Source of the DNA: a virus
Direction: 5' to 3' (one strand)
Length of the DNA: 64,000 nucleotides
IMG/VR virus record: IMGVR_UViG_3300042673_002211
Location: 9,231 to 73,230 of that record
Shown: in pieces, positions 1 to 64,000 of the stretch
Position numbering within the stretch: position 1 is the stretch's first letter
How the letters are laid out: the number at the start of each line of letters is the position of its first letter
Made by a program: the position numbers and the translations under genes
The notes under the pieces: generated by a model
What the model saw: the letters and a program-made list of their open reading frames with translations, nothing else
What the model was told of the DNA's origin: nothing
Database searches by the model: none

Positions 1-2
1 GT

Positions 3-2219
3 ATTATAAATGAAGTTACTAAAGCTAACGTAATATTAGGCAATACTAAAAAAGGTTTTAGGGAGTTTCAAAATATCTCTAACCAGTTGTTATATAGCCA
101 AGAAAATATAACAAAGACTTCTGAAAAAGAAATTCAAAATCTTCAAAAAAGATCTGAAAAAAGTAAAATTCTTTTAGAACAGCAACAAAGACTATTACAA
201 TCTCAAAGAGTTAAAACAGATGAAGAAAAAGCAGCTTTAATTAATTTAAAAGGAGTTTTAAAAGAAAATGTAGGTGAAGTTGCAAAAACTAATCAAGCTT
301 TAGAAAGTCAATTATTAGATTTAAAAGCTATTAATGCTACTATAGGATTAACTGGTGCTATATTAAAAGGTATTGGTAATATCCCAGGCCTAAGTAAAAT
401 AGGCAATATGCTTAAAGTTGATGATGCTGTAGACTCAATGCGTGAGTATGCAGCCGAACAACTTAATCTAGAAAAAAATACAGATGAGTATCAAAAGAAA
501 TTAGCTAGAATAAATAAAGAACTAGAAAATACTGGGTCTCCCGCGAAGCAAAGAAGATTAATTCAAGAAAGAGAAGATTTAGAACAAGAGGCTCGTAATA
601 AATCTTTAAATTTTGTTACTAAATTAAATACAGCTTATGTAGGTATTAGTAAGTTAATTGGAGGTTTTAGTAAAGCTTTAGTTGATCCTCTAACAATATT
701 TACTGCTTTAGCTAAACAAGCCGGAAAAATTGATGAAGAATTAGTTGGATTCCAAAAGAATTTAATGCTTTCTCGCTCAGAAGCTATAACTCTTCGAAAG
801 GAATTATTACAAGCTGCAAGAGCTACTGGTTCTAATTTAATTAACACTAGTGATTTAGCTAAAGCTCAATCCAATCTTAATGAATTATTAGGAGTTCAAG
901 GTAAAATTGATGCTGATAATTTAGTTGTTCAAACTAGACTTACTAAACTAGTAGGCATCCAGGCTACTGAGGCAGCTCAATTACAATTTTTTGCTGAAGC
1001 TACCGGAGAAGATTTTGATCAACAATATACCGCTCAATTAAAAACTACCCAAGAAGTTAGTAAACAATTTGGGGTGCAAATCAACCAAAGAAAAGTATTA
1101 GAAGAAGTTGGTAAACAGGGTGCTTTTGCTCTAGCTCAATTTAGAGGTTCCGTACCAGCATTAACAGAAGCTGTAGCTAAAGCTACTGCTTTAGGTACCT
1201 CATTAGGTGCAGTAAATCAAGTAGCTAGTTCTTTACTTAACTTTGAAGATTCAATTTCTAAAGAATTAGAAGCTGAATTATTAATTGGTAGAGAAATTAA
1301 CCTAGAAAGAGCTCGTTATTTTGCTTTAACTAATGATATCAATGGTTTAATGGATGAGCTTAATAATGAAATGGGTACATTCAGTGATTTCCAGGGTATG
1401 AATGTTATCCAGCAACAAGCATTAGCTGAATCATTAGGAATGAACGTAGGTCAATTAAGTGAAATGCTATTAAAGCAGGAATACTTAAATGAACAAGGTG
1501 AAATAATTAAAGATGTAACAGACGAGGAACTAAGAAATAGACTTGAATCTTTATCTACCCAAACAAAGTTTAACCTAGCTATAGAAAAAATGCAAGGTTT
1601 AATAGGAGATTTAGTCCAGGGTCCCCTAGGTCATTTTATGAATATAATGGGTGCTATTTTAGAAAACTCAGTAGCTTTAGGTGCAATTTTAGGAGTTATA
1701 GCTACAGTACAAATAGCTAAAATGGTTAGTGGATTTGCTCAAGCCGCTATTGGACTTAGGGCAATGGCTACGGCTGCTAAAGGTACAGCTATTGCTAATG
1801 CTGCAGCCTATGCTATTGCTAATCCTTTTAAAGCTCTTGCGGGTTTGGCTGTTGCTGGTATTGCTATAGGGGGCATTGCTGGGTTAATAGCAGGTGCTAT
1901 CGGAAACGATATTCCAGGTGCTCAATTTGGCGCTGAGGTAACCGAACCTGGTTTTATTAAAGTAGGTGAAGTTGGTCCTGAAATTGTTCACCTTCCCGAA
2001 GGAGCAAAAACCACACCATTAAATGTAGCTGAACGTGGTGATCTAAGAGCTACTGCTACTCAAGTTGCCCCATTAGACTTAAAACCAATGTTGGATGAAT
2101 TAAAGAGTCTTAGAGAAGGATTTAATCGCCTCCCCTTAGCTATATCAAACATTAAGATGGTTACAGATATGAATCGCCTAGAGATAGGTAGAATGACAAA
2201 TGGTGCACAAGTCCAATAA
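3..2219 (+). CDS. Tape-measure-like protein, 5' truncated by the window edge
   Basis: The frame is open from base 3, upstream of the track's TTG at 87. Long Ala/Leu/Gln-rich helical sequence, late hydrophobic GA-rich stretch, C-terminal VGEVGPE motif common in tape measures; precedes tail genes. Confidence 0.7.
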   Translation: MINEVTKANVILGNTKKGFREFQNISNQLLYSQENITKTSEKEIQNLQKRSEKSKILLEQQQRLLQSQRVKTDEEKAALINLKGVLKENVGEVAKTNQALESQLLDLKAINATIGLTGAILKGIGNIPGLSKIGNMLKVDDAVDSMREYAAEQLNLEKNTDEYQKKLARINKELENTGSPAKQRRLIQEREDLEQEARNKSLNFVTKLNTAYVGISKLIGGFSKALVDPLTIFTALAKQAGKIDEELVGFQKNLMLSRSEAITLRKELLQAARATGSNLINTSDLAKAQSNLNELLGVQGKIDADNLVVQTRLTKLVGIQATEAAQLQFFAEATGEDFDQQYTAQLKTTQEVSKQFGVQINQRKVLEEVGKQGAFALAQFRGSVPALTEAVAKATALGTSLGAVNQVASSLLNFEDSISKELEAELLIGREINLERARYFALTNDINGLMDELNNEMGTFSDFQGMNVIQQQALAESLGMNVGQLSEMLLKQEYLNEQGEIIKDVTDEELRNRLESLSTQTKFNLAIEKMQGLIGDLVQGPLGHFMNIMGAILENSVALGAILGVIATVQIAKMVSGFAQAAIGLRAMATAAKGTAIANAAAYAIANPFKALAGLAVAGIAIGGIAGLIAGAIGNDIPGAQFGAEVTEPGFIKVGEVGPEIVHLPEGAKTTPLNVAERGDLRATATQVAPLDLKPMLDELKSLREGFNRLPLAISNIKMVTDMNRLEIGRMTNGAQVQ

Positions 2220-2225
2220 AGGTTA

Positions 2226-2234
2226 ATATTTATA
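2226..2234 (+). promoter_or_regulatory. Putative late-promoter motif ATATTTATA
   Basis: Intergenic. The same or a one-mismatch motif recurs in gaps at 10578, 18655, 18932, 20130, 24185, 33099, 40637, 58196 and 60780. Confidence 0.55.
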
Positions 2235-2259
2235 ATCAAAACCCTAAATCAATTTAGAT

Positions 2260-2589
2260 ATGTCATTATTAAATAAACTCCAATCACAAGGTTCAGATTT
2301 AACTTTCTGGGATGGTACTACACCTCCACCCCTTAAGAATACTGAAAAAACCCAAACTCAAATGCACTGGGCGGGTCCCACTGCAGCCACTGATGGTTAT
2401 TCATTAGATGGTAGCCCTAACCTACAAATCCAAAAGTCAGATTACTTTAGGTACGATGGTCCACAAAAAGCAGCTACAATTGTTTTACCACCACCTTCAC
2501 AATTAGACTTTTCTAATGGTGAATTAACCTCAGATAGATATAAATTAGGAGCTCCCGAAGGTAGAGGATTCTTAGTAAGCGGACTTTAA
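2260..2589 (+). CDS. Hypothetical protein, probably virion-associated
   Basis: ATG-started ORF in the tail module behind the late motif. Confidence 0.55.
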   Translation: MSLLNKLQSQGSDLTFWDGTTPPPLKNTEKTQTQMHWAGPTAATDGYSLDGSPNLQIQKSDYFRYDGPQKAATIVLPPPSQLDFSNGELTSDRYKLGAPEGRGFLVSGL

Positions 2590-2607
2590 TAGTCTTAATG
2601 GTTAAGT

Positions 2608-4755
2608 ATGCCTTTAATAACCTCAACGACTAATCTTAAGTCTCTAAAGTATGAAACATACACCCAAGCCCCTTATGTAATTACACAAATTCCTGATGAA
2701 CCTGAAAGTAACGGTTATCAGTTAATTAGTGGATTACCTCCTTTAGGTGGTGTTGGTGGTAATGTTACAGACTTTTTTAGGGGTGGATTTGGTCTTCCTA
2801 GAGCTGTAATTCAGGATGAGGTTAGGATAGGTAAATTCTTAACATCCCCTCAAGGTCTTTTATTTATAGGAAAACAACAACTTTTGTCTCGTATTGGAGT
2901 TCGAGAACAAAACACAGTTGGTCCTTTAAATGATGGTTTATATAATCCTTTAAGTACACTAGCAAGTGTAGCCGGTATAGGTGTTGGGGCGTATTTTGAA
3001 AAACAAACTCAAAGAACTTATTTAGAAAAATTACAACCCGAATTCACAGCCGGTGATGATGGGGCAGAAGATTATAATACAAATAGATTAGTACAACTAC
3101 GTAATAGTAAAATTTTAACGGGTGTTGCCACTAATAATAGATCTCTTACGATTTCACCTTCAAATAATGAAATTTTATCATATACGGGTGGTCCCGGTGC
3201 TGAATTAGGTATAGGTAATACTGTTATAGGATTTGCTGGAAATCCTGGTGGGGGTTATTTAAGAACAGGTATTAATAACAATAATGTTAAAAAATATCTA
3301 TATGTTGCAGAACCCAATCCTGCATCCCCTGATTTAATATCTGCACTTTCAAGACTACAAAATTTACTTATAGACGGAAAAGATACTAATAGTCAATCTT
3401 CCCTTTTATTTAATCCTGAATCAAAAGCATTAATCAAAACTCCTCCTGTTCTTAATTTAAGTAGAATAGTAGGTAATTATGGTGTTAGTAAACAATATGT
3501 TTTAAAAAAAGATACAAAATCAAGTATTTCAATTTTTAATGATCTTGAAAATGGAATAAATGTATTTGATGGTTCACAAAATGTAACTAATGATAAACCA
3601 TATAATAATAGAGCTACAGATGGTACCCCTAGTGGTGTATTAACTTACACTCAAGACCAACTTATTCAAGCAGGGAATAATACTCCTAATATACCTTCTA
3701 CAACAACAGGTTACTCAACTTATGGAGCTAAGTTAAGAGATTTTAGACAAGAATTATATGCTTCTTTAAAAACAGAAAATGGTAGACGTATTTCCAATAC
3801 TATATCGGCTGCCCCTGACTATACTGAAAAAAATATTGAAAAACGAGTCAATTTAGGAAATCCAGGCAGCCCCGCTTATAATAGATTTGATTATAGTAAA
3901 GGTATAGATTATAGCAATAATGGTAAAGGTATAAATGCTCTTGATACTATTACAGCATTCCCTATTTATAGGTCTACTAATGTTGATCCTAAACAGACTG
4001 ATGTTGGGGGCCCTTTAAATGATTTAGTTAAATTTAGAATAGCTGCTATAAACAATGATAATCCTTCCTTAAAGGATTTTATGCATTTTAGAGCATTCTT
4101 AAACTCTTTTATAGATAATTATAACCCAGAATGGAATTCTATTTCTTATGTAGGTAGAGGTGATAAACTTTATACTTACTCTGGATTCACACGCCAAGTT
4201 ACCTTATCTTGGACCATTGTAGCCCAATCAGTCCAGGAATTATTACCAATGTATAAAAAACTAAATTACTTAGCCTCTAATACTATGCCTGACTACAGCT
4301 CAGCAGGTTATATGAGAGGACCTTTAGTTGAATTAACTGTTGGAGCTTATTTATTTGACCAACCTGGCTTTATAAATAGTTTAACTTATACCGCTAATCT
4401 TGATGCGGGGTGGGAAATTGGTATAGGATCAGATGGTGAGAGTGCACAAACTACTGATTCAAACACTGATTCTAACCCAGGAATATTTGAATTACCTAAA
4501 ATGATAGATGTTTCAATGACCTTCACTCCAATCCCAGAATTTTTAGCTAGGAAACCTAAAGGAGTTTTCTTACCGTTCGATGCTTCACTAGATGAACAAA
4601 AAGATATTAAAGAATTTTCAGCAGCTAATAAGAGAGATGTTAACTTTTTACCACCGATAAATGCTGGATTAACAAACAATGAGGGATATTTAGTTCAACA
4701 AACTGAAAACTATATAGCGGTAACAAGAAAGGGTGACACATTTAGAAACTACTAA
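2608..4755 (+). CDS. Putative baseplate / tail-tube initiator-type structural protein
   Basis: C-terminal region (FRAFLNSFIDNYNPEW...GRGDKLYTYSGFTRQVTLSW...PLVELTVG) resembles tube-initiator-type domains; lies directly before the LysM and hub genes. Confidence 0.55.
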   Translation: MPLITSTTNLKSLKYETYTQAPYVITQIPDEPESNGYQLISGLPPLGGVGGNVTDFFRGGFGLPRAVIQDEVRIGKFLTSPQGLLFIGKQQLLSRIGVREQNTVGPLNDGLYNPLSTLASVAGIGVGAYFEKQTQRTYLEKLQPEFTAGDDGAEDYNTNRLVQLRNSKILTGVATNNRSLTISPSNNEILSYTGGPGAELGIGNTVIGFAGNPGGGYLRTGINNNNVKKYLYVAEPNPASPDLISALSRLQNLLIDGKDTNSQSSLLFNPESKALIKTPPVLNLSRIVGNYGVSKQYVLKKDTKSSISIFNDLENGINVFDGSQNVTNDKPYNNRATDGTPSGVLTYTQDQLIQAGNNTPNIPSTTTGYSTYGAKLRDFRQELYASLKTENGRRISNTISAAPDYTEKNIEKRVNLGNPGSPAYNRFDYSKGIDYSNNGKGINALDTITAFPIYRSTNVDPKQTDVGGPLNDLVKFRIAAINNDNPSLKDFMHFRAFLNSFIDNYNPEWNSISYVGRGDKLYTYSGFTRQVTLSWTIVAQSVQELLPMYKKLNYLASNTMPDYSSAGYMRGPLVELTVGAYLFDQPGFINSLTYTANLDAGWEIGIGSDGESAQTTDSNTDSNPGIFELPKMIDVSMTFTPIPEFLARKPKGVFLPFDASLDEQKDIKEFSAANKRDVNFLPPINAGLTNNEGYLVQQTENYIAVTRKGDTFRNY

Positions 4756-4757
4756 AA

Positions 4758-5057
4758 ATGAATCGTTATCAAACTATCCCAACTACTAAAACTACCTCAG
4801 GTAGAACTATTTACCGAACAGTTAAATATCCTGAGATTCCTTTAAATCCAAATGACATTTATGTTATTGCCAATAAAGGAGATAGGTATGATATTTTAGC
4901 TAACCAATACTATAGCGACTCATCCCTATGGTGGGTTATCTCTACGGCCAATAATAATGTAATCCAAAATAGCCTATACCTACCAGAAGGAACTCAAATC
5001 CGAATTCCCTCAGACGTTACTTTAGCAATAGATAATTTTGAAGTTATTAACTCATGA
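4758..5057 (+). CDS. LysM / tail-X-like baseplate protein
   Basis: GDRYDILANQYYSDSSLWWVISTAN...LPEGTQIRIP is a typical LysM/P2 gpX pattern. Confidence 0.85.
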   Translation: MNRYQTIPTTKTTSGRTIYRTVKYPEIPLNPNDIYVIANKGDRYDILANQYYSDSSLWWVISTANNNVIQNSLYLPEGTQIRIPSDVTLAIDNFEVINS

Positions 5058-8000
5058 ATTTAATAGGTGAAAGTTTTGATGATTTTGTAGGGACTCAAGT
5101 TAATCTTAGACAAAAATTTTATGGGTCATCAACCACAGTTCTTGAAGGTAGAGAACAATATCTCTATAATAAACAACCCTTTATTAAACTAGTCTCTAGT
5201 GTTAATATAGAAGCTGCAAAACTAAAAAAATTAGGTTTACCTGAAAGTTTAGCAGGTTCTAATTTAGCTAAATCTTTTGTATTATTTGCTGGTACTTCTG
5301 AATTTAAAGGCCTTAATAATGATGGTCAAGACCAATTTAGTTTTAAAGCAGGTTTAAATAATGATCAATCTATTTTAGGGGGTTCAGTTTATGGTTTAGG
5401 AGGCCTTGAATTTGGTCAAGTACCTATGCCTGGTATAACTTCAGCTACAGTCAGTTATAAAAACAGAGGTTCATTAAAAACTGCTACTATTAATGTTAAA
5501 GCTTATAACACAACTCAATTAAATATAATTGACGCTCTTTATTTAAGATTAGGTTACACTGTTTTATTAGAATGGGGGTGGGGAGCTAACTATTTAAATA
5601 ATAAGGGTGAAGTAGTCCCTCAAATAAGAAGAACTTTAGCTAATGAATTTTTAGATGGTACATTAGATAGTGGAAATATTTTACCTGCAATTACAAGGAG
5701 TAGAAGAAATCTAAGTGGCAATTATGATGCTCTTTATGGTACAATAACTAATTTTAATTGGTCATTCAATCCAGACGGCACTTATGATATTACTATAAGT
5801 TTGGTTAGTGTAGGCAATATTATTGAATCTTTAACTATAAATGATTATATTGGTAAAGGTAATCTTTTAACCTCGGATGATTTTCAAGAAGTACTTGATA
5901 ATGTTAAAAATCAATTAAGTAACCTTCCACAAAATAGATCTATTAATATTAACGGAACTCAAGTTCCAATTACTGTAAATTTTCAATCTTATGGTGGAAG
6001 TTCTTATGGTGGGGGTGAATATGTAACTATAACTGATAATAATGGTAAACTCTTAGGCTCAGGCCCCTCTCTTACAGGTCGTTTTACATATGAGGATGAA
6101 GCAATCTCAGCCCTCATAACCCTAAATACAGGTTTAGTTTCTCAAACTGAAATAACTGGCTCAGAAATAGGAGTTGTAGGAGGTAATGCTGGGCTTAATT
6201 CTTTAACCTATTATTTATATAAAAACATCCAATTAGAGTTAGATAATCCTAATAAAGCTATAATTCTTTCAAAAAGAAAAGGACAAATTGATTCAGTATT
6301 ATCTGTTTTAAAAGATGGTAGCACAACTTATGCTTGTAGAATTAATTGGGAAGGAAAAAGTGCAGTTAACGATTATATAAAATTTAGAACACTATTAAGA
6401 TGGATTCAAGATAATTTAATATATGATAATGTTAATGGTGCCAAAAAATCAAAAGCTATAACTTTTGATTTAAATGTAGGTGATAATCTTATTTATAAAA
6501 ATAAATATTCTGTAGCTACTGATTTTACTAAAGTAGTTACTCGTAATATAGGTTATCCTGATTTAAATACTGGAGAAAATACTTCAGATACTATTGATCT
6601 ATTAAACCTTCCACCTGATGTTGAGTTTACTAGTGATAAAAACCCAAATGCGGGTAAATTAATGAATGTTTTTTTAAACTTAACTTGGTTAGTAGAAACT
6701 TTAAAATCTAATGTTGATGACGAAGGTAATATATCATTATTTAGGTTTTTGCAAGGTATATGTCAAGGTATAAACTCATCTTTAGGGCATGTTAATAGTT
6801 TAGATGTAGTAGTGGATGAAGAAACTAACCAAATTAAATTTATTGATGATAAACCTATCCCCGGTATTCTAAAAGATTTTAATAAAAATACCACCCCAAC
6901 TAAATTTCAAGTATATGCTTTTTCTCCAAATGGGGGTAATTTAAGTGGTAGTTTTGTTAGAGATTTTAGTATTAGAACAGAGATAACTAATAAATTAGCA
7001 ACTACTTTAGCAGTTGGAGCACAAGCATTAAATGCCGTTGTAACTGAAAATGCTACAGCTTTACAATCTTGGAATGAGGGTTTAACAGATAGAACCGCTA
7101 AAATTAAACAAGAGGCTACAGATGCCCCAAAATTAGCCTCAACAGAATTTGGAAAATTCAACGAGGCTGGGTTAAACCCAACTGCTTACTCAAAACTAAC
7201 CTTATCCCAACAACAAGCTCTTTTACAATCTGTTCAACAAACTCTTCAACCCTCTTCATCTCAAACTGCACTCGAAAAATACAAAAATGAGATAGTAGCT
7301 TTTGTTACACTACTTGAAAAATATGATGATAAAACTTTAAGTGTAGATGACCTTAGTCAACTAAATAACTTAAATAAAAACTGGCAAAAATTCTGGTCTC
7401 AAACAATAGCCGAAGCAGAACAAAAGGCATCACCCAATGGTGTTGGATTTATTCCTATTAACCTAAATTTAACAATGGATGGTTTATCAGGTATGAAAAT
7501 TTACCAAACATTTATCATTGATAGTAAATTTTTACCCTTAAACTATCCCGAAAAACTCCAATTTCTAATTAAAGGTATTTCACATAATATTGATAGAAAT
7601 AGTTGGACTACTCAAATTGAAACTTTTAGTATACCTAAAGAAATAACTTCAAATAGCTCACAGGGTACACCAGAACCCCAAACCCCAGATACCACAAAAA
7701 CTGAAAAAGAAATAGGATTCCAAATTAAAGAATCTAATATAAAATACGAAGATAAAGATTCAACTCGTAAACCAATTAAAGAATTAACTTATAGTAATAA
7801 TGCTATAATTTTAATTAAACGTTTTGAAGGACTTAGACTAGAAGCTTATAAACCAACTCCAAAAGATAGATGGACTATTGGTTACGGTAGTACATTTTAT
7901 AAAAATGGAAAAGCAGTTGGTCAAGGAGATAGGTTAGGTTCTGAAAAAGTAGCTACAGAACTTTTAAAAGTTTCACTTAATAAATTTGAAAATATTTTAA

Positions 8001-8236
8001 AAACTAACCTTTCAACAGTTAAACTTAATCAAAATGAGTTTGATGCTTTAACTGCTTTTAATTACAATTTAGGTCCTAAATGGTCTATAAACAGTGGTCT
8101 AAGAGATTTATTAGTAAGTAATAATTACACTGGGGCTGCTAATAAATTACTAGAATACAATACACAAGATGGTGAAGTATTAAGAGGTCTAACTAGGCGT
8201 AGAAAAGCAGAAAGATTTTTATTTACCAAAATTTAA
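5054..8236 (+). CDS. Baseplate hub-like protein with C-terminal GH24 lysozyme domain
   Basis: Last ~150 aa (IKRFEGLRLEAY...WTIGYG...LNQNEFDAL.AF.YNLG...LRGLTRRRKAE) are phage lysozyme GH24; the N-terminal part is hub-like by context. Confidence 0.8.
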   Translation: MNLIGESFDDFVGTQVNLRQKFYGSSTTVLEGREQYLYNKQPFIKLVSSVNIEAAKLKKLGLPESLAGSNLAKSFVLFAGTSEFKGLNNDGQDQFSFKAGLNNDQSILGGSVYGLGGLEFGQVPMPGITSATVSYKNRGSLKTATINVKAYNTTQLNIIDALYLRLGYTVLLEWGWGANYLNNKGEVVPQIRRTLANEFLDGTLDSGNILPAITRSRRNLSGNYDALYGTITNFNWSFNPDGTYDITISLVSVGNIIESLTINDYIGKGNLLTSDDFQEVLDNVKNQLSNLPQNRSININGTQVPITVNFQSYGGSSYGGGEYVTITDNNGKLLGSGPSLTGRFTYEDEAISALITLNTGLVSQTEITGSEIGVVGGNAGLNSLTYYLYKNIQLELDNPNKAIILSKRKGQIDSVLSVLKDGSTTYACRINWEGKSAVNDYIKFRTLLRWIQDNLIYDNVNGAKKSKAITFDLNVGDNLIYKNKYSVATDFTKVVTRNIGYPDLNTGENTSDTIDLLNLPPDVEFTSDKNPNAGKLMNVFLNLTWLVETLKSNVDDEGNISLFRFLQGICQGINSSLGHVNSLDVVVDEETNQIKFIDDKPIPGILKDFNKNTTPTKFQVYAFSPNGGNLSGSFVRDFSIRTEITNKLATTLAVGAQALNAVVTENATALQSWNEGLTDRTAKIKQEATDAPKLASTEFGKFNEAGLNPTAYSKLTLSQQQALLQSVQQTLQPSSSQTALEKYKNEIVAFVTLLEKYDDKTLSVDDLSQLNNLNKNWQKFWSQTIAEAEQKASPNGVGFIPINLNLTMDGLSGMKIYQTFIIDSKFLPLNYPEKLQFLIKGISHNIDRNSWTTQIETFSIPKEITSNSSQGTPEPQTPDTTKTEKEIGFQIKESNIKYEDKDSTRKPIKELTYSNNAIILIKRFEGLRLEAYKPTPKDRWTIGYGSTFYKNGKAVGQGDRLGSEKVATELLKVSLNKFENILKTNLSTVKLNQNEFDALTAFNYNLGPKWSINSGLRDLLVSNNYTGAANKLLEYNTQDGEVLRGLTRRRKAERFLFTKI

Positions 8237-8241
8237 GTATT

Positions 8242-8862
8242 ATGGCTTTATATTACCCTCCTAATCAAATAAAACCTAATTTATTCGCCAATAGTGGTGA
8301 ATTTGTATTTTCTTCTAATACTTTACCATTTAGTGGTTCATATCACCAACTATCAAATGGTAGATACTATACCGGAGCTTTACATTCAAATGATAGTTTG
8401 GAAATTATCCCTATTACTTCTCTAACTCAACCTAGTAGTATATCAAATAATCCTAGAGTTAATGTTACTTTAGTGGTAATAGATGATACAAATACTGTAA
8501 ATAATACTTATTCTAGATTAACTAACCAAAATACTTCACCCAAAGAACTTCCAGTTAACCTTCAAAACTTACCAACCCTACAAGATTACCAGATAGGAGA
8601 ATTTACAAGATATTTTGCTAAAAAAATTAACCAAGACCTCTATATTGAGTTTACCCAAGATTTATATGATAGGTTAATTTCTCAAAATCCTTCAATATAT
8701 TACGAACAATATACAGCATTTAAACTTCCTTGGAGATTAATAGGAGATAAACAACAAGTAGCTCGTACTAATAAAAACATAGTAGATTTAACATCTCAAC
8801 AATTTAATTTATCTAAATTTGGAAGATACCTAAAGGATGATTACCTTAAGTACTACAAATAA
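8242..8862 (+). CDS. Hypothetical protein, end of structural module
   Basis: ATG-started 206-aa ORF following the hub gene. Confidence 0.55.
   Translation: MALYYPPNQIKPNLFANSGEFVFSSNTLPFSGSYHQLSNGRYYTGALHSNDSLEIIPITSLTQPSSISNNPRVNVTLVVIDDTNTVNNTYSRLTNQNTSPKELPVNLQNLPTLQDYQIGEFTRYFAKKINQDLYIEFTQDLYDRLISQNPSIYYEQYTAFKLPWRLIGDKQQVARTNKNIVDLTSQQFNLSKFGRYLKDDYLKYYK
8818..8849 (+). promoter_or_regulatory. Putative Bacteroidota-type promoter for the PolA-like gene
   Basis: TTTG-N20-TACCTTAA, the same spacing as other copies, inside the 3' end of the upstream gene. Confidence 0.45.
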
Positions 8863-8873
8863 AGGGTAAATAA

Positions 8874-10142
8874 GTGTTTTGGTTAATAGAAAATAAAGGT
8901 CAACTAGAGGAGTTTTGCTATAAGGGTTTTAAAGAAGCGTTTGTGGAGATAATCCCATACTCTCCATTTATTCACCCAATCCAAAATTCCATCTGTGCTA
9001 TCTACATCCGTCCAATAAGGGATGTAAAGGGGTATTTGCTACCCATTTTTCACACAGAGGTAGAAGAAAATTTATTTGAGGATAAGGTATTTAAGTTTAT
9101 AAAGGGGTTAGATAAAATATATTGTAGGGATAAAAAAGAATTTCTCCATTATTTTCCTCTTAAGCAGCTTATTGACATAACCCTATCCTCCACTACGTAT
9201 ATACAACCCACTTCGGCTCACGAATTTATATATAGAAAATACCATGATAGACCGGATGTAAACATATTAGTTCCAATAGTTAAACATTATGAATATTGTG
9301 AATCTATTTTTGAGGAATTAGAGCATTTGATAGATGAGCCTGTTAACGAGTTTTATAATCATAAAGTAAGTTGGATGCTATACGGTATTGAGCAAGCGGG
9401 ATTAACCGTTGATACCGCGCTATACGAGCAGTACTTTGAGCAAAGCACGGAGGGCGTGGTCTATACTCAATATAACTTTAAAACGCTAACAACACGCCCA
9501 TCAAATACATTCAATAAAATAAATTATGCCGCACTTAGTAAAGAGAACGGGTGTAGGAAAGCTTTTATCCCGCGTAATTCTTCGCTTGTTGAGCTCGATA
9601 TTGCAGCTTATCATCCTACTTTGTTGGCTAAGTTGGTTGATTATGATTTTGGTAATGAGGATATTTATAGTCACTTTTCGCAAATTTACGGATTGGATAG
9701 ACAAAATGCGAAAATTCTAACCCTACAACAACTATATGGGGGGATTTTACCACAATATGAGGAGCTTGAATTTTTTAAAAAGGTAAAAGTATATGTAGAT
9801 GATTTATGGGAGGTGTTCAATAACTCTGGGCAAGTTATCGTGCCAATTTCAGGATATTGCTTTAAAAAGGATAAGCTGGAAAACATGAACCCACAAAAAC
9901 TGTTAAATTATTTGATTCAAAACTTGGAGACAGCATATAACGTTAATATATTGTGGGAAGTATTCAAGATATTAAAAGATAAAAAAACTAAACTTGTATT
10001 ATATACATTTGATTCGTTTTTGTTTGATTGGAGCGACGATGAGCGCGAAGTTTTAACAGAGATTCAAAAAGTATTTAAAAAGTATAAATTAAACATAAAA
10101 GTTGCGCATGGAACCAGTTATGACTTTCGACCTACCATATGA
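8874..10142 (+). CDS. Small divergent family-A DNA polymerase-like protein
   Basis: TLTTRPS, CRKAFIP, motif A ELDIAAYHP, motif B RQNAKILTLQQLYGG, motif C LYTFDSFLFD. Confidence 0.75.
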   Translation: MFWLIENKGQLEEFCYKGFKEAFVEIIPYSPFIHPIQNSICAIYIRPIRDVKGYLLPIFHTEVEENLFEDKVFKFIKGLDKIYCRDKKEFLHYFPLKQLIDITLSSTTYIQPTSAHEFIYRKYHDRPDVNILVPIVKHYEYCESIFEELEHLIDEPVNEFYNHKVSWMLYGIEQAGLTVDTALYEQYFEQSTEGVVYTQYNFKTLTTRPSNTFNKINYAALSKENGCRKAFIPRNSSLVELDIAAYHPTLLAKLVDYDFGNEDIYSHFSQIYGLDRQNAKILTLQQLYGGILPQYEELEFFKKVKVYVDDLWEVFNNSGQVIVPISGYCFKKDKLENMNPQKLLNYLIQNLETAYNVNILWEVFKILKDKKTKLVLYTFDSFLFDWSDDEREVLTEIQKVFKKYKLNIKVAHGTSYDFRPTI

Positions 10143-10566
10143 TATTTATGGGGTAGACAACCCCATAAACTTCACAGATTTGAATAATAAGTTATTTTGT
10201 ACATTTACCACATTAGAAGGTGTAAATGATTTGGTAGACTCTATTCAAAGAAGTTATACTGTAATGTACAGTAAGATATTTGTATTAGAGGTTAAAAATA
10301 ACAATGAGTATGTTTTAACGTACAACATTGAGATGGCTAACATAGCTAGTATCCCAGAAAACACGATTTTGGTTCATCGTAAAAAAGAATCAAACACTCT
10401 ATATACAATTAACGCCCTGAACGAGCTTATTAAAAGCTTAAATGGTGGGGTGGTAGATACGCGTTTCCAGATTGACTGGCAACACTATAAAAACACCATT
10501 TTGCTAACTCAACAAAACGAGTTAAAGCAGCTAAGAACTAAAATCCACGAGATTATTGAACTGTAG
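10120..10566 (+). CDS. Hypothetical protein (start uncertain)
   Basis: ORF overlapping the end of the PolA-like gene; GTTATG start context at 10120. Confidence 0.6.
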   Translation: MTFDLPYDIYGVDNPINFTDLNNKLFCTFTTLEGVNDLVDSIQRSYTVMYSKIFVLEVKNNNEYVLTYNIEMANIASIPENTILVHRKKESNTLYTINALNELIKSLNGGVVDTRFQIDWQHYKNTILLTQQNELKQLRTKIHEIIEL

Positions 10567-10583
10567 TAAAAATTTGTATATTT

Positions 10584-11043
10584 ATAATAAATAATTTAGA
10601 CACAATGGACAATTTTGATTTTAAAAAATACTTAGTAGAGAATAAACTTACTTTAAATTCTCGTTTAAGTGAAACTACAACAGATAATGTTAGCGATTAT
10701 GATGATGGTATATACATTGCAATTAATAAGAAACCAACCCCCGAAATGCAAGCACAGATCGCGAAAGCAGCTAATGAAGAGTTTTTTGTTGATGAGGAAG
10801 AAATAAAATTTGGAGAAAATCCAAACACTGGAGAATATTCAGTATATATACCATTTGCTGGAGATTATTCTAATATGATGGATGTTTTAAAAAAATTTAA
10901 AATAGGGAAACGACCTTACACCAGCCCACATCTTAGGTAAAAGATACATAGGGATAATAAATAATTTAGACACAATGGACAATTTTGATTTTAAAAAATA
11001 CTTAGTAGAGAATAAACTTACTTCTAACTCTCGTTTAAATGAA
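10584..11043 (+). repeat. 90-bp direct repeat (10584-10673 and 10954-11043) covering the initiation region and first 23 codons of two genes
   Basis: First 70 nt identical, 4 mismatches in 90 nt; copies are 370 bp apart. Confidence 0.95.
10605..10940 (+). CDS. Putative internal head protein with conserved leader
   Basis: Starts MDNFDFKKYLVENKLTLNSRLSE; late motif upstream. Confidence 0.6.
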   Translation: MDNFDFKKYLVENKLTLNSRLSETTTDNVSDYDDGIYIAINKKPTPEMQAQIAKAANEEFFVDEEEIKFGENPNTGEYSVYIPFAGDYSNMMDVLKKFKIGKRPYTSPHLR

Positions 11044-11490
11044 GATAAACAAGAACTTTTAGATTTTATAAAAGCTAACAGTAAAGAAATTGCCCAAGCA
11101 GTTAGAGCTACAAATCTAAAAAATATCTCATCTGATAGTATGGGAGATATTTCAGCTACTCCACTATTTATAGATTATGAAATGGTATCCTCAACATCAG
11201 CCCCAAAAGCAACAATTGAGTTAAATGGAGAAACTTTTACAATTCAAGATGTTGTTTCTAACCCATCTATGTTTTTAAATAAAAAAGTAGTTTTCCAACG
11301 TAATGATGCATATTATCCTGAAAAAAGAATAATAGGAGTTATTGAAGATGATAGTATTGGGTTTAATGAAGGACCAAGCTCAAAGGGATCTGATATTTCA
11401 TTTTCTGAAACCCCAATTACAGATGGTGAAGAATCAGGTAAGGTTAATGTTGGAGGAAAAACAATATACTATACAATGTATAATGTTTAA
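10975..11490 (+). CDS. Putative internal head protein with conserved leader
   Basis: Starts MDNFDFKKYLVENKLTSNSRLNE, followed by an unrelated body. Confidence 0.6.
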   Translation: MDNFDFKKYLVENKLTSNSRLNEDKQELLDFIKANSKEIAQAVRATNLKNISSDSMGDISATPLFIDYEMVSSTSAPKATIELNGETFTIQDVVSNPSMFLNKKVVFQRNDAYYPEKRIIGVIEDDSIGFNEGPSSKGSDISFSETPITDGEESGKVNVGGKTIYYTMYNV

Positions 11491-11538
11491 TATTCTACAT
11501 ATAGTCGCCCCAATTAAATAAACAACATATAAAATAAA

Positions 11539-11564
11539 AAGCCCTTCAAAAGAGGGCTTATTTT
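11539..11564 (+). terminator. Intrinsic terminator
   Basis: AAGCCCT-TCAAAAG-AGGGCTT followed by ATTTT. Confidence 0.75.
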
Positions 11565-11566
11565 AA

Positions 11567-11598
11567 CTTGGCTACCCCAAATCAAGTTCGTACATTTA
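11567..11598 (+). promoter_or_regulatory. Bacteroidota-type promoter for the replication operon
   Basis: CTTG-N20-TACATTTA, resembling the -33 TTTG / -7 TAnnTTTG consensus. Confidence 0.7.
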
Positions 11599-11625
11599 GT
11601 ATCAAATATAAATAAGTTATAAAAA

Positions 11626-12444
11626 ATGGATTTAGAAGCAATCAAATCGCGTTTAAACGCAATGCAAAAAACCTCAAATGGTAAAAATGGAGGTGATCGT
11701 GCCTCAATGTTCTGGAAGCCTACCGTAGGCAAACAGACAGTTCGTGTTGTACCCTCAAAGTATAACTCATCAATGCCCTTTAGTGAAATTTTCTTTCACT
11801 ATGGAATTGACAAACCCGTAATGGTATCTCCCATCAACTGGGGAGAAAAAGATCCCATTGTAGAATTTGCAGCTACACTAAAGAAGACTAACGATAAGGA
11901 AAACTGGCGTTTGGCTAAAAAAATCGAACCAAAAGCTCGTTACTTTGCTCCCGTAATTGTACGAGGTGAAGAAGATAAAGGTGTTCGCTTGTGGCAGTTC
12001 GGTAAAGAAATTTACGAAACATTCCTACAAATGGCTGTTGACGAGGAAGTTGGTGATTACACTGACTTGATGGAAGGTCGCGACATCAAACTCACTACAG
12101 TGGGTCCCGAAGCAACTGGTACACCTTACAACAAAACTACAGTTGCCCCATCAATGAAGAACACTCCATTGGGTGATGCTGATCAAATCCTATTGTGGAA
12201 AGACAATCAACCAAACCCTAAAGAGACATTCAAACCATTTACTTTTGATGAGATGAAATTGGCTCTACAAAACTGGTTGACTCCCGAGTCTACAGAAGGT
12301 AGCATTATCGATGACGAGAAGGAAGTAGAAGAAGCACCAAAAACCAACTACTCAGTAAACACTTCAACTGCTGCTGTAAAGCAAAGCAAGCTTGATAAGT
12401 TTGATAGTTTGTTTGAAGATGAATCTGACGGTCTACCTTTCTAA
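11626..12444 (+). CDS. Single-stranded DNA-binding protein, T4 gp32-like
   Basis: FWKP..G...VRVVP, GVRLWQFGKEIY, GRDIKLT, acidic tail ending DGLPF. Confidence 0.85.
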   Translation: MDLEAIKSRLNAMQKTSNGKNGGDRASMFWKPTVGKQTVRVVPSKYNSSMPFSEIFFHYGIDKPVMVSPINWGEKDPIVEFAATLKKTNDKENWRLAKKIEPKARYFAPVIVRGEEDKGVRLWQFGKEIYETFLQMAVDEEVGDYTDLMEGRDIKLTTVGPEATGTPYNKTTVAPSMKNTPLGDADQILLWKDNQPNPKETFKPFTFDEMKLALQNWLTPESTEGSIIDDEKEVEEAPKTNYSVNTSTAAVKQSKLDKFDSLFEDESDGLPF

Positions 12445-12446
12445 GC

Positions 12447-13526
12447 ATGGCTAAAAAACGTAGTGAATCACTTTCGGCAGCAGTATCTGCCGAGATTAGA
12501 TCAGGATTTAGTCTTGATAAATTCAAGGATAAAAAAGGTCTATCAGGTTCGGTTAAATTCAAACCCCAACAATGGGTACCCCTTGCTCCTGCTTTTCAAG
12601 AAGTAACGAGCATACCTGGTATTCCTACTGGTCATATTGTTCTCCTCCGGGGCCATAGCGACACAGGTAAAACAACCGCACTTATTGAGGCAGCAGTCAA
12701 CGCTCAAAAAGCAGGTATTCTACCAGTGTTTATCATCACCGAGATGAAATGGAACTGGGAACACGCCACTCAAATGGGCCTCCAATTGGAGGAAGTGTGG
12801 GACGAAGAAACAGGTGAATTGGTCAATTATACAGGATTTTTCCTATATGCTGACCGCGAAACCATCCATACCATTGAAGATGTAGCAGCCTTTATTTTAG
12901 ATTTGCTTGATGAACAGAAAAAAGGTAACCTACCATACGATTTAATGTTTTTGTGGGATTCAATTGGTTCAGTACCTTGTGAGTTGTCGGTTCGTTCTAA
13001 TAAAAACAATAACGAATGGAATGCTGGAGCGATGTCAACTCAATTTGGCAATGGTGTAAATCAAAAGATTACACTATCGCGTAAAGAGTCTTCAAAGCAT
13101 ACTAATACTTTAGTTTGTATCAATAAGGTATGGACCGCTAAACCCGAAATGCCTATGGGTCAACCCAAGTTGATGAACAAAGGTGGTTTCGCTATGTGGT
13201 TTGACGCTACATTTGTAGTAACCTTTGGTAATATTGCAAATGCGGGTACCAATAAGATTAAAGCAATCAAGGACGGCAAGCAAGTAGAATTTGCTAAACG
13301 CACTAACGTTCAAATTGATAAAAACCACATCAATGGCATTACCACTAAGGGTAAGATTATTATGACACCCCACGGGTTTATTAATGATACTGATAAAGCC
13401 CTTAAGGATTATAAAGATTCACACGCTAAAGAGTGGAGTAGGATCTTAGGTGGTGGAGATTTTTCTATAGTAGAGGAAGTTGATACTTTCGAAGCTCCAG
13501 AAATATACACTCAGGAACCAGAATAG
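12447..13526 (+). CDS. uvsX: RecA/UvsX-like recombinase
   Basis: Walker A GHSDTGKT, FLWDSIGS, KGG-type motif; follows the SSB gene. Confidence 0.85.
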   Translation: MAKKRSESLSAAVSAEIRSGFSLDKFKDKKGLSGSVKFKPQQWVPLAPAFQEVTSIPGIPTGHIVLLRGHSDTGKTTALIEAAVNAQKAGILPVFIITEMKWNWEHATQMGLQLEEVWDEETGELVNYTGFFLYADRETIHTIEDVAAFILDLLDEQKKGNLPYDLMFLWDSIGSVPCELSVRSNKNNNEWNAGAMSTQFGNGVNQKITLSRKESSKHTNTLVCINKVWTAKPEMPMGQPKLMNKGGFAMWFDATFVVTFGNIANAGTNKIKAIKDGKQVEFAKRTNVQIDKNHINGITTKGKIIMTPHGFINDTDKALKDYKDSHAKEWSRILGGGDFSIVEEVDTFEAPEIYTQEPE

Positions 13527-13527
13527 G

Positions 13528-14568
13528 ATGGATGCTAAAGATCTATTATCACTCCTCAACAATGTAGTTGAGGAGAATGAGACAGAATCCCTTAATAAAC
13601 ATGACCGTGTTCTTTTAATTGATGGTCTAAATTTATTTTTTCGTAATTTTGCAATGCTGAACTTTGTCAATGAAGACGGAGTTCACGTTGGAGGGTTAGG
13701 CGGGTTTCTTCGTTCACTAGGAACTTTAATAAATCGAATCCAACCCACCTCAGTTTATGTAGTATTTGATGGAGTTGGTTCTACGATTAATCGCAAAAAC
13801 CTTCTCCCCGAATACAAATCTAATCGCAACATAACCCGTATTACAAACTGGGATATTTTTGAGAGTTTGGATGACGAACACGCCGCTAAGGTGGACCAAA
13901 TTGTGCGTTTAATCCATTATTTACAGTGCTTGCCTGTTAAAACGTTGTCACTGGATAAAGTAGAGGCTGACGATATTATAGCGCATTTAGCCACAAAGCT
14001 ATCCTCTGATTATGGTTCAAAAGTATTTATAGTCTCAAGCGATAAGGATTTTATTCAATTGGTAAACGAGAATATTATCGTATATCGCCCCATTGAAAAA
14101 GACTACTATACAACAGATACTGTAATTGAAAAATTTGGTATTTCTGCTGCTAACTTTATTTTATATAAAGTACTAATGGGCGATGCTTCAGATAAAGTAG
14201 CAGGTGTGAAAGGTTTAGGCGAAAAGAAACTAATGAAATTGTTTCCTGAACTCTCTCAGCGTATATTAACGCTGCAAGATATTTTGGACATAAGTGAGGT
14301 AAAACTCAAAGAAAACATTATATACGCTAGAGTATTAGATATGCAAGACCAGCTTGAAAAAAATTACCGCATTATGAATCTGCATAATCCTATGTTAGAT
14401 GATATTGAACAAGAGTTTTTAGATGCTATTATTGAATATCCTTTACCTGAACTTGATAATATGAAATTTCTTAAGTATTATCACGAGGATGGTTTGAAAC
14501 ATTTAATCAAGAATATTGATTATTGGATTCAAAACACATTTAAAGATTTAATCAGTTATAATAAATAA
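13528..14568 (+). CDS. 5'-3' exonuclease / flap endonuclease (T4 RNase H / PolI N-terminal type)
   Basis: LLIDGLN, VVFDG, YKSNR, EADDIIA, SSDKDFIQL, GDASDKVAGVKGLGEK; ATG at 13528 preferred. Confidence 0.92.
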   Translation: MDAKDLLSLLNNVVEENETESLNKHDRVLLIDGLNLFFRNFAMLNFVNEDGVHVGGLGGFLRSLGTLINRIQPTSVYVVFDGVGSTINRKNLLPEYKSNRNITRITNWDIFESLDDEHAAKVDQIVRLIHYLQCLPVKTLSLDKVEADDIIAHLATKLSSDYGSKVFIVSSDKDFIQLVNENIIVYRPIEKDYYTTDTVIEKFGISAANFILYKVLMGDASDKVAGVKGLGEKKLMKLFPELSQRILTLQDILDISEVKLKENIIYARVLDMQDQLEKNYRIMNLHNPMLDDIEQEFLDAIIEYPLPELDNMKFLKYYHEDGLKHLIKNIDYWIQNTFKDLISYNK

Positions 14569-14573
14569 GTTAC

Positions 14574-15932
14574 ATGACACTCACAAATATTAATCAATAC
14601 GGACCTGGATTTCAGGTTAAAGTATTAGCTGCTCTTTTGAGCCATAAAGAATTTTTGATTAATATTCACGATATTATCAGTGAAGAATACTTTGAATCAC
14701 AAGCCCATAAATGGATTATCAAAGAGATTTTAAAATACTATGGTAAGTATCATACGACCCCATCATTGGAGGTTTTAAAAGTAGAAATTAAAAAATTACA
14801 AAATGAAGTTTTACAAATTGCCGTTAAAGAACAACTTCGCGAAGCATATAAAGAGTCAGACGATTTGGCTTATGTTGAAGAAGAGTTTTCTGCGTTTTGC
14901 AAAAATCAGATGCTTAAGAAAGCGCTGCTGCAGTCAGTAGATTTACTGCAAGCCGGAGATTACGATTCAATCAAATTTATGATTGAGTCTGCTATGAAAG
15001 CCGGTCAAGATAAAAATTTAGGTCATGAATATAATAAAGATATTGAAACACGCTATCGCGAGGAACACCGAGTTATTGTTCCAACCCCTTGGACTGAGTT
15101 TAACAACATACTTCAGGGAGGCCTCGGAAATGGAGATTTTGGTCTTATATTTGGTAATCCAGGAGGTGGTAAATCTTGGGCTCTAGTAGCCCTAGGAGGT
15201 CATGCCGTTAAAATGGGTTACAATGTAATCCATTATACTCTGGAGCTAGGTGAGGATTATGTTGGTAGACGATATGACGCTTACTTTACTCAAATCCCAG
15301 TAAACGTAATCTCAACACATAAAGATAAAGTAGAAGAGGTTATGGACAGTCTACCAGGACAACTAATCATTAAAGAATACACGCCAGGTAAAGCATCCAT
15401 ATCTACGCTTGAATCTCATATTCAAAAATGTATTGATTTAGATTTCAAACCCGATTTGATTATTATTGACTACGTTGACCTGCTTCGCTCAAAGAAGCTG
15501 AATCGTGAGCGTAAGGAAGAAATAGATGATATTTATGTGGGCACTAAAGGATTAGCACGCGGATTGAATATCCCAGTTTGGAGCGTCTCACAGGTCAACC
15601 GCGCAGGTGCCAAGGACGATATCATTGAGGGAGATAAAGCCGCAGGTTCTTATGATAAAATCATGATTACCGATTTCGCTGCTTCTTTAAGTCGTAAACG
15701 CCAAGACAAAGTCAACGGCACAGGTAGATGGCATATTATGAAAAATAGATACGGAATGGATGGTTTAACTTATGGCGCTAAAATCGACACCTCTATGGGA
15801 TTGTTCGAGACAATTAGCGATGATGAGCTAGAATCAATTACCCCAGCCGATACTAAACAAAGCTATGGCCAAGTGTCTGATTCCGAAAAAGAACAATTAC
15901 GACAGCACCACAACTTTTTCCTAAATAACTAA
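14574..15932 (+). CDS. dnaB: Replicative DnaB/gp41-like helicase
   Basis: Walker A GNPGGGKS, TLEL, IIIDYVDL, SQVNR, KNRYG. Confidence 0.92.
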   Translation: MTLTNINQYGPGFQVKVLAALLSHKEFLINIHDIISEEYFESQAHKWIIKEILKYYGKYHTTPSLEVLKVEIKKLQNEVLQIAVKEQLREAYKESDDLAYVEEEFSAFCKNQMLKKALLQSVDLLQAGDYDSIKFMIESAMKAGQDKNLGHEYNKDIETRYREEHRVIVPTPWTEFNNILQGGLGNGDFGLIFGNPGGGKSWALVALGGHAVKMGYNVIHYTLELGEDYVGRRYDAYFTQIPVNVISTHKDKVEEVMDSLPGQLIIKEYTPGKASISTLESHIQKCIDLDFKPDLIIIDYVDLLRSKKLNRERKEEIDDIYVGTKGLARGLNIPVWSVSQVNRAGAKDDIIEGDKAAGSYDKIMITDFAASLSRKRQDKVNGTGRWHIMKNRYGMDGLTYGAKIDTSMGLFETISDDELESITPADTKQSYGQVSDSEKEQLRQHHNFFLNN

Positions 15933-15942
15933 TAACCCTACA

Positions 15943-16929
15943 ATGGCAAAGAAATTAAATCTGTTGCATGAGAGAATCATCTACAAACCTTTTGAATACC
16001 CTCAAGCTTACGAATACTGGCTAAACCAACAACAGGCACACTGGCTTCATACTGAAATCCCAATGATGTCTGACCTAAATGATTGGAACTCTAATCTAAA
16101 TAAAACAGAAAAAAATATTATAGGCTCAATCCTAAAAGGATTTGCCCAAACCGAAACTATTGTAAACGATTATTGGTCTGGATTAGTAACTAAATGGTTT
16201 AGAAAACCCGAAGTTATAATGATGGCTACAACATTTGGCGCATTTGAAACAATCCACGCCGAAGCTTATTCTCTATTAAATGAAACACTTGGACTCGATA
16301 ACTTCTCAGAATTTCTTGAGGATGAAGCTACAATGGCAAAAATTGAAAATCTTATGTCTGTTAGGGATAGTTTCAATGGCGAAAAAAATGTCCCGGAAAT
16401 TGCCAAATCATTGGCTATATTCTCAGCCTTTACCGAGGGCGTTAACCTATTCTCTTCATTCGCCATACTACTCTCTTTTAAAATGCGAAACAAGCTTAAA
16501 GGAGTGGGTCAAATTGTTGAATGGTCTATTAGAGACGAGTCGATGCACTCAGAAGCCGGGTGCTGGTTATTTAGAACCCTTATTGAAGAAAATCCGTACC
16601 TTAAAACAAAAGAATTAGAGGCAGCAATTAACGAGGCCGCTCTACTTTCACTTAAACTTGAACTTGACTTTATTGATAAAGTATTTGAGTTAGGTGATCT
16701 AGAAGGATGTTCAAAATACGATTTACAAAACTTTATTAAAAATAGAGTTAACACTAAACTTGGTGATTTAGGATACAACCCCATTATCACCGATATTGAC
16801 CTAACAGCAGTTGAGCGTATGAAATGGTTTGATCACCTTTCAGCAGGTAAACAACACACCGACTTTTTTGCTAATAGAGTCACTAACTATTCTAAAGGAA
16901 CTATGACATGGGACGAATCAATTTTTTAA
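15943..16929 (+). CDS. nrdB: Class I ribonucleotide reductase beta subunit
   Basis: KPFEYP, ETIHAEAY, EGVNLFSSF, RDESMH, TDFF..RVTNY. Confidence 0.95.
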   Translation: MAKKLNLLHERIIYKPFEYPQAYEYWLNQQQAHWLHTEIPMMSDLNDWNSNLNKTEKNIIGSILKGFAQTETIVNDYWSGLVTKWFRKPEVIMMATTFGAFETIHAEAYSLLNETLGLDNFSEFLEDEATMAKIENLMSVRDSFNGEKNVPEIAKSLAIFSAFTEGVNLFSSFAILLSFKMRNKLKGVGQIVEWSIRDESMHSEAGCWLFRTLIEENPYLKTKELEAAINEAALLSLKLELDFIDKVFELGDLEGCSKYDLQNFIKNRVNTKLGDLGYNPIITDIDLTAVERMKWFDHLSAGKQHTDFFANRVTNYSKGTMTWDESIF

Positions 16930-16942
16930 TAACAAACAAATA

Positions 16943-18652
16943 ATGGACAGTAATTTAGTAGTAGACTACACACAATGGGAACGAGGTAAAGACTATCCCG
17001 AATTTTTTGATGAAGTAGCCCTTAGTACTATCTCTAGAGGATACTTACTACCAGGTGAAACACCTAAAAAAGCATACCGAAGAGTAGCTCACGCTGTAGC
17101 GTTGCGTTTAAACCGCCCTGAATTAGAGAATAAATTTTTCAAATACATTTGGAATGGATGGATTGGTTTGGCTAGCCCAGTACTCAGCAATACTGGTACT
17201 GATCGTGGGTTACCTATTTCTTGTTTTGGGATTGATACCCCAGATAGTGTCCGAGGAATTGGACTTACTAACGCTGAACTTATGCGCCTTACTTCGTACG
17301 GTGGTGGTGTGGGAATTTCCCTTAGCCGAATTCGACCAAGAGGTACCTCAATTACAGGAAACGGTAGATCAGAAGGAGTAGTACCTTGGGCTAAAATCTA
17401 TGATTCTACTATCATAGCTACTAACCAGGGTTCAGTTAGAAGAGGAGCTGCTTCAGTAAATCTAGATATCAACCACAAAGATATTCACGAATTTCTTCAA
17501 ATCCGCAGACCAAAAGGTGATCCTAATAGGCAATGTCTTAATCTACACCAATGCGTTGTTGTTGATGACGCGTTTATGAAGCGCTTAAATGATCGCGACA
17601 GCGATGCTATGTCACTTTGGTTAGAGGTGCTTAAATCACGCGTAGAGACCGGAGAACCATACATTATGTTTAGCGATAATGTCAACAAAGATAATCCATT
17701 GGCGTATAGGATGAATAATCTTGATGTTTCAATGACTAACATTTGTACTGAAATTACTTTACATACAGACGAGGAACACTCATTCATTTGTTGTTTATCT
17801 TCTCTTAATTTAGCCAAGTATGATGAGTGGAAAGACACTGACTTGGTAGAAACATCTATCTATTTTCTAGATGGTGTAATGGAAGAATTTATCCAAAAAA
17901 CTAATGGTAAAGAATCTATGATTAGATCTCACCGCCATGCTAAAAAAGGTAGAGCACTAGGATTAGGGGTAATGGGTTGGCATACTTTTCTACAACAAAA
18001 GAATTTACCATTCAATTCAATTGCTTCAACAGCCTGGACACACACTATCTTTAGCCAAATCAAAACACAAGCCGAAGCTGCTTCTCGTAAAATGGCAGTT
18101 GAATATGGTGAGCCACTTTGGTGTAAAGGAACAGGTACAAGAAATACACACTTGCTAGCTATTGCTCCTACTGTTTCTAACTCGCGCATCAATTCATGTT
18201 CAGCAGGTATTGAACCACAACCAGCAAACGTTTATGTTTTCAATGGTGCTAAAGGAACATTTATCGTTAAAAATCCCGAATTAGAGACATTACTTGAATC
18301 TAAAGGACATAATGTAAGTAAAGTATGGGACCAAATTCTAGCAGATAATGGTTCAGTACAGAATTTACCTAGTTCAATATTGAGTGATGAAGATAAAGAA
18401 GTATTTTTAACTTTCCCTGAAATTAACCAGTTAGCTTTAGTTCAACAAGCTGCGGCTCGCCAACGCTATATTGACCAAACTCAATCACTTAATGTATCGT
18501 TTGACCCAACCGATTCACCAAAATGGATTAATCAAGTTCACATAGAGGCATGGAAACTAGGAATCAAAACACTTTACTATCTACGTACTGATTCAGTGAT
18601 TAAGGGAGATCTTGGATCTCGCACCGTAGATTGCGTTTCTTGCGATGGGTAG
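16943..18652 (+). CDS. nrdA: Class I ribonucleotide reductase alpha subunit (no ATP cone)
   Basis: SPVLSN, PISCF, TNICTEI, CCLSSLN, LAIAPT, KTLYYLR, C-terminal CVSCDG. Confidence 0.95.
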   Translation: MDSNLVVDYTQWERGKDYPEFFDEVALSTISRGYLLPGETPKKAYRRVAHAVALRLNRPELENKFFKYIWNGWIGLASPVLSNTGTDRGLPISCFGIDTPDSVRGIGLTNAELMRLTSYGGGVGISLSRIRPRGTSITGNGRSEGVVPWAKIYDSTIIATNQGSVRRGAASVNLDINHKDIHEFLQIRRPKGDPNRQCLNLHQCVVVDDAFMKRLNDRDSDAMSLWLEVLKSRVETGEPYIMFSDNVNKDNPLAYRMNNLDVSMTNICTEITLHTDEEHSFICCLSSLNLAKYDEWKDTDLVETSIYFLDGVMEEFIQKTNGKESMIRSHRHAKKGRALGLGVMGWHTFLQQKNLPFNSIASTAWTHTIFSQIKTQAEAASRKMAVEYGEPLWCKGTGTRNTHLLAIAPTVSNSRINSCSAGIEPQPANVYVFNGAKGTFIVKNPELETLLESKGHNVSKVWDQILADNGSVQNLPSSILSDEDKEVFLTFPEINQLALVQQAAARQRYIDQTQSLNVSFDPTDSPKWINQVHIEAWKLGIKTLYYLRTDSVIKGDLGSRTVDCVSCDG

Positions 18653-18685
18653 TAATATGTATAACAATAACAAATAATATAAATA

Positions 18686-18883
18686 ATGGAATTTTTAAAA
18701 AAACTTTGGAACTGGTTACTAGGACAAACTACGGTAGATGAAAAAATTGAAGCTAAAGTAGTTGAAGTCAAAAAAGAAGTAGCTGAGGTAGTAGAAGCTG
18801 TTAAAGTCGTAGTCAAAGAAACTAAAGACGTAGTTAAAACTGTTAAACCCAGAAAACCTCGTAAGCCAAAAGCTAGTAAATAA
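18686..18883 (+). CDS. Small protein with amphipathic N-terminus and basic PRK-repeat tail
   Basis: MEFLKKLWNWLLG...KPRKPRKPKASK; late-like motif upstream and terminator downstream. Confidence 0.7.
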   Translation: MEFLKKLWNWLLGQTTVDEKIEAKVVEVKKEVAEVVEAVKVVVKETKDVVKTVKPRKPRKPKASK

Positions 18884-18906
18884 TTACATTTTTTATATAA
18901 ACTTTT

Positions 18907-18931
18907 AAGGGCATCTTGTATGCCCTTTTTT
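18907..18931 (+). terminator. Intrinsic terminator
   Basis: AAGGGCAT-CTTGT-ATGCCCTT plus T-run. Confidence 0.85.
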
Positions 18932-18986
18932 ATATTTATAATAGACCAAAAAGTTTTGAATTTATTAAATCTTATAAAGAAAAATA

Positions 18987-20096
18987 ATGAAAAACTTATC
19001 CAAAGAAGAGTTATTAAATAGAATGGAGGCTATTAATCGTAGCAACGCTCTTATTTATTTTGATCTTAATGGTTTTATTCTTGGAGTGAATTCTATCTTT
19101 TTAACAACAATGGGTTATAAAGAGGACGAACATGAAAAAGTTGTTGGTCAGCATCACAGTATTTTTGTTGCTCCTGAATATGCACAATCAGAAGAATATA
19201 AAAGGTTTTGGAAAAAGCTAGGAGAAGGTAACTTTCACGAAGGTGAATTTGAAAGAATAAAAGCAGACGGAAACATTATCTATCTCCAGGCAACTTATAA
19301 TCCAATACTTGATGAAAATGGTGTTGTAACTAAGGTAATGAAGGTTGCTTCTGATATTACTACAACTGTAATAGCAAAAAATGCAATTAGTGCAATAAAT
19401 AAAAGTAATGCTATTATATATTTTGATTGTGATGGTTATATACTAGATGCAAACTCCATATTTTTAGAAACAATGGGGTATAACAAAAACGATTTAGATA
19501 AAATTGTTGGGAAGCACCATAGTATTTTTGTAGGTTATGAGTATGCTAAATCCGAAGAATATAAAGGATTTTGGCAAAAGCTAAAAAGTGGTAAATTTTT
19601 TGAGGGTGAATATGAAAGGATGAGAGTAGATGGTTCTTCTATTTATTTAAAAGCATCCTATAATCCCATAATTAGCAACGATGGAACTTGTAAAAAAGTA
19701 ATGAAAATTGCTACTGACATTACTGATACGATTACTATTAAAAAGCAAGTAGAAGAACTTTCTAAAAATTTACAGGTTGAATTAGATAATTCAAATAAAC
19801 TTAAATTATCAATAGAAATAGAAAAAAATAATGCACTAGAAGACTTAGATGCAACTATAAAAAAAAGCCAAAATGAACTAATTAAAACTATTGTTAAATC
19901 AGCTCTATTTGTAATCATGAGTGTTGGGTTTATTACCACTATTATGTACTCATTTGCAATACTTAATGATAGAGATACTCAAATAATTGGTTCAACCTGG
20001 AGTAACATGTTTAGCGTACTTTTAACGAATGCATTTTCAATTGTAGGCACAATTATGGGTATTAAATATGCAACACAAGAAGATAAAAAAACTTAA
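18987..20096 (+). CDS. Tandem PAS-domain protein with coiled coil and two C-terminal transmembrane segments
   Basis: Two ~120-aa repeats (AIN.SNA.IYFD..G.IL..NSIFL.TMGY...VG.HHSIFV...EEYK.FW.KL..G.F.EGE.ER...DG..IYL.A.YNPI....G...KVMK.A.DIT) of the chemoreceptor PAS type. No MCP, kinase or GGDEF output domain. Confidence 0.85.
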   Translation: MKNLSKEELLNRMEAINRSNALIYFDLNGFILGVNSIFLTTMGYKEDEHEKVVGQHHSIFVAPEYAQSEEYKRFWKKLGEGNFHEGEFERIKADGNIIYLQATYNPILDENGVVTKVMKVASDITTTVIAKNAISAINKSNAIIYFDCDGYILDANSIFLETMGYNKNDLDKIVGKHHSIFVGYEYAKSEEYKGFWQKLKSGKFFEGEYERMRVDGSSIYLKASYNPIISNDGTCKKVMKIATDITDTITIKKQVEELSKNLQVELDNSNKLKLSIEIEKNNALEDLDATIKKSQNELIKTIVKSALFVIMSVGFITTIMYSFAILNDRDTQIIGSTWSNMFSVLLTNAFSIVGTIMGIKYATQEDKKT

Positions 20097-20105
20097 AATA
20101 TATAG

Positions 20106-20129
20106 AAAGGATATTTTATATTCTTTTTT
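20106..20129 (+). terminator. Weak terminator-like hairpin
   Basis: AAAGGATAT-TTT-ATATTCTTT plus Ts; resembles the 18907 unit. Confidence 0.4.
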
Positions 20130-20186
20130 ATATTTATAACAAATGTTTTATCCAATAGTTGTATTTAACTAACTTAAATTTAAATT

Positions 20187-20426
20187 ATGACATTTTCAGA
20201 TATTTTCAAAGACAAGAGTGATTTTAACGAAAAAACTATCGTAGGATTTTTATCATTCGCGGTAATGGCAATTTTTGCCGGAGCTGACGTAGTAACGGGT
20301 ATTATGGGTAATCATCTCGTAATCAGTGATACAATTTTTAATTCATTTGTAATCATTACTCTTGGTGCTTTCGGTATTGCTGAAGCAGGTAAGATTTTTG
20401 GTGGAAATAAAAAAGGAGAAGAATAA
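20187..20426 (+). CDS. Small two-TM holin-like protein
   Basis: Two hydrophobic helices and a charged C-terminus; its stop overlaps the endolysin start. Confidence 0.55.
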   Translation: MTFSDIFKDKSDFNEKTIVGFLSFAVMAIFAGADVVTGIMGNHLVISDTIFNSFVIITLGAFGIAEAGKIFGGNKKGEE

Positions 20427-21037
20427 TGAGTTTAAAAAGTTTACAAGAGAAGATCGGAGTAGGCGCAGATGGTGCTTTCGGTCCTGGTACAATGAAAAAA
20501 GCTATGGAGTTTTATAAACTAACTCCAGTAAGAGCAGCACACTTCTTTGCTCAAACAGCTCACGAGACAGGTGGTTTTAAAGCATTTTCAGAGAACCTAA
20601 ACTACTCCGCCCAAGGCCTGCAAGGTATCTTTGGAAAGTATTTCCCAGGTACTCTAGAAGAATCTTATGCTCGCCAACCTGAAAAAATCGCTAACCGTGT
20701 TTACGCATCTCGTATGGGTAACGGAGACGAGACTTCAGGTGATGGTTGGAAGTTTAGAGGTAGAGGAGCTCTACAATTAACAGGTAAAGCCAACTACGAG
20801 GCATTCGCAAAGTACTTAGGTAACGATGAAGTTTTAAAAAATCCAGATACAGTTGCTACAAAATACGCTTTTGAATCAGCAATGTTCTTCTTTGAAAGAA
20901 ATAAGCTATGGGCAATTTGCGATAAAGGTATCAACGATGCTGCTATCTTAGAACTTACAAAACGTATCAACGGTGGTACTCATGGTTTAGAAGACAGAAA
21001 CGCCAAAACTAAAAAGTATTACGAATACGTTAAATAA
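20426..21037 (+). CDS. Endolysin, glycoside hydrolase family 19
   Basis: AHFFAQTAHETGGF...ENLNYS, GDGWKFRGRGALQLTGKANY, TKRINGGTHGL.DR; N-terminal ADGAFGP.T PG-binding-like motif. Confidence 0.95.
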   Translation: MSLKSLQEKIGVGADGAFGPGTMKKAMEFYKLTPVRAAHFFAQTAHETGGFKAFSENLNYSAQGLQGIFGKYFPGTLEESYARQPEKIANRVYASRMGNGDETSGDGWKFRGRGALQLTGKANYEAFAKYLGNDEVLKNPDTVATKYAFESAMFFFERNKLWAICDKGINDAAILELTKRINGGTHGLEDRNAKTKKYYEYVK

Positions 21038-21043
21038 ACTACT

Positions 21044-21481
21044 ATGAAACTAAGCCTCCCACTACTAGCTATCACATCATTTACCGCAGGTATAACCTTT
21101 ATGTGTTCATATTTTATGAATCTAACAATGGCAAATTCTGATCAGTATCTAGCTATAGTGGGAGTAATGTTTTTAGATGGAGTATTTGGTATGATTGCTG
21201 GTACTAGAAGAGAAGGATTCCAAACACGTAAAGCAATTAAAGTACTAAGAAACACCGTTGCGTGGTTAGTTATTTTAACAGTTATTTTAATGGTTGAACA
21301 AGGCTTTGCTGGTACAGCTTGGCTTAGTGAAGTAATTGTAGTACCTTTTATGGTGTTCCAGCTCATAAGTGCACTTAAAAATGCATCTATGGCGGGATTT
21401 ATCCAGATGAGTCTATTAAACCAAATCTTGGATAAAATAGATAAACATAAAGGTATAAGAGATGAAGAACCTAAAGAATAA
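21044..21481 (+). CDS. Putative holin (3-4 TM)
   Basis: Multiple TM helices, D...G motif, L.SALKNAS.AG typical of phage holin family 4; directly after the endolysin. Confidence 0.7.
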   Translation: MKLSLPLLAITSFTAGITFMCSYFMNLTMANSDQYLAIVGVMFLDGVFGMIAGTRREGFQTRKAIKVLRNTVAWLVILTVILMVEQGFAGTAWLSEVIVVPFMVFQLISALKNASMAGFIQMSLLNQILDKIDKHKGIRDEEPKE

Positions 21482-22520
21482 AATATTTCCGCTTTTAATA
21501 GCATTATCTGCCCTGTCAGTTTCTGCTTCTGCCGCTTTCTATTCAGTTAGTGGCCTTAGCAAACTCTTTGCTGGTGCATCACTTGAGGTCATTATTATGG
21601 CTTCTTCGCTTGAGGTAGCTAAACTTGTAATTGCTTCCCTGCTTTATCAATATTGGGATTCCTTAAATAAAGGTTTAAGAGCATACCTAGCAGTAGCAAC
21701 TTGTGTGCTTATATTAATCACCTCAGCAGGTATCTATGGTTTTTTATCGGGAGCGTATCAGGAAACAGCTAATAAAGAAGGTATTGTAACTCAACAAATC
21801 ACTGCTTTGGAAACTAAAAAAGCATTATACGAGGAAACAAGAGATAATTTTTTAGCAGATAGAAAATCAAACAACGAGCTTAGAGGTACACTCTCTAAAG
21901 GTTCAACTACCCAATTTACAGACAAAAATGGTAATCTAGTAGTTAAAACAAATAATTCAGCTATCCGAAACATCGAATCAACAGCTAAAGAAAACGAAAG
22001 ACTAGCCACTAAACTAGATGTTGTAAATGATTCTATATTTTCTCTTGAAACACAAATTCTAGAGGTTAAAGTAAATAGTGAAGCAGCAAGTGAACTAGGA
22101 CCACTTAAATACCTTTCAGAGTTAACTGGGGTAGAGATGAACCGGATTATTAACTGGCTTCTTTTAATAATCATCTTTGTATTTGATCCTCTAGCAATCG
22201 CTCTAGTTATAGCAGCAAACTTTGCTTTTAACCAATTACGTTCTAAAGAAGGATATGACATGTATAAAGATACTCCATTAGAAGAACAAGTAGAAGATAA
22301 TGAAGGAACTGATATCTATACTGAAACAGAATTAGAAGAATTAAAAGATTGGGATGTAACCTTAAATGATGGTTTAGAAGATGAAAAACAACCAAACAAT
22401 CCAGAACCCGAACCAGCTAAACTAGAGGACGATAAACTATTAAATAATTCAGGTATCTCATCTTGGCGTAAGAAAAAATTGCGAGATTATTTAGACGGAA
22501 ATACAAAAACATATTTTTAA
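21462..22520 (+). CDS. Membrane protein with TM hairpins and coiled coil
   Basis: SAAFYSVSGL, LEVAKLV, ITSAGIYGFLS, ELGPLKYL, IIFVFDPLA; ends the lysis operon. Confidence 0.65.
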   Translation: MKNLKNKIFPLLIALSALSVSASAAFYSVSGLSKLFAGASLEVIIMASSLEVAKLVIASLLYQYWDSLNKGLRAYLAVATCVLILITSAGIYGFLSGAYQETANKEGIVTQQITALETKKALYEETRDNFLADRKSNNELRGTLSKGSTTQFTDKNGNLVVKTNNSAIRNIESTAKENERLATKLDVVNDSIFSLETQILEVKVNSEAASELGPLKYLSELTGVEMNRIINWLLLIIIFVFDPLAIALVIAANFAFNQLRSKEGYDMYKDTPLEEQVEDNEGTDIYTETELEELKDWDVTLNDGLEDEKQPNNPEPEPAKLEDDKLLNNSGISSWRKKKLRDYLDGNTKTYF

Positions 22521-22522
22521 AA

Positions 22523-22554
22523 TTTGGAAGCCCGTAAGGGCTTTCGTATATTTA
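22523..22554 (+). promoter_or_regulatory. Bacteroidota-type promoter with a hairpin in its spacer
   Basis: TTTG-N20-TATATTTA; spacer holds AAGCCC-GTAA-GGGCTT (22528-22543). Confidence 0.7.
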
Positions 22555-22574
22555 CCCAAATAAAAAATCAAGTT

Positions 22575-22742
22575 ATGGACCAGAAGGAACAAATGCAATT
22601 GCTAGACGAACTAATGTCAGTTATTCAAATCATGGATGAGCTTTACCGCTACCATCCCGAAAACCCCAACCAAGTAGATGTGGCATCAGAATTCAAGAGG
22701 CTGGCAGAACGCAAAGTCGAAATCGAAGAAAAACTGGGTTAA
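22575..22742 (+). CDS. Small helical hypothetical protein
   Basis: GTTATG start downstream of the promoter (MDQKEQ...). Confidence 0.6.
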   Translation: MDQKEQMQLLDELMSVIQIMDELYRYHPENPNQVDVASEFKRLAERKVEIEEKLG

Positions 22743-22754
22743 TAAGATGCAAGC

Positions 22755-22792
22755 AGAGGAGTTGGTTAACCACTCCTCTCTTCGTACCTTAC
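22755..22792 (+). promoter_or_regulatory. Palindrome overlapping a promoter-like element
   Basis: AGAGGAG-T-TGGTTAACCA-CTCCTCT (22755-22779) overlaps GTTG-N20-TACCTTAC. Confidence 0.55.
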
Positions 22793-22828
22793 GTGAAATA
22801 TTAAAAAATAAACCAGGAACAATCGAGG

Positions 22829-23362
22829 ATGCCTTTTAATTGCTTTTTAGATACATTTATTACTCAACCCGAAGAGGTTGTCGATAAGGAACTATCTAAA
22901 CTCAAACCACTCAATTATAACAAGTTTATGTGGTGGCGTACCCACTCTCAACCTGGTGTACCATTGGGTAAACGCGCTCCATTAAAAGATCGCATTTTAA
23001 ATGGTGATTTTGATTTTTCATGTTACTATTGGCAAGCACAATCTGCTGCGATACAAGCGCGTAAAAAACTCAATTTAGACAAGGATGACTACCAGTCACA
23101 ATACGAAAAAGTTACTGTTGACGTTGCTCGTTATCGTCGTTTGCTAGCTGATTTTGATAAGGAAGAAAATTCTCGTATCGAGGCTTTACTTGATGCGTTT
23201 ACTGTCTCGTTTAAAATCAGTCGCGAAGAGTTACTTGATCGGTTATGTAACTGGTCTTATGATTTGCTATCGTTTTATGAATCGCTTGATGAGTTTGGTA
23301 CTCCAACCTCAACTGAAATTCGTAAACGAGGTCGTCCAAAGAAACTTGCCTACCCCAAATAA
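22829..23362 (+). CDS. Hypothetical protein with C-terminal AT-hook-like motif
   Basis: Ends RKRGRPKK. Confidence 0.6.
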   Translation: MPFNCFLDTFITQPEEVVDKELSKLKPLNYNKFMWWRTHSQPGVPLGKRAPLKDRILNGDFDFSCYYWQAQSAAIQARKKLNLDKDDYQSQYEKVTVDVARYRRLLADFDKEENSRIEALLDAFTVSFKISREELLDRLCNWSYDLLSFYESLDEFGTPTSTEIRKRGRPKKLAYPK

Positions 23363-23376
23363 AATATTTATATTTA
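23345..23376 (+). promoter_or_regulatory. Bacteroidota-type promoter
   Basis: CTTG-N20-TATATTTA; upstream part nearly identical to the 11567 copy (AACTTGsCTACCCCAAAT). Confidence 0.6.
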
Positions 23377-23380
23377 AGTT

Positions 23381-24169
23381 ATGATTAAAGTATCTCACGA
23401 AACCCCCCTATGTTTACTAGGGGATAGTCGTTTATTTAACGACTATGATTATTGTCTCCCACATTTGCTCGATCAAGAGCAAGGATATAAAGACTATTTT
23501 ACAACCTCTAAAGCACAAGGGCGCTATATTATAATGGATAATTCGCTTCATGAATTAGGTGAAGCATACGATAGTGATCGTCTATTATACTGGATTGATC
23601 AGTTACGTCCTAATGAGTTTATTGTTCCTGATGTCTGGGAAAACCGAGACAAATCAGTGGTTAATGCCCGCCAATGGTCTCAGTATAAATTACCTAAAGG
23701 GGTAGAAAAAGTAGCAGTAGTTCAAGCAACCACAATTCATGAAGCATCTACTTGTTACCAAACCTATAAAGATTTAGGTTATAAAAAGATTGCATTCTCG
23801 TATGGCGCTTCCTATTACAATGATGTAGTACCTCACCCTAATAAAAATTTAGGTAAAGCACTTGGTCGCCTATCCGTAATTTCAGCTCTACATAGAACTG
23901 GAACTATTGATTCAAACGATCGTGTACATCTATTGGGATGTCAAGTACCACAAGAATTTGGGTGGTATCGTGGCTTCAATTTTATTGAATCTATTGATAC
24001 ATCTAACCCAGTAATGGCTGCTTTAGAGGGAATGCGTTATTCAAATTCAGGTTTGATTGAAAAACCTAAAGCAAACATGAACGACTATTTCTTTATGTTA
24101 TCTGATCAAGTTGATTATGAACTTTTATCTTATAATCTTCTAAAATTCCGTGAAATCAACGATCTATAA
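23381..24169 (+). CDS. TGT-fold, DpdA-like guanine transglycosylase (putative DNA base exchange)
   Basis: IIMDNSLHE, PDV, VAVVQ, VHLLG, ESIDTS match the TGT barrel motif order; directly upstream of queC. Confidence 0.65.
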   Translation: MIKVSHETPLCLLGDSRLFNDYDYCLPHLLDQEQGYKDYFTTSKAQGRYIIMDNSLHELGEAYDSDRLLYWIDQLRPNEFIVPDVWENRDKSVVNARQWSQYKLPKGVEKVAVVQATTIHEASTCYQTYKDLGYKKIAFSYGASYYNDVVPHPNKNLGKALGRLSVISALHRTGTIDSNDRVHLLGCQVPQEFGWYRGFNFIESIDTSNPVMAALEGMRYSNSGLIEKPKANMNDYFFMLSDQVDYELLSYNLLKFREINDL

Positions 24170-24199
24170 ACCCGACACATTTAAATATTTATAACAAAC

Positions 24200-25030
24200 A
24201 TGGCAAAACACGTAGTAGTTTCATTATCCGGGGGAATGGATTCCTCAACATTATTGCTTAGAGCACTAAGCGAATTTGATACTGTAACAGCAGTATCGTT
24301 TGACTACGGTCAAAAACACCGAGTAGAACTTGATCGAGCACGGACCCTAGTTAACTACTTACTTATTCATAATAAAATAATTAATTATCAAGTAATTAAA
24401 CTTGATGGGTTAGCTGATCTACTTAACTCAGCTTTAGTAACAGGTGGGGGTGAAATACCTGAAGGACACTATGCTGAAGAAAACATGAAAGCAACAGTTG
24501 TTCCTAACCGAAACAAAATCTTCAGTTCAATCACTCAAGCGATTGCTTTATCTATTGCTACTGAGAAAAAAGAAGAATGTTCTATTGCTTTAGGTATTCA
24601 CGCCGGTGATCACGCTATTTATCCTGACTGTCGTCAAGAGTTTCGTGACGCTGATGATCATGCTTTCCGAGTAGGTAACTGGGATAGTGAATTAGTATCA
24701 TACTGGACTCCATATCTTGAAGGCGATAAGTTCACTATCCTGAAAGACGGAGAGAGATTATGTGAAGAACTAGACCTTAATTTTAATCAAATTTATAAAC
24801 GTACTAATACTTCTTATAAACCACTCCAACATACTATTGAAACACACCCTGGATGGACTGAACTAGTATGGTTTAGTGATTATAAGTCAGCTTCTTCAGT
24901 AGAACGAGTTGAAGCATTTATTAAGCTAGGACGTCCTGATCCTGCATCTTATGCAGATGAGACCGGTCCTGTAACTTGGGAACATGTAGTAACAGAAGTA
25001 ACTAAAGTACTAGAAAGTCATGAGCGATAG
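24200..25030 (+). CDS. queC: 7-cyano-7-deazaguanine synthase
   Basis: SLSGGMDSST, FDYGQKH..E, TVVPNRN, HAGDHAIYPDCR.EF. Confidence 0.93.
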   Translation: MAKHVVVSLSGGMDSSTLLLRALSEFDTVTAVSFDYGQKHRVELDRARTLVNYLLIHNKIINYQVIKLDGLADLLNSALVTGGGEIPEGHYAEENMKATVVPNRNKIFSSITQAIALSIATEKKEECSIALGIHAGDHAIYPDCRQEFRDADDHAFRVGNWDSELVSYWTPYLEGDKFTILKDGERLCEELDLNFNQIYKRTNTSYKPLQHTIETHPGWTELVWFSDYKSASSVERVEAFIKLGRPDPASYADETGPVTWEHVVTEVTKVLESHER

Positions 25031-25250
25031 AGATAATTTATATAGAGATATCTTTAATGGTGCAAACAAAAAACACTGGAAAGAAGAACAAAAAAACAAA
25101 AAAATGAAAAAAATCGAAACTTTATTTTTAAAGTATGGACACTGGAGCTTTTTATTTAGCTCACTTTTTGAAGCATCAAGTAATAGTTGGTTAACAGCTG
25201 CTGCTCTTATGTTTCTTTTTATTAATTATCAATATTCAAACAAACAATGA
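25020..25250 (+). CDS. Small membrane protein
   Basis: Two short hydrophobic segments; coupled to neighbours. Confidence 0.5.
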   Translation: MSDRDNLYRDIFNGANKKHWKEEQKNKKMKKIETLFLKYGHWSFLFSSLFEASSNSWLTAAALMFLFINYQYSNKQ

Positions 25251-25522
25251 AACAATTATGGTATTTCTCAGCGGACTGGTGTGGTCCCTGCAAACAATTC
25301 GGTCCTTTAATGGACGAACTCGCTAAACCCTGTTTAGCTAGACCTCAAGGTATATCTATTAAAAGACTTAATATAGATTACACCCCAGATGCAGCTAAAA
25401 TTTATAAAATTCAAAGTGTTCCTACAGTTATTCTAGTGGAAGACGAACAAGAAAAAGCACGCTTTACAGGAACACGTACAATGCAACAAGTAATCGACTT
25501 TTATAACCAAAAGAATGGGTAG
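25247..25522 (+). CDS. Thioredoxin
   Basis: ADWCGPCK, SVPT. Confidence 0.92.
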   Translation: MKQLWYFSADWCGPCKQFGPLMDELAKPCLARPQGISIKRLNIDYTPDAAKIYKIQSVPTVILVEDEQEKARFTGTRTMQQVIDFYNQKNG

Positions 25523-25979
25523 TTTTAGATCCACTAAAGTATTTGATGGCTATTCTACAGTCTTCCGTCAGTGGAAAGCTGAAGGAACTCATTGTCGTTT
25601 CCTACATGGTTACGGGGTAAGCCTTAGAGTATGGTTTGAAGGTGAACTTGACGAACGCAATTGGGTTTGGGATTTTGGAGGCATGAAACGTGCTAAAAAT
25701 ACCATTGATGGTAAAAATCCTAAAGAATGGATGGATTATATGCTAGATCATACCACCATTGTAACGGAGGATGATCCCGAACTAGAAGGATTTAAAGCAA
25801 TGGAACGATTTGGAGTTATCCAACTTCGAATTCTCCCAGCTGTTGGAGCAGAACGTTTTGCTGAATATTTTTATAATAAACTAAATGATTTTGTTCAAAT
25901 TGAAACAGAAGGACGCGTAAAAGTAGTTCAAGTAGAATTCCGCGAAAACGAAAAAAACACAGCATTTTATAAAGGATAA
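25515..25979 (+). CDS. queD: 6-carboxytetrahydropterin synthase
   Basis: HCRFLHGY, WVWDFG, LDH, FRENEKN. Confidence 0.88.
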   Translation: MGSFRSTKVFDGYSTVFRQWKAEGTHCRFLHGYGVSLRVWFEGELDERNWVWDFGGMKRAKNTIDGKNPKEWMDYMLDHTTIVTEDDPELEGFKAMERFGVIQLRILPAVGAERFAEYFYNKLNDFVQIETEGRVKVVQVEFRENEKNTAFYKG

Positions 25980-25981
25980 TT

Positions 25982-26764
25982 ATGGCAATAAAAAGAATAG
26001 AAGACTATAATAAAATTCTACCTATCGTAGAACTATACACTTGTATCCAATCAGAAGGTAGCCGTGCAGGTCGTCCTACTGTTGCTGTCCGCACCACGGG
26101 TTGTACCCACCGCTGTTACTTCGGTGAAGGTGGTTGGTGCGATTCATGGTACACAAGCATTCACCCTGAAAAAGGCAAATACAGCTTCCAGGATATTATT
26201 AATATTTACGATGCTAATCCTGAAATTAAGGAGATGATGCTAACGGGAGGTTCTCCTACTATGCATCCCACTATTGTAAATGAACTAACCCATTTTGCAA
26301 ATGAAAGACAAATCATCATTACTATTGAAACTGAAGGCTCTGCTTTCGTCGAAACAGATTACCCTCTTGGCCTTATTAGCTTCAGCCCTAAATTTAGTAA
26401 TAGCATACCTGTTTTGGGGGCTACTACACCCTTAGGAAGTATTGTAGATCAACGCTTTATTGACACTCATAATCGCTTACGTCTAAATAAAGATTCTATC
26501 AAGCAATCAATGGCTTATCACTCAGATTATCACATGAAAGTAGTAGTTAACCCTGTTGAGCGTCCAGATGTTTGGACTGAAATTAGAGCATTTATGGATG
26601 AACTGGAGGTACCAAAAGACAAGATCTGGATCATGCCCCCGGGTGATAATCGTGAAGAACTAATCCGTGTTTACCCTATGGTGATTAACTGGTGTACTGA
26701 TAATATGTACAACTTCACAGGCCGTGAACACATCATTGCTTTTGATACTAAACGTGAAGTCTAA
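25982..26764 (+). CDS. queE: 7-carboxy-7-deazaguanine synthase (radical SAM)
   Basis: IQSEG..AG.P.V.VRTTGC..RC...WCDSWY, LTGGSP, IETEG, SPK. Confidence 0.92.
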   Translation: MAIKRIEDYNKILPIVELYTCIQSEGSRAGRPTVAVRTTGCTHRCYFGEGGWCDSWYTSIHPEKGKYSFQDIINIYDANPEIKEMMLTGGSPTMHPTIVNELTHFANERQIIITIETEGSAFVETDYPLGLISFSPKFSNSIPVLGATTPLGSIVDQRFIDTHNRLRLNKDSIKQSMAYHSDYHMKVVVNPVERPDVWTEIRAFMDELEVPKDKIWIMPPGDNREELIRVYPMVINWCTDNMYNFTGREHIIAFDTKREV

Positions 26765-26943
26765 TGCCCTACATAATTCTAAAACACACTACTATACAGG
26801 ATACCCCCCGTACTATTTTAGTAAATGATAGCGAGGGTATTGCTATGGAATTTGATTCACTAGATTATGCTCTTAAGCTAACTGAATTATTTCAGGCTAA
26901 TACTGCCTCAGGTAATATTTACGAAGTAAAAGAAATAAAATGA
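26764..26943 (+). CDS. Small hypothetical protein (59 aa, not in track)
   Basis: TAATG coupling to queE; MPYIILKH...EVKEIK; overlaps the next start. Confidence 0.55.
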   Translation: MPYIILKHTTIQDTPRTILVNDSEGIAMEFDSLDYALKLTELFQANTASGNIYEVKEIK

Positions 26944-27122
26944 TACCACACGGATACCTACAAAACCTACATCAACTTTGGGCTCTTAAAGTTCTTGAAC
27001 CAGCTGGAGTTATAGCCGCTATTTATCCTTATGGATATAAGTTAAGTTATCTTAGTTTAGATGGGATAGGGATAGAAAAAGAAAATGAAAAATTTGAATT
27101 TCTTTATGGCAAAAGAATCTGA
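26940..27122 (+). CDS. Small hypothetical protein
   Basis: ATGA-coupled ORF. Confidence 0.5.
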   Translation: MIPHGYLQNLHQLWALKVLEPAGVIAAIYPYGYKLSYLSLDGIGIEKENEKFEFLYGKRI

Positions 27123-27240
27123 AAATATAGTTTGCCACAACTGTTTAGATACTGTGGCTTTTAAAACAGCATTTAGAGTAGAGAGGAATAACTTTGGTAT
27201 TCCTCACTTTGTTTGGATTTGTAAAAAATGTAAAAAATGA
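27106..27240 (+). CDS. 44-aa zinc-finger-like protein (not in track)
   Basis: MAKESENIVCHNC...WICKKCKK; stop overlaps the HPRT start. Confidence 0.55.
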   Translation: MAKESENIVCHNCLDTVAFKTAFRVERNNFGIPHFVWICKKCKK

Positions 27241-27761
27241 TAGAATTATATTCAGCACACGATATAGATATTAAAACTAAAATTATCGCCCAACAAATCT
27301 CTCGAGAACACCAATCCGATTCCACCCCAGTAGTGATGGTAGGGGTATTAAACGGAGCATTTATGTTTTACTCTGATCTAGTTAGCAACATGGACATTGA
27401 TGTAGAATGTGACTTTATTCGAGTTAAATCATATTCAGGTAAAGAACGAGGTAGCATCCAACTAACTAAAGACGTTGAAACATCAATACATGGTAAACAC
27501 GTTTATCTAATAGATGATATTTTCGATTCAGGAGCTACTATGAAATTTTTAGCTAAATATTTTAATTTAAAAGGAGCTAAAACAATTCATATCGTTACTT
27601 TAGTAAAACGAGCTAAAAATGAATTTAAACCTATTGAATCACATAGCTATGTAGCTTCATTTAGGCATGCTTTCGAATGCGAAGACGAATGGTTAATTGG
27701 TTATGGGATGGATTCAACCGGAGGTTATAAAAGAAATTTGAAGTCAATTTTTGCTCTGTAA
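27237..27761 (+). CDS. hpt: Hypoxanthine/guanine phosphoribosyltransferase
   Basis: GVLNGAFMFYSDL, KSYSG, PRPP loop LIDDIFDSGAT, IGYGMD, RNL. Confidence 0.9.
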   Translation: MIELYSAHDIDIKTKIIAQQISREHQSDSTPVVMVGVLNGAFMFYSDLVSNMDIDVECDFIRVKSYSGKERGSIQLTKDVETSIHGKHVYLIDDIFDSGATMKFLAKYFNLKGAKTIHIVTLVKRAKNEFKPIESHSYVASFRHAFECEDEWLIGYGMDSTGGYKRNLKSIFAL

Positions 27762-27780
27762 AGATTGTTTCGTACATTTA
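27750..27780 (+). promoter_or_regulatory. Bacteroidota-type promoter before folE
   Basis: TTTG-N19-TACATTTA. Confidence 0.65.
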
Positions 27781-27795
27781 CGTAAAATAAGTTAT

Positions 27796-28500
27796 ATGGA
27801 AAACATTGAAAATAAACGTCGTAAGAAGTACGACAATATAGAGTGTGTTCAACCCGGCTTTGCCAATGGTGTTGCAGGAGATTTCCCACTCTCGGATGAG
27901 CAAAAACAACAGATGGTAGAAGAGGCAACCGAGCATTTTGGTAAGTTTCTTGATGCTTTAAAATGCGATTGGAGAAACGACCCTAATTCAATGGAAACCC
28001 CCCGTCGCGTAGCTAAAGCATACGTTTACGATTTGTGGAAGGGCCGCTACGAAAAATTCACTGAGATTACTTCATTCCCCTCAGATGGTTATGATGGGAT
28101 TGTTATTGAACGTAACATACCTCTTACCTCTATGTGTTCGCACCATCACCAAACTATTAATGGTGTAGTTCATATAGGATACATTGCAGGTGAAAACGGA
28201 CGAGTTATTGGATTAAGTAAACTAAACCGCATTGTAGAACATTTTGGACGTAGAGGAGCTATTCAAGAGCAACTTACAACAGCTATTCACCAAGCAGTAG
28301 ATAAGGTTTGCGAAGATAATCGGGGTGTAATTGTAACTGTGGTTGCTACTCACTCTTGCGTATCTTGCCGAGGTGTAAAACACCAAGGAGCAGCAATGGT
28401 AACTACTAAAGCCTCTGGAGTGTTTATGGACAATAATAACCAAGCACGTAAAGAATTCTTCGACTCACTTAAAATCAACAACGGACATGTCTCAATTTAA
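27796..28500 (+). CDS. folE: GTP cyclohydrolase I
   Basis: ETPRRVAK, SMCSHH, GLSKLNR, IQEQLT, HSCVSCRGV; ATG at 27796 preferred. Confidence 0.95.
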   Translation: MENIENKRRKKYDNIECVQPGFANGVAGDFPLSDEQKQQMVEEATEHFGKFLDALKCDWRNDPNSMETPRRVAKAYVYDLWKGRYEKFTEITSFPSDGYDGIVIERNIPLTSMCSHHHQTINGVVHIGYIAGENGRVIGLSKLNRIVEHFGRRGAIQEQLTTAIHQAVDKVCEDNRGVIVTVVATHSCVSCRGVKHQGAAMVTTKASGVFMDNNNQARKEFFDSLKINNGHVSI

Positions 28501-29104
28501 AGATTTAATCACTATTGAACTAATTAATAGTTTAGGTAAACTTCGCTCATTCAATGATCGAGATGAAGCCACTCGTAATCCTGAAATGGATTGGGCTGAA
28601 ATTACAGCAGAAAGAATCGCAAATTTATTTAATTCACAATATGTACCATTCGTCAGCGAGGTTGAAGAGTTCAATAGCTTAATGAATAAACCAAACAACT
28701 ATGAACCAGTTATACCAGCCAAACATGAATGGGATTTTATCTACAACTTCATTCTGGAAGAACTTGAGGAGTATAAACATGCTTGCGAAACAGAAAACAT
28801 CGTGGAAGTTTTGGATGCACTGTGTGACATTGCTTACGTATCCATTGGGAATGGTGCTATGCTTCATGGTCTTAAGGATAAAATTTGGCCAGCCTATATG
28901 GAAGTTCAGGCATCAAATCTTTCAAAAGCTTGCTCTACACAAGACGAGGCACAAAAGACTGTTGAAATCCGTTCACAAGAACAAGGCGAAGGCTGTCACT
29001 ATGAACAGGTTGTTGACAAGTATATTGTATATCGTACTCGAGACAGAAAGGTAATGAAATCAGTAAATTACTTCAAACCAGATTTGAAGCAATTTTTTAG
29101 CTAA
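28487..29104 (+). CDS. MazG-like / PRA-PH family NTP pyrophosphohydrolase
   Basis: EELEEY, EVLDALCDIAYV, EVQASNLSK, KVMKS.NYFKPDL. Confidence 0.8.
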   Translation: MSQFKDLITIELINSLGKLRSFNDRDEATRNPEMDWAEITAERIANLFNSQYVPFVSEVEEFNSLMNKPNNYEPVIPAKHEWDFIYNFILEELEEYKHACETENIVEVLDALCDIAYVSIGNGAMLHGLKDKIWPAYMEVQASNLSKACSTQDEAQKTVEIRSQEQGEGCHYEQVVDKYIVYRTRDRKVMKSVNYFKPDLKQFFS

Positions 29105-30942
29105 TGAGTTATAAATCTTGTTTTGTTCAACCCCTTAAGGATAAAAACTATAAAGTTCACTTATGGGATGATGGTGGTTATCAAACATTTACGTGGCAAT
29201 ACTCTGCTTATCTAGAGTGCGATAGTCATGATGCTGATAAAAACATTAGAGGACTTAAACAAGAATCTCTTCGTAAAATAAACGGATGGGATAAAGACAA
29301 TCCTAAATTACATTTTCACGATATGAGACCTTACCAAAGGTTTTTAATCGATATGTACGGGACAAATGACGAGCCTTCCGTAACCCACCAAGAAGTATTC
29401 TTTGATATCGAATGTGAAATGGGAGGAGCGCTTACAGAAGACTATATTCGAAGTGCTCCAAAACCAATCACCTCAATAGCTTGGTGGCACAAGCAAAAAG
29501 ACGAATGGAAAATTCTTATTTTAGATAAAAAAGGTGAGCTACAACAAGATAAAGAGGGTAACAGAGAGATTATTCCTGTTAAAACAGAAAAAGCCTTACT
29601 TGAGGCATTCATAACACACCTCCGCGAAATTAATCCGGATATACTAGTTGGTTACAATAGCGATTACTTTGATATTCCTTACCTATACTACCGTATTTGT
29701 AATGTATTTGATAAAGAAGTAGCAAACATGCTGTCTCCAATCGGAATTGTAATGGATGAATCCGAATGGAATAGAGACGGTTGGCTTAAAATTGCGGGTA
29801 TCGAGTCTTTAGACTACATGAAATTCCATAAAAAGTTTAGCTTTAAGGACGAACCATCATATAAGCTAGATGCGTTAGGAAAAAAGTACGTAAACATGGA
29901 AAAAATTACGTACGAGGGTAGTTTGGATCGTTTATTCAAAGAAGATAAACAAAAGTTTATAGCCTATAACTTTAGGGACGTAGAGATTTTAAAGGCATTG
30001 GACGAGAAATTCCAATACCTACCTTTGATAAAAAACCTAGCACATAAAGGTAAAATCAACTATTCAGACGTCTATAAAAATAGTATGATCCATGACGGAG
30101 CTATTTCAGCTTACTTATTATCTCAAGGTATTATACCTCCTCCAAGAGATAGAAACCCTATTATTAAAAAGAATTACGCAGGTGGTTACTTGTTTTGCCC
30201 TAAAGCAGGACTATATAAGTATATGTTTGACGAGGATTTAACCTCGCTATACCCTTCTATTATTAGGTCTTTAAATATTGGTAAGGAAACGTTAGTGGCT
30301 CGGATTTTAATTCCGGATGAGAAAGTAGTAGTAGAAAATAAAGAGATTTTTAATTGCAGGTACGGGTTAAATGATCTAATGAAAATGGATCCTAATCTTG
30401 AGTTTACGGTTCAAAATGCTAAACGTAAAACCATGCAGATGAAAGTCTATGAGATTATAAATCTAATTAGGGAATCTGGATTAGCGGTCTCGGCAAACGG
30501 GGTTTTATATAGAACAGATTTTGATTCGGTACTTAAAACGATTTTGGCAAAATGGTTTGACGAGAGAGTCGTCTACAAAGATAAAATGAAGCAAGCCTAC
30601 AAAGCGGGCAACAAAGCAGACGGTGAAAAATTTCACTTGATGCAACATACCATGAAAATCCTTTTGAACTCTCTATACGGGGCTACAGCTTTGGGTTCAT
30701 TTAGATATGGTAACGTAATTTTGAGTGAAAGTATTACTTTATCTGGTCAACGGATTATCCAGGAATCAGCTTTGTTTGCTAACACTCATATGAATAAAGT
30801 AATGAAGGGAGAAATAGAATTTTCTCAATCCCCCCAACCCAAATATCAAGAATCTGGTTCAATTCCAAATGAATTAAAAGAAACAATTTGGGATGAGAAT
30901 AGTAAAAATTTTAGAAATTTAGCAACACACAATTTTGGATAA
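29104..30942 (+). CDS. Family-B DNA polymerase, N-terminal part (exonuclease plus motifs A and B)
   Basis: ExoI FDIECE, ExoII YNSDYFD, ExoIII YNFRDV, DLTSLYPS, KILLNSLYG; motif C absent. Confidence 0.92.
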   Translation: MSYKSCFVQPLKDKNYKVHLWDDGGYQTFTWQYSAYLECDSHDADKNIRGLKQESLRKINGWDKDNPKLHFHDMRPYQRFLIDMYGTNDEPSVTHQEVFFDIECEMGGALTEDYIRSAPKPITSIAWWHKQKDEWKILILDKKGELQQDKEGNREIIPVKTEKALLEAFITHLREINPDILVGYNSDYFDIPYLYYRICNVFDKEVANMLSPIGIVMDESEWNRDGWLKIAGIESLDYMKFHKKFSFKDEPSYKLDALGKKYVNMEKITYEGSLDRLFKEDKQKFIAYNFRDVEILKALDEKFQYLPLIKNLAHKGKINYSDVYKNSMIHDGAISAYLLSQGIIPPPRDRNPIIKKNYAGGYLFCPKAGLYKYMFDEDLTSLYPSIIRSLNIGKETLVARILIPDEKVVVENKEIFNCRYGLNDLMKMDPNLEFTVQNAKRKTMQMKVYEIINLIRESGLAVSANGVLYRTDFDSVLKTILAKWFDERVVYKDKMKQAYKAGNKADGEKFHLMQHTMKILLNSLYGATALGSFRYGNVILSESITLSGQRIIQESALFANTHMNKVMKGEIEFSQSPQPKYQESGSIPNELKETIWDENSKNFRNLATHNFG

Positions 30943-30963
30943 TAAAAATAAAATAACACTATA

Positions 30964-31227
30964 ATGGAAAATAAAATTTCAAAACAAACAATCAGATCAG
31001 GAGTATCTATTTTTTTATTAGATGAAAAACTTGATAAAGATACTATCATCAGTAAATCTGAAAAATGGTCAGATAAAGAGATATTATTCTTTAGGAAAAT
31101 GCTTAGACAAGGGGGGCGCTTTAGTATTAAAGGAGAAAAATTCTATATTACTGTTCCCGAACAAATCTATAACCAAAAAGGTGAGATTGAAGGAGTATTC
31201 CATAATGAAGAGGAAAGCAACTCTTGA
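30964..31227 (+). CDS. Hypothetical protein between the PolB halves
   Basis: ATG ORF with A-rich leader. Confidence 0.65.
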   Translation: MENKISKQTIRSGVSIFLLDEKLDKDTIISKSEKWSDKEILFFRKMLRQGGRFSIKGEKFYITVPEQIYNQKGEIEGVFHNEEESNS

Positions 31228-31429
31228 TCTACACAGAGTTAAACACGCTGATGTTGAGGATAAGTTGATTGATTTTTTCTTTTGGCAAAAATTTGATTTT
31301 AAAGGGATAAATATTATAACCGGTAATTCTAAAAAAATGCAAGAAATAGTTATGGATTTCCTTGACAAATATGAATTTAAGTATTATATTTCGTCTCATA
31401 ATTTAGGAGAAATAGTAGTAGTAGGATGA
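31205..31429 (+). CDS. Stand-alone Smr-domain-like protein
   Basis: TLDLH.V...V...IITG.S...N.G matches the Smr pattern; ATG at 31205; ATGA overlap with the PolB C-terminal part. Confidence 0.7.
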   Translation: MKRKATLDLHRVKHADVEDKLIDFFFWQKFDFKGINIITGNSKKMQEIVMDFLDKYEFKYYISSHNLGEIVVVG

Positions 31430-32355
31430 TTAATTTAGAAAGTACACCTTGGTTTATTTGCAAGGAAGGGGACACTAACTATTGTGCCTACGTTGATACA
31501 GACTCCAATTATTATAATGCCGAGCCTATACTTAGACATCTTTATCCTAATTTTGATGAAATGGGTGAAGAGGAAAGAGACAACAAGCTTGAAGAAATTG
31601 CCCTTAAATATCAAGACTTAATTACGGATTATTATTCCGAAATGTCTACAGACGTATTTAACGTTCCTGTTCATCATTTTGATATGAAGACCGAATGTAT
31701 AATTCGTTCGGCTTACTTTAGAGCGACTCGAAGATATGCTCAATGGATTACTAAAAAAGAAGGTGAAGTTAAAAACGAGCTAGATATTAAAGGTCTGGAG
31801 TTTATGAAAGCTAACTTCCCACCAATTTTTGGGAAATTTTTTAATAAGATTTTAAAATCTGCTCTTACAGGTACCCAACAAGGTGAAATTGATAAATGGC
31901 TTTTAGATTTTAGAAAATATATAATGTCTAAAGAATGCGATATTGCAATTTTAGGTAACCCAACTTCGGTAAAAACCCTAAATGCTTATATTCAAAGTGC
32001 ACCTAAACCTGGAGAAATGTTTTCTTTAATTAAATCAAAAGCACCAGCTCCAGTTAAAGCAGCTATTAAATATAATGATTTATTGTCGTTTTGGGGTCTA
32101 GATAAACAACATTCTCGTATTGTACAGGGTGATAAGATTAAATGGATTTATTTAAGAGACAATCCATATAGAATTGAAGCACTTGCATTTTTAGATTTTG
32201 ATATGCCAGAAAAGATTCGTATATTATTGGATGAATATGCAGATAAACACAAATCATTTGAATCGATTTTGGAAAGTAAGCTAGAAGGTTTTTACCATGA
32301 CCTGGGTTGGTCATTAAATTTGAACCCATATAGAAATATGTTTTTTAGTTTTTAA
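31426..32355 (+). CDS. Family-B DNA polymerase, C-terminal part (motif C, thumb)
   Basis: YVDTDS, RRYAQW, LDIKGLE, GDKIKWIYL. Confidence 0.92.
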   Translation: MINLESTPWFICKEGDTNYCAYVDTDSNYYNAEPILRHLYPNFDEMGEEERDNKLEEIALKYQDLITDYYSEMSTDVFNVPVHHFDMKTECIIRSAYFRATRRYAQWITKKEGEVKNELDIKGLEFMKANFPPIFGKFFNKILKSALTGTQQGEIDKWLLDFRKYIMSKECDIAILGNPTSVKTLNAYIQSAPKPGEMFSLIKSKAPAPVKAAIKYNDLLSFWGLDKQHSRIVQGDKIKWIYLRDNPYRIEALAFLDFDMPEKIRILLDEYADKHKSFESILESKLEGFYHDLGWSLNLNPYRNMFFSF

Positions 32356-32358
32356 AAT

Positions 32359-33096
32359 ATGATAAATAAAGGAGAACTACAGTCAACTATCTCAAAATAT
32401 AATTTGGGAGGAATGATTGATGCTGTAAAATGGACAGTTCAAAATAAACATCTTACAATTAAATTTAACGCACCCACTAAGGATATGATTGGGGAGATAA
32501 CGCATACTTCTTTTGATATAGAGGATTGCGAAATTGCTATTTATAATACCTCTCAGTTAGATAAACTGTTAGCTATTACCTCGGGTGATGTTAACCTACA
32601 ATTAGAAAAAATAGGTAAAATATTTGGTAGATTAGTAATCGAGGATACAAATTATAAACTTAATTACTCACTATCTGATCTTTTATTAATCCAAAAACCA
32701 GGTACAGTAATGGACCCAGACAACTATATTGTTGAAAGTGTCCTCGAATCAGATGCTATTTCGGCTGTTATTAGGGCTAAAAATGCTCTACAAAGCGATA
32801 ACGTAAACTTTACTATCACCACAAATTTTGATGGTGAGCAGGTATTAACAATGATATTTGGTGATAACTCAACACACACACATAAGGTGGAGTATATCGT
32901 TCCTAATACGGTTATAACGGGCAACCAATATAATTTCAACACCCCATTCAATTCTGAAATGATCCGCGTTATATTCGCAAATAACAAAGATGCGAATAAA
33001 GCCTATATGAGCTTAAATATAAATGGATTGCTTAGACTTATATTTGAGGGTGATAAATGGAAAAGTACTTACTATATTATAGGAACCACTAATTAA
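32359..33096 (+). CDS. Sliding clamp (gp45/PCNA-like)
   Basis: 245 aa two-domain alpha/beta pattern, terminal STYYI, follows PolB. Confidence 0.7.
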   Translation: MINKGELQSTISKYNLGGMIDAVKWTVQNKHLTIKFNAPTKDMIGEITHTSFDIEDCEIAIYNTSQLDKLLAITSGDVNLQLEKIGKIFGRLVIEDTNYKLNYSLSDLLLIQKPGTVMDPDNYIVESVLESDAISAVIRAKNALQSDNVNFTITTNFDGEQVLTMIFGDNSTHTHKVEYIVPNTVITGNQYNFNTPFNSEMIRVIFANNKDANKAYMSLNINGLLRLIFEGDKWKSTYYIIGTTN

Positions 33097-33156
33097 TAAT
33101 ATTTATTATGGACATAAAATTGTAGCTAGGGCACAAAGTTATGTTAATGTTTAACC

Positions 33157-33173
33157 GCTGATCTTCGGACAGC
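33157..33173 (+). other. 5'-UTR hairpin with C(UUCG)G tetraloop
   Basis: GCTG-A-TC-TTCG-GA-CAGC, 16 nt before the hsp20 ATG. Confidence 0.7.
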
Positions 33174-33189
33174 ACAAATTTAAAATGAT

Positions 33190-33621
33190 ATGAGTACATT
33201 ATTTTTTGAGAGACATATCTCACCATTTGATCTCTTATTTAGAGATTTCTTTAAGTCTGAACTAGACTTTCAACCGGCTAATGAAGCCAAAATTTCCCAC
33301 CCTGTAGATATTTACGAAAATAAGGACGGACTGCATTTCGAAATTGCATGTACGGGTCTTACTAAATCTGATATTGAAATCAATATCGAAGGGGATATCC
33401 TTAAAATCAGTTATAATAAATCAAAGGACGAAACATGTTGTGAAGTAGATGATTGCAAATACATTCACAAAGGAATTGCAAAGCGTTCTTTTAATTTAGG
33501 TTATAAAGTCGCTTCCAAGTTTAATCTCCCAGAATCATCAGCTGAAATGAAAGATGGACTTCTTAAGATTTCAGTACCGTTTGCTGAAGAATCAAAACCA
33601 AAATCACTTAAAATAAAGTAA
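33190..33621 (+). CDS. Small heat-shock protein Hsp20
   Basis: PVDIYE, G..K.DI.I, YIHKGIAKRSF, AEMKDGLLKI.VP. Confidence 0.93.
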   Translation: MSTLFFERHISPFDLLFRDFFKSELDFQPANEAKISHPVDIYENKDGLHFEIACTGLTKSDIEINIEGDILKISYNKSKDETCCEVDDCKYIHKGIAKRSFNLGYKVASKFNLPESSAEMKDGLLKISVPFAEESKPKSLKIK

Positions 33622-33638
33622 TAGTTTTCGATTAAAAA

Positions 33639-33670
33639 CGTGCCCTAGCGCAATTTTGGTCGTATATTCA
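33639..33670 (+). promoter_or_regulatory. Bacteroidota-type promoter before the groES/groEL operon
   Basis: CGTG-N20-TATATTCA, with the conserved TCG before the -7 box. Confidence 0.55.
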
Positions 33671-33691
33671 CGTTATAATTAAATAAATGTT

Positions 33692-33975
33692 ATGAGGACA
33701 AAAGAATCCAAACAGTACACTCGCTATATCAAAGACCCCCTAATTGAACCATACTATATTCAATTAGATGACTATTGTTATGCGGTGCAAAAAGGTATTA
33801 CCGCTGGAGAAAGCGGTAAAGAATACCAACAAACCCTTGGATATTATACTAGTCTAAGCAATGCGCTTGAAGCCATTGCTCGAGATGAAGCTATGAGTGT
33901 CAGCTATGACACGATCCAAGAATTTATCAACACCTATAATCAAATCATGAATCGTTTAAGTAAAATCATTAAAAT

Positions 33976-33979
<4 letters not shown>
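33692..33979 (+). CDS. Hypothetical protein
   Basis: GTTATG start; coupled to groES. Confidence 0.6.
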
Positions 33980-35943
<1,964 letters not shown>

Positions 35944-35944
<1 letters not shown>

Positions 35945-36204
35945 TGGAATCCCAACAAGTAGAAAGAAATATTCAAATCGCTGAGAGAGTTCCACCTGGT
36001 GACAGGTGGAAACTCCTTAACGGTGAGAAAATTTATGATTCATTAACTGAGGTGTTAAATGCTTGGTACCAACAAGCAACCTCTAAACCTCAAGCATTTA
36101 GGCTTGAGCCTATTAATGGGAAGTTGTATATTATTACAACCGAAGAAATAGAAATTCCAAAACCTGAACCCAAGAAGTACGACCTATATGGTGATTTCGA
36201 ATAA
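35944..36204 (+). CDS. Hypothetical protein
   Basis: TAATG coupling to groEL. Confidence 0.6.
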
Positions 36205-37105
36205 AGAACATACTCTATTAGTTGAAAAATATAGATCTACTAAACTAGAGGATTATGTAGGTAACGAAAATATTAAGGCAACTATATCGAAATATTTATC
36301 ACAGAACGATATACAAAACCTAATATTCTATGGCCCACCTGGAACTGGTAAAACTACTCTTGCTAAGCTCATTGTTAATAACCTTAACTGTGACCATCTT
36401 TATATCAACGCCTCAGACGAAAGGGGAATTGAAACAATTAGGGACAAAGTGTCGGGATTTGCTTCATCGGCTTCGTTCAAACCTCTCAAGGTAATTATTT
36501 TAGATGAGGCTGATTTTTTAACTATTCAGGCTCAGGCATCACTTCGAAATGTAATCGAAACATTCTCTCGTAGTACTCGTTTTATTTTAACTTGTAACTA
36601 TATTGAGCGTATAATTGACCCTTTACAGTCAAGATGTCAGGTACTCAAAATTGTACCTCCTTCTATGAGAGAGGTAGCATCTCATATAGCAGGTATTTTA
36701 GATAATGAAAATATTGAATGGACTAAGGAAACACTAGGACCTATTGTTAAGCAATATTACCCTGATATCCGTAAAATCTTAGGTACAGCTCAGTTATCTA
36801 CCATTGATAATAAACTAGTTTTAGACAAGTCAATACTAGTATCAAATAACTATATTGAGCAAGTAATAAACGAGCTTAAAACCGGAAAAAACTGGAAAAC
36901 TATCCGTCAGATAATAGCTGACTCCAATATCAATGATTATGATGAATTATTTAAAGCGCTTTACGATAATGTTTCTACTTATGCTCCTCAGTCCGAAGGA
37001 ATGGTTACGATATACATTAATGAACATTCGTACCAAGCTAATTTTAGGATCGATAAAGAAATAAACATGATGGCTTGTATAGCCCAAATTATACAAGTGC
37101 TATGA
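36188..37105 (+). CDS. Clamp loader large subunit (gp44/RFC-like AAA+)
   Basis: VEKYR, GPPGTGKTT, INASDERGI, LDEAD, LQSRC. Confidence 0.95.
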   Translation: MVISNKEHTLLVEKYRSTKLEDYVGNENIKATISKYLSQNDIQNLIFYGPPGTGKTTLAKLIVNNLNCDHLYINASDERGIETIRDKVSGFASSASFKPLKVIILDEADFLTIQAQASLRNVIETFSRSTRFILTCNYIERIIDPLQSRCQVLKIVPPSMREVASHIAGILDNENIEWTKETLGPIVKQYYPDIRKILGTAQLSTIDNKLVLDKSILVSNNYIEQVINELKTGKNWKTIRQIIADSNINDYDELFKALYDNVSTYAPQSEGMVTIYINEHSYQANFRIDKEINMMACIAQIIQVL

Positions 37106-37287
37106 ACTACCAGGTTATAACTACTAATGATAAATTATTTAAAGTAGTTAGAATTTTAAGAGAAGATAAAGAATGGGATTTAGATATCCTAAGACAACTT
37201 TGGCATTGTAGTCATACCTTTAAAAAAGAAGGAATTATATATTTTGTAAGAGAAATAGAAGACGTAGAGTATGAAACACTTCCTTAA
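37102..37287 (+). CDS. Small hypothetical protein
   Basis: ATGA-coupled; start at 37102 preferred. Confidence 0.55.
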   Translation: MNYQVITTNDKLFKVVRILREDKEWDLDILRQLWHCSHTFKKEGIIYFVREIEDVEYETLP

Positions 37288-37477
37288 GTATACTGTAATT
37301 TGGATTAGCCAAAACCTTTCCATACCTTTCTGGATGGTTGGACACGTACACTTAAGTGTAAATATCTACCAAGACCTACACGAAATAATCGCTAGTGTAG
37401 GTATGAATTTAATAGTAGCGATTGGTTTTATAATAGATTATCTAGAACAAAGAAAAAATGGATCAACAAACCCCTAA
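37271..37477 (+). CDS. Small two-TM membrane protein
   Basis: Two hydrophobic segments. Confidence 0.55.
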   Translation: MKHFLKYTVIWISQNLSIPFWMVGHVHLSVNIYQDLHEIIASVGMNLIVAIGFIIDYLEQRKNGSTNP

Positions 37478-37697
37478 ACTAAACATCGACCTTAAAAACA
37501 CAGAAAAAGTAGAAACACCAGACGGTAACTACGTAGTGGCTGAAGGTATTATCCTTCGTAAAGCATCTCGCTTTGCTGTGGGTACCGATAAGGATGCTCT
37601 CATCCCTATTCCAATATTTTATGATGTTAAAACCGGCGCAATTTTAAAAGAAACTCTACCAGGTGACATCAAAGACGACTACCCGGACGCTATTTGA
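37458..37697 (+). CDS. Hypothetical protein
   Basis: ORF in the clamp-loader region. Confidence 0.6.
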   Translation: MDQQTPKLNIDLKNTEKVETPDGNYVVAEGIILRKASRFAVGTDKDALIPIPIFYDVKTGAILKETLPGDIKDDYPDAI

Positions 37698-38100
37698 TTG
37701 GCTGGAGGAAATAACAGTTAAAAAAACTCTTCCGAACGATTTCAGCGAAGAGTCATGGGACTCATTCAACTCTTATATGGTTCATAGATATTTATCGATG
37801 GATATAAATTACATAGAAATTGTAAATTATGTTCAAAAGATAAATCCACAGAATAAAAAACAAATTTATACCATTTACAGAGAAATGATCCCAAAGAAAA
37901 AAGTTTGGTTAAAATATATCAAACCTAGTAAGAAACAAAGACCACCAAGTATAGCAGAATACATAGCAAAATATTATGAATGTAGTTTAGGCGAAGCCGA
38001 TCACTACATTGATATAATTCGAGAACCGGGTGTTCGACATATTTTATGGCAAATGGGAATTGATCAAAAAGAACAAGATAAATTAGTAAAAACTCTCTAA
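37663..38100 (+). CDS. Clamp loader small subunit (gp62-like)
   Basis: LFDWL..I, FNSYMVHRYLS, IPKKK.WLKY, IAKYYECS..EA. Confidence 0.8.
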   Translation: MTSKTTTRTLFDWLEEITVKKTLPNDFSEESWDSFNSYMVHRYLSMDINYIEIVNYVQKINPQNKKQIYTIYREMIPKKKVWLKYIKPSKKQRPPSIAEYIAKYYECSLGEADHYIDIIREPGVRHILWQMGIDQKEQDKLVKTL

Positions 38101-38463
38101 ATGGAAGAACAAGTAGGTTACGGAAACAACAAAGCAGTTACAGATTTCGAAAAAACATACCCTGAATTAGCATATGAATTTCAACAGATTCAAAAAGAAC
38201 AATATGAATTGTTTGCTAGTAAAATGATGGACTATGGTCTTTCAAATATTTCTTTAGGTTCTACCTTAGAAAAAGAAGAAGACATTAGTCTATCTATTAC
38301 AGGTATTTGGCTACGATGTAATGATAAGATTAATCGTTTAAAAAATATGCTTCAACGTAATGGAAAAAATTACGTTAAAGGAGAAGCAATGATTGATAGT
38401 TTTATAGACATTTCTAATTACGGGATTATAGCCCAGTTAGTTATGAAAGGTAAGTGGAAATAA
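38101..38463 (+). CDS. DUF1599 / nucleotide-modification-associated domain 1 protein
   Basis: K..DYG..N, R.NDKINRL, DS..DISNY..I. Confidence 0.75.
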   Translation: MEEQVGYGNNKAVTDFEKTYPELAYEFQQIQKEQYELFASKMMDYGLSNISLGSTLEKEEDISLSITGIWLRCNDKINRLKNMLQRNGKNYVKGEAMIDSFIDISNYGIIAQLVMKGKWK

Positions 38464-39039
38464 ATGGAACCCTGGAATAGAACAATTGTAGAAGAAAAAT
38501 ACCATTATCTTCGGAATACCCCTTCAGATATAAATGAACATTTTCCTATTATAAAATGTTACACTGAAGAATGTGAATCAGTTTTAGAATTAGGAGTTAG
38601 ATGGATAGTTGCTTCTTGGGCTTTTTTAGCTGGTAAACCTAAAGTTTATACAGGTTTTGATGTTGAACATCCATCTAAGTTTGGAGCTAGTTTAGATGAA
38701 TTAAAAAAAGGAGCTGAACAACAAGGAACCCAATTTGATTTTATCTTAGGGGATGACTTAAACCCTGAAATATACAATCAATTACCCAATTTCGATCTTA
38801 TTTTTATTGATACAGATCATACCTACCAGCAAGTAAAAAATGAGTTAGAAGTATATCATTCAAAAGCAAATAAATACCTTATGCTTCATGATACTGTTTC
38901 CTTTAGAAATGGTGGGTTTGGAGGAGATGAAAAAGGTATTTGGGCTGCTATTATGGAATTTTTATTTTACCACGAAGAATGGGAGTTGTGGGAATCATTT
39001 GCTAATAATAATGGTTTAACTATTTTAAAAAGAAAATGA
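38464..39039 (+). CDS. Class I SAM-dependent methyltransferase (Methyltransf_24-like)
   Basis: VLELGV, DLIFIDTDHTY, LHDT, NNNGLTILKR. Confidence 0.85.
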   Translation: MEPWNRTIVEEKYHYLRNTPSDINEHFPIIKCYTEECESVLELGVRWIVASWAFLAGKPKVYTGFDVEHPSKFGASLDELKKGAEQQGTQFDFILGDDLNPEIYNQLPNFDLIFIDTDHTYQQVKNELEVYHSKANKYLMLHDTVSFRNGGFGGDEKGIWAAIMEFLFYHEEWELWESFANNNGLTILKRK

Positions 39040-39671
39040 TTAGTTTTATAATCCCTACTATCTATAAATCTCCTAGATTAATTCAACTACTTTATGATTT
39101 AAATAGTTGTAATTATGTAAATGAAGTATTAGTTATAGAAGATGCTCCTAGCAATGGGATGTTAAATAATTTTGTTTTAGAAAAAGTTAAAATTATTCCT
39201 TTTACTGAAAAAAGACATTGTAATGGATCTTGGAATTATGGGATAACTCAAATTAAAAATTATTATTATGCCTTATGTAATGATGATATAAATTTTAACT
39301 CTAAAATTATCATTGATGTTATAAATTTCTATAAACAACATCCCCAAACTGGTTTTATAGGAATGCACCCCAGTCAATTTGAAACACAAATTGAACCCTT
39401 TATTTATGGTTTTGAAAGAAAACTAGGTATAGAAACAGTTAATGGTTGGGGGTGTTTAATTTTTAATCATAAGTTAAATGATGTTATAATACCTAATGAT
39501 TTAAAACATTGGTGTGGTGACACTTATTATTTAAACTATAGTAAATTTCCTAATTATAGCTATTTAGGAGAAAAAATTTATACAGAAATGTCAACTTCTT
39601 TATCTTCTGAAGTACTTAAAATTGGAGAACAAGACCAAAAAACTTATATTGAAAAATACTTAAATAAATAA
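39036..39671 (+). CDS. Glycosyltransferase, GT-A / family 2-like
   Basis: SFIIPT, WNYG, NDDI. Confidence 0.75.
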   Translation: MISFIIPTIYKSPRLIQLLYDLNSCNYVNEVLVIEDAPSNGMLNNFVLEKVKIIPFTEKRHCNGSWNYGITQIKNYYYALCNDDINFNSKIIIDVINFYKQHPQTGFIGMHPSQFETQIEPFIYGFERKLGIETVNGWGCLIFNHKLNDVIIPNDLKHWCGDTYYLNYSKFPNYSYLGEKIYTEMSTSLSSEVLKIGEQDQKTYIEKYLNK

Positions 39672-39674
39672 GTT

Positions 39675-40625
39675 TTGGCTAAAAAGAAAATACCCTCCAT
39701 AGTTAAGGAAGTACAACGATTCACACCTCCTGAAATTAACTATAGCTTTCAAAAGCAAATCTCATTTAGTCAGTTCTCTATGTTTGAGAGCTGCCCCCAT
39801 AAATGGTCACTGCAATATAGAGATGGGCATTATACGTCGGAAGTATCGATTCATATGACATTTGGTACAGCAATGCACACGGTATTGCAAGACTATTTAA
39901 CTGCGTTTTATAACGTGAGTAAAACAGCAGCGGATCAAATTAATTTAGAGGAGCAATTTGAAGAAAAACTTAGAGAAGGATATAAAGCTGATTATGAACG
40001 AAATAAAAAGGAACATTTTTCATCGTCTAAGGAAATAAGAGAATTTTATGAAGATGGTTTAAGTATTCTTTCTTGGTTTAAGAAAAATAAGGGTAAATAT
40101 TTTAGTAAAAGAGGTTGGTGGCTAGTAGGGATTGAAGTACCTATTATTCTTCAACCAAACCCTCTTTACCAAAATCTATATTATAAAGGATTTTTAGATG
40201 TTGTTTTGTATAATGAAACACTAAATAAAATAAAGATTATAGATATTAAAACTTCAACTCGAGGTTGGAGAGATAAAGAAAAAAATGACGAGGTAAAAAT
40301 GATGCAGCTAATTCTCTATAAGAAATTTTTTAGTGAATTATACGGGTTTCCCATTGATGATATTAATATCGAATATTTTATTGTTAAACGAAAATTACAC
40401 GGGAACCCTGAATTCCCAGACCCTAGAGTACAAACTTACATACCAGCTTCTGGTAAAATAAAACTTAATAAAACAACAAAACGTTTTCAAGAGTTTATAG
40501 AAATGGCTTTCAATAAAGATGGTACCCATAATATGGGACCTCAATTAAAAAATCCCTCAAAATACAATTGCACATACTGTTTATTTAAAAATAATAAAGA
40601 ATTGTGCGATAAAGGATTATCTTAA
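39675..40625 (+). CDS. PD-(D/E)XK exonuclease (RecB/Cas4-like)
   Basis: ISFSQ...CP, FGTAMH, E, GFLD, IIDIKTS, QL.LY, C-terminal C..C...C cluster. Confidence 0.88.
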   Translation: MAKKKIPSIVKEVQRFTPPEINYSFQKQISFSQFSMFESCPHKWSLQYRDGHYTSEVSIHMTFGTAMHTVLQDYLTAFYNVSKTAADQINLEEQFEEKLREGYKADYERNKKEHFSSSKEIREFYEDGLSILSWFKKNKGKYFSKRGWWLVGIEVPIILQPNPLYQNLYYKGFLDVVLYNETLNKIKIIDIKTSTRGWRDKEKNDEVKMMQLILYKKFFSELYGFPIDDINIEYFIVKRKLHGNPEFPDPRVQTYIPASGKIKLNKTTKRFQEFIEMAFNKDGTHNMGPQLKNPSKYNCTYCLFKNNKELCDKGLS

Positions 40626-40673
40626 ATAATCCCAATATATTTATATATGTTATATTAATTAAAAAACAATGTT

Positions 40674-40859
40674 ATGAGTAAAAAGGACATGACACTTACG
40701 AGTGTAAAAATCCAAGGTGACTTATTTGATGAATTCAAAATTTCTTGCGTTCGTCACAAATTTTCGTTTCAAAAACTTGCCGACCGCGCAATTCATTTGT
40801 ACCTTACAAATGAAACGTTTAGAAAACAAATCCATAGTCACAACGATTTAGATATTTAA
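40674..40859 (+). CDS. Small putative ribbon-helix-helix DNA-binding protein
   Basis: Beta-strand TLTSVKI then two helices; own late motif at 40637. Confidence 0.55.
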   Translation: MSKKDMTLTSVKIQGDLFDEFKISCVRHKFSFQKLADRAIHLYLTNETFRKQIHSHNDLDI

Positions 40860-40864
40860 AATTT

Positions 40865-42298
40865 ATGAAAGAAGGTTATTTACCAAAAGATCAAAGGAAA
40901 AAAATTCTTTTGATGTGCGATGATATTAGAATGCCATCAGGTATTGGAACAGTAGGAAAAGAATTAATAATTGGGACATCCCATAGATACAATTGGGTAA
41001 ATATTGGAGGAGCTATCCAACACCCTGATGCTGGTAAACGTTTAGATTTAAGTGTTGATACTAATATAAATGCTGGGATTGAAGATTCAAGTGTATTTCT
41101 TTACCCAGTAAATGGTTATGGTGATGCTGCTCTTTTAAGAAATATTATTAGTATTGAAAAACCAGATGCTATTTTCTTAATTACAGATCCACGTTATTGG
41201 GTTTGGTTATTTTCTATTGAAAATGAAATTCGTAAAGAAATTCCTATTGCTTACTTAAATATTTGGGATGACCTCCCAGCCCCATATTATAACCAGGCAT
41301 TTTACGAATCATGCGATGCTTTGTTTGGAATCTCAAAACAAACAGTTAATATTAATAAACTTGTTTTAGGTGATAAAGTTAAAAATAAAATTATTAAGTA
41401 CGTTCCTCATGGTTTAAATCCTAAAGTATATTTTCCAATTGAGAATAAAGAACAAGATAAAGAATTTATTGAATTTAAAAAGCAATTATTTAAAGGTAAA
41501 GAATATGAGTTTGTAGTATTTTTTAACTCTAGAAATATCCGTCGTAAACAAGTACCTGATACTATATTAGCTTTTAGACAATTTGTTGAGGAATTAACCC
41601 CTGAACAAAGGGAAAAAGTAGTACTAATGCTTCATACTGAACCTATTTCGGAACATGGTACTGATCTTTTAGAAGTAATCCAAACACTTTGCCCTTCTTA
41701 TTGTAATATTATCTTTACAGAAGGTAGATATGATAACAAACGAATGAATTATTTATATAATTTATCAGATGTTCAAATTCTACTTACATCAAATGAGGGG
41801 TGGGGTTTATCACTTACAGAAGCACTTTTAGTTGGTAATCCTATTATTGCTAACGTAACAGGTGGAATGCAAGACCAAATGCGCTTTGAATTTGAAGATG
41901 GTACTTGGATTGATTTCGATGCGGATTTCCCTTCAAACCATAGAGGTACCTATAAAAAACATGGTAAATGGGCCTTTCCAGTTTATCCTACGAATAGTTC
42001 AATCCAAGGTTCTCCTCCAACTCCTTATATATTTGATGATAGATGTAGTTGGGAAGATGCATCTGAATGTATTAAAGAAGTTTATAACTTATCCTCTAAA
42101 GAAAGAAAAGTAAGAGGTAAAGCTGGTAGAAAATGGGCTTTATCTAATGAAGCCGGATTCACTCAGGAACACCAAGCAAATCGTATTATTGAAAGTATGG
42201 ATAAGTTATTTTCTATTTGGACTCCTAGAGAAAATTTTGAACTTATTAATGCTAATACCTATCAAAAACCAATTCTAAACCATAAATTAATCTACTAA
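40865..42298 (+). CDS. Glycosyltransferase, GT-B / family 4
   Basis: VPHG, NSRNIRRK, NEGWGLSLTEA, TGG. Confidence 0.9.
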   Translation: MKEGYLPKDQRKKILLMCDDIRMPSGIGTVGKELIIGTSHRYNWVNIGGAIQHPDAGKRLDLSVDTNINAGIEDSSVFLYPVNGYGDAALLRNIISIEKPDAIFLITDPRYWVWLFSIENEIRKEIPIAYLNIWDDLPAPYYNQAFYESCDALFGISKQTVNINKLVLGDKVKNKIIKYVPHGLNPKVYFPIENKEQDKEFIEFKKQLFKGKEYEFVVFFNSRNIRRKQVPDTILAFRQFVEELTPEQREKVVLMLHTEPISEHGTDLLEVIQTLCPSYCNIIFTEGRYDNKRMNYLYNLSDVQILLTSNEGWGLSLTEALLVGNPIIANVTGGMQDQMRFEFEDGTWIDFDADFPSNHRGTYKKHGKWAFPVYPTNSSIQGSPPTPYIFDDRCSWEDASECIKEVYNLSSKERKVRGKAGRKWALSNEAGFTQEHQANRIIESMDKLFSIWTPRENFELINANTYQKPILNHKLIY

Positions 42299-42299
42299 T

Positions 42300-43607
42300 A
42301 TGAGTAAAAATACGTTTTATATAAGTTGCCCGTTTGACACATATAGTGGTTATGGGGCCCGCTCTAGAGATTTAATTAAAGCTATTATAGAATTAGATAA
42401 ATACGATGTTAAATTAATCTCACAACGTTGGGGAAACACACCCTGGGGATTTATCAAAAATAATCCTGAATGGTCATTTTTAAATAATCATCTACATAAC
42501 CACCCTCAATTAACTGAACAACCCGATATTTGGATGCAAATTACAGTTCCAAACGAATTTCAACCCGTTGGTAAATTCAATATTGGTTGTACCGCAGGTA
42601 TGGAAACTACTTTGGTAGATGGGAGTTGGGTAGAAGGAATTAATAGAATGAACATTAATTTAGTCTCCTCAGAACATTCAAAACAATCTTTTCTTAACTC
42701 AACTTATGAAAAAAAACACACTAATGGGCAATCATTGGGTCAGATTAAAGTAGAAAAACCAATTGAAGTATTATTTGAAGGAGCTAACATTGATATTTAC
42801 AAGGTATTAGATATTTTACCTAAAAATGAATTACATAATTCAATTACTTCTCTTCCTGAATCATTTGCTTATTTGTTTGTAGGACATTGGATGCAGGGTG
42901 ATTTAGGTCAAGATAGAAAAAATGTAGGTTTGTTAATTAAAGCTTTCTATGAAACCTTTAAAAATAAAACCAAAAAACCAGCACTCATTTTAAAAACAAG
43001 TGGTTCTGGTGCTTCCTATATGGATCGAAATGAACTTTTAAAAAAGATAAATCAAATTAAAAAAACTGTAGTTTCAACTAATTTACCTAACATTTATCTT
43101 TTACATGGTGAGTTTACTGATATTGAAATGAATCAGTTATATAATCATCCTAAAATAAAAGCTATGGTTAGCTTAACTAAAGGTGAAGGATTTGGCAGAC
43201 CACTTCTTGAATTTAGCTTAACTAAAAAACCAATTATAACTTCGGGATGGTCAGGACATATTGATTTCCTAAACTCAGAATTCACTTCTTTACTCCCTGG
43301 TAGATTGGAAAATGTTCATGATTCCGCGGCTGTACCTAATATGATTCTAAAAGAAAGCCAATGGTTTTCAGTAGATCATGGGGCAATAGGACATTACCTA
43401 AAAGATGTATTTGAAAACTATAAAAAGTATACTAATGGGGCTAAACGTCAGGCATTTAAAAATAAAAAGGAGTTTAGTTGGGAAGCTATGAAAAATAAAG
43501 TAAATGAATTATTTACTCAACATATTCCTGATTTACCTAAAAAGGTAGAACTTAAATTACCTAACTTAAAAAAAATTGAATTACCTAAAAAACTAAAAGT
43601 AGAATAA
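42300..43607 (+). CDS. Glycosyltransferase, GT-B / family 4-like
   Basis: SGYG, DRKN, KGEGFGRPLLE, WSGHIDF. Confidence 0.88.
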   Translation: MSKNTFYISCPFDTYSGYGARSRDLIKAIIELDKYDVKLISQRWGNTPWGFIKNNPEWSFLNNHLHNHPQLTEQPDIWMQITVPNEFQPVGKFNIGCTAGMETTLVDGSWVEGINRMNINLVSSEHSKQSFLNSTYEKKHTNGQSLGQIKVEKPIEVLFEGANIDIYKVLDILPKNELHNSITSLPESFAYLFVGHWMQGDLGQDRKNVGLLIKAFYETFKNKTKKPALILKTSGSGASYMDRNELLKKINQIKKTVVSTNLPNIYLLHGEFTDIEMNQLYNHPKIKAMVSLTKGEGFGRPLLEFSLTKKPIITSGWSGHIDFLNSEFTSLLPGRLENVHDSAAVPNMILKESQWFSVDHGAIGHYLKDVFENYKKYTNGAKRQAFKNKKEFSWEAMKNKVNELFTQHIPDLPKKVELKLPNLKKIELPKKLKVE

Positions 43608-44167
43608 TGGCTCACCCATCACAACAAATATTTTTCCAATCAGTTAAAGAAAAATATCCTTCATTTTTTTCAGATGTAAAAGTATTAGATATTGGATCTT
43701 TAGATATTAATGGTAGTATTAAACATTTATTTAGTGCCCCTTATTATTATATAGGTGTAGATTTATTTGAAGGGAACAATGTTGATGTAGTATGTCCTGG
43801 TCATTTATATGACAGTGGATTCCAGTTTGATGTTGTTACATCAGCTGAATGTTTTGAACATGATTTTTATTATGCTAGAACTATTAATAATATGATTAGG
43901 TTACTAAAATCAGGTGGGTTAATGATATTGACTTGTGCTTCTACTAATAGAGCAGAACACGGTACTTTAAGAACAACACCATCTGATGCTCCTTTTTTAC
44001 AACATATGAATGAAAAATGGGCTAATTATTATAAAAATTTAACCGAAGATGATATAAGAGCAGTTATTGATATTGATAAACATTTTGAAACTAATGAATA
44101 CATGTTTATAGAACAGCCTTGTGGATTTGGAGGAAATGATTTATACTTTTACGGAATTAAAAAATAA
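43607..44167 (+). CDS. SAM-dependent methyltransferase
   Basis: VLDIGSLDING, FDVV...ECFEH, LK.GG. Confidence 0.88.
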   Translation: MAHPSQQIFFQSVKEKYPSFFSDVKVLDIGSLDINGSIKHLFSAPYYYIGVDLFEGNNVDVVCPGHLYDSGFQFDVVTSAECFEHDFYYARTINNMIRLLKSGGLMILTCASTNRAEHGTLRTTPSDAPFLQHMNEKWANYYKNLTEDDIRAVIDIDKHFETNEYMFIEQPCGFGGNDLYFYGIKK

Positions 44168-44179
44168 AAAAATAAAATA

Positions 44180-44626
44180 ATGGATAATTTAATAACATGT
44201 GAACGTTGCGGGTCAGATGCCTGCTATTGCCAAGAAGTAAATTCTGAAATTAAACTCTATCATTGCTATGGTTGTGGATTTATGGCTAACACCGCTATGG
44301 TTAGTGGTTCAGAATTTTTAGAACAACAAATGACTGTACTCCCTGAACTCTATAAAGAATTAATGGGTGAAGACGATAACGGAACTATTTGGATGCCATC
44401 AGTAGTAAACCTTCCAGATAAAGGAATGGTATTTGCTGATGGTCCTAATGGACAAAATTGGAATTGGGGTGCTGTAAAAGCTACTCTTATGTCAGATAAA
44501 GAAAAAGCTAAATTTAAAGCTAAAGGAAAAGAGTACGATTATAAAATGGATATGACTACGCTAAAACATTTTCCTGAACGTGAGTATATGGAAGCCCTTT
44601 CGTACATTGGCGTATTGCCTGAATGA
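44180..44626 (+). CDS. Hypothetical zinc-ribbon protein
   Basis: CERC...C...CYGCG. Confidence 0.6.
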   Translation: MDNLITCERCGSDACYCQEVNSEIKLYHCYGCGFMANTAMVSGSEFLEQQMTVLPELYKELMGEDDNGTIWMPSVVNLPDKGMVFADGPNGQNWNWGAVKATLMSDKEKAKFKAKGKEYDYKMDMTTLKHFPEREYMEALSYIGVLPE

Positions 44627-44627
44627 T

Positions 44628-45254
44628 ATGAAAATAAGTTACGCATTAACGGTCTGTAATGAGCTAGTAGAGATACAGCGACTGCTTCCTTTCTTGATTG
44701 AAAATAAGAGGAAAGAAGATGAGATTGTTATTTTCTATGATTCCAATAATGGAACTAAAGCAGTAGATGAATATCTAAGAAGTATATCATCCGATACCTT
44801 TGCCCAATTCCGTTTTATACATTACCACTTTGATGGGCATTTTGCTAATATGAAGAATGCTTTAACTGAAGCATGCTTAGGTGATTACATATTCCAGATT
44901 GATGCTGATGAGGTACCTAACACACACCTACTTCAATCCCTACCCACCCTTCTAGAGGCTAACCAAATAGAGGTACTTAGAGTACCTAGAGTAAACACAG
45001 TTCATGGTTTAACACCAGAACATACCCAAAAGTGGGGATGGACTGTTGATAATCACGGAAGGGTTAACTGGCCTGATTTACAATGGAGGATCTATGCTAA
45101 TAACGGAAAGATCAAGTGGAAAAATAAAGTACATGAAGTGTTAGAAGGATACCAAACTTATGCTATATTACCTTTAGAAATAGAGTTTAGTTTAAGCCAT
45201 CATAAAGATATTAAGAGACAAGAAAAACAAAATTTATATTATAATACACTATGA
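44628..45254 (+). CDS. Glycosyltransferase family 2
   Basis: ISYALTVCNE, F...KN, IDADE, WPD.Q.R, VHE. Confidence 0.9.
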   Translation: MKISYALTVCNELVEIQRLLPFLIENKRKEDEIVIFYDSNNGTKAVDEYLRSISSDTFAQFRFIHYHFDGHFANMKNALTEACLGDYIFQIDADEVPNTHLLQSLPTLLEANQIEVLRVPRVNTVHGLTPEHTQKWGWTVDNHGRVNWPDLQWRIYANNGKIKWKNKVHEVLEGYQTYAILPLEIEFSLSHHKDIKRQEKQNLYYNTL

Positions 45255-45664
45255 GCGACCGAAAATATCTACCAACATTAAGTGAATTAATCGATAGATT
45301 AAGTATTACACAACTAAAAGAAGTATTTATTATAGAACACAAAGCAGAATATGCAGCTGAAATAGCTGACATTGTGCATGATATTCAGTTACATCTTAAC
45401 GAAAGTAAAGAACCAATTACAGCTGATACAATCAGAGCAATTGTAGTATTATCTCAAATGAACTTACACATTTGGCATAACGAATCAAATGTAAGAAGTG
45501 GTAAATCTGGGGCAAATGCTTTAGTATTAACTCATGGTTTAAACGGTATTCGCAATACTGCTAAAAACCAAATTCAAGAGGTAATGGGTGGACGTAAAGA
45601 CTATAAAATTGATTGTTTAGCAGCAGATTTTAAAGATTGGGAAATTTCTTGGAAAAACAAATAA
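45251..45664 (+). CDS. Helical hypothetical protein of the glycosylation cluster
   Basis: ELIDRLSI..LK, N..IW..E...R, N..R...KN.I pattern. Confidence 0.55.
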   Translation: MSDRKYLPTLSELIDRLSITQLKEVFIIEHKAEYAAEIADIVHDIQLHLNESKEPITADTIRAIVVLSQMNLHIWHNESNVRSGKSGANALVLTHGLNGIRNTAKNQIQEVMGGRKDYKIDCLAADFKDWEISWKNK

Positions 45665-45667
45665 ACA

Positions 45668-46549
45668 ATGAAAGTATTTTGCGACTTTAAAACACCAGGA
45701 TATTTTGATTATTATATTGAAAGATATAAAAATTATCCTATTGATTTATATGTTGATTATACTAATATCACAAATTTAGATAAAGATAGAATAAATATAT
45801 TTTTATTGCATGAACCAAATGAATTCTTTGGTATTCATACTTGGGTATGTCATAATTATCATCACTTCCACGCTATTATATCTTGGAATAAAGATGTATT
45901 AAATTATTGTTCTAACGCAATTGAATTTCAGTGTAGTTGGAGAGAAAATGATAATCGTGCTTTTGAATTTTTAGGTAAAAAAAAGTTTGAAGTATCCTAT
46001 TTATGTGGAACTAAAAACTTAACTGAAGGACATCAGCTTAGACAAAAAATATACACTCAATTAAAAAATAAAATTAAAATTCCTAATAAGTGGTATTATG
46101 TATTAGATGATTTTGATCATAAAACAGGTACACGCCCGGGATATGCTGAATATTCTAAAGACTTATCCCATGTTCCTATTGAATACAAAAATGACCCTCT
46201 ATTTTATGGTAAAAAATTCCTATATAAAAATACGATGTTTAGTATTGGGGTTGAAAACCTAAAACAAGAAAACTGGTTAAATGATAGAGGATGGTCGTGT
46301 TTTGCTTCTAAAGTTATTCCAATATACTGGGGATGCCCTAATTTAGAAGAATTTGGATATGATGAGAGAGGTATTATTAGGTTTAATAATGTAGAAGAAT
46401 TATCATATATACTAGATAATTTAACCGAAAAAGACTACTATGATAGGTTACCTTATATTGAATATAACTACCAGGTAAATAAACAAGATACTATCCAAAA
46501 TAAATTAAATTACATCCTAGATGAAATAATTAAACTAAATAACATATGA
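45668..46549 (+). CDS. Glycosyltransferase family 10-like (fucosyltransferase-type)
   Basis: FSIGVEN...NW, IPIYWGCPN. Confidence 0.75.
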   Translation: MKVFCDFKTPGYFDYYIERYKNYPIDLYVDYTNITNLDKDRINIFLLHEPNEFFGIHTWVCHNYHHFHAIISWNKDVLNYCSNAIEFQCSWRENDNRAFEFLGKKKFEVSYLCGTKNLTEGHQLRQKIYTQLKNKIKIPNKWYYVLDDFDHKTGTRPGYAEYSKDLSHVPIEYKNDPLFYGKKFLYKNTMFSIGVENLKQENWLNDRGWSCFASKVIPIYWGCPNLEEFGYDERGIIRFNNVEELSYILDNLTEKDYYDRLPYIEYNYQVNKQDTIQNKLNYILDEIIKLNNI

Positions 46550-46622
46550 TAGTTAAAAACAATATTTTAATTAGAGATAGGCATATTAATATAGAAATCT
46601 TAAACCCTATAACCCATTGGTA

Positions 46623-47105
46623 ATGATATTTCCTGAAGTAAAAATATATGCACCAGATGTTTACACTGATTTTAGGGGTGACTTATGGACGTTATGGCAT
46701 AAAGATAAATTTGAACCTAAATTAGATTTTAACCACGATAAAGTATCTACATCAAGACACAATGTATTAAGAGGAATCCACGGCGATAATAAATCGTGGA
46801 AATTAATTACTTGTTTATATGGTGAAATGTATTTTGTAGTCGTTGATAATAGACCTGAATCACCAAACTATTTAAAATGGGATTGGATAATATTAGATGA
46901 TAGAACTAAAAAATCAGTATTAGTACCTCCTATGTTTGGAAATGGATTTCTAGTGTTAAGTAACCATTCAGTATTCCATTATAAATGGGCTTATGATGGT
47001 GAATATGCTGATGTAGGTCAACAATTTACATTAAAATGGAACGATTCACGAATAGGAATAGATTGGCCTATTAATAATCCAATTTTACAAAAACGTGATA
47101 AATAG
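46623..47105 (+). CDS. rmlC: NDP-4-keto-sugar 3,5-epimerase (RmlC family)
   Basis: D.RG, VLRGIHG, K...C..G, VVVD.R..SP.Y, VPP.FGNGF, WND..IGIDWP. Confidence 0.9.
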   Translation: MIFPEVKIYAPDVYTDFRGDLWTLWHKDKFEPKLDFNHDKVSTSRHNVLRGIHGDNKSWKLITCLYGEMYFVVVDNRPESPNYLKWDWIILDDRTKKSVLVPPMFGNGFLVLSNHSVFHYKWAYDGEYADVGQQFTLKWNDSRIGIDWPINNPILQKRDK

Positions 47106-47136
47106 TTGGAAATACAAAATAAATTAATTATATTTA
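47105..47136 (+). promoter_or_regulatory. Putative internal Bacteroidota-type promoter
   Basis: GTTG-N20-TATATTTA. Confidence 0.45.
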
Positions 47137-47150
47137 ACAAAAATAACAAT

Positions 47151-47702
47151 ATGAAAAAAGCACTTATTATTACTTGGGAAAAATTCCAAGATCATGAATT
47201 GATTTACCCTTATTATAGTTTAAAAGAAGCTGGTTACGAAGTAACATTAATGGCTAATAAAGTAGGTAAAATCTGGGGTTCATTAGGTACACACATGCCT
47301 TGTGATGTTGAAACATCTATCTTCTTAGACGAAACAACAAGACAACAATACTTAAATGAATATGAAATCCTACTACTACCAGGGGGAGTTAAAGCACTTG
47401 AAAAAGTAAGACAAGAACAAGGTGTACTACAGTTTATTAGAGAATGGAATACATCTAACAAAACAATATTCTCAGTATGTAATGGGGCCCAATTATTAAT
47501 ATCAGCTAAAATATTACAAGGTAGAACATTATCTGGGTATTATAGTATTGATACTGATATCGAAAATGCGGGTGCAACCTACAGTAGAGGTCCGGTAGTA
47601 GTAGACGGTAATATTATCTCATGTCCACACTATGACTTTATGGGTGATTGGATGAGAACAGCTTATCAAGTACACAACGAAAGAAAAGCAACAAATGAGT
47701 AA
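47151..47702 (+). CDS. DJ-1/PfpI family protein
   Basis: FQDHE..YP, LLLPGG, SVCNG, VVVDGNII. Confidence 0.9.
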   Translation: MKKALIITWEKFQDHELIYPYYSLKEAGYEVTLMANKVGKIWGSLGTHMPCDVETSIFLDETTRQQYLNEYEILLLPGGVKALEKVRQEQGVLQFIREWNTSNKTIFSVCNGAQLLISAKILQGRTLSGYYSIDTDIENAGATYSRGPVVVDGNIISCPHYDFMGDWMRTAYQVHNERKATNE

Positions 47703-48360
47703 TTACAATACAAATATAGTTAAGAAGCCTTGGGGTTATGAATATCTCGCTTACGAAAACGAATATGTCGCTATCTGGTTTTTATATATTAAACATAACC
47801 ATTCTACCTCTTTTCATTGTCATCCTAATAAAACAACAGGATTAATATTATTGGATGGACAAGCTGAAACGTCATTCTTAAACAATACAAATAAGCTCAA
47901 TCCAACTAATAAGATAATGATTCGTAAAGGATTATTTCACTCAACAAAGGCAACTGATGAAAGAGGTGCTTGGATATTTGAAATTGAAACACCAGTTGAT
48001 AAGCAAGATTTAGTTAGATTTAAAGACAGCTACGGCAGAGAAGGTAAACCATACGAAGACGAAACGTTTGAAATACCTAAAGCCGAAGATTGCTTATGGA
48101 TTAAAAACACACCAGAGATATATAACTTTGCTAACTGTATACTTGACGTTAAAAATATTACTGACGTAAATGAATTTACAGATATAGATGATTTATTAAA
48201 CGTGATGTTTCTAAAAGGTGGGTTAGTAACTGACTACGATCAAAAAGTAGCAGGACCTGGAGATATTGTATTATCTTCAACGATTAAAGAATTAACTGAG
48301 GTATTTAAGAAAGTAGATCCTAGTACATTAATAATGATAATAAAACAACAAAATGGCTAA
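47695..48360 (+). CDS. Cupin (mannose-6-phosphate isomerase type II-like)
   Basis: VKKPWGYE, S.H.HP.K, FH, EIETP, D..R..D.YGR. Confidence 0.8.
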   Translation: MSNYNTNIVKKPWGYEYLAYENEYVAIWFLYIKHNHSTSFHCHPNKTTGLILLDGQAETSFLNNTNKLNPTNKIMIRKGLFHSTKATDERGAWIFEIETPVDKQDLVRFKDSYGREGKPYEDETFEIPKAEDCLWIKNTPEIYNFANCILDVKNITDVNEFTDIDDLLNVMFLKGGLVTDYDQKVAGPGDIVLSSTIKELTEVFKKVDPSTLIMIIKQQNG

Positions 48361-48739
48361 TTTTTATCCTCCTGGATATAAAAACGACAGAATAGTAGTT
48401 GCCGTTGATTTTGACGGTGTATTACACAATGCTGATCAAGGTTGGGGTGATGGTACATGCTATGGAAATCCAATTCCTGGATCTATAGACGCTATTAAAA
48501 AACTATCTGAAACCTATGATGTAATCATATTCACAGCTAAAGCAAAACCAGATCGCCCTTTAGTAGACGGTAAAACCGGTACTATGTTAGTAACGGAATG
48601 GTTTCAAAAATATGGTATTATAAATTGTATTAAAGGTATTACTAGCGAAAAACCAAGAGCAGAATTATATATTGATGATAATGGATATCGTTTTCAAAAT
48701 TGGGATGATACTTTAAAATTTGTAGAAAATGAGTTATAG
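48353..48739 (+). CDS. HAD-family phosphatase
   Basis: VDFDGV, FTA, KP.A.LYIDD. Confidence 0.85.
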   Translation: MANFYPPGYKNDRIVVAVDFDGVLHNADQGWGDGTCYGNPIPGSIDAIKKLSETYDVIIFTAKAKPDRPLVDGKTGTMLVTEWFQKYGIINCIKGITSEKPRAELYIDDNGYRFQNWDDTLKFVENEL

Positions 48740-49559
48740 ATTAGACGTTTTTAAAAAAGCATCATTTTGTAGACATTTTGAAAACCAAGTTTATCAAAAT
48801 GCACAAAAGAAACACATTAAGTTTCCTATGTACCTATCAGCAGGACAAGAATATATTCCTGCAAGTATAGCTACTATATTAGAGAAAAAAGGTATTGAAC
48901 CTAATATCTTCATTCAACACAGAGGACATTCAACATACCTTTCATTCAATGCTTCACCCATTGAATTGATTGATGAATTACTAGGTAGAAAAACAGGATG
49001 TGCTGGTGGGATGGGAGGGTCAGCTTCAATTCATTCACACGAAAAGAATATATTTGGCCATGATGGATTAATGGGTAGTCAAGTCCCTATTGCTGTTGGG
49101 CATGCTTATGAAACTCGTAAACCTACAGTTGTAGTAATGGGAGATGCTTCCGCGGAAGAAGATTATGTTATGGGTGCTTTAGGTTGGGCTTCAACTAAAA
49201 ACTTACCTATCCTATTCATAGTAGAAGATAATAACTTATCTATATTAACTGAAAAGAAAGTAAGACGTAACTGGGAAATGGATGATATTGCTAAAGCATT
49301 TAAAATAAAAGCATTTAACATATCAGATGATCCATTAGTGATTAATATGCATCTTAAAGATTATAACTTTGAAGGCCCAATGCTATTAAACATTAATACA
49401 AACAGAAAATATTGGCATTCAGGTGCGGGTCAAGATGAAGATAATTTTGATCGTTACGAAAATGAACTCAAAGCATTAGGAGAAGAAGCAAACCAAATTG
49501 ATTTAGAAAATAAACAATTAGTAGAAAAATTATGGCAACAACAGTTAGAGATACAATAA
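48729..49559 (+). CDS. Thiamine-diphosphate-dependent enzyme, E1 alpha-like subunit
   Basis: YLSAGQE, HRGH, G.GGS..I, GDAS.EE...N motif (IVEDNN). Confidence 0.9.
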   Translation: MSYRLDVFKKASFCRHFENQVYQNAQKKHIKFPMYLSAGQEYIPASIATILEKKGIEPNIFIQHRGHSTYLSFNASPIELIDELLGRKTGCAGGMGGSASIHSHEKNIFGHDGLMGSQVPIAVGHAYETRKPTVVVMGDASAEEDYVMGALGWASTKNLPILFIVEDNNLSILTEKKVRRNWEMDDIAKAFKIKAFNISDDPLVINMHLKDYNFEGPMLLNINTNRKYWHSGAGQDEDNFDRYENELKALGEEANQIDLENKQLVEKLWQQQLEIQ

Positions 49560-50443
49560 AAGAAATTACCCGTAAACATCTTACTACAGATCAAGGTAAA
49601 TGTTATGGTCAATGCCTTACTGCTGTAGGTTGGGTAGGTGGGACTTTACCTGAAATATATGAAGATGGAGGTATGGTTGAATTTTCAATGGCCGATGTTG
49701 CTGGTGGTGCTATTGCTACTGGTATTGCTTTAGCAGGCGGTAGACCTATTTATGTAGTTCGTTATCAAGGATTTCAATGGTATAATTTAGCTTCAGTAGT
49801 TAATTATGCTGCTAAATCTAAAGAAATTTGGAATCGCCCCTGTCCTATCTTTGTAAGAAGTATTGCTATGGAAGGCGGAGTAGGTCCTGTAGCAGGTTCA
49901 TCTCACCACTCAATGGCTCAACGTATGCCTGGAATTAAAGTTATAGCTCCTATGACACCAGGTGAATACCAATCTGCTTATGATTCTTTTATGCTTGATG
50001 ATGATCCTTACTATATTTCAGAACATAGAAAATCCTATGACAACACTGAAGAATTAGAAAATACAATCCACCCAGTAGCTGATTTTACTATATTTCCTAT
50101 TTCTATAACTCGTTTAGAAATGAAAAAGCTAGTTCAATTAGCTGAACAAGAAGGGATTAAATTAAATATTATTCATCAACTTTGGATTAAACCCTTTATA
50201 GTAGAAAATAGTTGGAAAATAGCTTTAGATAATTCTAAATACGGTGGTTTAGTTACAGATGATGATTATGTAGAAGGAACAGCTAGCAGTATAGCTAATG
50301 AGTTAAGCTTGGCAACTAATAAAAGAGTTTATACATTAGGCCTAGAACCACGGACTGCTGGATTTCACCCATCAGTAGATAATTTACCCCCAACAGCTGA
50401 AAAAATACTTGAAAAACTAAAACAAATAAAAAATGGAATATAG
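49532..50443 (+). CDS. Thiamine-diphosphate-dependent enzyme, E1 beta-like subunit
   Basis: G.ALAG.RP, VNYAAK, P.FVR, GP...S.H, PGIKV.AP, DDDP...EH. Confidence 0.85.
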   Translation: MATTVRDTIKEITRKHLTTDQGKCYGQCLTAVGWVGGTLPEIYEDGGMVEFSMADVAGGAIATGIALAGGRPIYVVRYQGFQWYNLASVVNYAAKSKEIWNRPCPIFVRSIAMEGGVGPVAGSSHHSMAQRMPGIKVIAPMTPGEYQSAYDSFMLDDDPYYISEHRKSYDNTEELENTIHPVADFTIFPISITRLEMKKLVQLAEQEGIKLNIIHQLWIKPFIVENSWKIALDNSKYGGLVTDDDYVEGTASSIANELSLATNKRVYTLGLEPRTAGFHPSVDNLPPTAEKILEKLKQIKNGI

Positions 50444-51596
50444 TTGGCCTCTTATTAATGATAATATCACTCAAGGTGATAGAAAAGTATTAGCAGATTT
50501 TTGTTTACATGGTGAACGTTTTACAAACGGAGCTAAAGTAAAAGAATTTGAAAAGATTTGGTCTGAATGGTTAGGTGTTAAGCATTCAGTAATGGTTAAC
50601 TCAGGAGCATCTGCAAACTATATTTCAATTGCGATGGTTAAAGAGTTAAAAGGTTTAGGTGAAGTAATTGTTCCTCCTATTGGTTGGGTTTCTGATTTGG
50701 CTTCAGTAGCTCAACTTGGAATGACTCCTGTAATTGTAGATGTTAGTTTAAATGATTTTAACATTACAGCTGAAAATATTAAAAACGCTATTACTCCAAA
50801 AACAAAAGCAATTGTATTAGTTCATACTTTAGGATTTCCAGCTATTAATGATGAAATTATTAAGTTAGCTAAAGAACATGATTTAATTTTAATTGAAGAT
50901 TGTTGTGAAGCACATGGTGCTACTTATAAAGATAAAAAAGTAGGTTCATTCGGAGATATTTCACTATTCTCGTTTTATTTCGGTCACCATATCACTACTA
51001 TTGAAGGTGGTACTGTTTGTGTAAACGATGATAAATTATATGATTTAGCTAAATTGTTCCGTTCACACGGAATGACTCGTGAAGCTTCCCAAGAACTACA
51101 ACGTGACTACCAGTTAATGTACCCCAACCTAAACCCATTGTTTACTTTCGCTGTAGCCGGGTTTAATATGCGCTCAACCGAATTGAATGCTGTATTGGGT
51201 ATAGAGCAAATGAAGCGCTTAGACAGCAATATAGAAATAAGAACTCGTAATCTCCATTCTTGGTTAGATAATCTTGATAATTCTAAGTTTATGACTTCAT
51301 TTCCAACTCAGGGCAGTAGTAATTTTGCTTTACCCTTAATGATGCAAAGCATTATTCGTGATAAACTTAAAGATGTTTGTCACATCTTAGAAGAAGAAGG
51401 AGTTGAATATCGTTTAGGTACTGCTGGTGGTGGTAACCAAGCACTTCAACCTTACCTTAAAAAGTTTCCTCATCGTATAAGTGGAGCTTTAGCTCATGCC
51501 GACTATGTTCACTACAATGCTTTGTATGTAGGTAATCATCCAGAATTAACTGAGGAACAAATTATTAATCTTTGTAAAAAACTAAATAATGTTTAA
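50433..51596 (+). CDS. PLP/PMP-dependent sugar 3-dehydratase (ColD/RfbH-type DegT family)
   Basis: VNSGASAN, EDCCEA.G, SFYFGHHITTIEGG with His at the position of the catalytic Lys of DegT aminotransferases. Confidence 0.85.
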   Translation: MEYSWPLINDNITQGDRKVLADFCLHGERFTNGAKVKEFEKIWSEWLGVKHSVMVNSGASANYISIAMVKELKGLGEVIVPPIGWVSDLASVAQLGMTPVIVDVSLNDFNITAENIKNAITPKTKAIVLVHTLGFPAINDEIIKLAKEHDLILIEDCCEAHGATYKDKKVGSFGDISLFSFYFGHHITTIEGGTVCVNDDKLYDLAKLFRSHGMTREASQELQRDYQLMYPNLNPLFTFAVAGFNMRSTELNAVLGIEQMKRLDSNIEIRTRNLHSWLDNLDNSKFMTSFPTQGSSNFALPLMMQSIIRDKLKDVCHILEEEGVEYRLGTAGGGNQALQPYLKKFPHRISGALAHADYVHYNALYVGNHPELTEEQIINLCKKLNNV

Positions 51597-52551
51597 AAAT
51601 CAAAAAGTTTTAGTAACAGGAGGGGCGGGGATGATTGGTCGTCAACTAGTAGATTTATTACTAGAAAAAGGAGCTAATGTAACCATAGCCGATTTAAATA
51701 AACCAAATGATCTTCCTGAAAATGTAAATTTTGTTCAAGCAAATTTATTGTATTTTGATCAATGCCAAAACATCTGCCAGGGTCAAGATTATATTTTTAA
51801 TTTAGTAGGTATTAAATGTTCACCCAAAGTAACAATGGAACAACCCGCTGATATTATGGGACCAATGATGCAATTTAATACTAATATGTTAGAGGCAGCT
51901 ATGAAAGCTAATGTTAAATGGTATTTGTATACAAGTACTGTTGGTGTTTATACTCCTGCTGAAGTATTTTATGAAGATGATGTTTGGGAAGGTTCTCCAT
52001 CACCAAATGATTGGTATGGTGGTTGGGCTAAGCGAATGGGGGAATTACAATGTGAAGCTTATGAAAAACAAAGTGGTGAAGGTAAATGTTCAATCGTAAG
52101 ACCAGCTAATGTTTATGGTCCTTATGATAATTTTGATTTAAAAAATGCTATGGTTGTTCCTTCACTTATTAGAAAAGCAAACGAAAATAATATAATTGAT
52201 GTTTGGGGAGATGGTTCACCAATTAGAGATTTCATTCATGCTAAAGATGTTGCTCGTGGAATGATGTTTGTAGTTGAAAACAAAATTACTAAACCTGTTA
52301 ATTTAGGTTCAGGTACAGGAGTAACAATTAAAGAACTATCAGAAATTGTAGCTAATTATTTTAGTAAACCTATTCAATATTCACCTGAAAAACCATCTGG
52401 GGATGCTAAACGTATTTTTAGTATGGAAAGAGCTAATTCGTATGGTTTTTATCCTGAAGTTTCTATTAAAGAAGGTATAGAAAGTACAATTGAATGGTTC
52501 CTATCCAACCCCGATAAAATAGATAAGAAATTTAATGCCCTTAACAAATAA
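51589..52551 (+). CDS. NAD(P)-dependent epimerase/reductase (Fcl/ColC-like)
   Basis: GGAGMIG, YGGWAK, RPANVYGPYDNF, WGDGSP.RDFI. Confidence 0.88.
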   Translation: MFKNQKVLVTGGAGMIGRQLVDLLLEKGANVTIADLNKPNDLPENVNFVQANLLYFDQCQNICQGQDYIFNLVGIKCSPKVTMEQPADIMGPMMQFNTNMLEAAMKANVKWYLYTSTVGVYTPAEVFYEDDVWEGSPSPNDWYGGWAKRMGELQCEAYEKQSGEGKCSIVRPANVYGPYDNFDLKNAMVVPSLIRKANENNIIDVWGDGSPIRDFIHAKDVARGMMFVVENKITKPVNLGSGTGVTIKELSEIVANYFSKPIQYSPEKPSGDAKRIFSMERANSYGFYPEVSIKEGIESTIEWFLSNPDKIDKKFNALNK

Positions 52552-53126
52552 TGGATAAAATTCTAATCACAGGAGCAAATTCAGGTCTAGGTAAACATTT
52601 AGTATCTAAGTTTAAAAATAGTGGATATGAAGTATTTGAACATAAAGGTAGTAAACATTATGATTTATCCAAACCAGATGAAGTAAAAAAATTAGCAGAT
52701 GATGCTAAAGATTTTGGAGTAAATATTTTGGTAAATAATGCTGCTATAGTTTGCCCAAGTAAAGAATTATTATTATATTCCGACAACGAAATTAAAAATA
52801 TGATAGAAGTAAATTTAACTTCTCCTATATTATTAACATTTTATCTATTAGATCAATTAACAGATATAATTAATATTAATTCAATGGTTGGACTCGAAAC
52901 TAAATCCCTACGAACATTATACTCAGCAACAAAATGGGGATTAAGAGGATTTGCTCAAAGTTTAAAGGAAGAAAATAAAAATATAAATGTTTTAGATGTT
53001 TACCCTACTAATATTAAAACAACTCCTGATAGGCAGAATGCTATGGATGTTGGTTTTGTAGTAGATAGTATATATAATTCATTTTCAAATAAAGAACAAA
53101 CACTTATACTAGATGGAAGAAAATAA
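52551..53126 (+). CDS. Short-chain dehydrogenase/reductase
   Basis: TGANSGLG, NNAA, YSATK. Confidence 0.9.
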   Translation: MDKILITGANSGLGKHLVSKFKNSGYEVFEHKGSKHYDLSKPDEVKKLADDAKDFGVNILVNNAAIVCPSKELLLYSDNEIKNMIEVNLTSPILLTFYLLDQLTDIININSMVGLETKSLRTLYSATKWGLRGFAQSLKEENKNINVLDVYPTNIKTTPDRQNAMDVGFVVDSIYNSFSNKEQTLILDGRK

Positions 53127-54072
53127 AACAATATTAATTTGTGGAGCAACAGGTTTTATTGGTAGAAATTTATTAGATTTTTATTACAAACAAGGAAAAT
53201 ACAAAATTAAAGCTACTCATTTCAAACGTCCTCTAGTTGATGGGTATGATGGAGTAGAATGGGTTAATTGTGATTTGCGTGATCCAAACCAAGTTAAAAA
53301 AGTTATAGAAGGAGTAGACATTATATTACAATTTGCAGCTACTACTACAGGAGCTAAAGATATAGTTTCTAAACCTTACATTCATGTTACAGACAATGCT
53401 GTTATGAATTCTTTATTACTTAGAGAAGCATTTGAACAAGGGATAGAACATTTTATTTTCCCTAGTTGTACTATCATGTATCAAAAATCTGAAATAGCTA
53501 TTAAAGAATCCGATTTCAACCCTTCAGAAGAAATACAATCATTTTATTTTGGAGCAGGATATACTAAAATATATTTAGAAAGAATGTGTGAGTTTTATTC
53601 TCGCTTAGGTAAAACAAAACACACAGTTATTAGACATTCTAACATGTATGGCCCTTATGATAAATATGATTTAGAAAAATCCCATGTATTTGGAGCTACT
53701 ATTACTAAAGTAATGACATCACAAGATGGAAAAATAAATGTGTGGGGTACAGGAGAAGAAAAACGTGATTTGTTATATGTTGAAGATTTAGTAGATTTTA
53801 TAGATATTGCTATTAATAAACAAACTACTCCATATGAATTACTTAATATTGGTTTAGGTGAAGGAATTAAAATTAAAGATTTAGTCCAAAAAATCATTAC
53901 TCACTCAGAACGTGATTTAGAAATAGTTCACGATTTGTCAAAACCAACAGTTCCAACTTCTTTATTTTTAGATTGTTCTTTAGTAAAAGAAAAATTAGAT
54001 TGGGAACCAAAACACACCTTGGATGAAGGTATTATTAAAACTTTAAATTGGTATAAAAATAATATTAAATGA
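53113..54072 (+). CDS. NAD(P)-dependent epimerase/reductase (second Fcl-like)
   Basis: GATGFIG, SNMYGPYD, SHV, WGTG...RD.LYV.D. Confidence 0.88.
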   Translation: MEENKTILICGATGFIGRNLLDFYYKQGKYKIKATHFKRPLVDGYDGVEWVNCDLRDPNQVKKVIEGVDIILQFAATTTGAKDIVSKPYIHVTDNAVMNSLLLREAFEQGIEHFIFPSCTIMYQKSEIAIKESDFNPSEEIQSFYFGAGYTKIYLERMCEFYSRLGKTKHTVIRHSNMYGPYDKYDLEKSHVFGATITKVMTSQDGKINVWGTGEEKRDLLYVEDLVDFIDIAINKQTTPYELLNIGLGEGIKIKDLVQKIITHSERDLEIVHDLSKPTVPTSLFLDCSLVKEKLDWEPKHTLDEGIIKTLNWYKNNIK

Positions 54073-54854
54073 AAGATATAGCTGTTATAATTCAATCAAG
54101 AGATAGAGTTGAGGAATTTATTAATACTATTAATATGTTATATACTACTTGTTATGATCAAAAAAATTTTGACATAATAGGAGTTATTGATGATGATCAA
54201 ATACAATTATATTCACAAGTTAAAAATATTTACCCTGATATTATTTGGTTACATCCTAAACATACTCCTGGTAGTTGGGTTAATTTAGTAAAAATTCAAC
54301 ATAATTTTATAAAAAATAATGATTATTACTTTATATGGGCGGTATGTGATGATTTTTTTGATGTAAGTAAGAATTGGGATTTTTCTATAATAACTCAAAA
54401 GAATAAATATCCTGATGATTTATTTACTATTCATTCTTCTAATAAAAAAGATTTATTAGCTGAAGAAGTTAGAAAAAATGCGTATATTTGTAATGACAAT
54501 AATCTTGATAATATAGGGTTCGGAATCTACCATAACTACTGTGAACGATTACCGGTAAGTACTAAAAAATGGATTGAGTTCATGTCACCAATTGTATCAA
54601 ATCCTAAATTTTGCACACAGCATGAATTAATCACAGCTAGTTTAATAATGTTATTAAAATACCACTATGGTATAAATAGATTAGTAACAGTTAATGAATT
54701 TTATTGGGGGGGTTTAATAGATCAAGGAGGAAGTAATATTTGTGATAGAAAAAAAAATTATCTTGATTTAGTAAAAAATAAATATGAAGAATTAATACCG
54801 ATTATAGAAAAAATGTATAATGAAATAAATAAAATAAGTAAAATAAATATATGA
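54069..54854 (+). CDS. Putative GT-A glycosyltransferase
   Basis: I.SR.R, IDDD, CDD in a sugar-cluster context. Confidence 0.55.
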   Translation: MKDIAVIIQSRDRVEEFINTINMLYTTCYDQKNFDIIGVIDDDQIQLYSQVKNIYPDIIWLHPKHTPGSWVNLVKIQHNFIKNNDYYFIWAVCDDFFDVSKNWDFSIITQKNKYPDDLFTIHSSNKKDLLAEEVRKNAYICNDNNLDNIGFGIYHNYCERLPVSTKKWIEFMSPIVSNPKFCTQHELITASLIMLLKYHYGINRLVTVNEFYWGGLIDQGGSNICDRKKNYLDLVKNKYEELIPIIEKMYNEINKISKINI

Positions 54855-55600
54855 TTAAACAACAAAAGGGGTATATTTTAACCCAAGACCAAATTAATTT
54901 TTATCATGAAAATGGATATTTGCATTTAAAAAAAGTATTTTCTGAAGAACAATGTCAATTACTTATAGAAGAAGCAGATAAACATGCTAAAGACCATTAT
55001 ACAAATTATTTAAACCTACACCTCCAACCTGAATTTCGTAGTGTACATACTGGAAAAACTATGTGTGATATTGGTGATGCTTTGCTCCCTGATAGAGCTG
55101 TTCCTATTGGAAGTATTTTTTTCTTTTGTAAACCAAACAACCCATTAGAATTAGGATCAACATGGCATCAAGATAATTATGCTGGTAAATCTACAGATGG
55201 TGGTCATTATTTAAATTTAGCTTTATCTTTAGACGATGCTGAACCTGAGAATGGTTCATTAATGGTTGTTCCTAAAAGTCATAAATATGGTACTCTTCCT
55301 TGCAATCCAAAACCTAACTTCTCATACGATAAAAATGGCAAAATGTACCAATCATCCCCTATTGGGAACGACTGCGAAATCCCAGAAGGATTAGAAATTA
55401 TTCATTTATCTTATGAACGAGGTGATGTATTAGCAGTCCATGGAGATTTAGTACATAAAGCAGATAAAAATAACCATCCTACAAAATGGAGAAGAACAAT
55501 GTATTATGTTTATATAAATGATGGGTCTCCTTTTTGGCCGGGTTGGACAGCAAAAAGACAATTATTAGAAAGATATGATTCTCCTTCCTCCAAAGCATAA
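54851..55600 (+). CDS. PhyH-family 2-oxoglutarate/Fe(II) dioxygenase
   Basis: FYHENGY, WHQD, LDDA..ENG.L..VPKSH, GD....H..LVH...N...RR. Confidence 0.92.
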   Translation: MIKQQKGYILTQDQINFYHENGYLHLKKVFSEEQCQLLIEEADKHAKDHYTNYLNLHLQPEFRSVHTGKTMCDIGDALLPDRAVPIGSIFFFCKPNNPLELGSTWHQDNYAGKSTDGGHYLNLALSLDDAEPENGSLMVVPKSHKYGTLPCNPKPNFSYDKNGKMYQSSPIGNDCEIPEGLEIIHLSYERGDVLAVHGDLVHKADKNNHPTKWRRTMYYVYINDGSPFWPGWTAKRQLLERYDSPSSKA

Positions 55601-55611
55601 TAAAATAAATA

Positions 55612-56622
55612 ATGAACAACGTATTAATTACAGGAATTACAGGAATGGTGGGTTCACACCTAACCGATTATTTATTAGCTAATACAGACTGGAAAATTTA
55701 TGGTTTAGCTCGTTGGAATGATTCTTTAGATAATATTGAACATTTAGCTGAAGAGATTAATAAAAAAGAACGTATTGAACTTATTTATGGTGATTTAAAT
55801 GATTTAGCTTCACTTATTACAGCTGTAGATAAAGCAAAACCAGACTATGTATTTCATTTAGCTGCTCAATCTTACCCACAAACAAGTTTTGATGCACCAA
55901 TTGAAACACTTCAAACTAATATTTTAGGTACAGCTAATTTACTTGAGGCACTTCGTAAATCACCTTATAAAGATGCTATTATTCATGTTTGTGCTTCAAG
56001 TGAGGTATTTGGTAGAGTATCTAAAGAAAAACTCCCAATTAATGAAGAATGTTCATTCCACCCGGCTTCACCTTATGCTATTTCAAAGGTTGGGACTGAT
56101 TTAGTAGGTCGTTACTATGCGGAAGCATATAATATGACTATTATGACTACTCGTATGTTTACCCATACAGGCCCAAGACGAGGTGATGTATTCTCGGAGT
56201 CAACATTTGCTAAACAAATCGCAATGATTGAAGCTGGTCTTCAAGAACCTAAAATTTACGTAGGTAATTTAGATTCACTTAGAACTTATGCTGATGTAAG
56301 AGATGCAGCTAGAGCATACCATATGTTAGTTACAATTAACCCTACAGCAGGTGAATACTATAATATTGGAGGTAATTATACTTGTAAAATTGCAGATATG
56401 CTTAATTATTTAATTAATCAATCTACAATTAAAAACATTGAAATTGTAACAGACCCCGAACGTCTAAGACCAATTGATGCTGATTTACAAGTACCTGATA
56501 TTACTAAGTTTCAAAATCATACAGGTTGGAAACCAGAGTATACTTTTGAACAAACTATGAATGACCTTTTGCAATATTGGAGAGATAGAGTAAATTCAGG
56601 ACGTAAGTTTTTAAGACGATGA
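55612..56622 (+). CDS. gmd: GDP-mannose 4,6-dehydratase
   Basis: ITGITG..GS.L, LAAQS, SSEVFG, P.SPYAISK, H.GPRRG..F, GNLDS.R, RP.D. Confidence 0.85.
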   Translation: MNNVLITGITGMVGSHLTDYLLANTDWKIYGLARWNDSLDNIEHLAEEINKKERIELIYGDLNDLASLITAVDKAKPDYVFHLAAQSYPQTSFDAPIETLQTNILGTANLLEALRKSPYKDAIIHVCASSEVFGRVSKEKLPINEECSFHPASPYAISKVGTDLVGRYYAEAYNMTIMTTRMFTHTGPRRGDVFSESTFAKQIAMIEAGLQEPKIYVGNLDSLRTYADVRDAARAYHMLVTINPTAGEYYNIGGNYTCKIADMLNYLINQSTIKNIEIVTDPERLRPIDADLQVPDITKFQNHTGWKPEYTFEQTMNDLLQYWRDRVNSGRKFLRR

Positions 56623-57350
56623 AAATATTAGTTATAGGAGATAGTTGTACAGACATTTTTAGGTACGGTAAAGTAGAAAGAATAGCTCCTGAAGCACCCA
56701 TCCCAATTATTTTACCAGAGCATGAAACCTCTAACCCAGGGATGGCTGGTAATGTAGTTGCTAATTTAAAAGCATTAGGTGCCGAAGTAGATTTTATTAC
56801 TAATAAAACAGAGATTCGTAAAATAAGATATGTTTGTTCAAAATACAATTATTTACTTTTAAGAGTAGATGAAAACGATAAATGTGAACCTATAGATGCT
56901 TCTTTCCTTCCTGAACAAGAATATGATGCCATTATAATTTCAGATTATTGTAAAGGATTTTTATTTGAAGAAGGTATTGAATTTATAGTTCAAAACGCTT
57001 CTAATCCTATATTTTTAGATACTAAAAAAATATTAGGGGATTGGGCTCATAATGTAGACTTTATTAAAATCAATTATCATGAATATGAACGTAATAAAGA
57101 AATATTAGAAAATGATCTTATTCTTAAAAATAAAACTATTGTAACCAGAGGTAAATACGGTTGTGATTATCAAGGGAAAAATTATCCCACTGTAGATGTT
57201 TCTGTAAAAGATGTTTCAGGAGCTGGAGATACATTTTTAGCTGGATTAGTATTTGAATATGTTCGTTCTCAAAATATAGAAAAAGCAATTCAATTCGCTC
57301 AAGATTGTACAACAGTAGTAGTTCAAAAATCAGGAGTATCAACTATATGA
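56619..57350 (+). CDS. HldE/RfaE kinase domain (PfkB family)
   Basis: IGD...D, R.APEAP.P, G.AGNV, SDY.KG, DVSGAGDTF. Confidence 0.9.
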   Translation: MKILVIGDSCTDIFRYGKVERIAPEAPIPIILPEHETSNPGMAGNVVANLKALGAEVDFITNKTEIRKIRYVCSKYNYLLLRVDENDKCEPIDASFLPEQEYDAIIISDYCKGFLFEEGIEFIVQNASNPIFLDTKKILGDWAHNVDFIKINYHEYERNKEILENDLILKNKTIVTRGKYGCDYQGKNYPTVDVSVKDVSGAGDTFLAGLVFEYVRSQNIEKAIQFAQDCTTVVVQKSGVSTI

Positions 57351-58195
57351 AAACTGCAGTTATATTATTCAGTCGAAACGACGGATATAAAGAAGATGAT
57401 AGAGTAGTTACTTGTATCAATTCAATGGTAGAAACCTTTGATGAAGTATGGTATATTGATTGGAACTCTCCTGAGGATAAAGGGTCTTTACTTTGGAAAC
57501 TTGAAGATAGAATTACCAAACAAGGTAAAATTAAACATATAGTTATTCCTCCTAATATAGCTTCCCAATTAACTCCAGCTGATGCTAGTGTAGTAAATGG
57601 GCAAATTCCACCCAATTTAGTCTTCAGAAGAACAGATGCAGATTGGATAGTTAATACTACAATTGATATTATTGCTCCTAAAAGAGAAATATTTGAAGCA
57701 TTTTTAGCTAAAGCTGATAAAAATACATTCTATACTTTATCTCGTAGAGATATAGAAATAGAAGACGTAGCTAAATTTGGATTTGATAAGTGGCAAGAAT
57801 ATAGAGATATTTTAGACCAAACTACTAAAGAAAGAAAACTTTATGCTCAAGTAACCCCCAATGACAGATATAGCATAATTAATTGCTGTGGAGATTTCCA
57901 ATTAGCATCTAAACATGTTTGGAACACTATTAAAGGATATGAAGAAAACATGTATTATGCTTGCTACCCAGATACAAATATTCAGAAAAAAGCTGTATTA
58001 AATGGGTTTAACTTAGAAGCAATATATGATGTCCCCTTATATCACATGTCTCATTTAGGTATGGGTAATGATGGTAGTTCTCCTTCAAAACAAAAATATA
58101 ACGATCCTTGGAAATGGGTAGAATATTTTACTAAATCCGAAAATACTGAAAATTGGGGATTAAACGGAGTAGAAATAGAATATGAAACCATTTAA
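57347..58195 (+). CDS. Putative glycosyltransferase-like protein
   Basis: SRND.Y, IDWNSP, T.IDI, GDFQL, GYEE...D. Confidence 0.55.
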   Translation: MKTAVILFSRNDGYKEDDRVVTCINSMVETFDEVWYIDWNSPEDKGSLLWKLEDRITKQGKIKHIVIPPNIASQLTPADASVVNGQIPPNLVFRRTDADWIVNTTIDIIAPKREIFEAFLAKADKNTFYTLSRRDIEIEDVAKFGFDKWQEYRDILDQTTKERKLYAQVTPNDRYSIINCCGDFQLASKHVWNTIKGYEENMYYACYPDTNIQKKAVLNGFNLEAIYDVPLYHMSHLGMGNDGSSPSKQKYNDPWKWVEYFTKSENTENWGLNGVEIEYETI

Positions 58196-58207
58196 ATATT
58201 TATTCAT

Positions 58208-58522
58208 ATGGAACAGAAATTTAAATTAGAGTTTCCACTTGATTTAGAGATCAAGTATGACCACCCCCAAGAGCTATTAGAGTTGGCTTCCAAACCAGAA
58301 TTCATTACATTTATGTTTGAAAATGCGATAGCGGCTGTAAAGCAATCTATTCGTAAAAATAAAAGTGAATGTGTAATGTTTAGTATAGAAAATTATAATG
58401 TAAAAGTAGCTATTAAAAAAGAGCACTATAAAACATTCTTAAATAAAGCTATCAAACATTACGAGGCATTAGAAGAATATGCTACCTGCAAAGAACTAGT
58501 AACCCTAAAATCAAGATTATGA
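58208..58522 (+). CDS. Hypothetical protein with UVR-like C-terminus
   Basis: A..HYE..EEY..C..L; late motif upstream. Confidence 0.55.
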   Translation: MEQKFKLEFPLDLEIKYDHPQELLELASKPEFITFMFENAIAAVKQSIRKNKSECVMFSIENYNVKVAIKKEHYKTFLNKAIKHYEALEEYATCKELVTLKSRL

Positions 58523-58689
58523 CCATATACTGCTATTACTATATTAAGGGTGACCCTAACCAAGAAAAATTGGGTAAATTATTAACTAGTTCTCGTTTAG
58601 AGGCTGCTAAGCATTTTGCTGATAAAAAGCAACTCCCACTTAAAACATTCCTTTCAATCTGGGCTATAAATAAGAAAAAGGTATTTTAA
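58519..58689 (+). CDS. Small hypothetical protein (56 aa, not in track)
   Basis: ATGA overlap at its start and TAATG overlap at its end. Confidence 0.55.
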   Translation: MTIYCYYYIKGDPNQEKLGKLLTSSRLEAAKHFADKKQLPLKTFLSIWAINKKKVF

Positions 58690-59081
58690 TGGATCCTAAA
58701 AAAGATTTTAAAAAATTCTTTCAAAAGGTGTTTGATACCCCAATTGATATACAGGGTGAAATTCTTACATCTGAGGAATTAACTAGGAAAAATTTTATTA
58801 TTTTTGTAGATAACTATAGAAAAGCAGTTATCCGCTCCCAGGAAATGCAAGAAAAATTTGGTTTAGATCTTTGGAGTTGGGAAGATTTATTTGCTAAATC
58901 GCTTGAGGGGATTATCTACTATACATTTGAAGAAGAAGTTGCTGATGTAATTTTATGGTATATCTACGAACACTACCTAGCTGAAGACCCAGAAGATAAA
59001 ATTATTAATTTTGGGGAAGAACAATTTATGATAGAAACTTCTGAAGATCTTTACGATTTAATTTGTCTGGTCGAAGAATAG
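58689..59081 (+). CDS. Acidic hypothetical protein
   Basis: Coupled ORF. Confidence 0.6.
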   Translation: MDPKKDFKKFFQKVFDTPIDIQGEILTSEELTRKNFIIFVDNYRKAVIRSQEMQEKFGLDLWSWEDLFAKSLEGIIYYTFEEEVADVILWYIYEHYLAEDPEDKIINFGEEQFMIETSEDLYDLICLVEE

Positions 59082-59093
59082 TTCGTACATTTA
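59062..59093 (+). promoter_or_regulatory. Bacteroidota-type promoter
   Basis: TTTG-N20-TACATTTA. Confidence 0.7.
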
Positions 59094-59112
59094 CCCCCTA
59101 AAGGTTATATGT

Positions 59113-59430
59113 ATGATACAAAATGAAATTATGGTAGTAGAATGTCTCTTGTGTGGTGAATCAATTCATCCCAAACGTCTTGAAATATTACCCAACACTA
59201 AACACTGTGTAAGCTGTTCAGATGTCGGTCGTAAACGCGGTGTTACCGTACAACGTGGGGAGGGTGACCACTCATATACTGATGTTGTAATCATGGAAGA
59301 GAAACAATTCATCCAATTTATTATTAAGGATAAATCCAAAAATGGTGCTAGTAAATCCGAATTCCAAAATTTTGATGAGGATGAAACCCCACCACATATT
59401 AGCAATTCGGGTAAGATAGATATAGGGTAA
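59113..59430 (+). CDS. DksA/TraR C4 zinc-finger protein
   Basis: CLLCGESIHPKRLEILPNTKHCVSCS. Confidence 0.85.
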   Translation: MIQNEIMVVECLLCGESIHPKRLEILPNTKHCVSCSDVGRKRGVTVQRGEGDHSYTDVVIMEEKQFIQFIIKDKSKNGASKSEFQNFDEDETPPHISNSGKIDIG

Positions 59431-60074
59431 TGCCAAAACCTAAGCCTATTACTAAGGAGCAAATTGTAGGTGCTATGGGGGTTACTAAAAGTAACCGTTC
59501 AGCAGCCCGCTATTTGAACTGTAGTTATATTCACTATAAAAAATGGGCTAAACTCTATGATGCCACTAAACCGGGCTACGATAATTTATTTGAACAGCAT
59601 TTAAACCAAGCAGGTAGAGGTATTAAAAAGTGGATTGGTAACCACGGTAAAACTCCCCCACTACAAGACCTAATTAATGGGTTAATCCCAGTAACTAGCT
59701 TTTCACCAACTAAGATTAAAAAACGTCTATTTGAAGAAGGTTATTTAAAAGAAGAATGTGGTTTATGTGGATTCAATGAACGAAGAGTATCAGATTATAA
59801 AATACCCTTATTGCTCCATTTTAAAGATAAAGACCCAAAAAATTATAGATTAAATAATTTAGAGGTACTTTGTTACAATCACTATTTTCTTATGGTTAGT
59901 AATGTATTTAATGCTGCGGATGTTGCTCAAATTGAGGACTCAGTACCTAAGTTTAATACATCAGAGGCTCTTGAATGGGAATTAGACGATTATCAACTTG
60001 AACGATTAAAAGCATTGGGTTTACACAATACACCTGAAGTAGATGATGGTTCAGAATTTGTTTCTAGATTATGA
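59430..60074 (+). CDS. HNH-like endonuclease with N-terminal HTH
   Basis: SNRSAARYL, C..CG, LH..D.D..N..L.NL..LC.NH. Confidence 0.75.
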   Translation: MPKPKPITKEQIVGAMGVTKSNRSAARYLNCSYIHYKKWAKLYDATKPGYDNLFEQHLNQAGRGIKKWIGNHGKTPPLQDLINGLIPVTSFSPTKIKKRLFEEGYLKEECGLCGFNERRVSDYKIPLLLHFKDKDPKNYRLNNLEVLCYNHYFLMVSNVFNAADVAQIEDSVPKFNTSEALEWELDDYQLERLKALGLHNTPEVDDGSEFVSRL

Positions 60075-60226
60075 AATCTAAAAAACACGAAAAAATAGTC
60101 AAAGACTATAAAAATGTCAAAGCAAAACATCTTGAAAAACTAGCTGACAAGATGTTAGAGAATGACGAAAAATTCAATAAACTTAAAGAGAAGAAAAGCA
60201 CAGGAAAATTTCTTGACTTATTTTAA
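60071..60226 (+). CDS. Small basic protein (51 aa, not in track)
   Basis: ATGA overlap; MKSKKHEKIV...FLDLF. Confidence 0.55.
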   Translation: MKSKKHEKIVKDYKNVKAKHLEKLADKMLENDEKFNKLKEKKSTGKFLDLF

Positions 60227-60232
60227 TTAGTT

Positions 60233-60778
60233 ATGTTTTATACTTTCAATCGCAAAAACCTAGAATTTAAACGATTCGGTTTTAAACAATATTCAATCGC
60301 AATATTTGTTTTATTTTTAACTTATACTGCGGGTCGTTTTATCCAAGTAAATCATCTTACTCTATACGAGAAAGAATTTATTATTTATATGGATCAAAAT
60401 TACTTTAGTCGGGATGCTTTAATTAAATCTCTTAAAAACAAACACTTAAAATTCCCACATATTGTTTTAGCTCAAGCAACATTAGAGACAGGTGGTTTTA
60501 GATCTAAAATATTTAAACAAAACTATAATTTATTTGGGATGAAACAATCTCATCGTCGTCCTACCACCTGTAAAGGTACCAAAAACGGACACGCATATTA
60601 TGATCATTGGGAATCATCAGTTGAAGATTATGGTTATTATCAGGCAACAACAGGTTTAGTTAAAGCTAGAACTGATCAACAATATTACAATATGTTATCG
60701 CAAATGGGTTATGCTGAAGATCCAAATTATATTTTAAAAGTTAAAAAATTAGCCGAGGAACTTAAAGACAAATTCTAA
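60233..60778 (+). CDS. GH73 glucosaminidase with N-terminal TM anchor
   Basis: LAQATLETG, NLFGMK, Y..W..SV.DY, GYAEDPNY..K. Confidence 0.9.
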   Translation: MFYTFNRKNLEFKRFGFKQYSIAIFVLFLTYTAGRFIQVNHLTLYEKEFIIYMDQNYFSRDALIKSLKNKHLKFPHIVLAQATLETGGFRSKIFKQNYNLFGMKQSHRRPTTCKGTKNGHAYYDHWESSVEDYGYYQATTGLVKARTDQQYYNMLSQMGYAEDPNYILKVKKLAEELKDKF

Positions 60779-60826
60779 CATATTTATAGCTGTTCAGTTA
60801 TTACTAATGTTAATTTGTTTCTTTAA

Positions 60827-60970
60827 ATGGCTAAAATTAAATCTCAAACCGTATCCTCATTTCAGGAAAAACCACAGGTATCCCGTCCAGGCGTTCATTC
60901 TAAAACTAAAACATCTAGCCTTAAAACTAGTAAACTTTATAAAAAAGCCTATAGAGGGCAAGGAAGATAA
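60827..60970 (+). CDS. 47-aa basic protein ending YRGQGR (not in track)
   Basis: Follows the late motif at 60780; TAATG-coupled to the next mini-ORF. Confidence 0.7.
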   Translation: MAKIKSQTVSSFQEKPQVSRPGVHSKTKTSSLKTSKLYKKAYRGQGR

Positions 60971-61104
60971 TGTCAAAGTCAGAGAAAAAACGAGTTATTG
61001 GTAAAAAATCAGTAAGTAAAACTACTAAAATAAAATTTGGAAAACGCCTAAAGGCTAATTACCTTGTATTAAATAAATTAACAACTGAACAAATTAAGTT
61101 ATGA
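60970..61104 (+). CDS. 44-aa basic mini-protein
   Basis: Coupled on both sides (TAATG, ATGA). Confidence 0.5.
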   Translation: MSKSEKKRVIGKKSVSKTTKIKFGKRLKANYLVLNKLTTEQIKL

Positions 61105-61238
61105 GTAAAGTATCAAGCAAAGCCCGTTATATCGCGTTTCAAGAATGGTATAAATGGGCTAGCCAACGCTATACATCTATGAAGCGTAAAAAGAAGCCTC
61201 AAACTCCTGATTACGCAAGATTGAATGAGGAACATTAG
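61101..61238 (+). CDS. 45-aa basic mini-protein
   Basis: GTTATG start; overlaps the next ORF. Confidence 0.5.
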   Translation: MSKVSSKARYIAFQEWYKWASQRYTSMKRKKKPQTPDYARLNEEH

Positions 61239-61383
61239 AGCTATCGATATTCTCTATTTATTAGAGGATGACGATCTTGCTAGTATGCGACAAGATGATC
61301 TTCGAAGGCTATGTACAGCTATCACTCTTGACTCCCAGTTAACTTTAGAGCAGAAAAAAGAACCAAAGATATTTTTGGCATAG
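61225..61383 (+). CDS. 52-aa hypothetical protein
   Basis: Fills the gap up to the next promoter. Confidence 0.45.
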   Translation: MRNIRAIDILYLLEDDDLASMRQDDLRRLCTAITLDSQLTLEQKKEPKIFLA

Positions 61384-61384
61384 A

Positions 61385-61416
61385 TTTGGATACCTGAAGG
61401 ATATTTCGTATATTCA
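61385..61416 (+). promoter_or_regulatory. Bacteroidota-type promoter
   Basis: TTTG-N20-TATATTCA. Confidence 0.7.
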
Positions 61417-61438
61417 CCCAAATAAAGGAATAAAGGTT

Positions 61439-61858
61439 ATGCTATGGCAATTTACAAATACTAACAAATACGGAAATTTACGTAGCCGTGTTGTCTATGC
61501 AGACGGTGCTTTAAAAATCGGTCAAGGATTTGGTTCGTTTCAAGGCGCAAAACGTTTTAGTTACGAATCGCGTTCACCTTATTTTGCCCTAATAGAAATT
61601 AGAGGTAAAAAGATGCTAGTACCAGACTGGCTAGAGGTCCACCCTCAAACTACCATTAGTGATATTAAACACAATGCTCCTGTTGTAGTAGAGGTACCCG
61701 TTCAACAAAACGAATGGATGTTCGAATCATCATCAGGAGGTGGTTTTTATAAGGTTAAACAAAATGGCCTCAAATTAACTTGCACTTGTCCTGGTAGCTG
61801 GAGAGCATTTGATCGTCGCTGCAAGCACATCAAGGAAATTGAAAAACTAATTGTTTAA
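61439..61858 (+). CDS. SWIM zinc-finger protein
   Basis: Y.V......CTCPG.....RCKHI. Confidence 0.85.
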   Translation: MLWQFTNTNKYGNLRSRVVYADGALKIGQGFGSFQGAKRFSYESRSPYFALIEIRGKKMLVPDWLEVHPQTTISDIKHNAPVVVEVPVQQNEWMFESSSGGGFYKVKQNGLKLTCTCPGSWRAFDRRCKHIKEIEKLIV

Positions 61859-61881
61859 TTTAAATATAGTTCGTATATTCA
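61850..61881 (+). promoter_or_regulatory. Bacteroidota-type promoter
   Basis: ATTG-N20-TATATTCA. Confidence 0.6.
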
Positions 61882-61903
61882 CGGGTAATTAAAAATAAAT
61901 GTT

Positions 61904-62317
61904 ATGACGAATTGGGGGAATATGAGGGAAGGACATGTATCTAATAACAAAAAATGCTGTAAAGTATCTTGGTGTAACGAACCTAAAGCACTTGACGCTA
62001 AAGCATTTTGTGACACACACCAACAATATAAACAGTATGCTATAAATGCCACAGTTCGCCCCTGGTTGATGTATAAAGTAGAAAAAGTATTAAGTAGAGA
62101 TCTTATTTGTGAGAAGTGTGGTATTGATAAAGTAAAACAACACCCAACTAAACTACTTAAACAAATCGTTTCTTTTTTTGATGTCGATCACATCAACCCA
62201 GAAATAAAAGGAACATATGAGGGTGAACAACCTAGTAATTACCAATTACTTTGTACGGATTGTCACAAATACAAATCACACGTAGAAGGAGATTATAAAG
62301 CAAAAAAATACCGATGA
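61904..62317 (+). CDS. HNH endonuclease
   Basis: CEKCG, DVDHI, NYQLLCTDCH..K. Confidence 0.88.
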   Translation: MTNWGNMREGHVSNNKKCCKVSWCNEPKALDAKAFCDTHQQYKQYAINATVRPWLMYKVEKVLSRDLICEKCGIDKVKQHPTKLLKQIVSFFDVDHINPEIKGTYEGEQPSNYQLLCTDCHKYKSHVEGDYKAKKYR

Positions 62318-62484
62318 GACGAGGCCCTAAACGAATAGAAATCCCAGGTAAAAAATGGAATGAAAGATTTATCCATAAAAATAAAACATGGCATGTCGTT
62401 CACAAACAAGATGAAATTACTTATGCTATTTGTGAATTAAGAAATGGTGTTGTTGGAGGTATAGTAGAAAGATTTTATATTTAA
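62314..62484 (+). CDS. Small hypothetical protein (56 aa, not in track)
   Basis: ATGA overlap with the HNH gene. Confidence 0.5.
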   Translation: MRRGPKRIEIPGKKWNERFIHKNKTWHVVHKQDEITYAICELRNGVVGGIVERFYI

Positions 62485-62487
62485 GAT

Positions 62488-62715
62488 ATGTCAAGACCGA
62501 AAGACTATGTTGGACCATTAGTTATCGTTTGGAAAACCTCCAATCGCTCAAATTCACCAATTAAAATTAAAAAAACCCCAAACTATAGTTTAGATTATTT
62601 TCTCCAAATTGAAGCAACTATTCCGGGCATTCCAAAAGATGCTATTATATTGGAGCTAGGTATTGGGAAGAATTTATTTGAAACATGGAAAACTAAATAC
62701 AAAATCAATGATTAA
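62488..62715 (+). CDS. Hypothetical protein
   Basis: ATG ORF in the early cluster. Confidence 0.55.
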   Translation: MSRPKDYVGPLVIVWKTSNRSNSPIKIKKTPNYSLDYFLQIEATIPGIPKDAIILELGIGKNLFETWKTKYKIND

Positions 62716-62872
62716 TCTAAAAGTAGGAGACAAAGTTACAAGCACTAAATACCCAGATCGTGTATTTAACCTAGCTTGGTATCAAAATGGGGATAACACA
62801 TGCGCTATTGAGGATGGACATTTAAGAGCAGTAGTAAAAGTTTCAACACTAGATTTGGTTACCCAAGAATAG
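62708..62872 (+). CDS. Small SH3/KOW-like hypothetical protein
   Basis: LKVGDKV start; ATG at 62708 preferred. Confidence 0.5.
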   Translation: MINLKVGDKVTSTKYPDRVFNLAWYQNGDNTCAIEDGHLRAVVKVSTLDLVTQE

Positions 62873-62885
62873 TTTCGTATATTCA
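62854..62885 (+). promoter_or_regulatory. Bacteroidota-type promoter
   Basis: TTTG-N20-TATATTCA. Confidence 0.7.
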
Positions 62886-62903
62886 CCACGTTAAATAAAT
62901 GTT

Positions 62904-63137
62904 ATGGCAAAGAAGGAAAAAGGAATACTAAACAGAACTTATGAAAGTGCTAAAAAAGCTATCGAAACAGGGAATCGCGATCTCGCTCGTGATTATTTTG
63001 ATTTTGGGATTATGCATGTGGCTAATAAACGCTACATGGGAGGTCTAAAAGTCGAAGATAAAATTGAAAATGTAAAAGTCGGAGTCTGGCTCGAACGTTT
63101 TTGGTACGGTCTTGAAAATAACAATTTACTCCTCTAA
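62904..63137 (+). CDS. Hypothetical protein
   Basis: GTTATG start after promoter. Confidence 0.6.
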   Translation: MAKKEKGILNRTYESAKKAIETGNRDLARDYFDFGIMHVANKRYMGGLKVEDKIENVKVGVWLERFWYGLENNNLLL

Positions 63138-63139
63138 TT

Positions 63140-63430
63140 ATGAAATTCCTAGAATTAACCGGTTTCGGTAATAATCACAAACACTTCATTTCATTGCGTT
63201 CAATCTCTGATATTGAATTTTTATCCAGCCATACTCATATTGGCCTCAGTAATGGCAATAGTGTAAATGTAATTGAAAATCAAAAACAAATCACTGATAT
63301 AATTACTTATCACCAAGGTGAAATTGTGAGTGTTGAATATTTAGATGATCTTGAAGCACAAATTACTGCTTATGAAGAAATGAATGCAGATCGTTTTGTT
63401 ACAGGTAAAGATATGGAACTACCTTTCTAA
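63140..63430 (+). CDS. Hypothetical protein, FlbD-like small domain with acidic ELPF tail
   Basis: MKFLELT...I..I...T.I.LSNG..V.V.E pattern. Confidence 0.55.
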   Translation: MKFLELTGFGNNHKHFISLRSISDIEFLSSHTHIGLSNGNSVNVIENQKQITDIITYHQGEIVSVEYLDDLEAQITAYEEMNADRFVTGKDMELPF

Positions 63431-63738
63431 TGGCAGAAAAACGAGGCGATTTAATCAAGCTAACCTATGAATTCAATTGTGGGTGGTGTTGCGAAGTTAG
63501 TTTTGATGGTGAAAGATGGGCTCGAGTTACAGCCCGTGAATTCAGAAGCTTTAATGGTAAACGTAGAATTTTAAATGTTGAAAACCCTAACAAATCATAT
63601 TATGAGGAATATAATGGCCCAATTTACTACTATGGGACTAACCAAATTAGTAAAAAACTTGAAAAAATTGGTTTATCGTTCGCAAACGACACAGACCCAA
63701 GAGATGCAAAACGACCTAAAGATTCCTTCTTCTTTTAA
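63430..63738 (+). CDS. Hypothetical protein
   Basis: TAATG-coupled. Confidence 0.55.
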   Translation: MAEKRGDLIKLTYEFNCGWCCEVSFDGERWARVTAREFRSFNGKRRILNVENPNKSYYEEYNGPIYYYGTNQISKKLEKIGLSFANDTDPRDAKRPKDSFFF

Positions 63739-63810
63739 GGTAGTTTACCCCCCAAATTACGATCCTACAAAGCGAGATTTTAATAACTGGATTGACAATA
63801 TTTATGGAAA

Positions 63811-63996
63811 GTGATTTTGAAGATTGGCCCGATGATGAAGAAGATACCCCAAAGCAGACGAGATACCGAAGAGGGACATTTAGCGAATCTGATTCGGAGG
63901 AAGATGATATCTAAAAACCACGGTGATAAAAAGAAATTTAGTAGAAATGAATTAAAGCGTGAGGACCTAAAAGGTCCTCATTATATTTCGGTATGA
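63811..63996 (+). CDS. Small basic protein (start uncertain)
   Basis: RRKMISKNHGDKKKFSR core. Confidence 0.45.
   Translation: MILKIGPMMKKIPQSRRDTEEGHLANLIRRKMISKNHGDKKKFSRNELKREDLKGPHYISV
63960..63988 (+). terminator. Hairpin, possible terminator
   Basis: TGAGGACCT-AAA-AGGTCCTCA followed by TTATATTT. Confidence 0.55.
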
Positions 63997-64000
63997 TCCT

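Follow-up and report, generated by a model that had tools for sequence, protein, structure and literature searches.

A tandem PAS sensor joined to a conserved membrane hairpin beside phage lysis genes: a possible modulator of lysis timing

We describe a phage protein in which two PAS domains are joined by one continuous helix to a two-helix membrane hairpin. The gene for it, an optional part of the lysis cassette, is linked to lysis genes. The hairpin is conserved and confined to phages, and different lineages join it to different sensors. We propose that the protein is a sensor-gated modulator of holin triggering, a reading to which we assign a probability of about 0.45.

The stretch of DNA analysed here (the window, 64,000 nucleotides) belongs to an uncultured, lake-water phage. 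The PAS gene lies at 18987–20096 (all features given here are on the plus strand) and encodes 369 amino acids, as delimited by its open reading frame, Pfam, alignment and an AlphaFold2 model (mean pLDDT 84.4). In the model two five-stranded PAS folds (residues 21–123 and 142–244) are followed by a helix (246–326), a loop (327–331) and a second helix (332–363), and the protein stops 6 residues beyond TM2. PAS domain 1 (19047–19355) has an invariant HHS.F motif and an F-alpha tryptophan, Trp75; it is placed by Pfam PAS_3, the model, alignment with MmoS and invariant columns. PAS domain 2 (19410–19718) has an invariant KHHSIF motif and Trp196, ends in a DIT motif, and is placed by Pfam PAS_9, alignment with the PAS domain of Aer (8DIK), invariant columns and the model. 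PAS_3 matches two stretches of the protein (E 3.7e-24, 85.2 bits against a cut-off of 25.6), and PAS_9, PAS_4 and PAS likewise exceed their cut-offs.

The helix (19722–19964) is unbroken in the model, therefore the linker consists of about 55 helical residues, coiled-coil-like and predicted to be cytoplasmic by model, alignment and hydropathy, that lead straight into TM1. The short outer loop, TM2 and a short tail rich in K, D and E follow (19965–20075; alignment and model). A hydropathy scan finds two hydrophobic segments, at residues ~298–327 and ~341–359, and the predicted topology has both the N-terminus and the C-terminus inside the cell. No kinase, MCP-signal or cyclase family is matched in this open reading frame by Pfam, and no PHROG family is matched by the protein. 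Pfam, hydropathy and the model thus bear out the layout given in the initial annotation, which comprised two PAS domains, a coiled coil and two transmembrane helices with no kinase, MCP or cyclase output. Public pipelines automatically name homologs of this protein 'methyl-accepting chemotaxis protein'.

Tandem-PAS sensors rank first in a PDB fold search with the PAS-gene product, the top Foldseek match being 3EWK (E 4.2e-16). The best sequence matches of its PAS domains in the PDB are MmoS (3EWK, 2e-8) and Aer (8DIK, 3e-5), and by sequence and fold the protein shares its PAS class with Aer, AerC, NifL and MmoS. W75 and W196 align with the tryptophans of MmoS and Aer and are invariant in 40 homologs. 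The conserved F-alpha tryptophan is given as the primary determinant of FAD binding in a published account (PMC10468136). Both PAS domains carry this tryptophan of the FAD-binding class (Aer, AerC, NifL, MmoS), which fits an FAD-type reading, and FAD is the cofactor that their sequences suggest.

The domains had been labelled chemoreceptor-type, and this label is upheld by the nearest cellular relative, a 939-amino-acid multi-PAS protein of Pseudoalteromonas (47% identity over residues 2–264) whose C-terminal region is presumably a chemoreceptor signalling motif. The positions that we take to be R57, H58 and D60 of Aer are not conserved in the alignment of the two proteins. Aer and the PAS-gene product both tie a cytoplasmic PAS domain to a membrane hairpin; in Aer the hairpin is followed by a HAMP domain and a kinase-control domain, whereas the phage protein, in which Pfam finds no MCP signalling domain, terminates at the hairpin. 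The hairpin appears to stand where PAS histidine kinases have the DHp domain.

Upstream of the PAS gene, a small Lys-rich gene (18686–18883) is followed by a GC-rich terminator-like hairpin (18907–18927; terminator scan, 8 pairs, 4 GC), then by a T-run and a 17-nt promoter-like motif, CTTTTTTATATTTATAA (18925–18941), 54 nt 5' of the PAS-gene start codon. An identical copy (20123–20139) lies 56 nt 5' of the start codon of the next gene, both copies being identified by exact-match search and alignment, and the motif reported earlier as common to the PAS gene and the lysis unit is therefore confirmed. Each copy contains the 12-mer TTATATTTATAA, whose only exact copies in the 64-kb window are at 18930 and 20128. 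One-mismatch intergenic copies of the 17-nt motif lie at 2224 and 10576. TATTTAT has 37 copies on the plus strand, eight of them intergenic, and intergenic bases total 1,706. A weak AT-rich inverted repeat 3' of the PAS stop codon (20107–20125) was found by eye and is absent from the terminator-scan calls.

The downstream gene order is as first described, on the evidence of open reading frames, Pfam, PHROG and hydropathy: a two-TM protein, a GH19 endolysin, a holin and a TM/coiled-coil protein. The first of these, tm79 (20187–20426; ORF, hydropathy), is a 79-amino-acid two-TM protein with a charged C-terminus that resembles class II holins by shape only and belongs to no Pfam or PHROG family. 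The endolysin (20426–21037; PF00182, 35.8 bits; phrog_181, 9.6e-63) has no transmembrane or signal segment by hydropathy. The holin (21044–21481) belongs to Phage_holin_4_1 (28.4 bits against a cut-off of 22.2), an assignment made with PHROG as well, and has about four TM helices by hydropathy. The last gene of the unit (21462–22520; ORF, hydropathy) encodes a 352-amino-acid membrane protein with N-terminal TM helices, a central helical region and one C-terminal TM helix; it matches phrog_4525 only, and weakly, and a homolog is found in the cassette region of Flavobacterium phage immuto. A terminator-like hairpin (22525–22546; terminator scan) ends the lysis unit.

tm79 is a constant member of the lysis cassette, and the PAS gene is present or absent. 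Among 80 lysin-anchored loci (lysin 84–100% identical) tm79 occurs in 75 and the PAS gene in five. The PAS gene is considered optional because near-identical relatives hold another cassette or nothing in its slot: two (L250 and L252) have a different, unrelated three-gene envelope cassette and in a third (L248) the slot is empty. The promoter-like motif precedes each module of the slot alike. In L248 the same terminator-like hairpin and motif lie directly 5' of the lysin, and in L250 a homologous motif lies 5' of tm79. The cassette of the cultured relative immuto does not contain the PAS-hairpin module, and no cultured phage with the hairpin was found. Dispensability for lysis, as expected of an antiholin, is thus seen in immuto, in the lysin-anchored loci and in the slot relatives that lack the gene.

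Homologs elsewhere are also found beside lysis genes. Dereplication of 79 viral loci at 95% identity gave 42 PAS-type lineages, and a lysin, tm79 or holin gene lies within 2.5 kb in 39 of them, despite permuted gene order and differing lysin families; the linkage on which the initial annotation had staked its reading therefore holds. A recognised lysin is present within 2.5 kb in 37 of the 42 lineages and within 0.5 kb in 26; for tm79 the count within 0.5 kb is 29. The PAS-type gene precedes the lysin in 28 groups and follows it in nine; it follows tm79 in 21 and precedes it in seven. By group, the lysins belong to the GH19 (24), M15_3 (9), 269-aa PG_binding (6) and T4-type lysozyme (4) families. 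Lysin detection is a lower bound, since the family of the phrog_7 lysin that adjoins the PAS-type gene in L003 was missed by the profiles used. One PAS-type lineage (L062, L063 and L070) is set among recombinase and endonuclease genes, and the setting of two more, L051 and L071, is ambiguous. Related phages share ancestry, so all such lineage counts are of non-independent events.

Of the 71 lineages with kinase- or GAF-type input, 31 lack a recognised lysis gene within 2.5 kb, and about half of the kinase-driven relatives do not adjoin a recognised lysin; the GAF fusion does adjoin one. A recognised lysis gene is present in two of 16 more distant loci, part of each locus being shown. tm79 lies within 2.5 kb in only ten of the 71 and is otherwise found in 75 of 80 cassettes that mostly lack the hairpin, therefore no fixed phage membrane partner is visible.

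In an alignment of 40 homologs (66–80% identical overall), D330–A362 is invariant except for two columns, gaps are absent from PAS2 through to the end of the hairpin, and the linker is free of indels. Core motifs of the hairpin are kept across 113 dereplicated hairpins. The hairpin has no match in Pfam or PHROG; residues 245–369 alone, as a query against 1.84 billion representatives, gave 97 clusters. Alternative N-termini found on the hairpin are a GAF domain (P0133, Pfam 2.5e-17), a single PAS domain (P0123, P0137) and a small N-domain. Of the 71 kinase- and GAF-type lineages, 63 have a lone receiver gene immediately upstream, 61 have histidine kinases and 36 have a PG_binding-GH19 lysin. 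In kinase-type loci, PAS2 of the kinase and PAS1 of the window protein share 50% identity. As in one- and two-component signalling, a sensor domain is joined to an output module and alternative inputs serve a common output, which here is no known output domain. That the same hairpin is served by GAF, by a single PAS domain or by a kinase and receiver strengthens the view that the membrane is the only output available to the PAS-gene product, which is a fair reading of its architecture.

The mechanism that we propose is as follows. The PAS gene would supply the lysis cassette with a self-contained sensor module that phages can have or lack. Its two PAS domains, cytoplasmic and of the flavin (Aer/AerC/MmoS) class, would sense a signal linked to redox or energy state inside the infected cell. 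This signal would travel along a rigid helix, which has the same length in each of the 40 homologs aligned, to TM1 of the hairpin. The hairpin would then alter its packing or oligomeric state within the inner membrane, and in doing so advance or delay the triggering of Phage_holin_4_1, the 79-amino-acid two-TM protein or both, upon which the soluble GH19 endolysin would be released. The protein would in effect be an antiholin or co-holin. In sister phages this hairpin would be driven either by a GAF domain fused to it or by a PAS histidine kinase of the phage acting with a single-domain receiver. Within this scheme we infer the direction of the effect on lysis and the membrane target of the hairpin.

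The lysis timer put forward in the initial annotation is retained in part. Lysis linkage, an intact gene that is no remnant and PAS domains of the FAD type favour it, but the suggested role as a holin, antiholin or channel is unsupported: the hairpin has no detectable holin homology, and about half of its kinase-type relatives do not lie beside a recognised lysin. Alignment of the hairpin with tm79 and with Phage_holin_4_1 gave hhalign probabilities of 0.7% and 1.0%, which is no detectable homology.

The hairpin may instead target a conserved host inner-membrane component, for example one of respiration, transport or division, or act in superinfection exclusion, and so tune host physiology to the sensed state; its proximity to lysis genes would then reflect a shared promoter type or a tolerant insertion site, and not a part in lysis timing. 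We regard this as rather unlikely. The hairpin and outer loop are near-invariant between lineages with different lysis genes, which points to a target that stays the same and is probably a host component. By contrast tm79 is 37–49% identical among lineages, and a near-invariant hairpin beside variable holin-like neighbours is better explained by a conserved host target, or by strict self-packing, than by co-evolution with a phage holin. This alternative would also accommodate the 31 kinase- and GAF-type lineages and the 14 of 16 distant loci with no recognised lysis gene nearby, the PAS-type lineage among DNA-metabolism genes, and a pre-lysin swap site that accepts the unrelated envelope cassette too. 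However, a tolerant site explains poorly why lysis linkage within 2.5 kb is kept in 39 of 42 PAS-type lineages despite rearrangement and lysin replacement. The GAF fusion and over half of the kinase-type loci also adjoin lysins, the PAS gene has its 17-nt upstream motif in common with the lysis unit, and the lysin counts are minimum values, as the L003 family illustrates.

It is improbable, in our judgement, that the hairpin is itself the permeabilising effector. It would then be a sensor-controlled holin or pinholin whose helices assemble into oligomers that depolarise or perforate the membrane once the sensor (PAS, GAF or phospho-receiver) releases them, with the holin-like neighbours as partners or back-ups. 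The hairpin does have the shape of a class II holin, a pair of TM helices joined by a short outer loop and ending in a short K/D/E-rich tail at the C-terminus, and its gene is found in lysis cassettes. TM2 is near-invariant and rich in G, S, T and N, as for a self-packing helix, and in kinase-type loci no conserved phage membrane partner adjoins the hairpin. Yet the cassette has no hairpin gene in immuto and in 75 of the 80 close lysin loci, and besides the PAS-gene product the window encodes both a holin assigned to a family and another two-TM protein. The hairpin shows no homology to holin families in Pfam, in PHROG or by hhalign against its neighbours, and at 369 amino acids the protein is far above known holin size.

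The PAS-type gene is present in hundreds of viral contigs, one scan alone giving 227 relatives, and in the 80 viral loci fetched from these the open reading frame is intact at 62–100% identity. Close matches in 185,579 species genomes number only four, all in MAG contigs; three of these (L004, L005 and L006) have adjacent lysis genes and the fourth adjoins an endolysin. L004 is the same as L080, identical to an IMG/VR contig. The Atlas clusters nearest to the protein are 100% viral. A captured, truncated host chemoreceptor or sensor fragment, functionless or a decoy for host PAS signalling partners, would suit the pipeline name of the homologs and the chemoreceptor PAS repeats that are their closest cellular relatives, but is highly implausible given these intact viral copies, the few MAG matches near lysis genes, the indel-free linker and a hairpin that is the most conserved part, has no cellular counterpart and is combined with other sensors; the remnant that the initial annotation named as a refutation is disfavoured accordingly. 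Our literature search found no paper describing a PAS-hairpin family. Four lake-water metatranscriptome libraries contain contigs at least 95% alike over parts of the PAS gene, where DNA carry-over is possible.

Lysis inhibition in T4 involves the holin T and the antiholins RI (periplasmic) and RIII (cytoplasmic) (PMC11413866, PMC8385771), and lysis inhibition is also described for ICP1 (PMC7182436). Like RI and RIII, the modulator that we propose would be a phage accessory lysis protein of the inner membrane, dispensable for lysis and thought to turn a sensed condition into a change in holin timing. RI and RIII are small proteins without recognised sensor domains, and the signal in their case is superinfection, whereas the window protein has cytoplasmic tandem PAS domains (GAF or kinase and receiver in its relatives) on a membrane hairpin. 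The proteins have no sequence similarity (no PHROG match), and holin binding by the window protein is putative.

In class II holins, pinholins and dual-start holin/antiholin pairs (lambda S105/S107, phage 21 S68/S71) the switch between holin and antiholin states lies at the cytoplasmic N-terminus of TM1. The window protein resembles them in its two TM helices, short loop, charged C-terminal tail and place in the cassette, and its sensor attaches at this same end of TM1. It differs in its length of 369 amino acids, its cytoplasmic sensor of 300 residues, its lack of holin-family homology and the separate holin of its cassette. VqmA-Phi of phage VP882, reportedly described by Silpe and Bassler in 2019, is said to be a PAS-domain quorum-sensing receptor. 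It too would be a phage PAS sensor that takes a host-killing decision from a small-molecule cue; VqmA-Phi is reportedly a soluble DNA-binding transcription factor of the lysis-lysogeny switch, whereas the window protein has no DNA-binding domain, lies in the membrane and is encoded beside lysis genes. The LytSR two-component system of staphylococci and Bacillus acts with the holin-like CidAB/LrgAB proteins. Signal transduction is likewise tied to holin- or antiholin-like membrane proteins there, but LytSR is cellular and transcriptional, whereas in the phage system the sensor is fused to the membrane module or joined to it via a lone receiver.

Phage burst size and fitness depend on the timing of lysis. 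In the phages that have been studied, lysis time is set by holin-intrinsic clocks or shifted by superinfection, as in T4 and ICP1 lysis inhibition. We tentatively suggest a phage-only sensor-to-membrane signalling system, widespread in the phages of aquatic metagenomes and probably of Bacteroidota, in which the invariant hairpin is a new output domain that replaces the DHp or DNA-binding domain. Driven by PAS or GAF domains or by a phage kinase-receiver relay, it could time lysis by the redox or energy state of the host. Such a system would parallel T4 lysis inhibition but sense the cytoplasm, and it would be the first lysis clock to have a sensor domain of its own. If this is true, many environmental phages would sense the metabolic state of the host before lysis via PAS, GAF or a two-component relay, with relevance to how viral lysis is modelled for lakes and oceans. 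Bacterial-type signal transduction would gain a new output domain, and the protein may offer synthetic biology a compact redox-gated membrane switch.

The gene at 18987-20096 on the plus strand encodes a protein of 369 amino acids, which consists of two PAS domains, a long helix and a C-terminal membrane hairpin of two helices. Pfam detects PAS_3 (E 3.7e-24), with PAS_9, PAS_4 and PAS each also above cut-off, and finds no output-domain family in the protein. A PHROG search with the whole protein returns no family. An AlphaFold2 model based on an alignment of 40 homologues (mean pLDDT 84.4) places the PAS domains at residues 21-123 and 142-244. Residues 246-326 are modelled as a single helix running from the DIT motif that ends the second PAS domain into the first hydrophobic segment, and a five-residue loop leads to a second helix at residues 332-363. 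The hydropathy of the protein accords with these two membrane helices, so the architecture proposed in the initial annotation, two PAS domains and two transmembrane (TM) helices lacking an output domain, is borne out by Pfam, hydropathy and the model. The protein has no signal peptide, lysine-rich flanks lie on the N-terminal side of the first TM helix and after the second, and the loop is acidic; from these features we infer an N-in, C-in topology for the hairpin.

All long ORFs of the window are on the plus strand and the GC content is about 33%. Upstream of the PAS-hairpin gene are nrdB (15943-16929, plus strand), nrdA (16943-18652, plus strand) and, between nrdA and the PAS-hairpin gene, a gene for a lysine-rich protein of 65 amino acids (18686-18883). 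This small protein is helical and rich in lysine and valine, its best PHROG match is weak (E 0.0073), and it accompanies nrdA in relatives with or without the PAS-hairpin gene. The nrdB and nrdA genes adjoin in the window (16929-16943), unlike in two close relatives in which a gap of about 0.5-0.65 kb holds an extra ORF of 172-198 amino acids (L009:2950-3476 and L011:1088-1734); this ORF may be a mobile insertion. Among cultured phages, Flavobacterium phage vB_FspM_immuto (160 kb) is the nearest in DNA sequence, which makes a host from the Bacteroidota probable. Identity between immuto and the window is about 72% from the 79-residue protein gene through the TM/coiled-coil gene of the lysis cassette.

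This cassette lies directly downstream of the PAS-hairpin gene. It comprises tm79 (20187-20426), which encodes a protein of 79 amino acids with two TM helices and no family, an endolysin (20426-21037) of the GH19 type that matches phrog_181 at 9.6e-63 and is devoid of hydrophobic segments, a holin belonging to Phage_holin_4_1 (21044-21481), and a 352-amino-acid helical protein with multiple TM segments (21462-22520). Pfam, PHROG and hydropathy thus agree with the earlier description of these four genes as encoding a 2-TM protein, a GH19 endolysin, a holin and a TM/helical protein. A terminator scan places a terminator-like hairpin, which ends the lysis unit, at 22525-22546. The 12-mer TTATATTTATAA has only two exact copies in the window, 54-56 nt before the PAS-hairpin gene and before tm79. 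Both are embedded in an identical 17-mer (18925-18941 and 20123-20139), each 3' of a hairpin, and the motif said to be common to the PAS gene and the lysis unit is therefore real. Two other genes of the window are preceded by copies with one mismatch; when one mismatch is allowed, the 12-mer shows no overall enrichment in the window (9 found, 5.2 expected). The (T)ATATTTAT(AA) motif recurs in intergenic DNA at 2224, 10576, 33100 and 40638, 26-90 nt before gene starts. Eight of the 37 plus-strand copies of TATTTAT fall within the 1,706 intergenic bases of the window. On this sequence evidence, (T)ATATTTAT(AA) is a candidate promoter element of the phage.

In four lake-water metatranscriptome libraries, which belong to four coded studies that may be a single campaign, contigs match the PAS gene region at 95% identity or more. 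They span 18687-19265, 19089-19684, 19168-19540, 19372-19868 and 19658-20215, and some bridge the upstream hairpin or the junction with tm79. These data are contigs only, giving no level, strand or ends, and DNA carry-over is possible.

Proximity to lysis genes is common among the relatives. With a threshold of 95% identity, the 79 viral loci that contain a full ORF form 42 groups, and lysis genes were recognised with profiles built from neighbour clusters typed by Pfam as GH19, Peptidase_M15_3, Phage_lysozyme or PG_binding_1 proteins. A lysin is found within 2.5 kb of the PAS-hairpin gene in 37 of the 42 groups and within 0.5 kb in 26, the tm79 family lies within 0.5 kb in 29/42, and a 4-TM holin family within 2.5 kb in 9/42. 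At least one of the three is present within 2.5 kb in 39/42 groups, so the synteny expected from the initial annotation, PAS+2TM genes beside endolysins, is observed. These counts are lower bounds because many loci are cut by contig ends and the profiles miss some lysin families, and the groups are not independent events because the lineages are related to one another. The order of the genes varies: the lysin follows the PAS-hairpin gene in 28 groups and precedes it in nine, and tm79 precedes it in 21 and follows it in seven. The weight of the linkage argument rests on its persistence when genes are rearranged and lysins replaced. Three lineages fall outside it: L051 and L071, whose neighbours have no PHROG family, and L062/L063/L070. 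In this last lineage the PAS-hairpin gene adjoins genes for a UvsX-like recombinase and endonuclease VII, not lysis genes.

The PAS-hairpin gene is optional and its site is a swap slot. Among the best 80 of at least 597 loci anchored on the lysin (lysins 84-100% identical to that of the window), the hairpin gene is present in five, three of which are of the window's own phage type, and tm79 is present in 75. The cassette of phage immuto is likewise found with the PAS gene absent. Near-identical relatives diverge exactly between the lysine-rich gene and tm79. Two of these, L250 and L252, have nrdA 99% and 93% and lysin 98% and 96% identical to the window, and in the slot homologous to 18884-20186 (L250:1929-3389 and L252:3161-4615) they carry three other genes before tm79, encoding TM/coiled-coil proteins of 83 and 111 amino acids and a signal-peptide protein of about 315. 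No credible Pfam or PHROG family was found for these three genes, which may represent a cassette, envelope-related or spanin-like, of phages of Bacteroidota. The L250 cassette gives just weak matches of the coiled-coil type; one of them, to an Rz-like spanin (E 0.011), is judged chance level. In a third relative, L248 (nrdA and lysin both 98% identical), the PAS gene and tm79 are both absent and the lysin directly follows the same terminator hairpin and the TTTTATATTTATAA motif (L248:4929-5001), so tm79 is dispensable too in this lineage. In the relatives compared, the ATATTTATAA motif precedes each alternative module of the slot.

The hairpin is associated with several kinds of input. A search of 1.84 billion representatives with residues 245-369 alone gave 97 clusters, 70 of them at E <=1e-10. 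Most are proteins of 130-260 amino acids whose N-terminal parts are unrelated to the PAS domains of the window protein, and some are probably chimeras or fragments. The inputs include a GAF domain (P0133, 360 amino acids, Pfam GAF 2.5e-17), a single PAS domain (P0123 and P0137), and a recurrent small N-terminal domain, about 60 residues long, that leads into a coiled coil (P0131, P0140, P0168, P0175 and P0186). IMG/VR contexts fetched with P0133 and P0131 gave 155 new loci, 154 of them with a hairpin ORF, which form 71 groups. A single-domain response-regulator receiver of 143 amino acids is encoded directly upstream of the hairpin gene in 63 of the 71 groups, and histidine kinases occur within 2.5 kb in 61, for example a 528-amino-acid 2TM-PAS-PAS-HATPase_c protein. 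A PG_binding_1-GH19 endolysin lies within 2.5 kb of the hairpin gene in 36/71 groups and an M15_3 lysin in 5/71. The second PAS domain of the kinase is 50% identical to the first of the window protein, with the common signature HH(R/S)IF...EYK.FW.KL..G. In this phage-owned signalling operon (L193:1014-5687 and 70 other lineages, L089-L243), the small-N-domain hairpin protein is encoded together with a lone receiver and with one or two histidine kinases, of which one is 2TM-PAS-PAS. The operon often precedes a PG_binding-GH19 or M15_3 endolysin gene, and a DnaK-like HSP70 gene is near it in eight of the 71 lineages. A fusion of GAF domain, coiled coil and hairpin (about 360 amino acids) occurs in three loci (L089-L091), and on other contigs (L093-L102) a GAF-only protein gene is a few kb from a separate hairpin gene, the split as against the fused form. 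Sixteen more distant loci found with P0161 all encode a hairpin protein of 184-199 amino acids, with the receiver directly upstream in at least 15 (the sixteenth, L330, is cut) and a recognised lysin in only two within the locus parts shown. Since the same hairpin follows a PAS kinase and a lone receiver as separate genes in related loci, the window protein is the one-polypeptide version of this phage relay. Of the 73-kb IMG/VR virus record, whose completeness is estimated at 45%, the window covers 64 kb. No receiver or HATPase_c gene is present in that record, a result that at this completeness does not extend to the whole phage.

Homologues in the 40-sequence alignment are 66-80% identical overall to the window protein. 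The stretch from the second PAS domain to the end of the second TM helix is free of indels, and D330-A362 is invariant but for two columns. In a dereplicated set of 113 hairpins that covers every input type, the core GSTWSN, LLTN, FSI, GT and KYA is kept at 90% or more. Variation is much greater in the neighbouring tm79 family, whose members from outside the window's lineage are 37-49% identical to the window copy. With hhalign probabilities of 0.7% against tm79 and 1.0% against the holin, the hairpin was rejected as a homologue of either. Complex prediction of hairpin residues 285-369 with the tm79 product scored 0.00 in both runs, with the controls not folded, so this result is neither for nor against binding.

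The hairpin might instead act in the membrane on a host target that is conserved, or have another role that is not tied to lysis timing. Three observations favour this reading: the hairpin is invariant, no phage membrane partner accompanies it consistently, and many kinase-type loci have no lysin nearby. We consider it unlikely overall and the leading alternative. That the hairpin is itself a regulated holin is a little less probable again.

The weakest alternative is a decoy, or a truncated remnant of a host receptor. A search of 5.8 billion proteins with the window protein gave more than 5,000 matches. The best 120 of these are all 325-386 amino acids long, 66-99% identical and of the same domains, and the only names they carry, 'methyl-accepting chemotaxis protein' and 'PAS domain S-box protein', were assigned automatically. 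A scan of IMG/VR confirmed 227 relatives, 80 of which were fetched. Scanning one genome per species for 185,579 species gave only four close matches (60-64% identity), all on contigs of MAGs with four unrelated taxon labels: Ignavibacteria, Flavobacteriales, Saprospira and Saccharibacteria. Lysis genes adjoin the match in three of the four (L004, L005 and L006), L004 being the same contig as locus L080 of IMG/VR. In the fourth (L003) a phrog_7 endolysin gene immediately precedes the match, and another phage-family gene is present. All four probably represent either prophages or phage contigs that were binned with cells. The next cellular match, at 47% identity over the PAS region only, is a 939-amino-acid multi-PAS chemoreceptor-like protein of Pseudoalteromonas. 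By tblastn, the hairpin is absent from every record of the cultured-phage collection, where the window protein has just three matches, all PAS-only, and P0131 has none. Residues 275-369 match only unnamed clusters in the ESM Atlas, 100% viral with scores of at most 0.87, which is a lead only. In a BFVD search the top match is a histidine kinase of 528 amino acids and the fifteenth a protein of 218 (48% identity over 122 columns), both from uncultured phages and both lacking functional annotation. A viral family of 227 IMG/VR relatives, with close genome matches confined to four MAG contigs with lysis genes, rules against the host remnant, and we regard a decoy or remnant as very improbable.

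The signal that is sensed may be redox-related. The closest solved structures by sequence are the FAD-binding tandem PAS domains of MmoS (3EWK, 2e-8) and the PAS domain of Aer (8DIK, 3e-5). A PDB fold search ranks 3EWK best and returns other tandem-PAS sensors bearing FAD, haem or LOV cofactors, so the fold alone leaves the cofactor unsettled. According to PMC10468136, the PAS domains of NifL, MmoS, AerC and Aer bind FAD, and the primary determinant is a conserved tryptophan on F-alpha. W75 and W196, which align to this residue, are invariant in homologues of the window protein. PMC8694187 gives both BdlA PAS domains as predicted to bind FAD. The initial annotation's statement that this PAS class binds redox cofactors is consistent with both papers, and for the window protein such a cofactor is a prediction only.

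In the literature searched, chiefly journals outside subscription, no description of a phage lysis cassette with a PAS, GAF or two-component sensor was found. The known systems that come nearest are lysis inhibition in T4 and ICP1, dual-start holins, receptors of the Aer type and the PAS receptor of VP882, and none of them has the architecture of the window protein. We give a probability of roughly 0.45 to the reading that the hairpin protein modulates holin triggering, as an antiholin or co-holin. Taken together, the architecture, the modular inputs and the linkage to lysis genes point to a membrane module that is driven by a signal and forms part of the lysis apparatus of these phages.

Follow-up and report, generated by a model that had tools for sequence, protein, structure and literature searches.

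A predicted DpdA3-type 7-deazaguanine DNA-hypermodification cluster with an embedded purine phosphoribosyltransferase gene in an uncultured tailed phage

The window analyzed here is a stretch of 64,000 nucleotides of DNA from the virus record IMGVR_UViG_3300042673_002211. At positions 23381-29104 it carries a cluster of genes, all on the plus strand, that encode in this order DpdA3, QueC, thioredoxin, QueD, QueE, an Hpt-type phosphoribosyltransferase (PRTase), FolE and a MazG-like NTP pyrophosphatase. All genes named in the original prediction (TGT/DpdA-fold, queC, queD, queE, folE, hpt and MazG-like) are present on this strand with the coordinates assigned to them. We interpret the region as a DpdA3-type module for 7-deazaguanine hypermodification of DNA; it comes from an uncultured tailed phage in a large clade of aquatic phages to which Flavobacterium phage immuto is related. 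In many phages, clusters of this kind regularly include a purine-salvage gene, and this is relevant to how every guanine of a genome gets replaced.

The first gene of the cluster (23381..24169, +) encodes a TGT-fold transglycosylase predicted to exchange guanine for a 7-deazaguanine. A Pfam search with its product gave no TGT match and only a weak match to DUF6610. Its place among the DpdA subfamilies, which the original prediction had left to be settled, is DpdA3: the protein matches phrog_19058 (E 7e-41), and tblastn gave identities of 38.5% to the "DNA guanine transglycosylase" of immuto, 34% to CP220 gp056 and 21% to phiST CGPG_00065. The AlphaFold2 model of the 262 aa (pLDDT 97.8) has nothing outside the TIM barrel, and Foldseek matched it at probability 1.00 to TGT, ArcTGT and the DpdA structure 7ui4 (E 3e-8 for TGT 2ash and 1.5e-6 for 7ui4). 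D53, D206-x-S208-x-P210 and H183-x-L185-G186 are invariant. The family is mostly acidic (pI < 6 in 46 of 60 members), and DpdA3 was found, under purifying selection, in all these related phages. According to PMC10516641, DpdA3 activity was never demonstrated, and tests of it by the authors in E. coli were unsuccessful.

Directly upstream of DpdA3 lies a gene for a protein of 177 aa that has an AT-hook (RGRPKK) at its C terminus; this gene (22829..23362, +) is conserved at that position in the clade. Homologues precede DpdA3 in related loci, and the GRP motif is found in 44 of the 59 unique ones. The protein gave no match in Pfam or PHROG and may be a DNA-binding accessory or regulator.

The genes for preQ0 synthesis follow. 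QueC, which converts CDG to preQ0 (24200..25030, +; PF06508, E 2.5e-37), is 70% identical to immuto QueC; its C-terminal third is divergent, and solved QueC structures align to residues 3-159 only. QueD (6-carboxytetrahydropterin synthase; 25515..25979, +) matches PF01242 (E 3e-16) and phrog_2389 (E 1e-37). QueE, the radical-SAM CDG synthase (25982..26764, +), matches phrog_2076 (E 1.4e-46), and its score against TIGR03365 (E 1.7e-13) is under the curated cut-off. FolE (GTP cyclohydrolase I; 27751..28500, +), with a start at TTG 27751 or ATG 27796, was identified by PF01227 (E 2.7e-43) and phrog_2197 (E 4.6e-59). The claim that queF and Gat-QueC are missing was right. Pfam detected no glutamine amidotransferase domain in QueC, and QueF (PF14489) was found neither in the contig of the window (G000) nor in G002 or G001, the latter a complete relative of 170 kb; the PF14489 signals in all three were sub-threshold cross-hits inside FolE. 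A tblastn search found no DpdN or QueF homologue either. Since QueF, DpdN and other tailoring genes of this sort were not found, the modified DNA base is predicted to be dPreQ0.

The cluster also contains a thioredoxin gene and four small ORFs, which had not been mentioned before. The thioredoxin gene (25247..25522, +; PF00085, E 1.6e-16) lies between QueC and QueD and is present in nearly all related loci. A 76-aa ORF (25020..25250, +) is 60-95% conserved in related loci and gave no family match in profile searches. The other three, of 59, 60 and 51 aa (26764..27240, +), have no Pfam match and are variably conserved among relatives; the last one has a CxxC...CxxC pattern.

The Hpt-type 6-oxopurine PRTase (HPRT) is encoded at 27237..27761 (+). 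It matches TIGR01203 with E 1e-38 and 132.7 bits, under the curated cut-off of 150, which we counted against a role in guanine salvage. Its best solved relatives are bacterial Hpt/HGXPRT enzymes. D93, D94, D97, the S65-Y66 loop and D159 are invariant, and the acidic PRPP motif is kept together with its third Asp, which presumably contacts N7. The phage clade differs from the compared solved Hpts (E. coli-type and Leptospira) in having Arg (R125, at least 90% conserved) at the Lys of "LLDK" and Asn (N39) where these show Lys or Arg, so the base or PPi pocket is not fully canonical. The dN/dS of 0.06-0.23 is similar to that of the core que genes.

The survey of hpt-que co-occurrence in phages that the original prediction had called for was strongly positive. 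Among related viral loci, 52 cover the PRTase slot and are informative (two pairs share a contig): 39 carry HPRT, 11 a Gpt-like PRTase, two neither and none both. All 20 viral contigs found with HPRT encode other cluster genes, with FolE as the neighbor in 19; in the exception (L022) the contig is cut inside HPRT. A PRTase lies directly beside FolE in 45 of 51 loci of the close set and 27 of 35 of the distant DpdA3 set. The Gpt-like family, which scores highest against the xanthine PRTase NF006613, is rare: it occurs in 34 of 50,697 phage records, and 21 of these 34 are among the 31 DpdA3-positive records. Its members adjoin que genes in Flavobacterium, Campylobacter, Brevundimonas and Synechococcus phages, where the one of Brevundimonas phage MaInes is beside FolE, that of Synechococcus phage BUCT-ZZ01 is beside QueE, and that of CP220 is two genes away from a radical-SAM gene. 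In Vibrio phage 1.207.B the Gpt-like PRTase forms the N-terminal domain of FolE; phi-Grn1/phi-ST2, relatives of the Vibrio phages with this fusion, were measured by others as lightly modified (PMC10516641). These results show that the hpt-que link is real and old and that HPRT is a fixed cluster member adjoining FolE.

The last gene of the cluster (28487..29104, +) encodes a putative MazG-like, DR2231-like, all-alpha NTP pyrophosphatase (phrog_671, E 3e-25), 74% identical to immuto gp208. With Pfam at E up to 0.01 it matched only PRA-PH (PF01503; 31.5 bits, cut-off 21.3) and no MazZ-type family. The best fold match of its model (pLDDT 89.6) was DR2231 of Deinococcus radiodurans, at probability 1.0 and a TM-score on target of 0.62-0.73 (PDB 2yeu, 2yf3, 5hva). 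The acidic motif E91, E92, E95, D110, D114 is invariant. Sequence identity to DR2231 is 15-19%; the phage protein carries 52 additional residues at its N terminus, and its C-terminal part, a beta-hairpin, is conserved. DR2231 is specific for dUTP, and this specificity cannot be transferred to the phage protein. In sister phages a dUTPase/DCD-fold enzyme takes the place of the MazG-like gene, and in 41 of 46 distant loci the cluster has a dNTP pyrophosphatase of one of these two unrelated folds, never both.

We compared the cluster with the known DpdA3 phages (PMC10516641), with which it shares the DpdA subfamily and the position beside a DNA polymerase. The order QueD-QueE-PRTase-FolE-NTPase-DpdA3 of immuto matches that of the window, except that here DpdA3 stands at the cluster head. 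Further differences are the Hpt-type instead of a Gpt-like PRTase, the AT-hook protein preceding DpdA3 and an AAA_28 kinase located outside the cluster. In that study the bases are fdPreQ1, dDG or dADG, the fdPreQ1 of immuto requires preQ0, and all guanine is replaced in CP220, phiST and immuto. By analogy with these three measured phages, dPreQ0, which is predicted here instead of those bases, probably stands at or near every G. By description, the TubE and ToyH clusters for tubercidin and toyocamycin are alike in encoding a PF00156 PRTase with FolE, QueD and QueE homologues, and TubE joins CDG to PRPP; they have no TGT or DpdA and yield free nucleoside antibiotics, whereas the window has DpdA3 (PMC6112128). 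The putative dNTP pyrophosphatase beside replacement-base genes, with complete substitution expected, also resembles another known arrangement. Z-genome phages (PurZ, MazZ, DatZ) encode such an enzyme beside their replacement-base genes, and the logic of the T4 dCTPase is comparable. Unlike them, the window has a base-exchange enzyme, and no nucleotide-level synthase was identified.

In our best reading, to which we give a probability of about 0.5, the PRTase recovers guanine so that the GTP used by FolE is replenished. FolE, QueD, QueE and QueC would convert GTP to preQ0, which DpdA3 would insert while releasing guanine. HPRT would then work with FolE by turning free guanine, from the base exchange and from host nucleic acid breakdown, into GMP. 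The MazG-like protein would trim the dNTP pool as a DR2231-like pyrophosphatase, with dUTP or dGTP as the target. What the analysis shows is which genes and folds are present, how they are arranged and co-occur, and that they are under purifying selection; the substrates, how much of the guanine is replaced and the loop are inferred. This is close to one of two alternatives offered originally, in which HPRT recycles the released guanine towards GTP in a loop suited to heavy substitution. Salvage towards GTP is favored by the adjacency and fusion to FolE, the interchange with Gpt-like enzymes and the retained PRPP motif. Since Vibrio phages belonging to a lightly modified group have the PRTase-FolE link as well, the role is more likely to feed FolE in general than to serve heavy substitution in particular. 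Against salvage, GMP is two kinase steps away from the FolE substrate, so the adjacency and fusion do not link consecutive steps.

The second original alternative, which we consider unlikely, acts before replication. Acting like TubE, HPRT (or the Gpt-like PRTase of sister phages) would join PRPP to preQ0 or CDG, and the product would be turned into a modified dNTP by a P-loop kinase of the phage together with ribonucleotide reductase and NDP kinase. The MazG-like or dUTPase-fold enzyme would remove dGTP, and the polymerase would insert the analogue. TubE is a demonstrated CDG-specific PF00156 PRTase and toyocamycin clusters have one too, yet these deazapurine clusters do so without any insertion enzyme (PMC6112128). 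The route needs no DpdA3, which is nevertheless present and under purifying selection throughout. Others proposed a modified-dGTP route for Campylobacter phages (PMC6884629), and an ADG nucleoside was reported in CP220-infected cells (PMC10516641). The non-canonical R125 and N39 of HPRT and the dNTP pyrophosphatase within the distant clusters are consistent with it, while the third Asp of the PRPP motif argues against it, as does the PRTase-FolE fusion in phages akin to the lightly modified phi-Grn1/phi-ST2, for which a pool-level route is unlikely. Of 67 distant loci, 50 have an AAA_28 P-loop kinase up to 3.5 kb downstream of DpdA3, between DpdN and QueF; G001 encodes this kinase too. It tracks the PRTase (both in 29 distant loci, PRTase only in one, kinase only in seven, neither in eight). 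A purely DNA-level exchange would not need this kinase, whose presence keeps the pool-level route alive.

Such kinases, beside or near DpdA3 in immuto, CP220, phiST, MA9V-3 and BSP7, would also fit an exchange by DpdA3 on dGMP (or dG or dGTP) instead of DNA, which we regard as more doubtful still. Here the MazG-like protein would give dGMP from dGTP (cf. MazZ), the kinase would rephosphorylate the product and the PRTase would recycle guanine. Complete replacement would be typical of pool-level pathways, CP220 has an HD-domain and kinase gene upstream of DpdA3, and DpdA3 is a small, mostly acidic TIM barrel alone, though overall charge is a weak indicator. To our knowledge, however, every TGT or DpdA characterized so far works on a polynucleotide. 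The kinase of the window's own clade lies ~70 kb away, and the AT-hook protein directly upstream of DpdA3 fits action on DNA, although in PMC10516641 DpdA3 was not shown to act on DNA. Least probable is that HPRT and the MazG-like protein are ordinary auxiliary genes of nucleotide metabolism, for purine salvage and dUTPase-type house-cleaning, that just happen to lie with the que genes in one module of replication and nucleotide functions. The cluster adjoins the polymerase in several lineages, and the wider MazG-like family, at 25-38% identity, occurs in Corynebacterium, Microbacterium, Polaribacter and Tenacibaculum phages. According to their PDB titles, the DR2231 structures show a MazG-like NTP pyrophosphohydrolase in complex with dUMP and dUMPNPP, and since a further dUTPase is missing from G001, immuto and phiST, the MazG-like protein may simply be one. 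However, G002 keeps a second dUTPase-fold gene in the cluster although a canonical dUTPase is encoded elsewhere in it, and the MazG-like orthologues of the window and immuto are far more alike than their DpdA3 proteins. For the PRTase, replacement in the same slot by another family, adjacency and fusion to FolE and the finding that the Gpt-like type is almost confined to que-bearing phages speak against a chance association.

The family-B DNA polymerase (PolB) does begin directly after the cluster, at 29104, as originally noted; that it is split had been missed. The N-terminal part with exonuclease and palm (29104..30942, +; PF03104, PF00136) covers positions 61-568 of the 856 of phrog_262, and the C-terminal part (31426..32355, +) covers positions 565-841. 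Between them lie two overlapping ORFs of 87 and 135 aa (30964..31429, +), which gave no family match in profile searches and are conserved in the subclade. The known DpdA3 system has PolA instead (PMC10516641). In a sister subclade, PolB is an unsplit open frame of about 865-890 aa.

The viral contig that contains the window is 73,230 bp long and 45% complete according to CheckV, and the window covers 64 kb of it. Gene calling placed every gene around the cluster at 23381-29104 on the plus strand. Family scans bore out the original prediction of a TGT/DpdA-fold gene together with queC, queD, queE, folE, hpt, a MazG-like gene and PolB. The genes detected are DpdA3 (23381-24169; identified by tblastn to named members, phrog_19058 and a fold model), QueC (24200-25030), a thioredoxin (25247-25522), QueD (25515-25979), QueE (25982-26764), an Hpt-type phosphoribosyltransferase (HPRT, 27237-27761; TIGR01203), FolE (27751-28500), a PRA-PH/MazG-like protein (28487-29104; PF01503) and the family-B DNA polymerase (PolB) starting at 29104. 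Gat-QueC and queF had been predicted to be missing, and both were: the window's QueC lacks the amidotransferase domain in the family scans, and PF14489 (QueF) gave nothing over its cut-off in the window's contig, in the complete 170-kb relative G001 or in the 269-kb sister phage G002. QueF and DpdN of Flavobacterium phage immuto used as tblastn queries found no match either. When the region was compared by megablast with 50,697 phage records, none matched. The alignment of QueC to solved QueC structures is confined to residues 3-159; its last ~110 residues diverge, and the zinc-binding cysteine cluster usual in QueC is not evident. In nearly all clade loci the thioredoxin gene lies between those of QueC and QueD, and the protein might serve as reductant for ribonucleotide reductase or for the radical-SAM step.

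The original prediction left the place of 23381-24169 among the DpdA subfamilies to be determined. A Pfam TGT match is absent. By tblastn, over at least 92% of its length, the protein resembles the immuto ‘DNA guanine transglycosylase’ (38.5% identity, E 4e-52), its homologue in Campylobacter phage CP220 (34%, E 2e-37) and CGPG_00065 of phage phiST (21%, E 9e-7), and it matches phrog_19058 with an E-value of 7e-41. The immuto, CP220 and phiST proteins are those on which the DpdA3 subfamily is described as defined (PMC10516641). As searches of PDB sequences with DpdA3 and the MazG-like protein yielded nothing useful, the folds of both were predicted. The AlphaFold2 model of DpdA3, built on 60 homologues, has a pLDDT of 97.8 and matches TGT, archaeosine TGT (ArcTGT) and DpdA 7ui4 in Foldseek, each with a probability of 1.00. 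The similarity to named members, the confident model and the TGT/DpdA fold match show that 23381-24169 encodes a DpdA3. Conserved aspartates across the 60 homologues are D53, D84 (at least 90%) and D206, which, judged by motifs rather than by residue-level superposition, may correspond to the TGT catalytic aspartates. DpdA3 is encoded together with FolE, QueD and QueE in the window and in related loci. Ten long DpdA3 representatives comprise two fusions to a formyltransferase (DpdN-like), two with homing-endonuclease motifs, one with DUF3310 and five whose extra part has no Pfam match; fusions to a kinase, PRTase or NTPase do not occur among them, and the homing-endonuclease fusions are probably gene-call read-through. 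Immediately upstream of DpdA3, a protein with a C-terminal AT-hook (22829-23362; RGRPKK, doubled in some relatives) is kept in place. The AT-hook is present in 44 of its 59 unique homologues, and the protein may be a DNA-targeting partner of DpdA3.

Because QueF and DpdN were not found, and QueC shares 70% identity with its immuto counterpart, which is needed for the preQ0 of fdPreQ1, the DNA base of the window phage is predicted from gene content to be dPreQ0. In the DpdA3 phages measured by others (CP220, phiST and immuto), dG is reported to be wholly absent in 3/3 (PMC10516641). The window phage would add a genome type predicted to be fully substituted by dPreQ0.

We then asked what kind of enzyme the HPRT is. 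TIGR01203 is its best family by far (132.7 bits, E 1e-38), under the curated cut-off of 150, and its closest solved relatives are bacterial Hpt/HGXPRT enzymes. Residues D93, D94, D97, G99, S65, Y66, G155, G157 and D159 do not vary among 30 clade HPRTs and align with solved Hpts; we take them to represent the PRPP acidic motif with its third Asp, the Ser-Tyr of the flexible loop and the GYG-x-D motif. Two positions differ. A profile alignment pairs R125 (at least 90% conserved; the neighbouring K124 is variable) with the ‘LLDK’ Lys of E. coli Hpt, which presumably contacts the exocyclic O6, and the clade has N39 where the solved Hpts compared have Lys or Arg. The dN/dS of HPRT against six relatives is 0.06-0.23, and the que genes are in the same range. 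Overall, HPRT appears to be a functional 6-oxopurine PRTase.

The HPRT lineage is old and phage-borne. The best 120 of 482 HPRT homologues are all metagenomic, with identities of at least 51%, and the nearest cellular homologues found reach only 36-37%. Two contigs assigned to bacterial MAGs carry the phage cluster, with HPRTs 48-54% identical to that of the window. On these three observations a recent capture from a host was rejected. The two contigs, filed under a Lacinutrix and a Microbacteriaceae MAG and holding the phage que-HPRT-PolB cluster (L038 and L039), are probably phage contigs that ended up in bacterial bins.

To assess how frequently a PRTase accompanies que genes, we surveyed related loci. 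An IMG/VR scan with HPRT matched 20 contigs (identity 59-95%). Genes of this cluster were present on 20/20, and the HPRT-FolE neighbourhood on 19/20, the remaining contig ending inside HPRT. One hundred clade loci were scanned with iterated local HMMs and counted as informative when QueE and either MazG or PolB were present. The resulting 52 loci, which include two pairs from the same contig, contained HPRT in 39 cases, a Gpt-like PRTase in 11, both in none and neither in two (L094 and L113). This Gpt-like PRTase is small, of the immuto gp211/phrog_8995 type, with the xanthine PRTase NF006613 as its best NCBIfam match. A PRTase adjoins FolE in 45 of the 51 close-set loci having both genes. Among 80 more distant DpdA3 loci a PRTase was detected in 34/54 informative ones and adjoins FolE in 27/35. 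The hpt-que co-occurrence survey proposed with the original prediction was clearly positive.

The same link was seen in cultured phages. tblastn with the phiST Gpt-like PRTase matched only 34 of 50,697 records, and 21 of these 34 are among the 31 records that match DpdA3: Flavobacterium 4/4, Cellulophaga 5/5 and Campylobacter 12/14, the other two Campylobacter records being contigs of a phage with the PRTase on another contig. No match was obtained in the Chryseobacterium, Bacillus and Weizmannia DpdA3-like records, and no family was matched by BSP7_052, which occupies the place of the PRTase in Bacillus phage BSP7. Thirteen PRTase records fall outside the DpdA3 records; among these, inspection covered the Brevundimonas, Synechococcus and Vibrio phages described here. 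Brevundimonas phage MaInes has the order dNMP kinase, FolE, PRTase, and Synechococcus phage BUCT-ZZ01 the order QueE, PRTase, one gene, QueD, FolE. In CP220 the PRTase lies two genes away from a radical-SAM gene. This PRTase, found by tblastn, had escaped a PF00156 scan of whole records, so that the scan's tally of 3/5 understates the link. In Vibrio phage 1.207.B (Queuovirinae, MG592577; L131 4800-5723), the ~120 N-terminal residues of the FolE protein are a Gpt-like PRTase with the motifs RGG, FIDDIIDSGAT and WVVFPWE. Pfam detects the cyclohydrolase part only, and the fusion region is matched in four sister Vibrio records. In literature searches we did not find the PRTase link to que clusters in print. 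The term ‘phosphoribosyl’ is absent from the main texts of the two Hutinet papers, and the Hutinet 2023 supplement, which gives proteins per phage, may list some neighbours. The PRTase could be used as a practical marker for 7-deazaguanine clusters.

The role of HPRT is probably the salvage of guanine to GMP, which would refill the GTP that FolE consumes. Three observations point to this role: a xanthine/guanine-type PRTase can stand in for HPRT, the PRTase is linked to FolE through adjacency and through a fusion, and a PRTase is also present in Vibrio phages whose group is reported to be lightly modified (PMC10516641). In a fully substituted phage the PRTase would, by stoichiometry, also recycle one guanine freed per base exchanged. 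Of the suggestion that HPRT recycles released guanine in a loop suited to heavy substitution, the salvage towards GTP is retained, on the adjacency and fusion to FolE and the xanthine/guanine-type replacement, but a general supply of FolE is more likely than a role specific to heavy substitution, given the lightly modified Vibrio group. R125 in place of the ‘LLDK’ Lys and N39 in place of Lys/Arg argue for caution, and so does TubE, a PF00156 enzyme specific for 7-carboxy-7-deazaguanine (PMC6112128), which shows that such specificity is possible in this family. The TubE/ToyH antibiotic clusters are without dpdA or TGT and make a free nucleoside (PMC6112128), whereas the window cluster has DpdA3.

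Like the PRTase, the MazG-like gene is replaceable. The protein matches PF01503 with 31.5 bits (cut-off 21.3), and its model (pLDDT 89.6) has the MazG-like enzyme DR2231 as best fold match (Foldseek probability 1.0, E 1.7e-3). Residues E91, E92, E95, D110 and D114 are shared by all 26 sequences compared and presumably form the acidic metal-binding motif of the ExxE...DxxD type. Over 153 residues the protein shares 74% identity with immuto gp208, DpdA3 being far less conserved (38.5%). phiST has a different MazG/dUTPase-like gene directly 3′ of FolE. In the close set the MazG-like gene is absent from 12/52 loci, and in 11 of these 12 the PolB frame continues past the split point described below or off the locus end. 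Three of the 12 were inspected (L083, L090 and L092), and each has a 167-aa dUTPase/DCD-fold ORF between FolE and PolB (PF22769 E 1.6e-11, NF002598 E 2.9e-25); G002, the contig of L091, holds the same gene. The 46 informative distant loci contain a MazG-like gene in 25 cases, a dUTPase fold in 16, both in none and neither in five. The MazG-like enzyme may simply be the phage's dUTPase, as no other dUTPase was found in G001, immuto and phiST and the wider MazG-like family is common in unrelated phages. Alternatively, the cluster NTPase may serve the pathway specifically, for example by removal of dGTP. G002 retains the dUTPase/DCD-fold copy in its que cluster despite a canonical dUTPase elsewhere in its 269 kb (G002:C1:80974-81393 and 259232-259633), an indication that the copy in the cluster acts on a different substrate.

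These enzymes bear on how DpdA3 phages replace every guanine. Post-replicative insertion was inferred by Hutinet 2023 from the presence of DpdA3, whose activity, as reported there, could not be shown (PMC10516641). An earlier proposal for Campylobacter phages, a modified dGTP (PMC6884629), is described as set aside on the finding of DpdA3. We consider it possible, with a probability of roughly one in four, that DpdA3 systems, including that of the window, are pool-level guanine-replacement pathways of four parts and not simple post-replicative DNA editors. A dNTP pyrophosphatase (MazG-like, dUTPase-fold or HD) would strip dGTP, nucleotide intermediates would be processed by a 6-oxopurine-type PRTase together with a dedicated P-loop kinase, and the small TGT-fold DpdA3 would swap the base on the nucleotide or act alongside the polymerase. 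The same estimate covers either form of a pool-level mechanism, ribosylation of the deazaguanine by the PRTase or base exchange on the nucleotide. For guanine, such a pathway would parallel the logic of the Z-genome phages and of T4 hydroxymethylcytosine and, if real, would explain 100% replacement in DpdA3 phages only. The kinase speaks for a nucleotide-level step. Distant clusters (L132-L211; in immuto, L001 12001-14927) keep a block of DpdA3, DpdN, AAA_28 kinase and QueF, and the AAA_28 P-loop kinase lies at most 3.5 kb downstream of DpdA3 in 50/67 distant loci. It also tracks the PRTase (both 29, PRTase only 1, kinase only 7, neither 8), counts that come from related loci and hence are not independent. 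P-loop kinases flank DpdA3 in CP220, phiST, MA9V-3 and BSP7, and G001 has the kinase (133490-134014; gp203 in immuto), though ~70 kb from the cluster. The mostly acidic DpdA3 family, with a median pI of 5.6, points weakly in the same direction, whereas the AT-hook protein next to DpdA3 in the window's clade fits action on DNA. The word ‘kinase’ is absent from the main text of Hutinet 2023 (PMC10516641). With the replaceable PRTase, the dNTP pyrophosphatase and the P-loop kinase, the last in most distant clusters, there are concrete enzymes that make the mechanism directly testable.

The predicted cluster is real, and it belongs to a DpdA3-group member with a new combination of preQ0 as predicted end product, Hpt-type PRTase and split PolB. 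More widely, phage 7-deazaguanine clusters have recurrent but replaceable components: a purine PRTase, a dNTP pyrophosphatase and, in many cases, a kinase. We did not find this in print. The clade comprises no fewer than 595 IMG/VR loci and 1539 clusters at 50% identity, so that the answer would apply to an abundant aquatic phage group.

PolB (29104-32355) is split at profile position ~568/856 by a ~480-bp insert with two overlapping ORFs of 87 and 135 aa, neither with a family match; by eye, the 135-aa ORF shows a Smr-like ‘LDLH...ITG’ pattern. The split is kept across the subclade, and the sister subclade has a single open frame of ~865-890 aa. A 369-aa protein at 18987-20096, followed by endolysin and holin genes, found no match in a PHROG search and has two ~115-residue internal repeats, PAS-like by eye, and a hydrophobic C-terminus. 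Finally, a DpdA3-like gene of 24-26% identity is present in Bacillus phages of the BSP7/BSTP group (BSP7, MH707430, L037 6336-9692). It lies after a Walker-A kinase-like ORF and before DNA polymerase I, downstream of QueC, QueD, QueE and FolE, and the DNA of this group may carry 7-deazaguanine.

Follow-up and report, generated by a model that had tools for sequence, protein, structure and literature searches.

Why should the two flanks of a small phage gene be complementary to each other? The gene is the hsp20 ORF (33190-33621, + strand, 143 aa; Pfam HSP20, E 1.3e-11) in a 64,000-nucleotide stretch of viral DNA, here called the window, and the first-pass annotation of this DNA proposed that the hsp20 mRNA is clamped by pairing between its leader and a segment just behind the stop codon. 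The G + C content of the window is 33%, and its source is a 73-kb viral record with an estimated completeness of 45%. All 95 ORFs of at least 50 aa (greedy caller, window 1-64000) lie on the + strand. The gene order around the locus is a DNA-polymerase piece, a sliding-clamp-like ORF (32359-33096, +), hsp20, orf95 (33692-33979, +, 3' of hsp20), Cpn10/GroES, Cpn60/GroEL, orf86 and a clamp-loader, the genes downstream of hsp20 thus including both Cpn10 and Cpn60. No DNA match to the window was found among 50,697 phage records. The nearest isolates share at most 33% identity in Hsp20 and at most 42% in the clamp loader. No tRNA was found in the window. Start regions in the window are mostly without a Shine-Dalgarno sequence, and AAGTTATG or AATGTTATG is frequent there.

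The pairing itself reads as the annotation had written it. The 5' arm (AAAATTGTAGCTAGGGCAC, 33116-33134, +) and the 3' arm (GTGCCCTAGCGCAATTTT, 33640-33657, +), which begins 19 nt past the hsp20 stop, make a duplex of 18 bp around the whole ORF; it includes a single U·G pair (T33123·G33650), and a single A (33124) is bulged. The GC-rich core is an exact 10-nt inverted repeat (33125-33134 and 33640-33649, 505 nt apart), and the core 10-mer has two matches in the whole window, which are the two arms. When a 556-nt RNA (33110-33665) was folded, the MFE and centroid structures alike contained a 22-bp helix of 33111-33134 with 33640-33661, with bulged A33114 and A33124, so that the predicted pairing reaches beyond both arms. 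This helix encloses the leader and the whole hsp20 ORF in a closed loop of approximately 500 nt. The z-score of the whole fold was -4.23, and 0 of 100 shuffles folded as well.

Among the 95 ORFs of the window, hsp20 had the strongest duplex between 5' and 3' flank (-34.3 kcal/mol, z -5.1), and none of 1500 non-cognate flank pairs was as low, their minimum being -30.4 kcal/mol. The second-best flank duplex of the window belongs to ORF 25020-25250 (-29.4 kcal/mol, z -4.0); its pairing is patchy and lies mostly within neighbouring coding sequence. An inverted repeat by itself is unremarkable here, as 7 were counted in 1 kb. It is conservation, and not the inverted repeat alone, that makes the pairing of the hsp20 arms significant.

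Conservation was examined in two sets of relatives. An Hsp20 search of viral contigs gave the first set, in which 80 relatives were kept of 102, 39 of them at 65-98% identity. Both flanks were available in 32 of these 39; L027 was omitted for its short upstream flank, and L002, L033 and L036-L039 were without the 5' side. Including the window and minus 4 duplicates, this set comprised 29 distinct flank pairs. The helix was found in all 29, at -22.9 to -34.4 kcal/mol. For the second set, obtained by a GroES search, 80 relatives were kept of 90; hsp20 was present in 58, absent in 15, and the upstream sequence was too short to tell in 7. All 41 new distinct flank pairs from this set had the helix, with hsp20 identities down to 46%. 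Merged, the two sets covered 81 loci with both flanks, which gave 62 distinct flank pairs. Every one of the 62 contained the helix (at least 15 bp, -22.9 to -34.4 kcal/mol), at hsp20 identities of 46-98% and sliding-clamp identities to the window down to approximately 36%.

The arm sequences differ between lineages and fall into 10 groups in the first set. When every 5' arm was combined with every 3' region in a 10 x 10 energy matrix, the cognate partner was best in 9 of 10 rows and in all 10 columns; the cognate combinations on the diagonal averaged -28.9, the others -15.9 (sd 4.4). Twelve representatives, drawn from all 10 groups, were also folded at full length and gave a pair probability of at least 0.98 for the helix core. 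Pair tables were made with core-anchored scripts for the 62 merged pairs (and also for the first 29). Positions -4 to +5 from the core were paired in nearly all 62, and many positions of the helix showed compensatory changes on both sides. In the merged set the pair types were GC 25, CG 20 and UA 15 at position -4; CG 36 and UA 21 at position -3; CG 49 and AU 11 at position +3; and AU 38 and GC 13 at position +4. Core G1 and G2 and the preceding A-U pair hardly varied at all, and this near-invariance of the GGG:CCC core and the adjacent A-U is not explained by pairing alone.

A separate tool count covered 8 outer pairs in MAFFT alignment A2, with 5 misaligned rows left in. The whole-stretch MAFFT alignments A1 and A2 (520-580 nt) misplace 3' arms as well as the 5' arms of groups D, E and J, and A1 was not used. 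In A2, 85.2% of the cells of the outer pairs were paired versus 73.1 ± 1.5 after shuffling, and the covariation score was 0.392 versus 0.209; 0 of 500 shuffles reached either value, but since the sequences are related, shuffle and Wilcoxon figures overstate independence and p-values are not to be taken literally. Controls slid by one column were 47% and 58% paired. The annotation had named covariation of the hsp20 flanks as one check on its proposal, and both arms proved to be conserved (62/62), with changes on both sides. Conserved with compensatory changes in this way, the helix that closes the whole hsp20 message is real and under selection.

The pairs also indicate which nucleic acid is under selection. 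In the 62 merged pairs the third core G is paired as GC in 38, as G·U in 23 and as A-U in 1, and it is never unpaired; read on the opposite strand, the 23 G·U pairs would become C·A mismatches at mid-core. In L156 the change from GGG:CCC, with G·U as the intermediate, has been completed to GGA:UCC. The energy of the sense duplex was lower than that of the antisense duplex in 53 of the 62, equal in 2 and higher in 7, the means being -29.5 and -26.0, respectively; in the first set only, sense beat antisense in 23 of 29. In addition, bulges are kept within arm groups. Loose local alignments (GT 33, AC 21) and a gapless best-14-mer scan (GT 28, AC 19) were without clear strand signal, both drifting into the AT-rich complementarity of promoter and motif. 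The G·U pairs in the core, the L156 path, the energy advantage of the sense strand and the conserved bulges indicate that selection acts on pairing of the sense RNA, and they do not suit DNA repeats bound by protein. The earlier suggestion that the G-U/bulge pattern favours RNA over a DNA inverted repeat therefore holds, and we regard it as very likely that the arms form a selected sense-strand RNA helix.

Is the helix a property of hsp20 or of the neighbouring genes? Of the 41 distant hsp20 loci (29-34% identity), 36 could be tested, and none had the helix. Neither were both arms kept in any of the 15 relatives that are without hsp20 at the site. Only a 3'-arm remnant is left in L101, L102 and L133, a 10-nt palindrome made up of the two outer stubs in L107 and L108, and a small unrelated local hairpin in L087. 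L088, on the same contig as L082 and with a clamp 83% identical, has hsp20 nowhere in its 35-kb record and has retained neither GC core. Four relatives (L111, L113, L114, L117) carry another small ORF (start MGFELIKVGD...) at the hsp20 position, without arms, and L110, L120, L157 and L159 have nothing at the hsp20 site. The MGFELIKVGD... ORF lies behind the same promoter-like motif as hsp20 and has a very short leader.

All 15 relatives without hsp20 keep the downstream operon, and most keep the TTCGTATATT-type motif that lies downstream of the 3' arm, which shows that the neighbouring genes do not need the 3' arm. As no relative without hsp20 keeps both arms and several have deletion scars, the helix belongs to hsp20. 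The annotation had also assigned the 3' arm to the promoter of groES/EL. This assignment is not supported, both because motif and operon persist in the hsp20-less relatives without the arm and because in the lineage of L006 and L011 the motif is located upstream of the 3' arm, not behind it. It was also considered, and rejected, that hsp20 sits in what was once the loop of a local terminator; the hsp20-less relatives show scars or nothing, and no two-arm hairpin.

Close relatives differ in whether they have hsp20, and the breakpoints fall within or at the arms. This could be expected if the arms were a DNA-level element, namely terminal inverted repeats bounding an hsp20 cassette that is mobile or invertible, and the stubs in L107 and L108 and the 3'-arm remnants in L101, L102 and L133 could be taken in the same sense. 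However, wherever hsp20 and a recognised flanking gene were found together, the gene was at one locus and in one orientation, the exception being L033, whose downstream genes differ, yet which has a 3'-arm-like sequence behind hsp20. No resolvase or integrase family (PF00239, PF00589) was matched in the 73-kb, 45%-complete record, and the contigs of the four RNA-library runs described below contained no strand-switch joints. Moreover, the sequence of the arms varies while pairing is kept, bulges are conserved, and G·U is favoured over its antisense equivalent. The scars would also fit microhomology deletion between the arms. A DNA cassette is therefore highly improbable. In the natural variants without hsp20 (L101, L102, L107, L108, L133, L087 and L082/L088), the interval from the clamp gene to orf95 has its breakpoints within or at the arms, a pattern that looks like microhomology deletion between them.

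With a sense RNA helix as the preferred reading, the question becomes where the transcript begins and ends. Directly upstream of the 5' arm is a promoter-like 8-mer, TATTTATT (33100-33107, +), which we take to be of late type from its resemblance to the late promoter of T4. An 8-mer of the form TA[TC][ATG]TAT[ATC] is present upstream of the 5' arm in 59 of the 62 distinct relatives, and a ATATTTATAA-like motif in 8 intergenic regions of the window. The bare 8-mer is unspecific in AT-rich DNA, with 29 matches on the + strand and 20 on the - strand of the window. PHROGs gave no late-gene label for the genes behind the 8-mer. The strict motif ATATRTATWA was not enriched. At T4 late promoters, transcription starts approximately 6-7 nt past the element. 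If the same spacing is assumed here, the predicted +1 leaves 0-2 unpaired nt before the helix in 59 of 59 usable sequences, across which the distance from 8-mer to core varies from 11 to 26 nt; in several groups pairing extends up to approximately 9 nt upstream of the predicted start, so that this flush 5' end is partly produced by cutting the RNA at that start. In relatives such as L029, L140 and L152, the sequence that immediately precedes the 5' arm (..ATACGAAAG.. or ..TATACGTATA..) can also pair with the TTCGTATATT motif behind the 3' arm, at 14 of 14 positions in L029, and the complementarity therefore runs beyond the predicted transcript start.

On the 3' side, the promoter-like sequence GTCGTATATTCAC (33659-33671, +) adjoins the helix, without being part of it, and lies ahead of orf95-groES-groEL. 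It is a copy of a recurrent 13-nt motif, TTCGTAYATTYAC, of which the window contains 7 copies, all on the + strand, versus 2.56 expected. The copies (22543, 27769, 33659, 59082, 61405, 61870 and 62874, +) are intergenic and lie 18-35 nt before start codons. Some are located directly behind a local GC hairpin (those at 22521 and 22743 precede the TTCGTATATT-type motif). In relatives of groups A, B and C the motif keeps a constant distance from the hsp20 stop (+38 to +40). From its placement, TTCGTAYATTYAC is probably a phage-specific promoter or regulatory site.

The hsp20 stretch was also found in contigs from RNA libraries of freshwater, lake, river, marine and sediment samples. In total 24 runs from 19 studies were listed, 21 of them recorded as RNA and all stored as contigs, and 4 RNA-library runs were examined. 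Metatranscriptome contigs from freshwater, river and marine samples contain the stretch, so these phages are common; the phages carrying the hsp20 helix are a widespread group of uncultured aquatic T4-like phages. One RNA-library contig, corresponding to 33076-34076, contains both arms, orf95 and the start of groES, although it is an assembled sequence and may stem from DNA carried over into the library. Behind the 3' arm, which across relatives begins 6-28 nt past the stop codon, the + strand showed no local terminator. Given that contig and the lack of a local terminator, the hsp20 message may be polycistronic. Contig breaks near the arms in the four runs are overlaps of approximately 30 nt, as is typical of strain branching. 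One contig begins at 33116, and there was no place in the four runs where contigs of two studies end together; contigs cannot show RNA starts, RNA ends or single transcripts. A low-depth contig (depth 4) of run X1 skips 73 nt within hsp20 (window 33506-33580), which may be a strain variant or an assembly artefact.

The missing local terminator raises the possibility that the helix itself is a long-range intrinsic terminator, in which the helix is followed by a U-rich tail and the 5' end of the RNA, at a distance of approximately 500 nt, supplies the upstream half of the stem. At least 5 T were counted in the 8 nt after the helix in 5 of the 10 groups (B, D, E, I and J), and elsewhere in the window local GC hairpins occur directly before the TTCGTATATT-type motif (22521 and 22743). 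The window itself, in contrast, has 3 T in 8, and groups A, C and H are likewise without a T tract. The loop would measure 505 nt where a short one is usual, and the kinetics of closing a loop of 500 nt are expected to be unfavourable. In addition, the RNA-library contig continues through the site, and the hsp20-less relatives mostly have no hairpin at that place. We consider a terminator function very unlikely.

Read-through would suit a second possibility, which the annotation had put forward in the form of an RNase III-like processing stem. Here the duplex would be cut within a polycistronic RNA, excising hsp20 from the messages of the clamp gene and of orf95-groES-groEL. RNase III asks for about two helical turns, and with its outer pairs the duplex has 18-24 bp; no terminator separates hsp20 from the next genes, and the contig just mentioned bridges both arms and the next gene. 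A precedent is the 5'/3'-UTR duplex of icaR, described as an RNase III substrate in PMC3868564. On the other hand, in RNA begun at the neighbouring promoter-like motif the helix of several groups shrinks to 12-15 bp, and an RNase III domain was not found in the 73-kb phage record, 45% complete. Excision of hsp20 by RNase III as the main role is thus unlikely.

The leader holds a second structure. A hairpin, GCTGATCTTCGGACAGC (33157-33173, +), consists of 4 bp, a bulged A, 2 bp (U-A and C-G) and a UUCG loop, and was folded as ((((.((....)))))) in both the MFE and the centroid structure of the 556-nt RNA. A loose search pattern, in which the two inner pairs were fixed and the four outer pairs free, found the 17-nt hairpin in 27 of the 29 first-set sequences; it misses L029, which has a 5-nt loop, and L035. 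Two copies each are present in L006, L007, L009 and L011. In the hairpin alignment A3, with 9 distinct versions, 96.3% of the cells were paired, 4 of the 6 pairs had changed on both sides, and the covariation score was 0.685 versus 0.142, a value reached by 0 of 500 shuffles. The UUCG leader hairpin seen in the first pass is thus present and conserved with covariation. An upstream ORF of six codons (MLMFNR, 33141-33161) also lies in the hsp20 leader and ends within the 5' strand of the hairpin; as a conserved element it was rejected, its ATG being missing in L012, L013 and L018. The sequence GTTTAAC(C) next to it is conserved.

Leaders of hsp20-family genes often carry RNA thermometers, such as those of the ROSE and hsp17 types, and a thermosensor was among the functions first suggested for this transcript: heat would melt the structure and free the translation of hsp20. 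In some relatives the architecture would allow this. The corresponding bulged hairpin of L015, L017 and L034 contains a GGAG located 5-7 nt ahead of the AUG, and the second copy in L006, L007, L009 and L011 includes AAGGA and the AUG, so that the hairpin holds the Shine-Dalgarno sequence in all seven. These hairpins are at 2986-3002 in L006, L007, L009 and L011, at 2978-2994 in L015 and at 2877-2893 in L034. By their sequence, they could act as translational hairpins of the thermometer type. In the window, however, no ribosome site lies within the hairpin, whose end is 16 nt ahead of the AUG. The long-range helix, which stops 56 nt short of the AUG, likewise leaves the ribosome site free, and its pairs were predicted with P=1.00 throughout the range of 10 to 75 °C. 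For the leader hairpin, the predicted probability falls gradually over this range, from 0.89 to 0.15. An Rfam search gave no match at gathering score in the whole window; in 33050-33720 it gave two matches at chance level (E 1.7 and 3.8), and no thermometer family was among them. The thermosensor proposal was therefore dropped for the helix, and an RNA thermometer controlling hsp20 in the window is extremely improbable.

Taken together, the helix probably controls the stability or the processing of the hsp20 mRNA. The best explanation, which we hold to be somewhat more likely than not, is a cis-acting long-range helix of the hsp20 sense transcript that would serve as an end-shielding or processing clamp. 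Transcription would start approximately 6-7 nt after the promoter-like 8-mer, provided that the T4 spacing applies, and the first nucleotides of the mRNA would be base-paired. The extreme 5' end of the message would pair with the segment just behind the stop codon, giving a closed loop of approximately 500 nt, and the helix would seal both the 5' terminus and that segment. By analogy with hbs of Bacillus subtilis, the full-length hsp20 mRNA could then be long-lived. In read-through transcripts, the duplex of 18-24 bp might in addition offer a site for double-strand-specific cleavage. That shielding of the ends or stabilisation is the main job of the helix has about even odds. It is a doubtful further step to see here a natural closed-loop prokaryotic mRNA, in which one helix would end or process the transcript, seal both of its ends and return the terminating ribosome to the vicinity of the start, the cassette being gained or lost as a unit.

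The comparative record of this element is unusually deep, comprising 62 natural variants, compensatory changes, a conserved wobble and natural deletion variants. It offers a system in which to ask whether bacterial and phage messages have a closed-loop architecture, how nucleases that depend on the 5' end handle a long-range paired terminus, and how phages tune their own set of chaperones (Hsp20 with GroES/GroEL). Full-text literature searches, supplements aside, did not bring up a comparable element for any DNA phage or for hsp20; the 5'/3'-UTR interactions found there included none in a DNA phage and none that encloses an ORF from the first transcribed bases.

Several known systems share parts of the arrangement. 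16S and 23S rRNA are flanked by long-range processing stems, and T7 early mRNAs are cut at RNase III sites that are local hairpins. Like the rRNA stems, the hsp20 arms form a long-range duplex around a whole functional RNA, although rRNA is not an mRNA. In T7, phage messages are likewise cut into units, but at local hairpins, whereas the hsp20 arms are long-range and cleavage there is only proposed. Stem-loops at the 5' terminus, of the type known from ompA, stabilise mRNA, a paired 5' terminus blocking decay that depends on the 5' end. These stem-loops are local, while the partner strand of the 5' arm of hsp20 is behind the stop codon.

The closest known systems are the 5'/3'-UTR interactions of hbs, icaR and hok. 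In Staphylococcus aureus icaR, a duplex of 5' and 3' regions blocks initiation and is cut by RNase III (PMC3868564), and in hok mRNA, as cited in the same paper, a fold-back silences translation. In these, as at the phage locus, a message folds its 3' end back onto its own 5' region; the icaR and hok pairings, however, cover the Shine-Dalgarno or initiation region, whereas the phage hsp20 helix leaves the ribosome site free. For hbs, PMC5737220 describes a 14-bp interaction of 5' and 3' UTR (-19 kcal/mol), proven by compensatory mutants, that limits endonuclease cleavage in the leader and slows decay; it is located upstream of a normal terminator, and the very 5' end is not involved. The phage helix, by contrast, has 15-24 bp, seems to take in the bases transcribed first and has no adjoining terminator, and its role in decay is proposed by analogy. 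Common to both is a small gene whose 5' UTR is complementary to the segment just behind its ORF, in the case of hbs a highly expressed gene whose leader is masked from ribonucleases by the helix.
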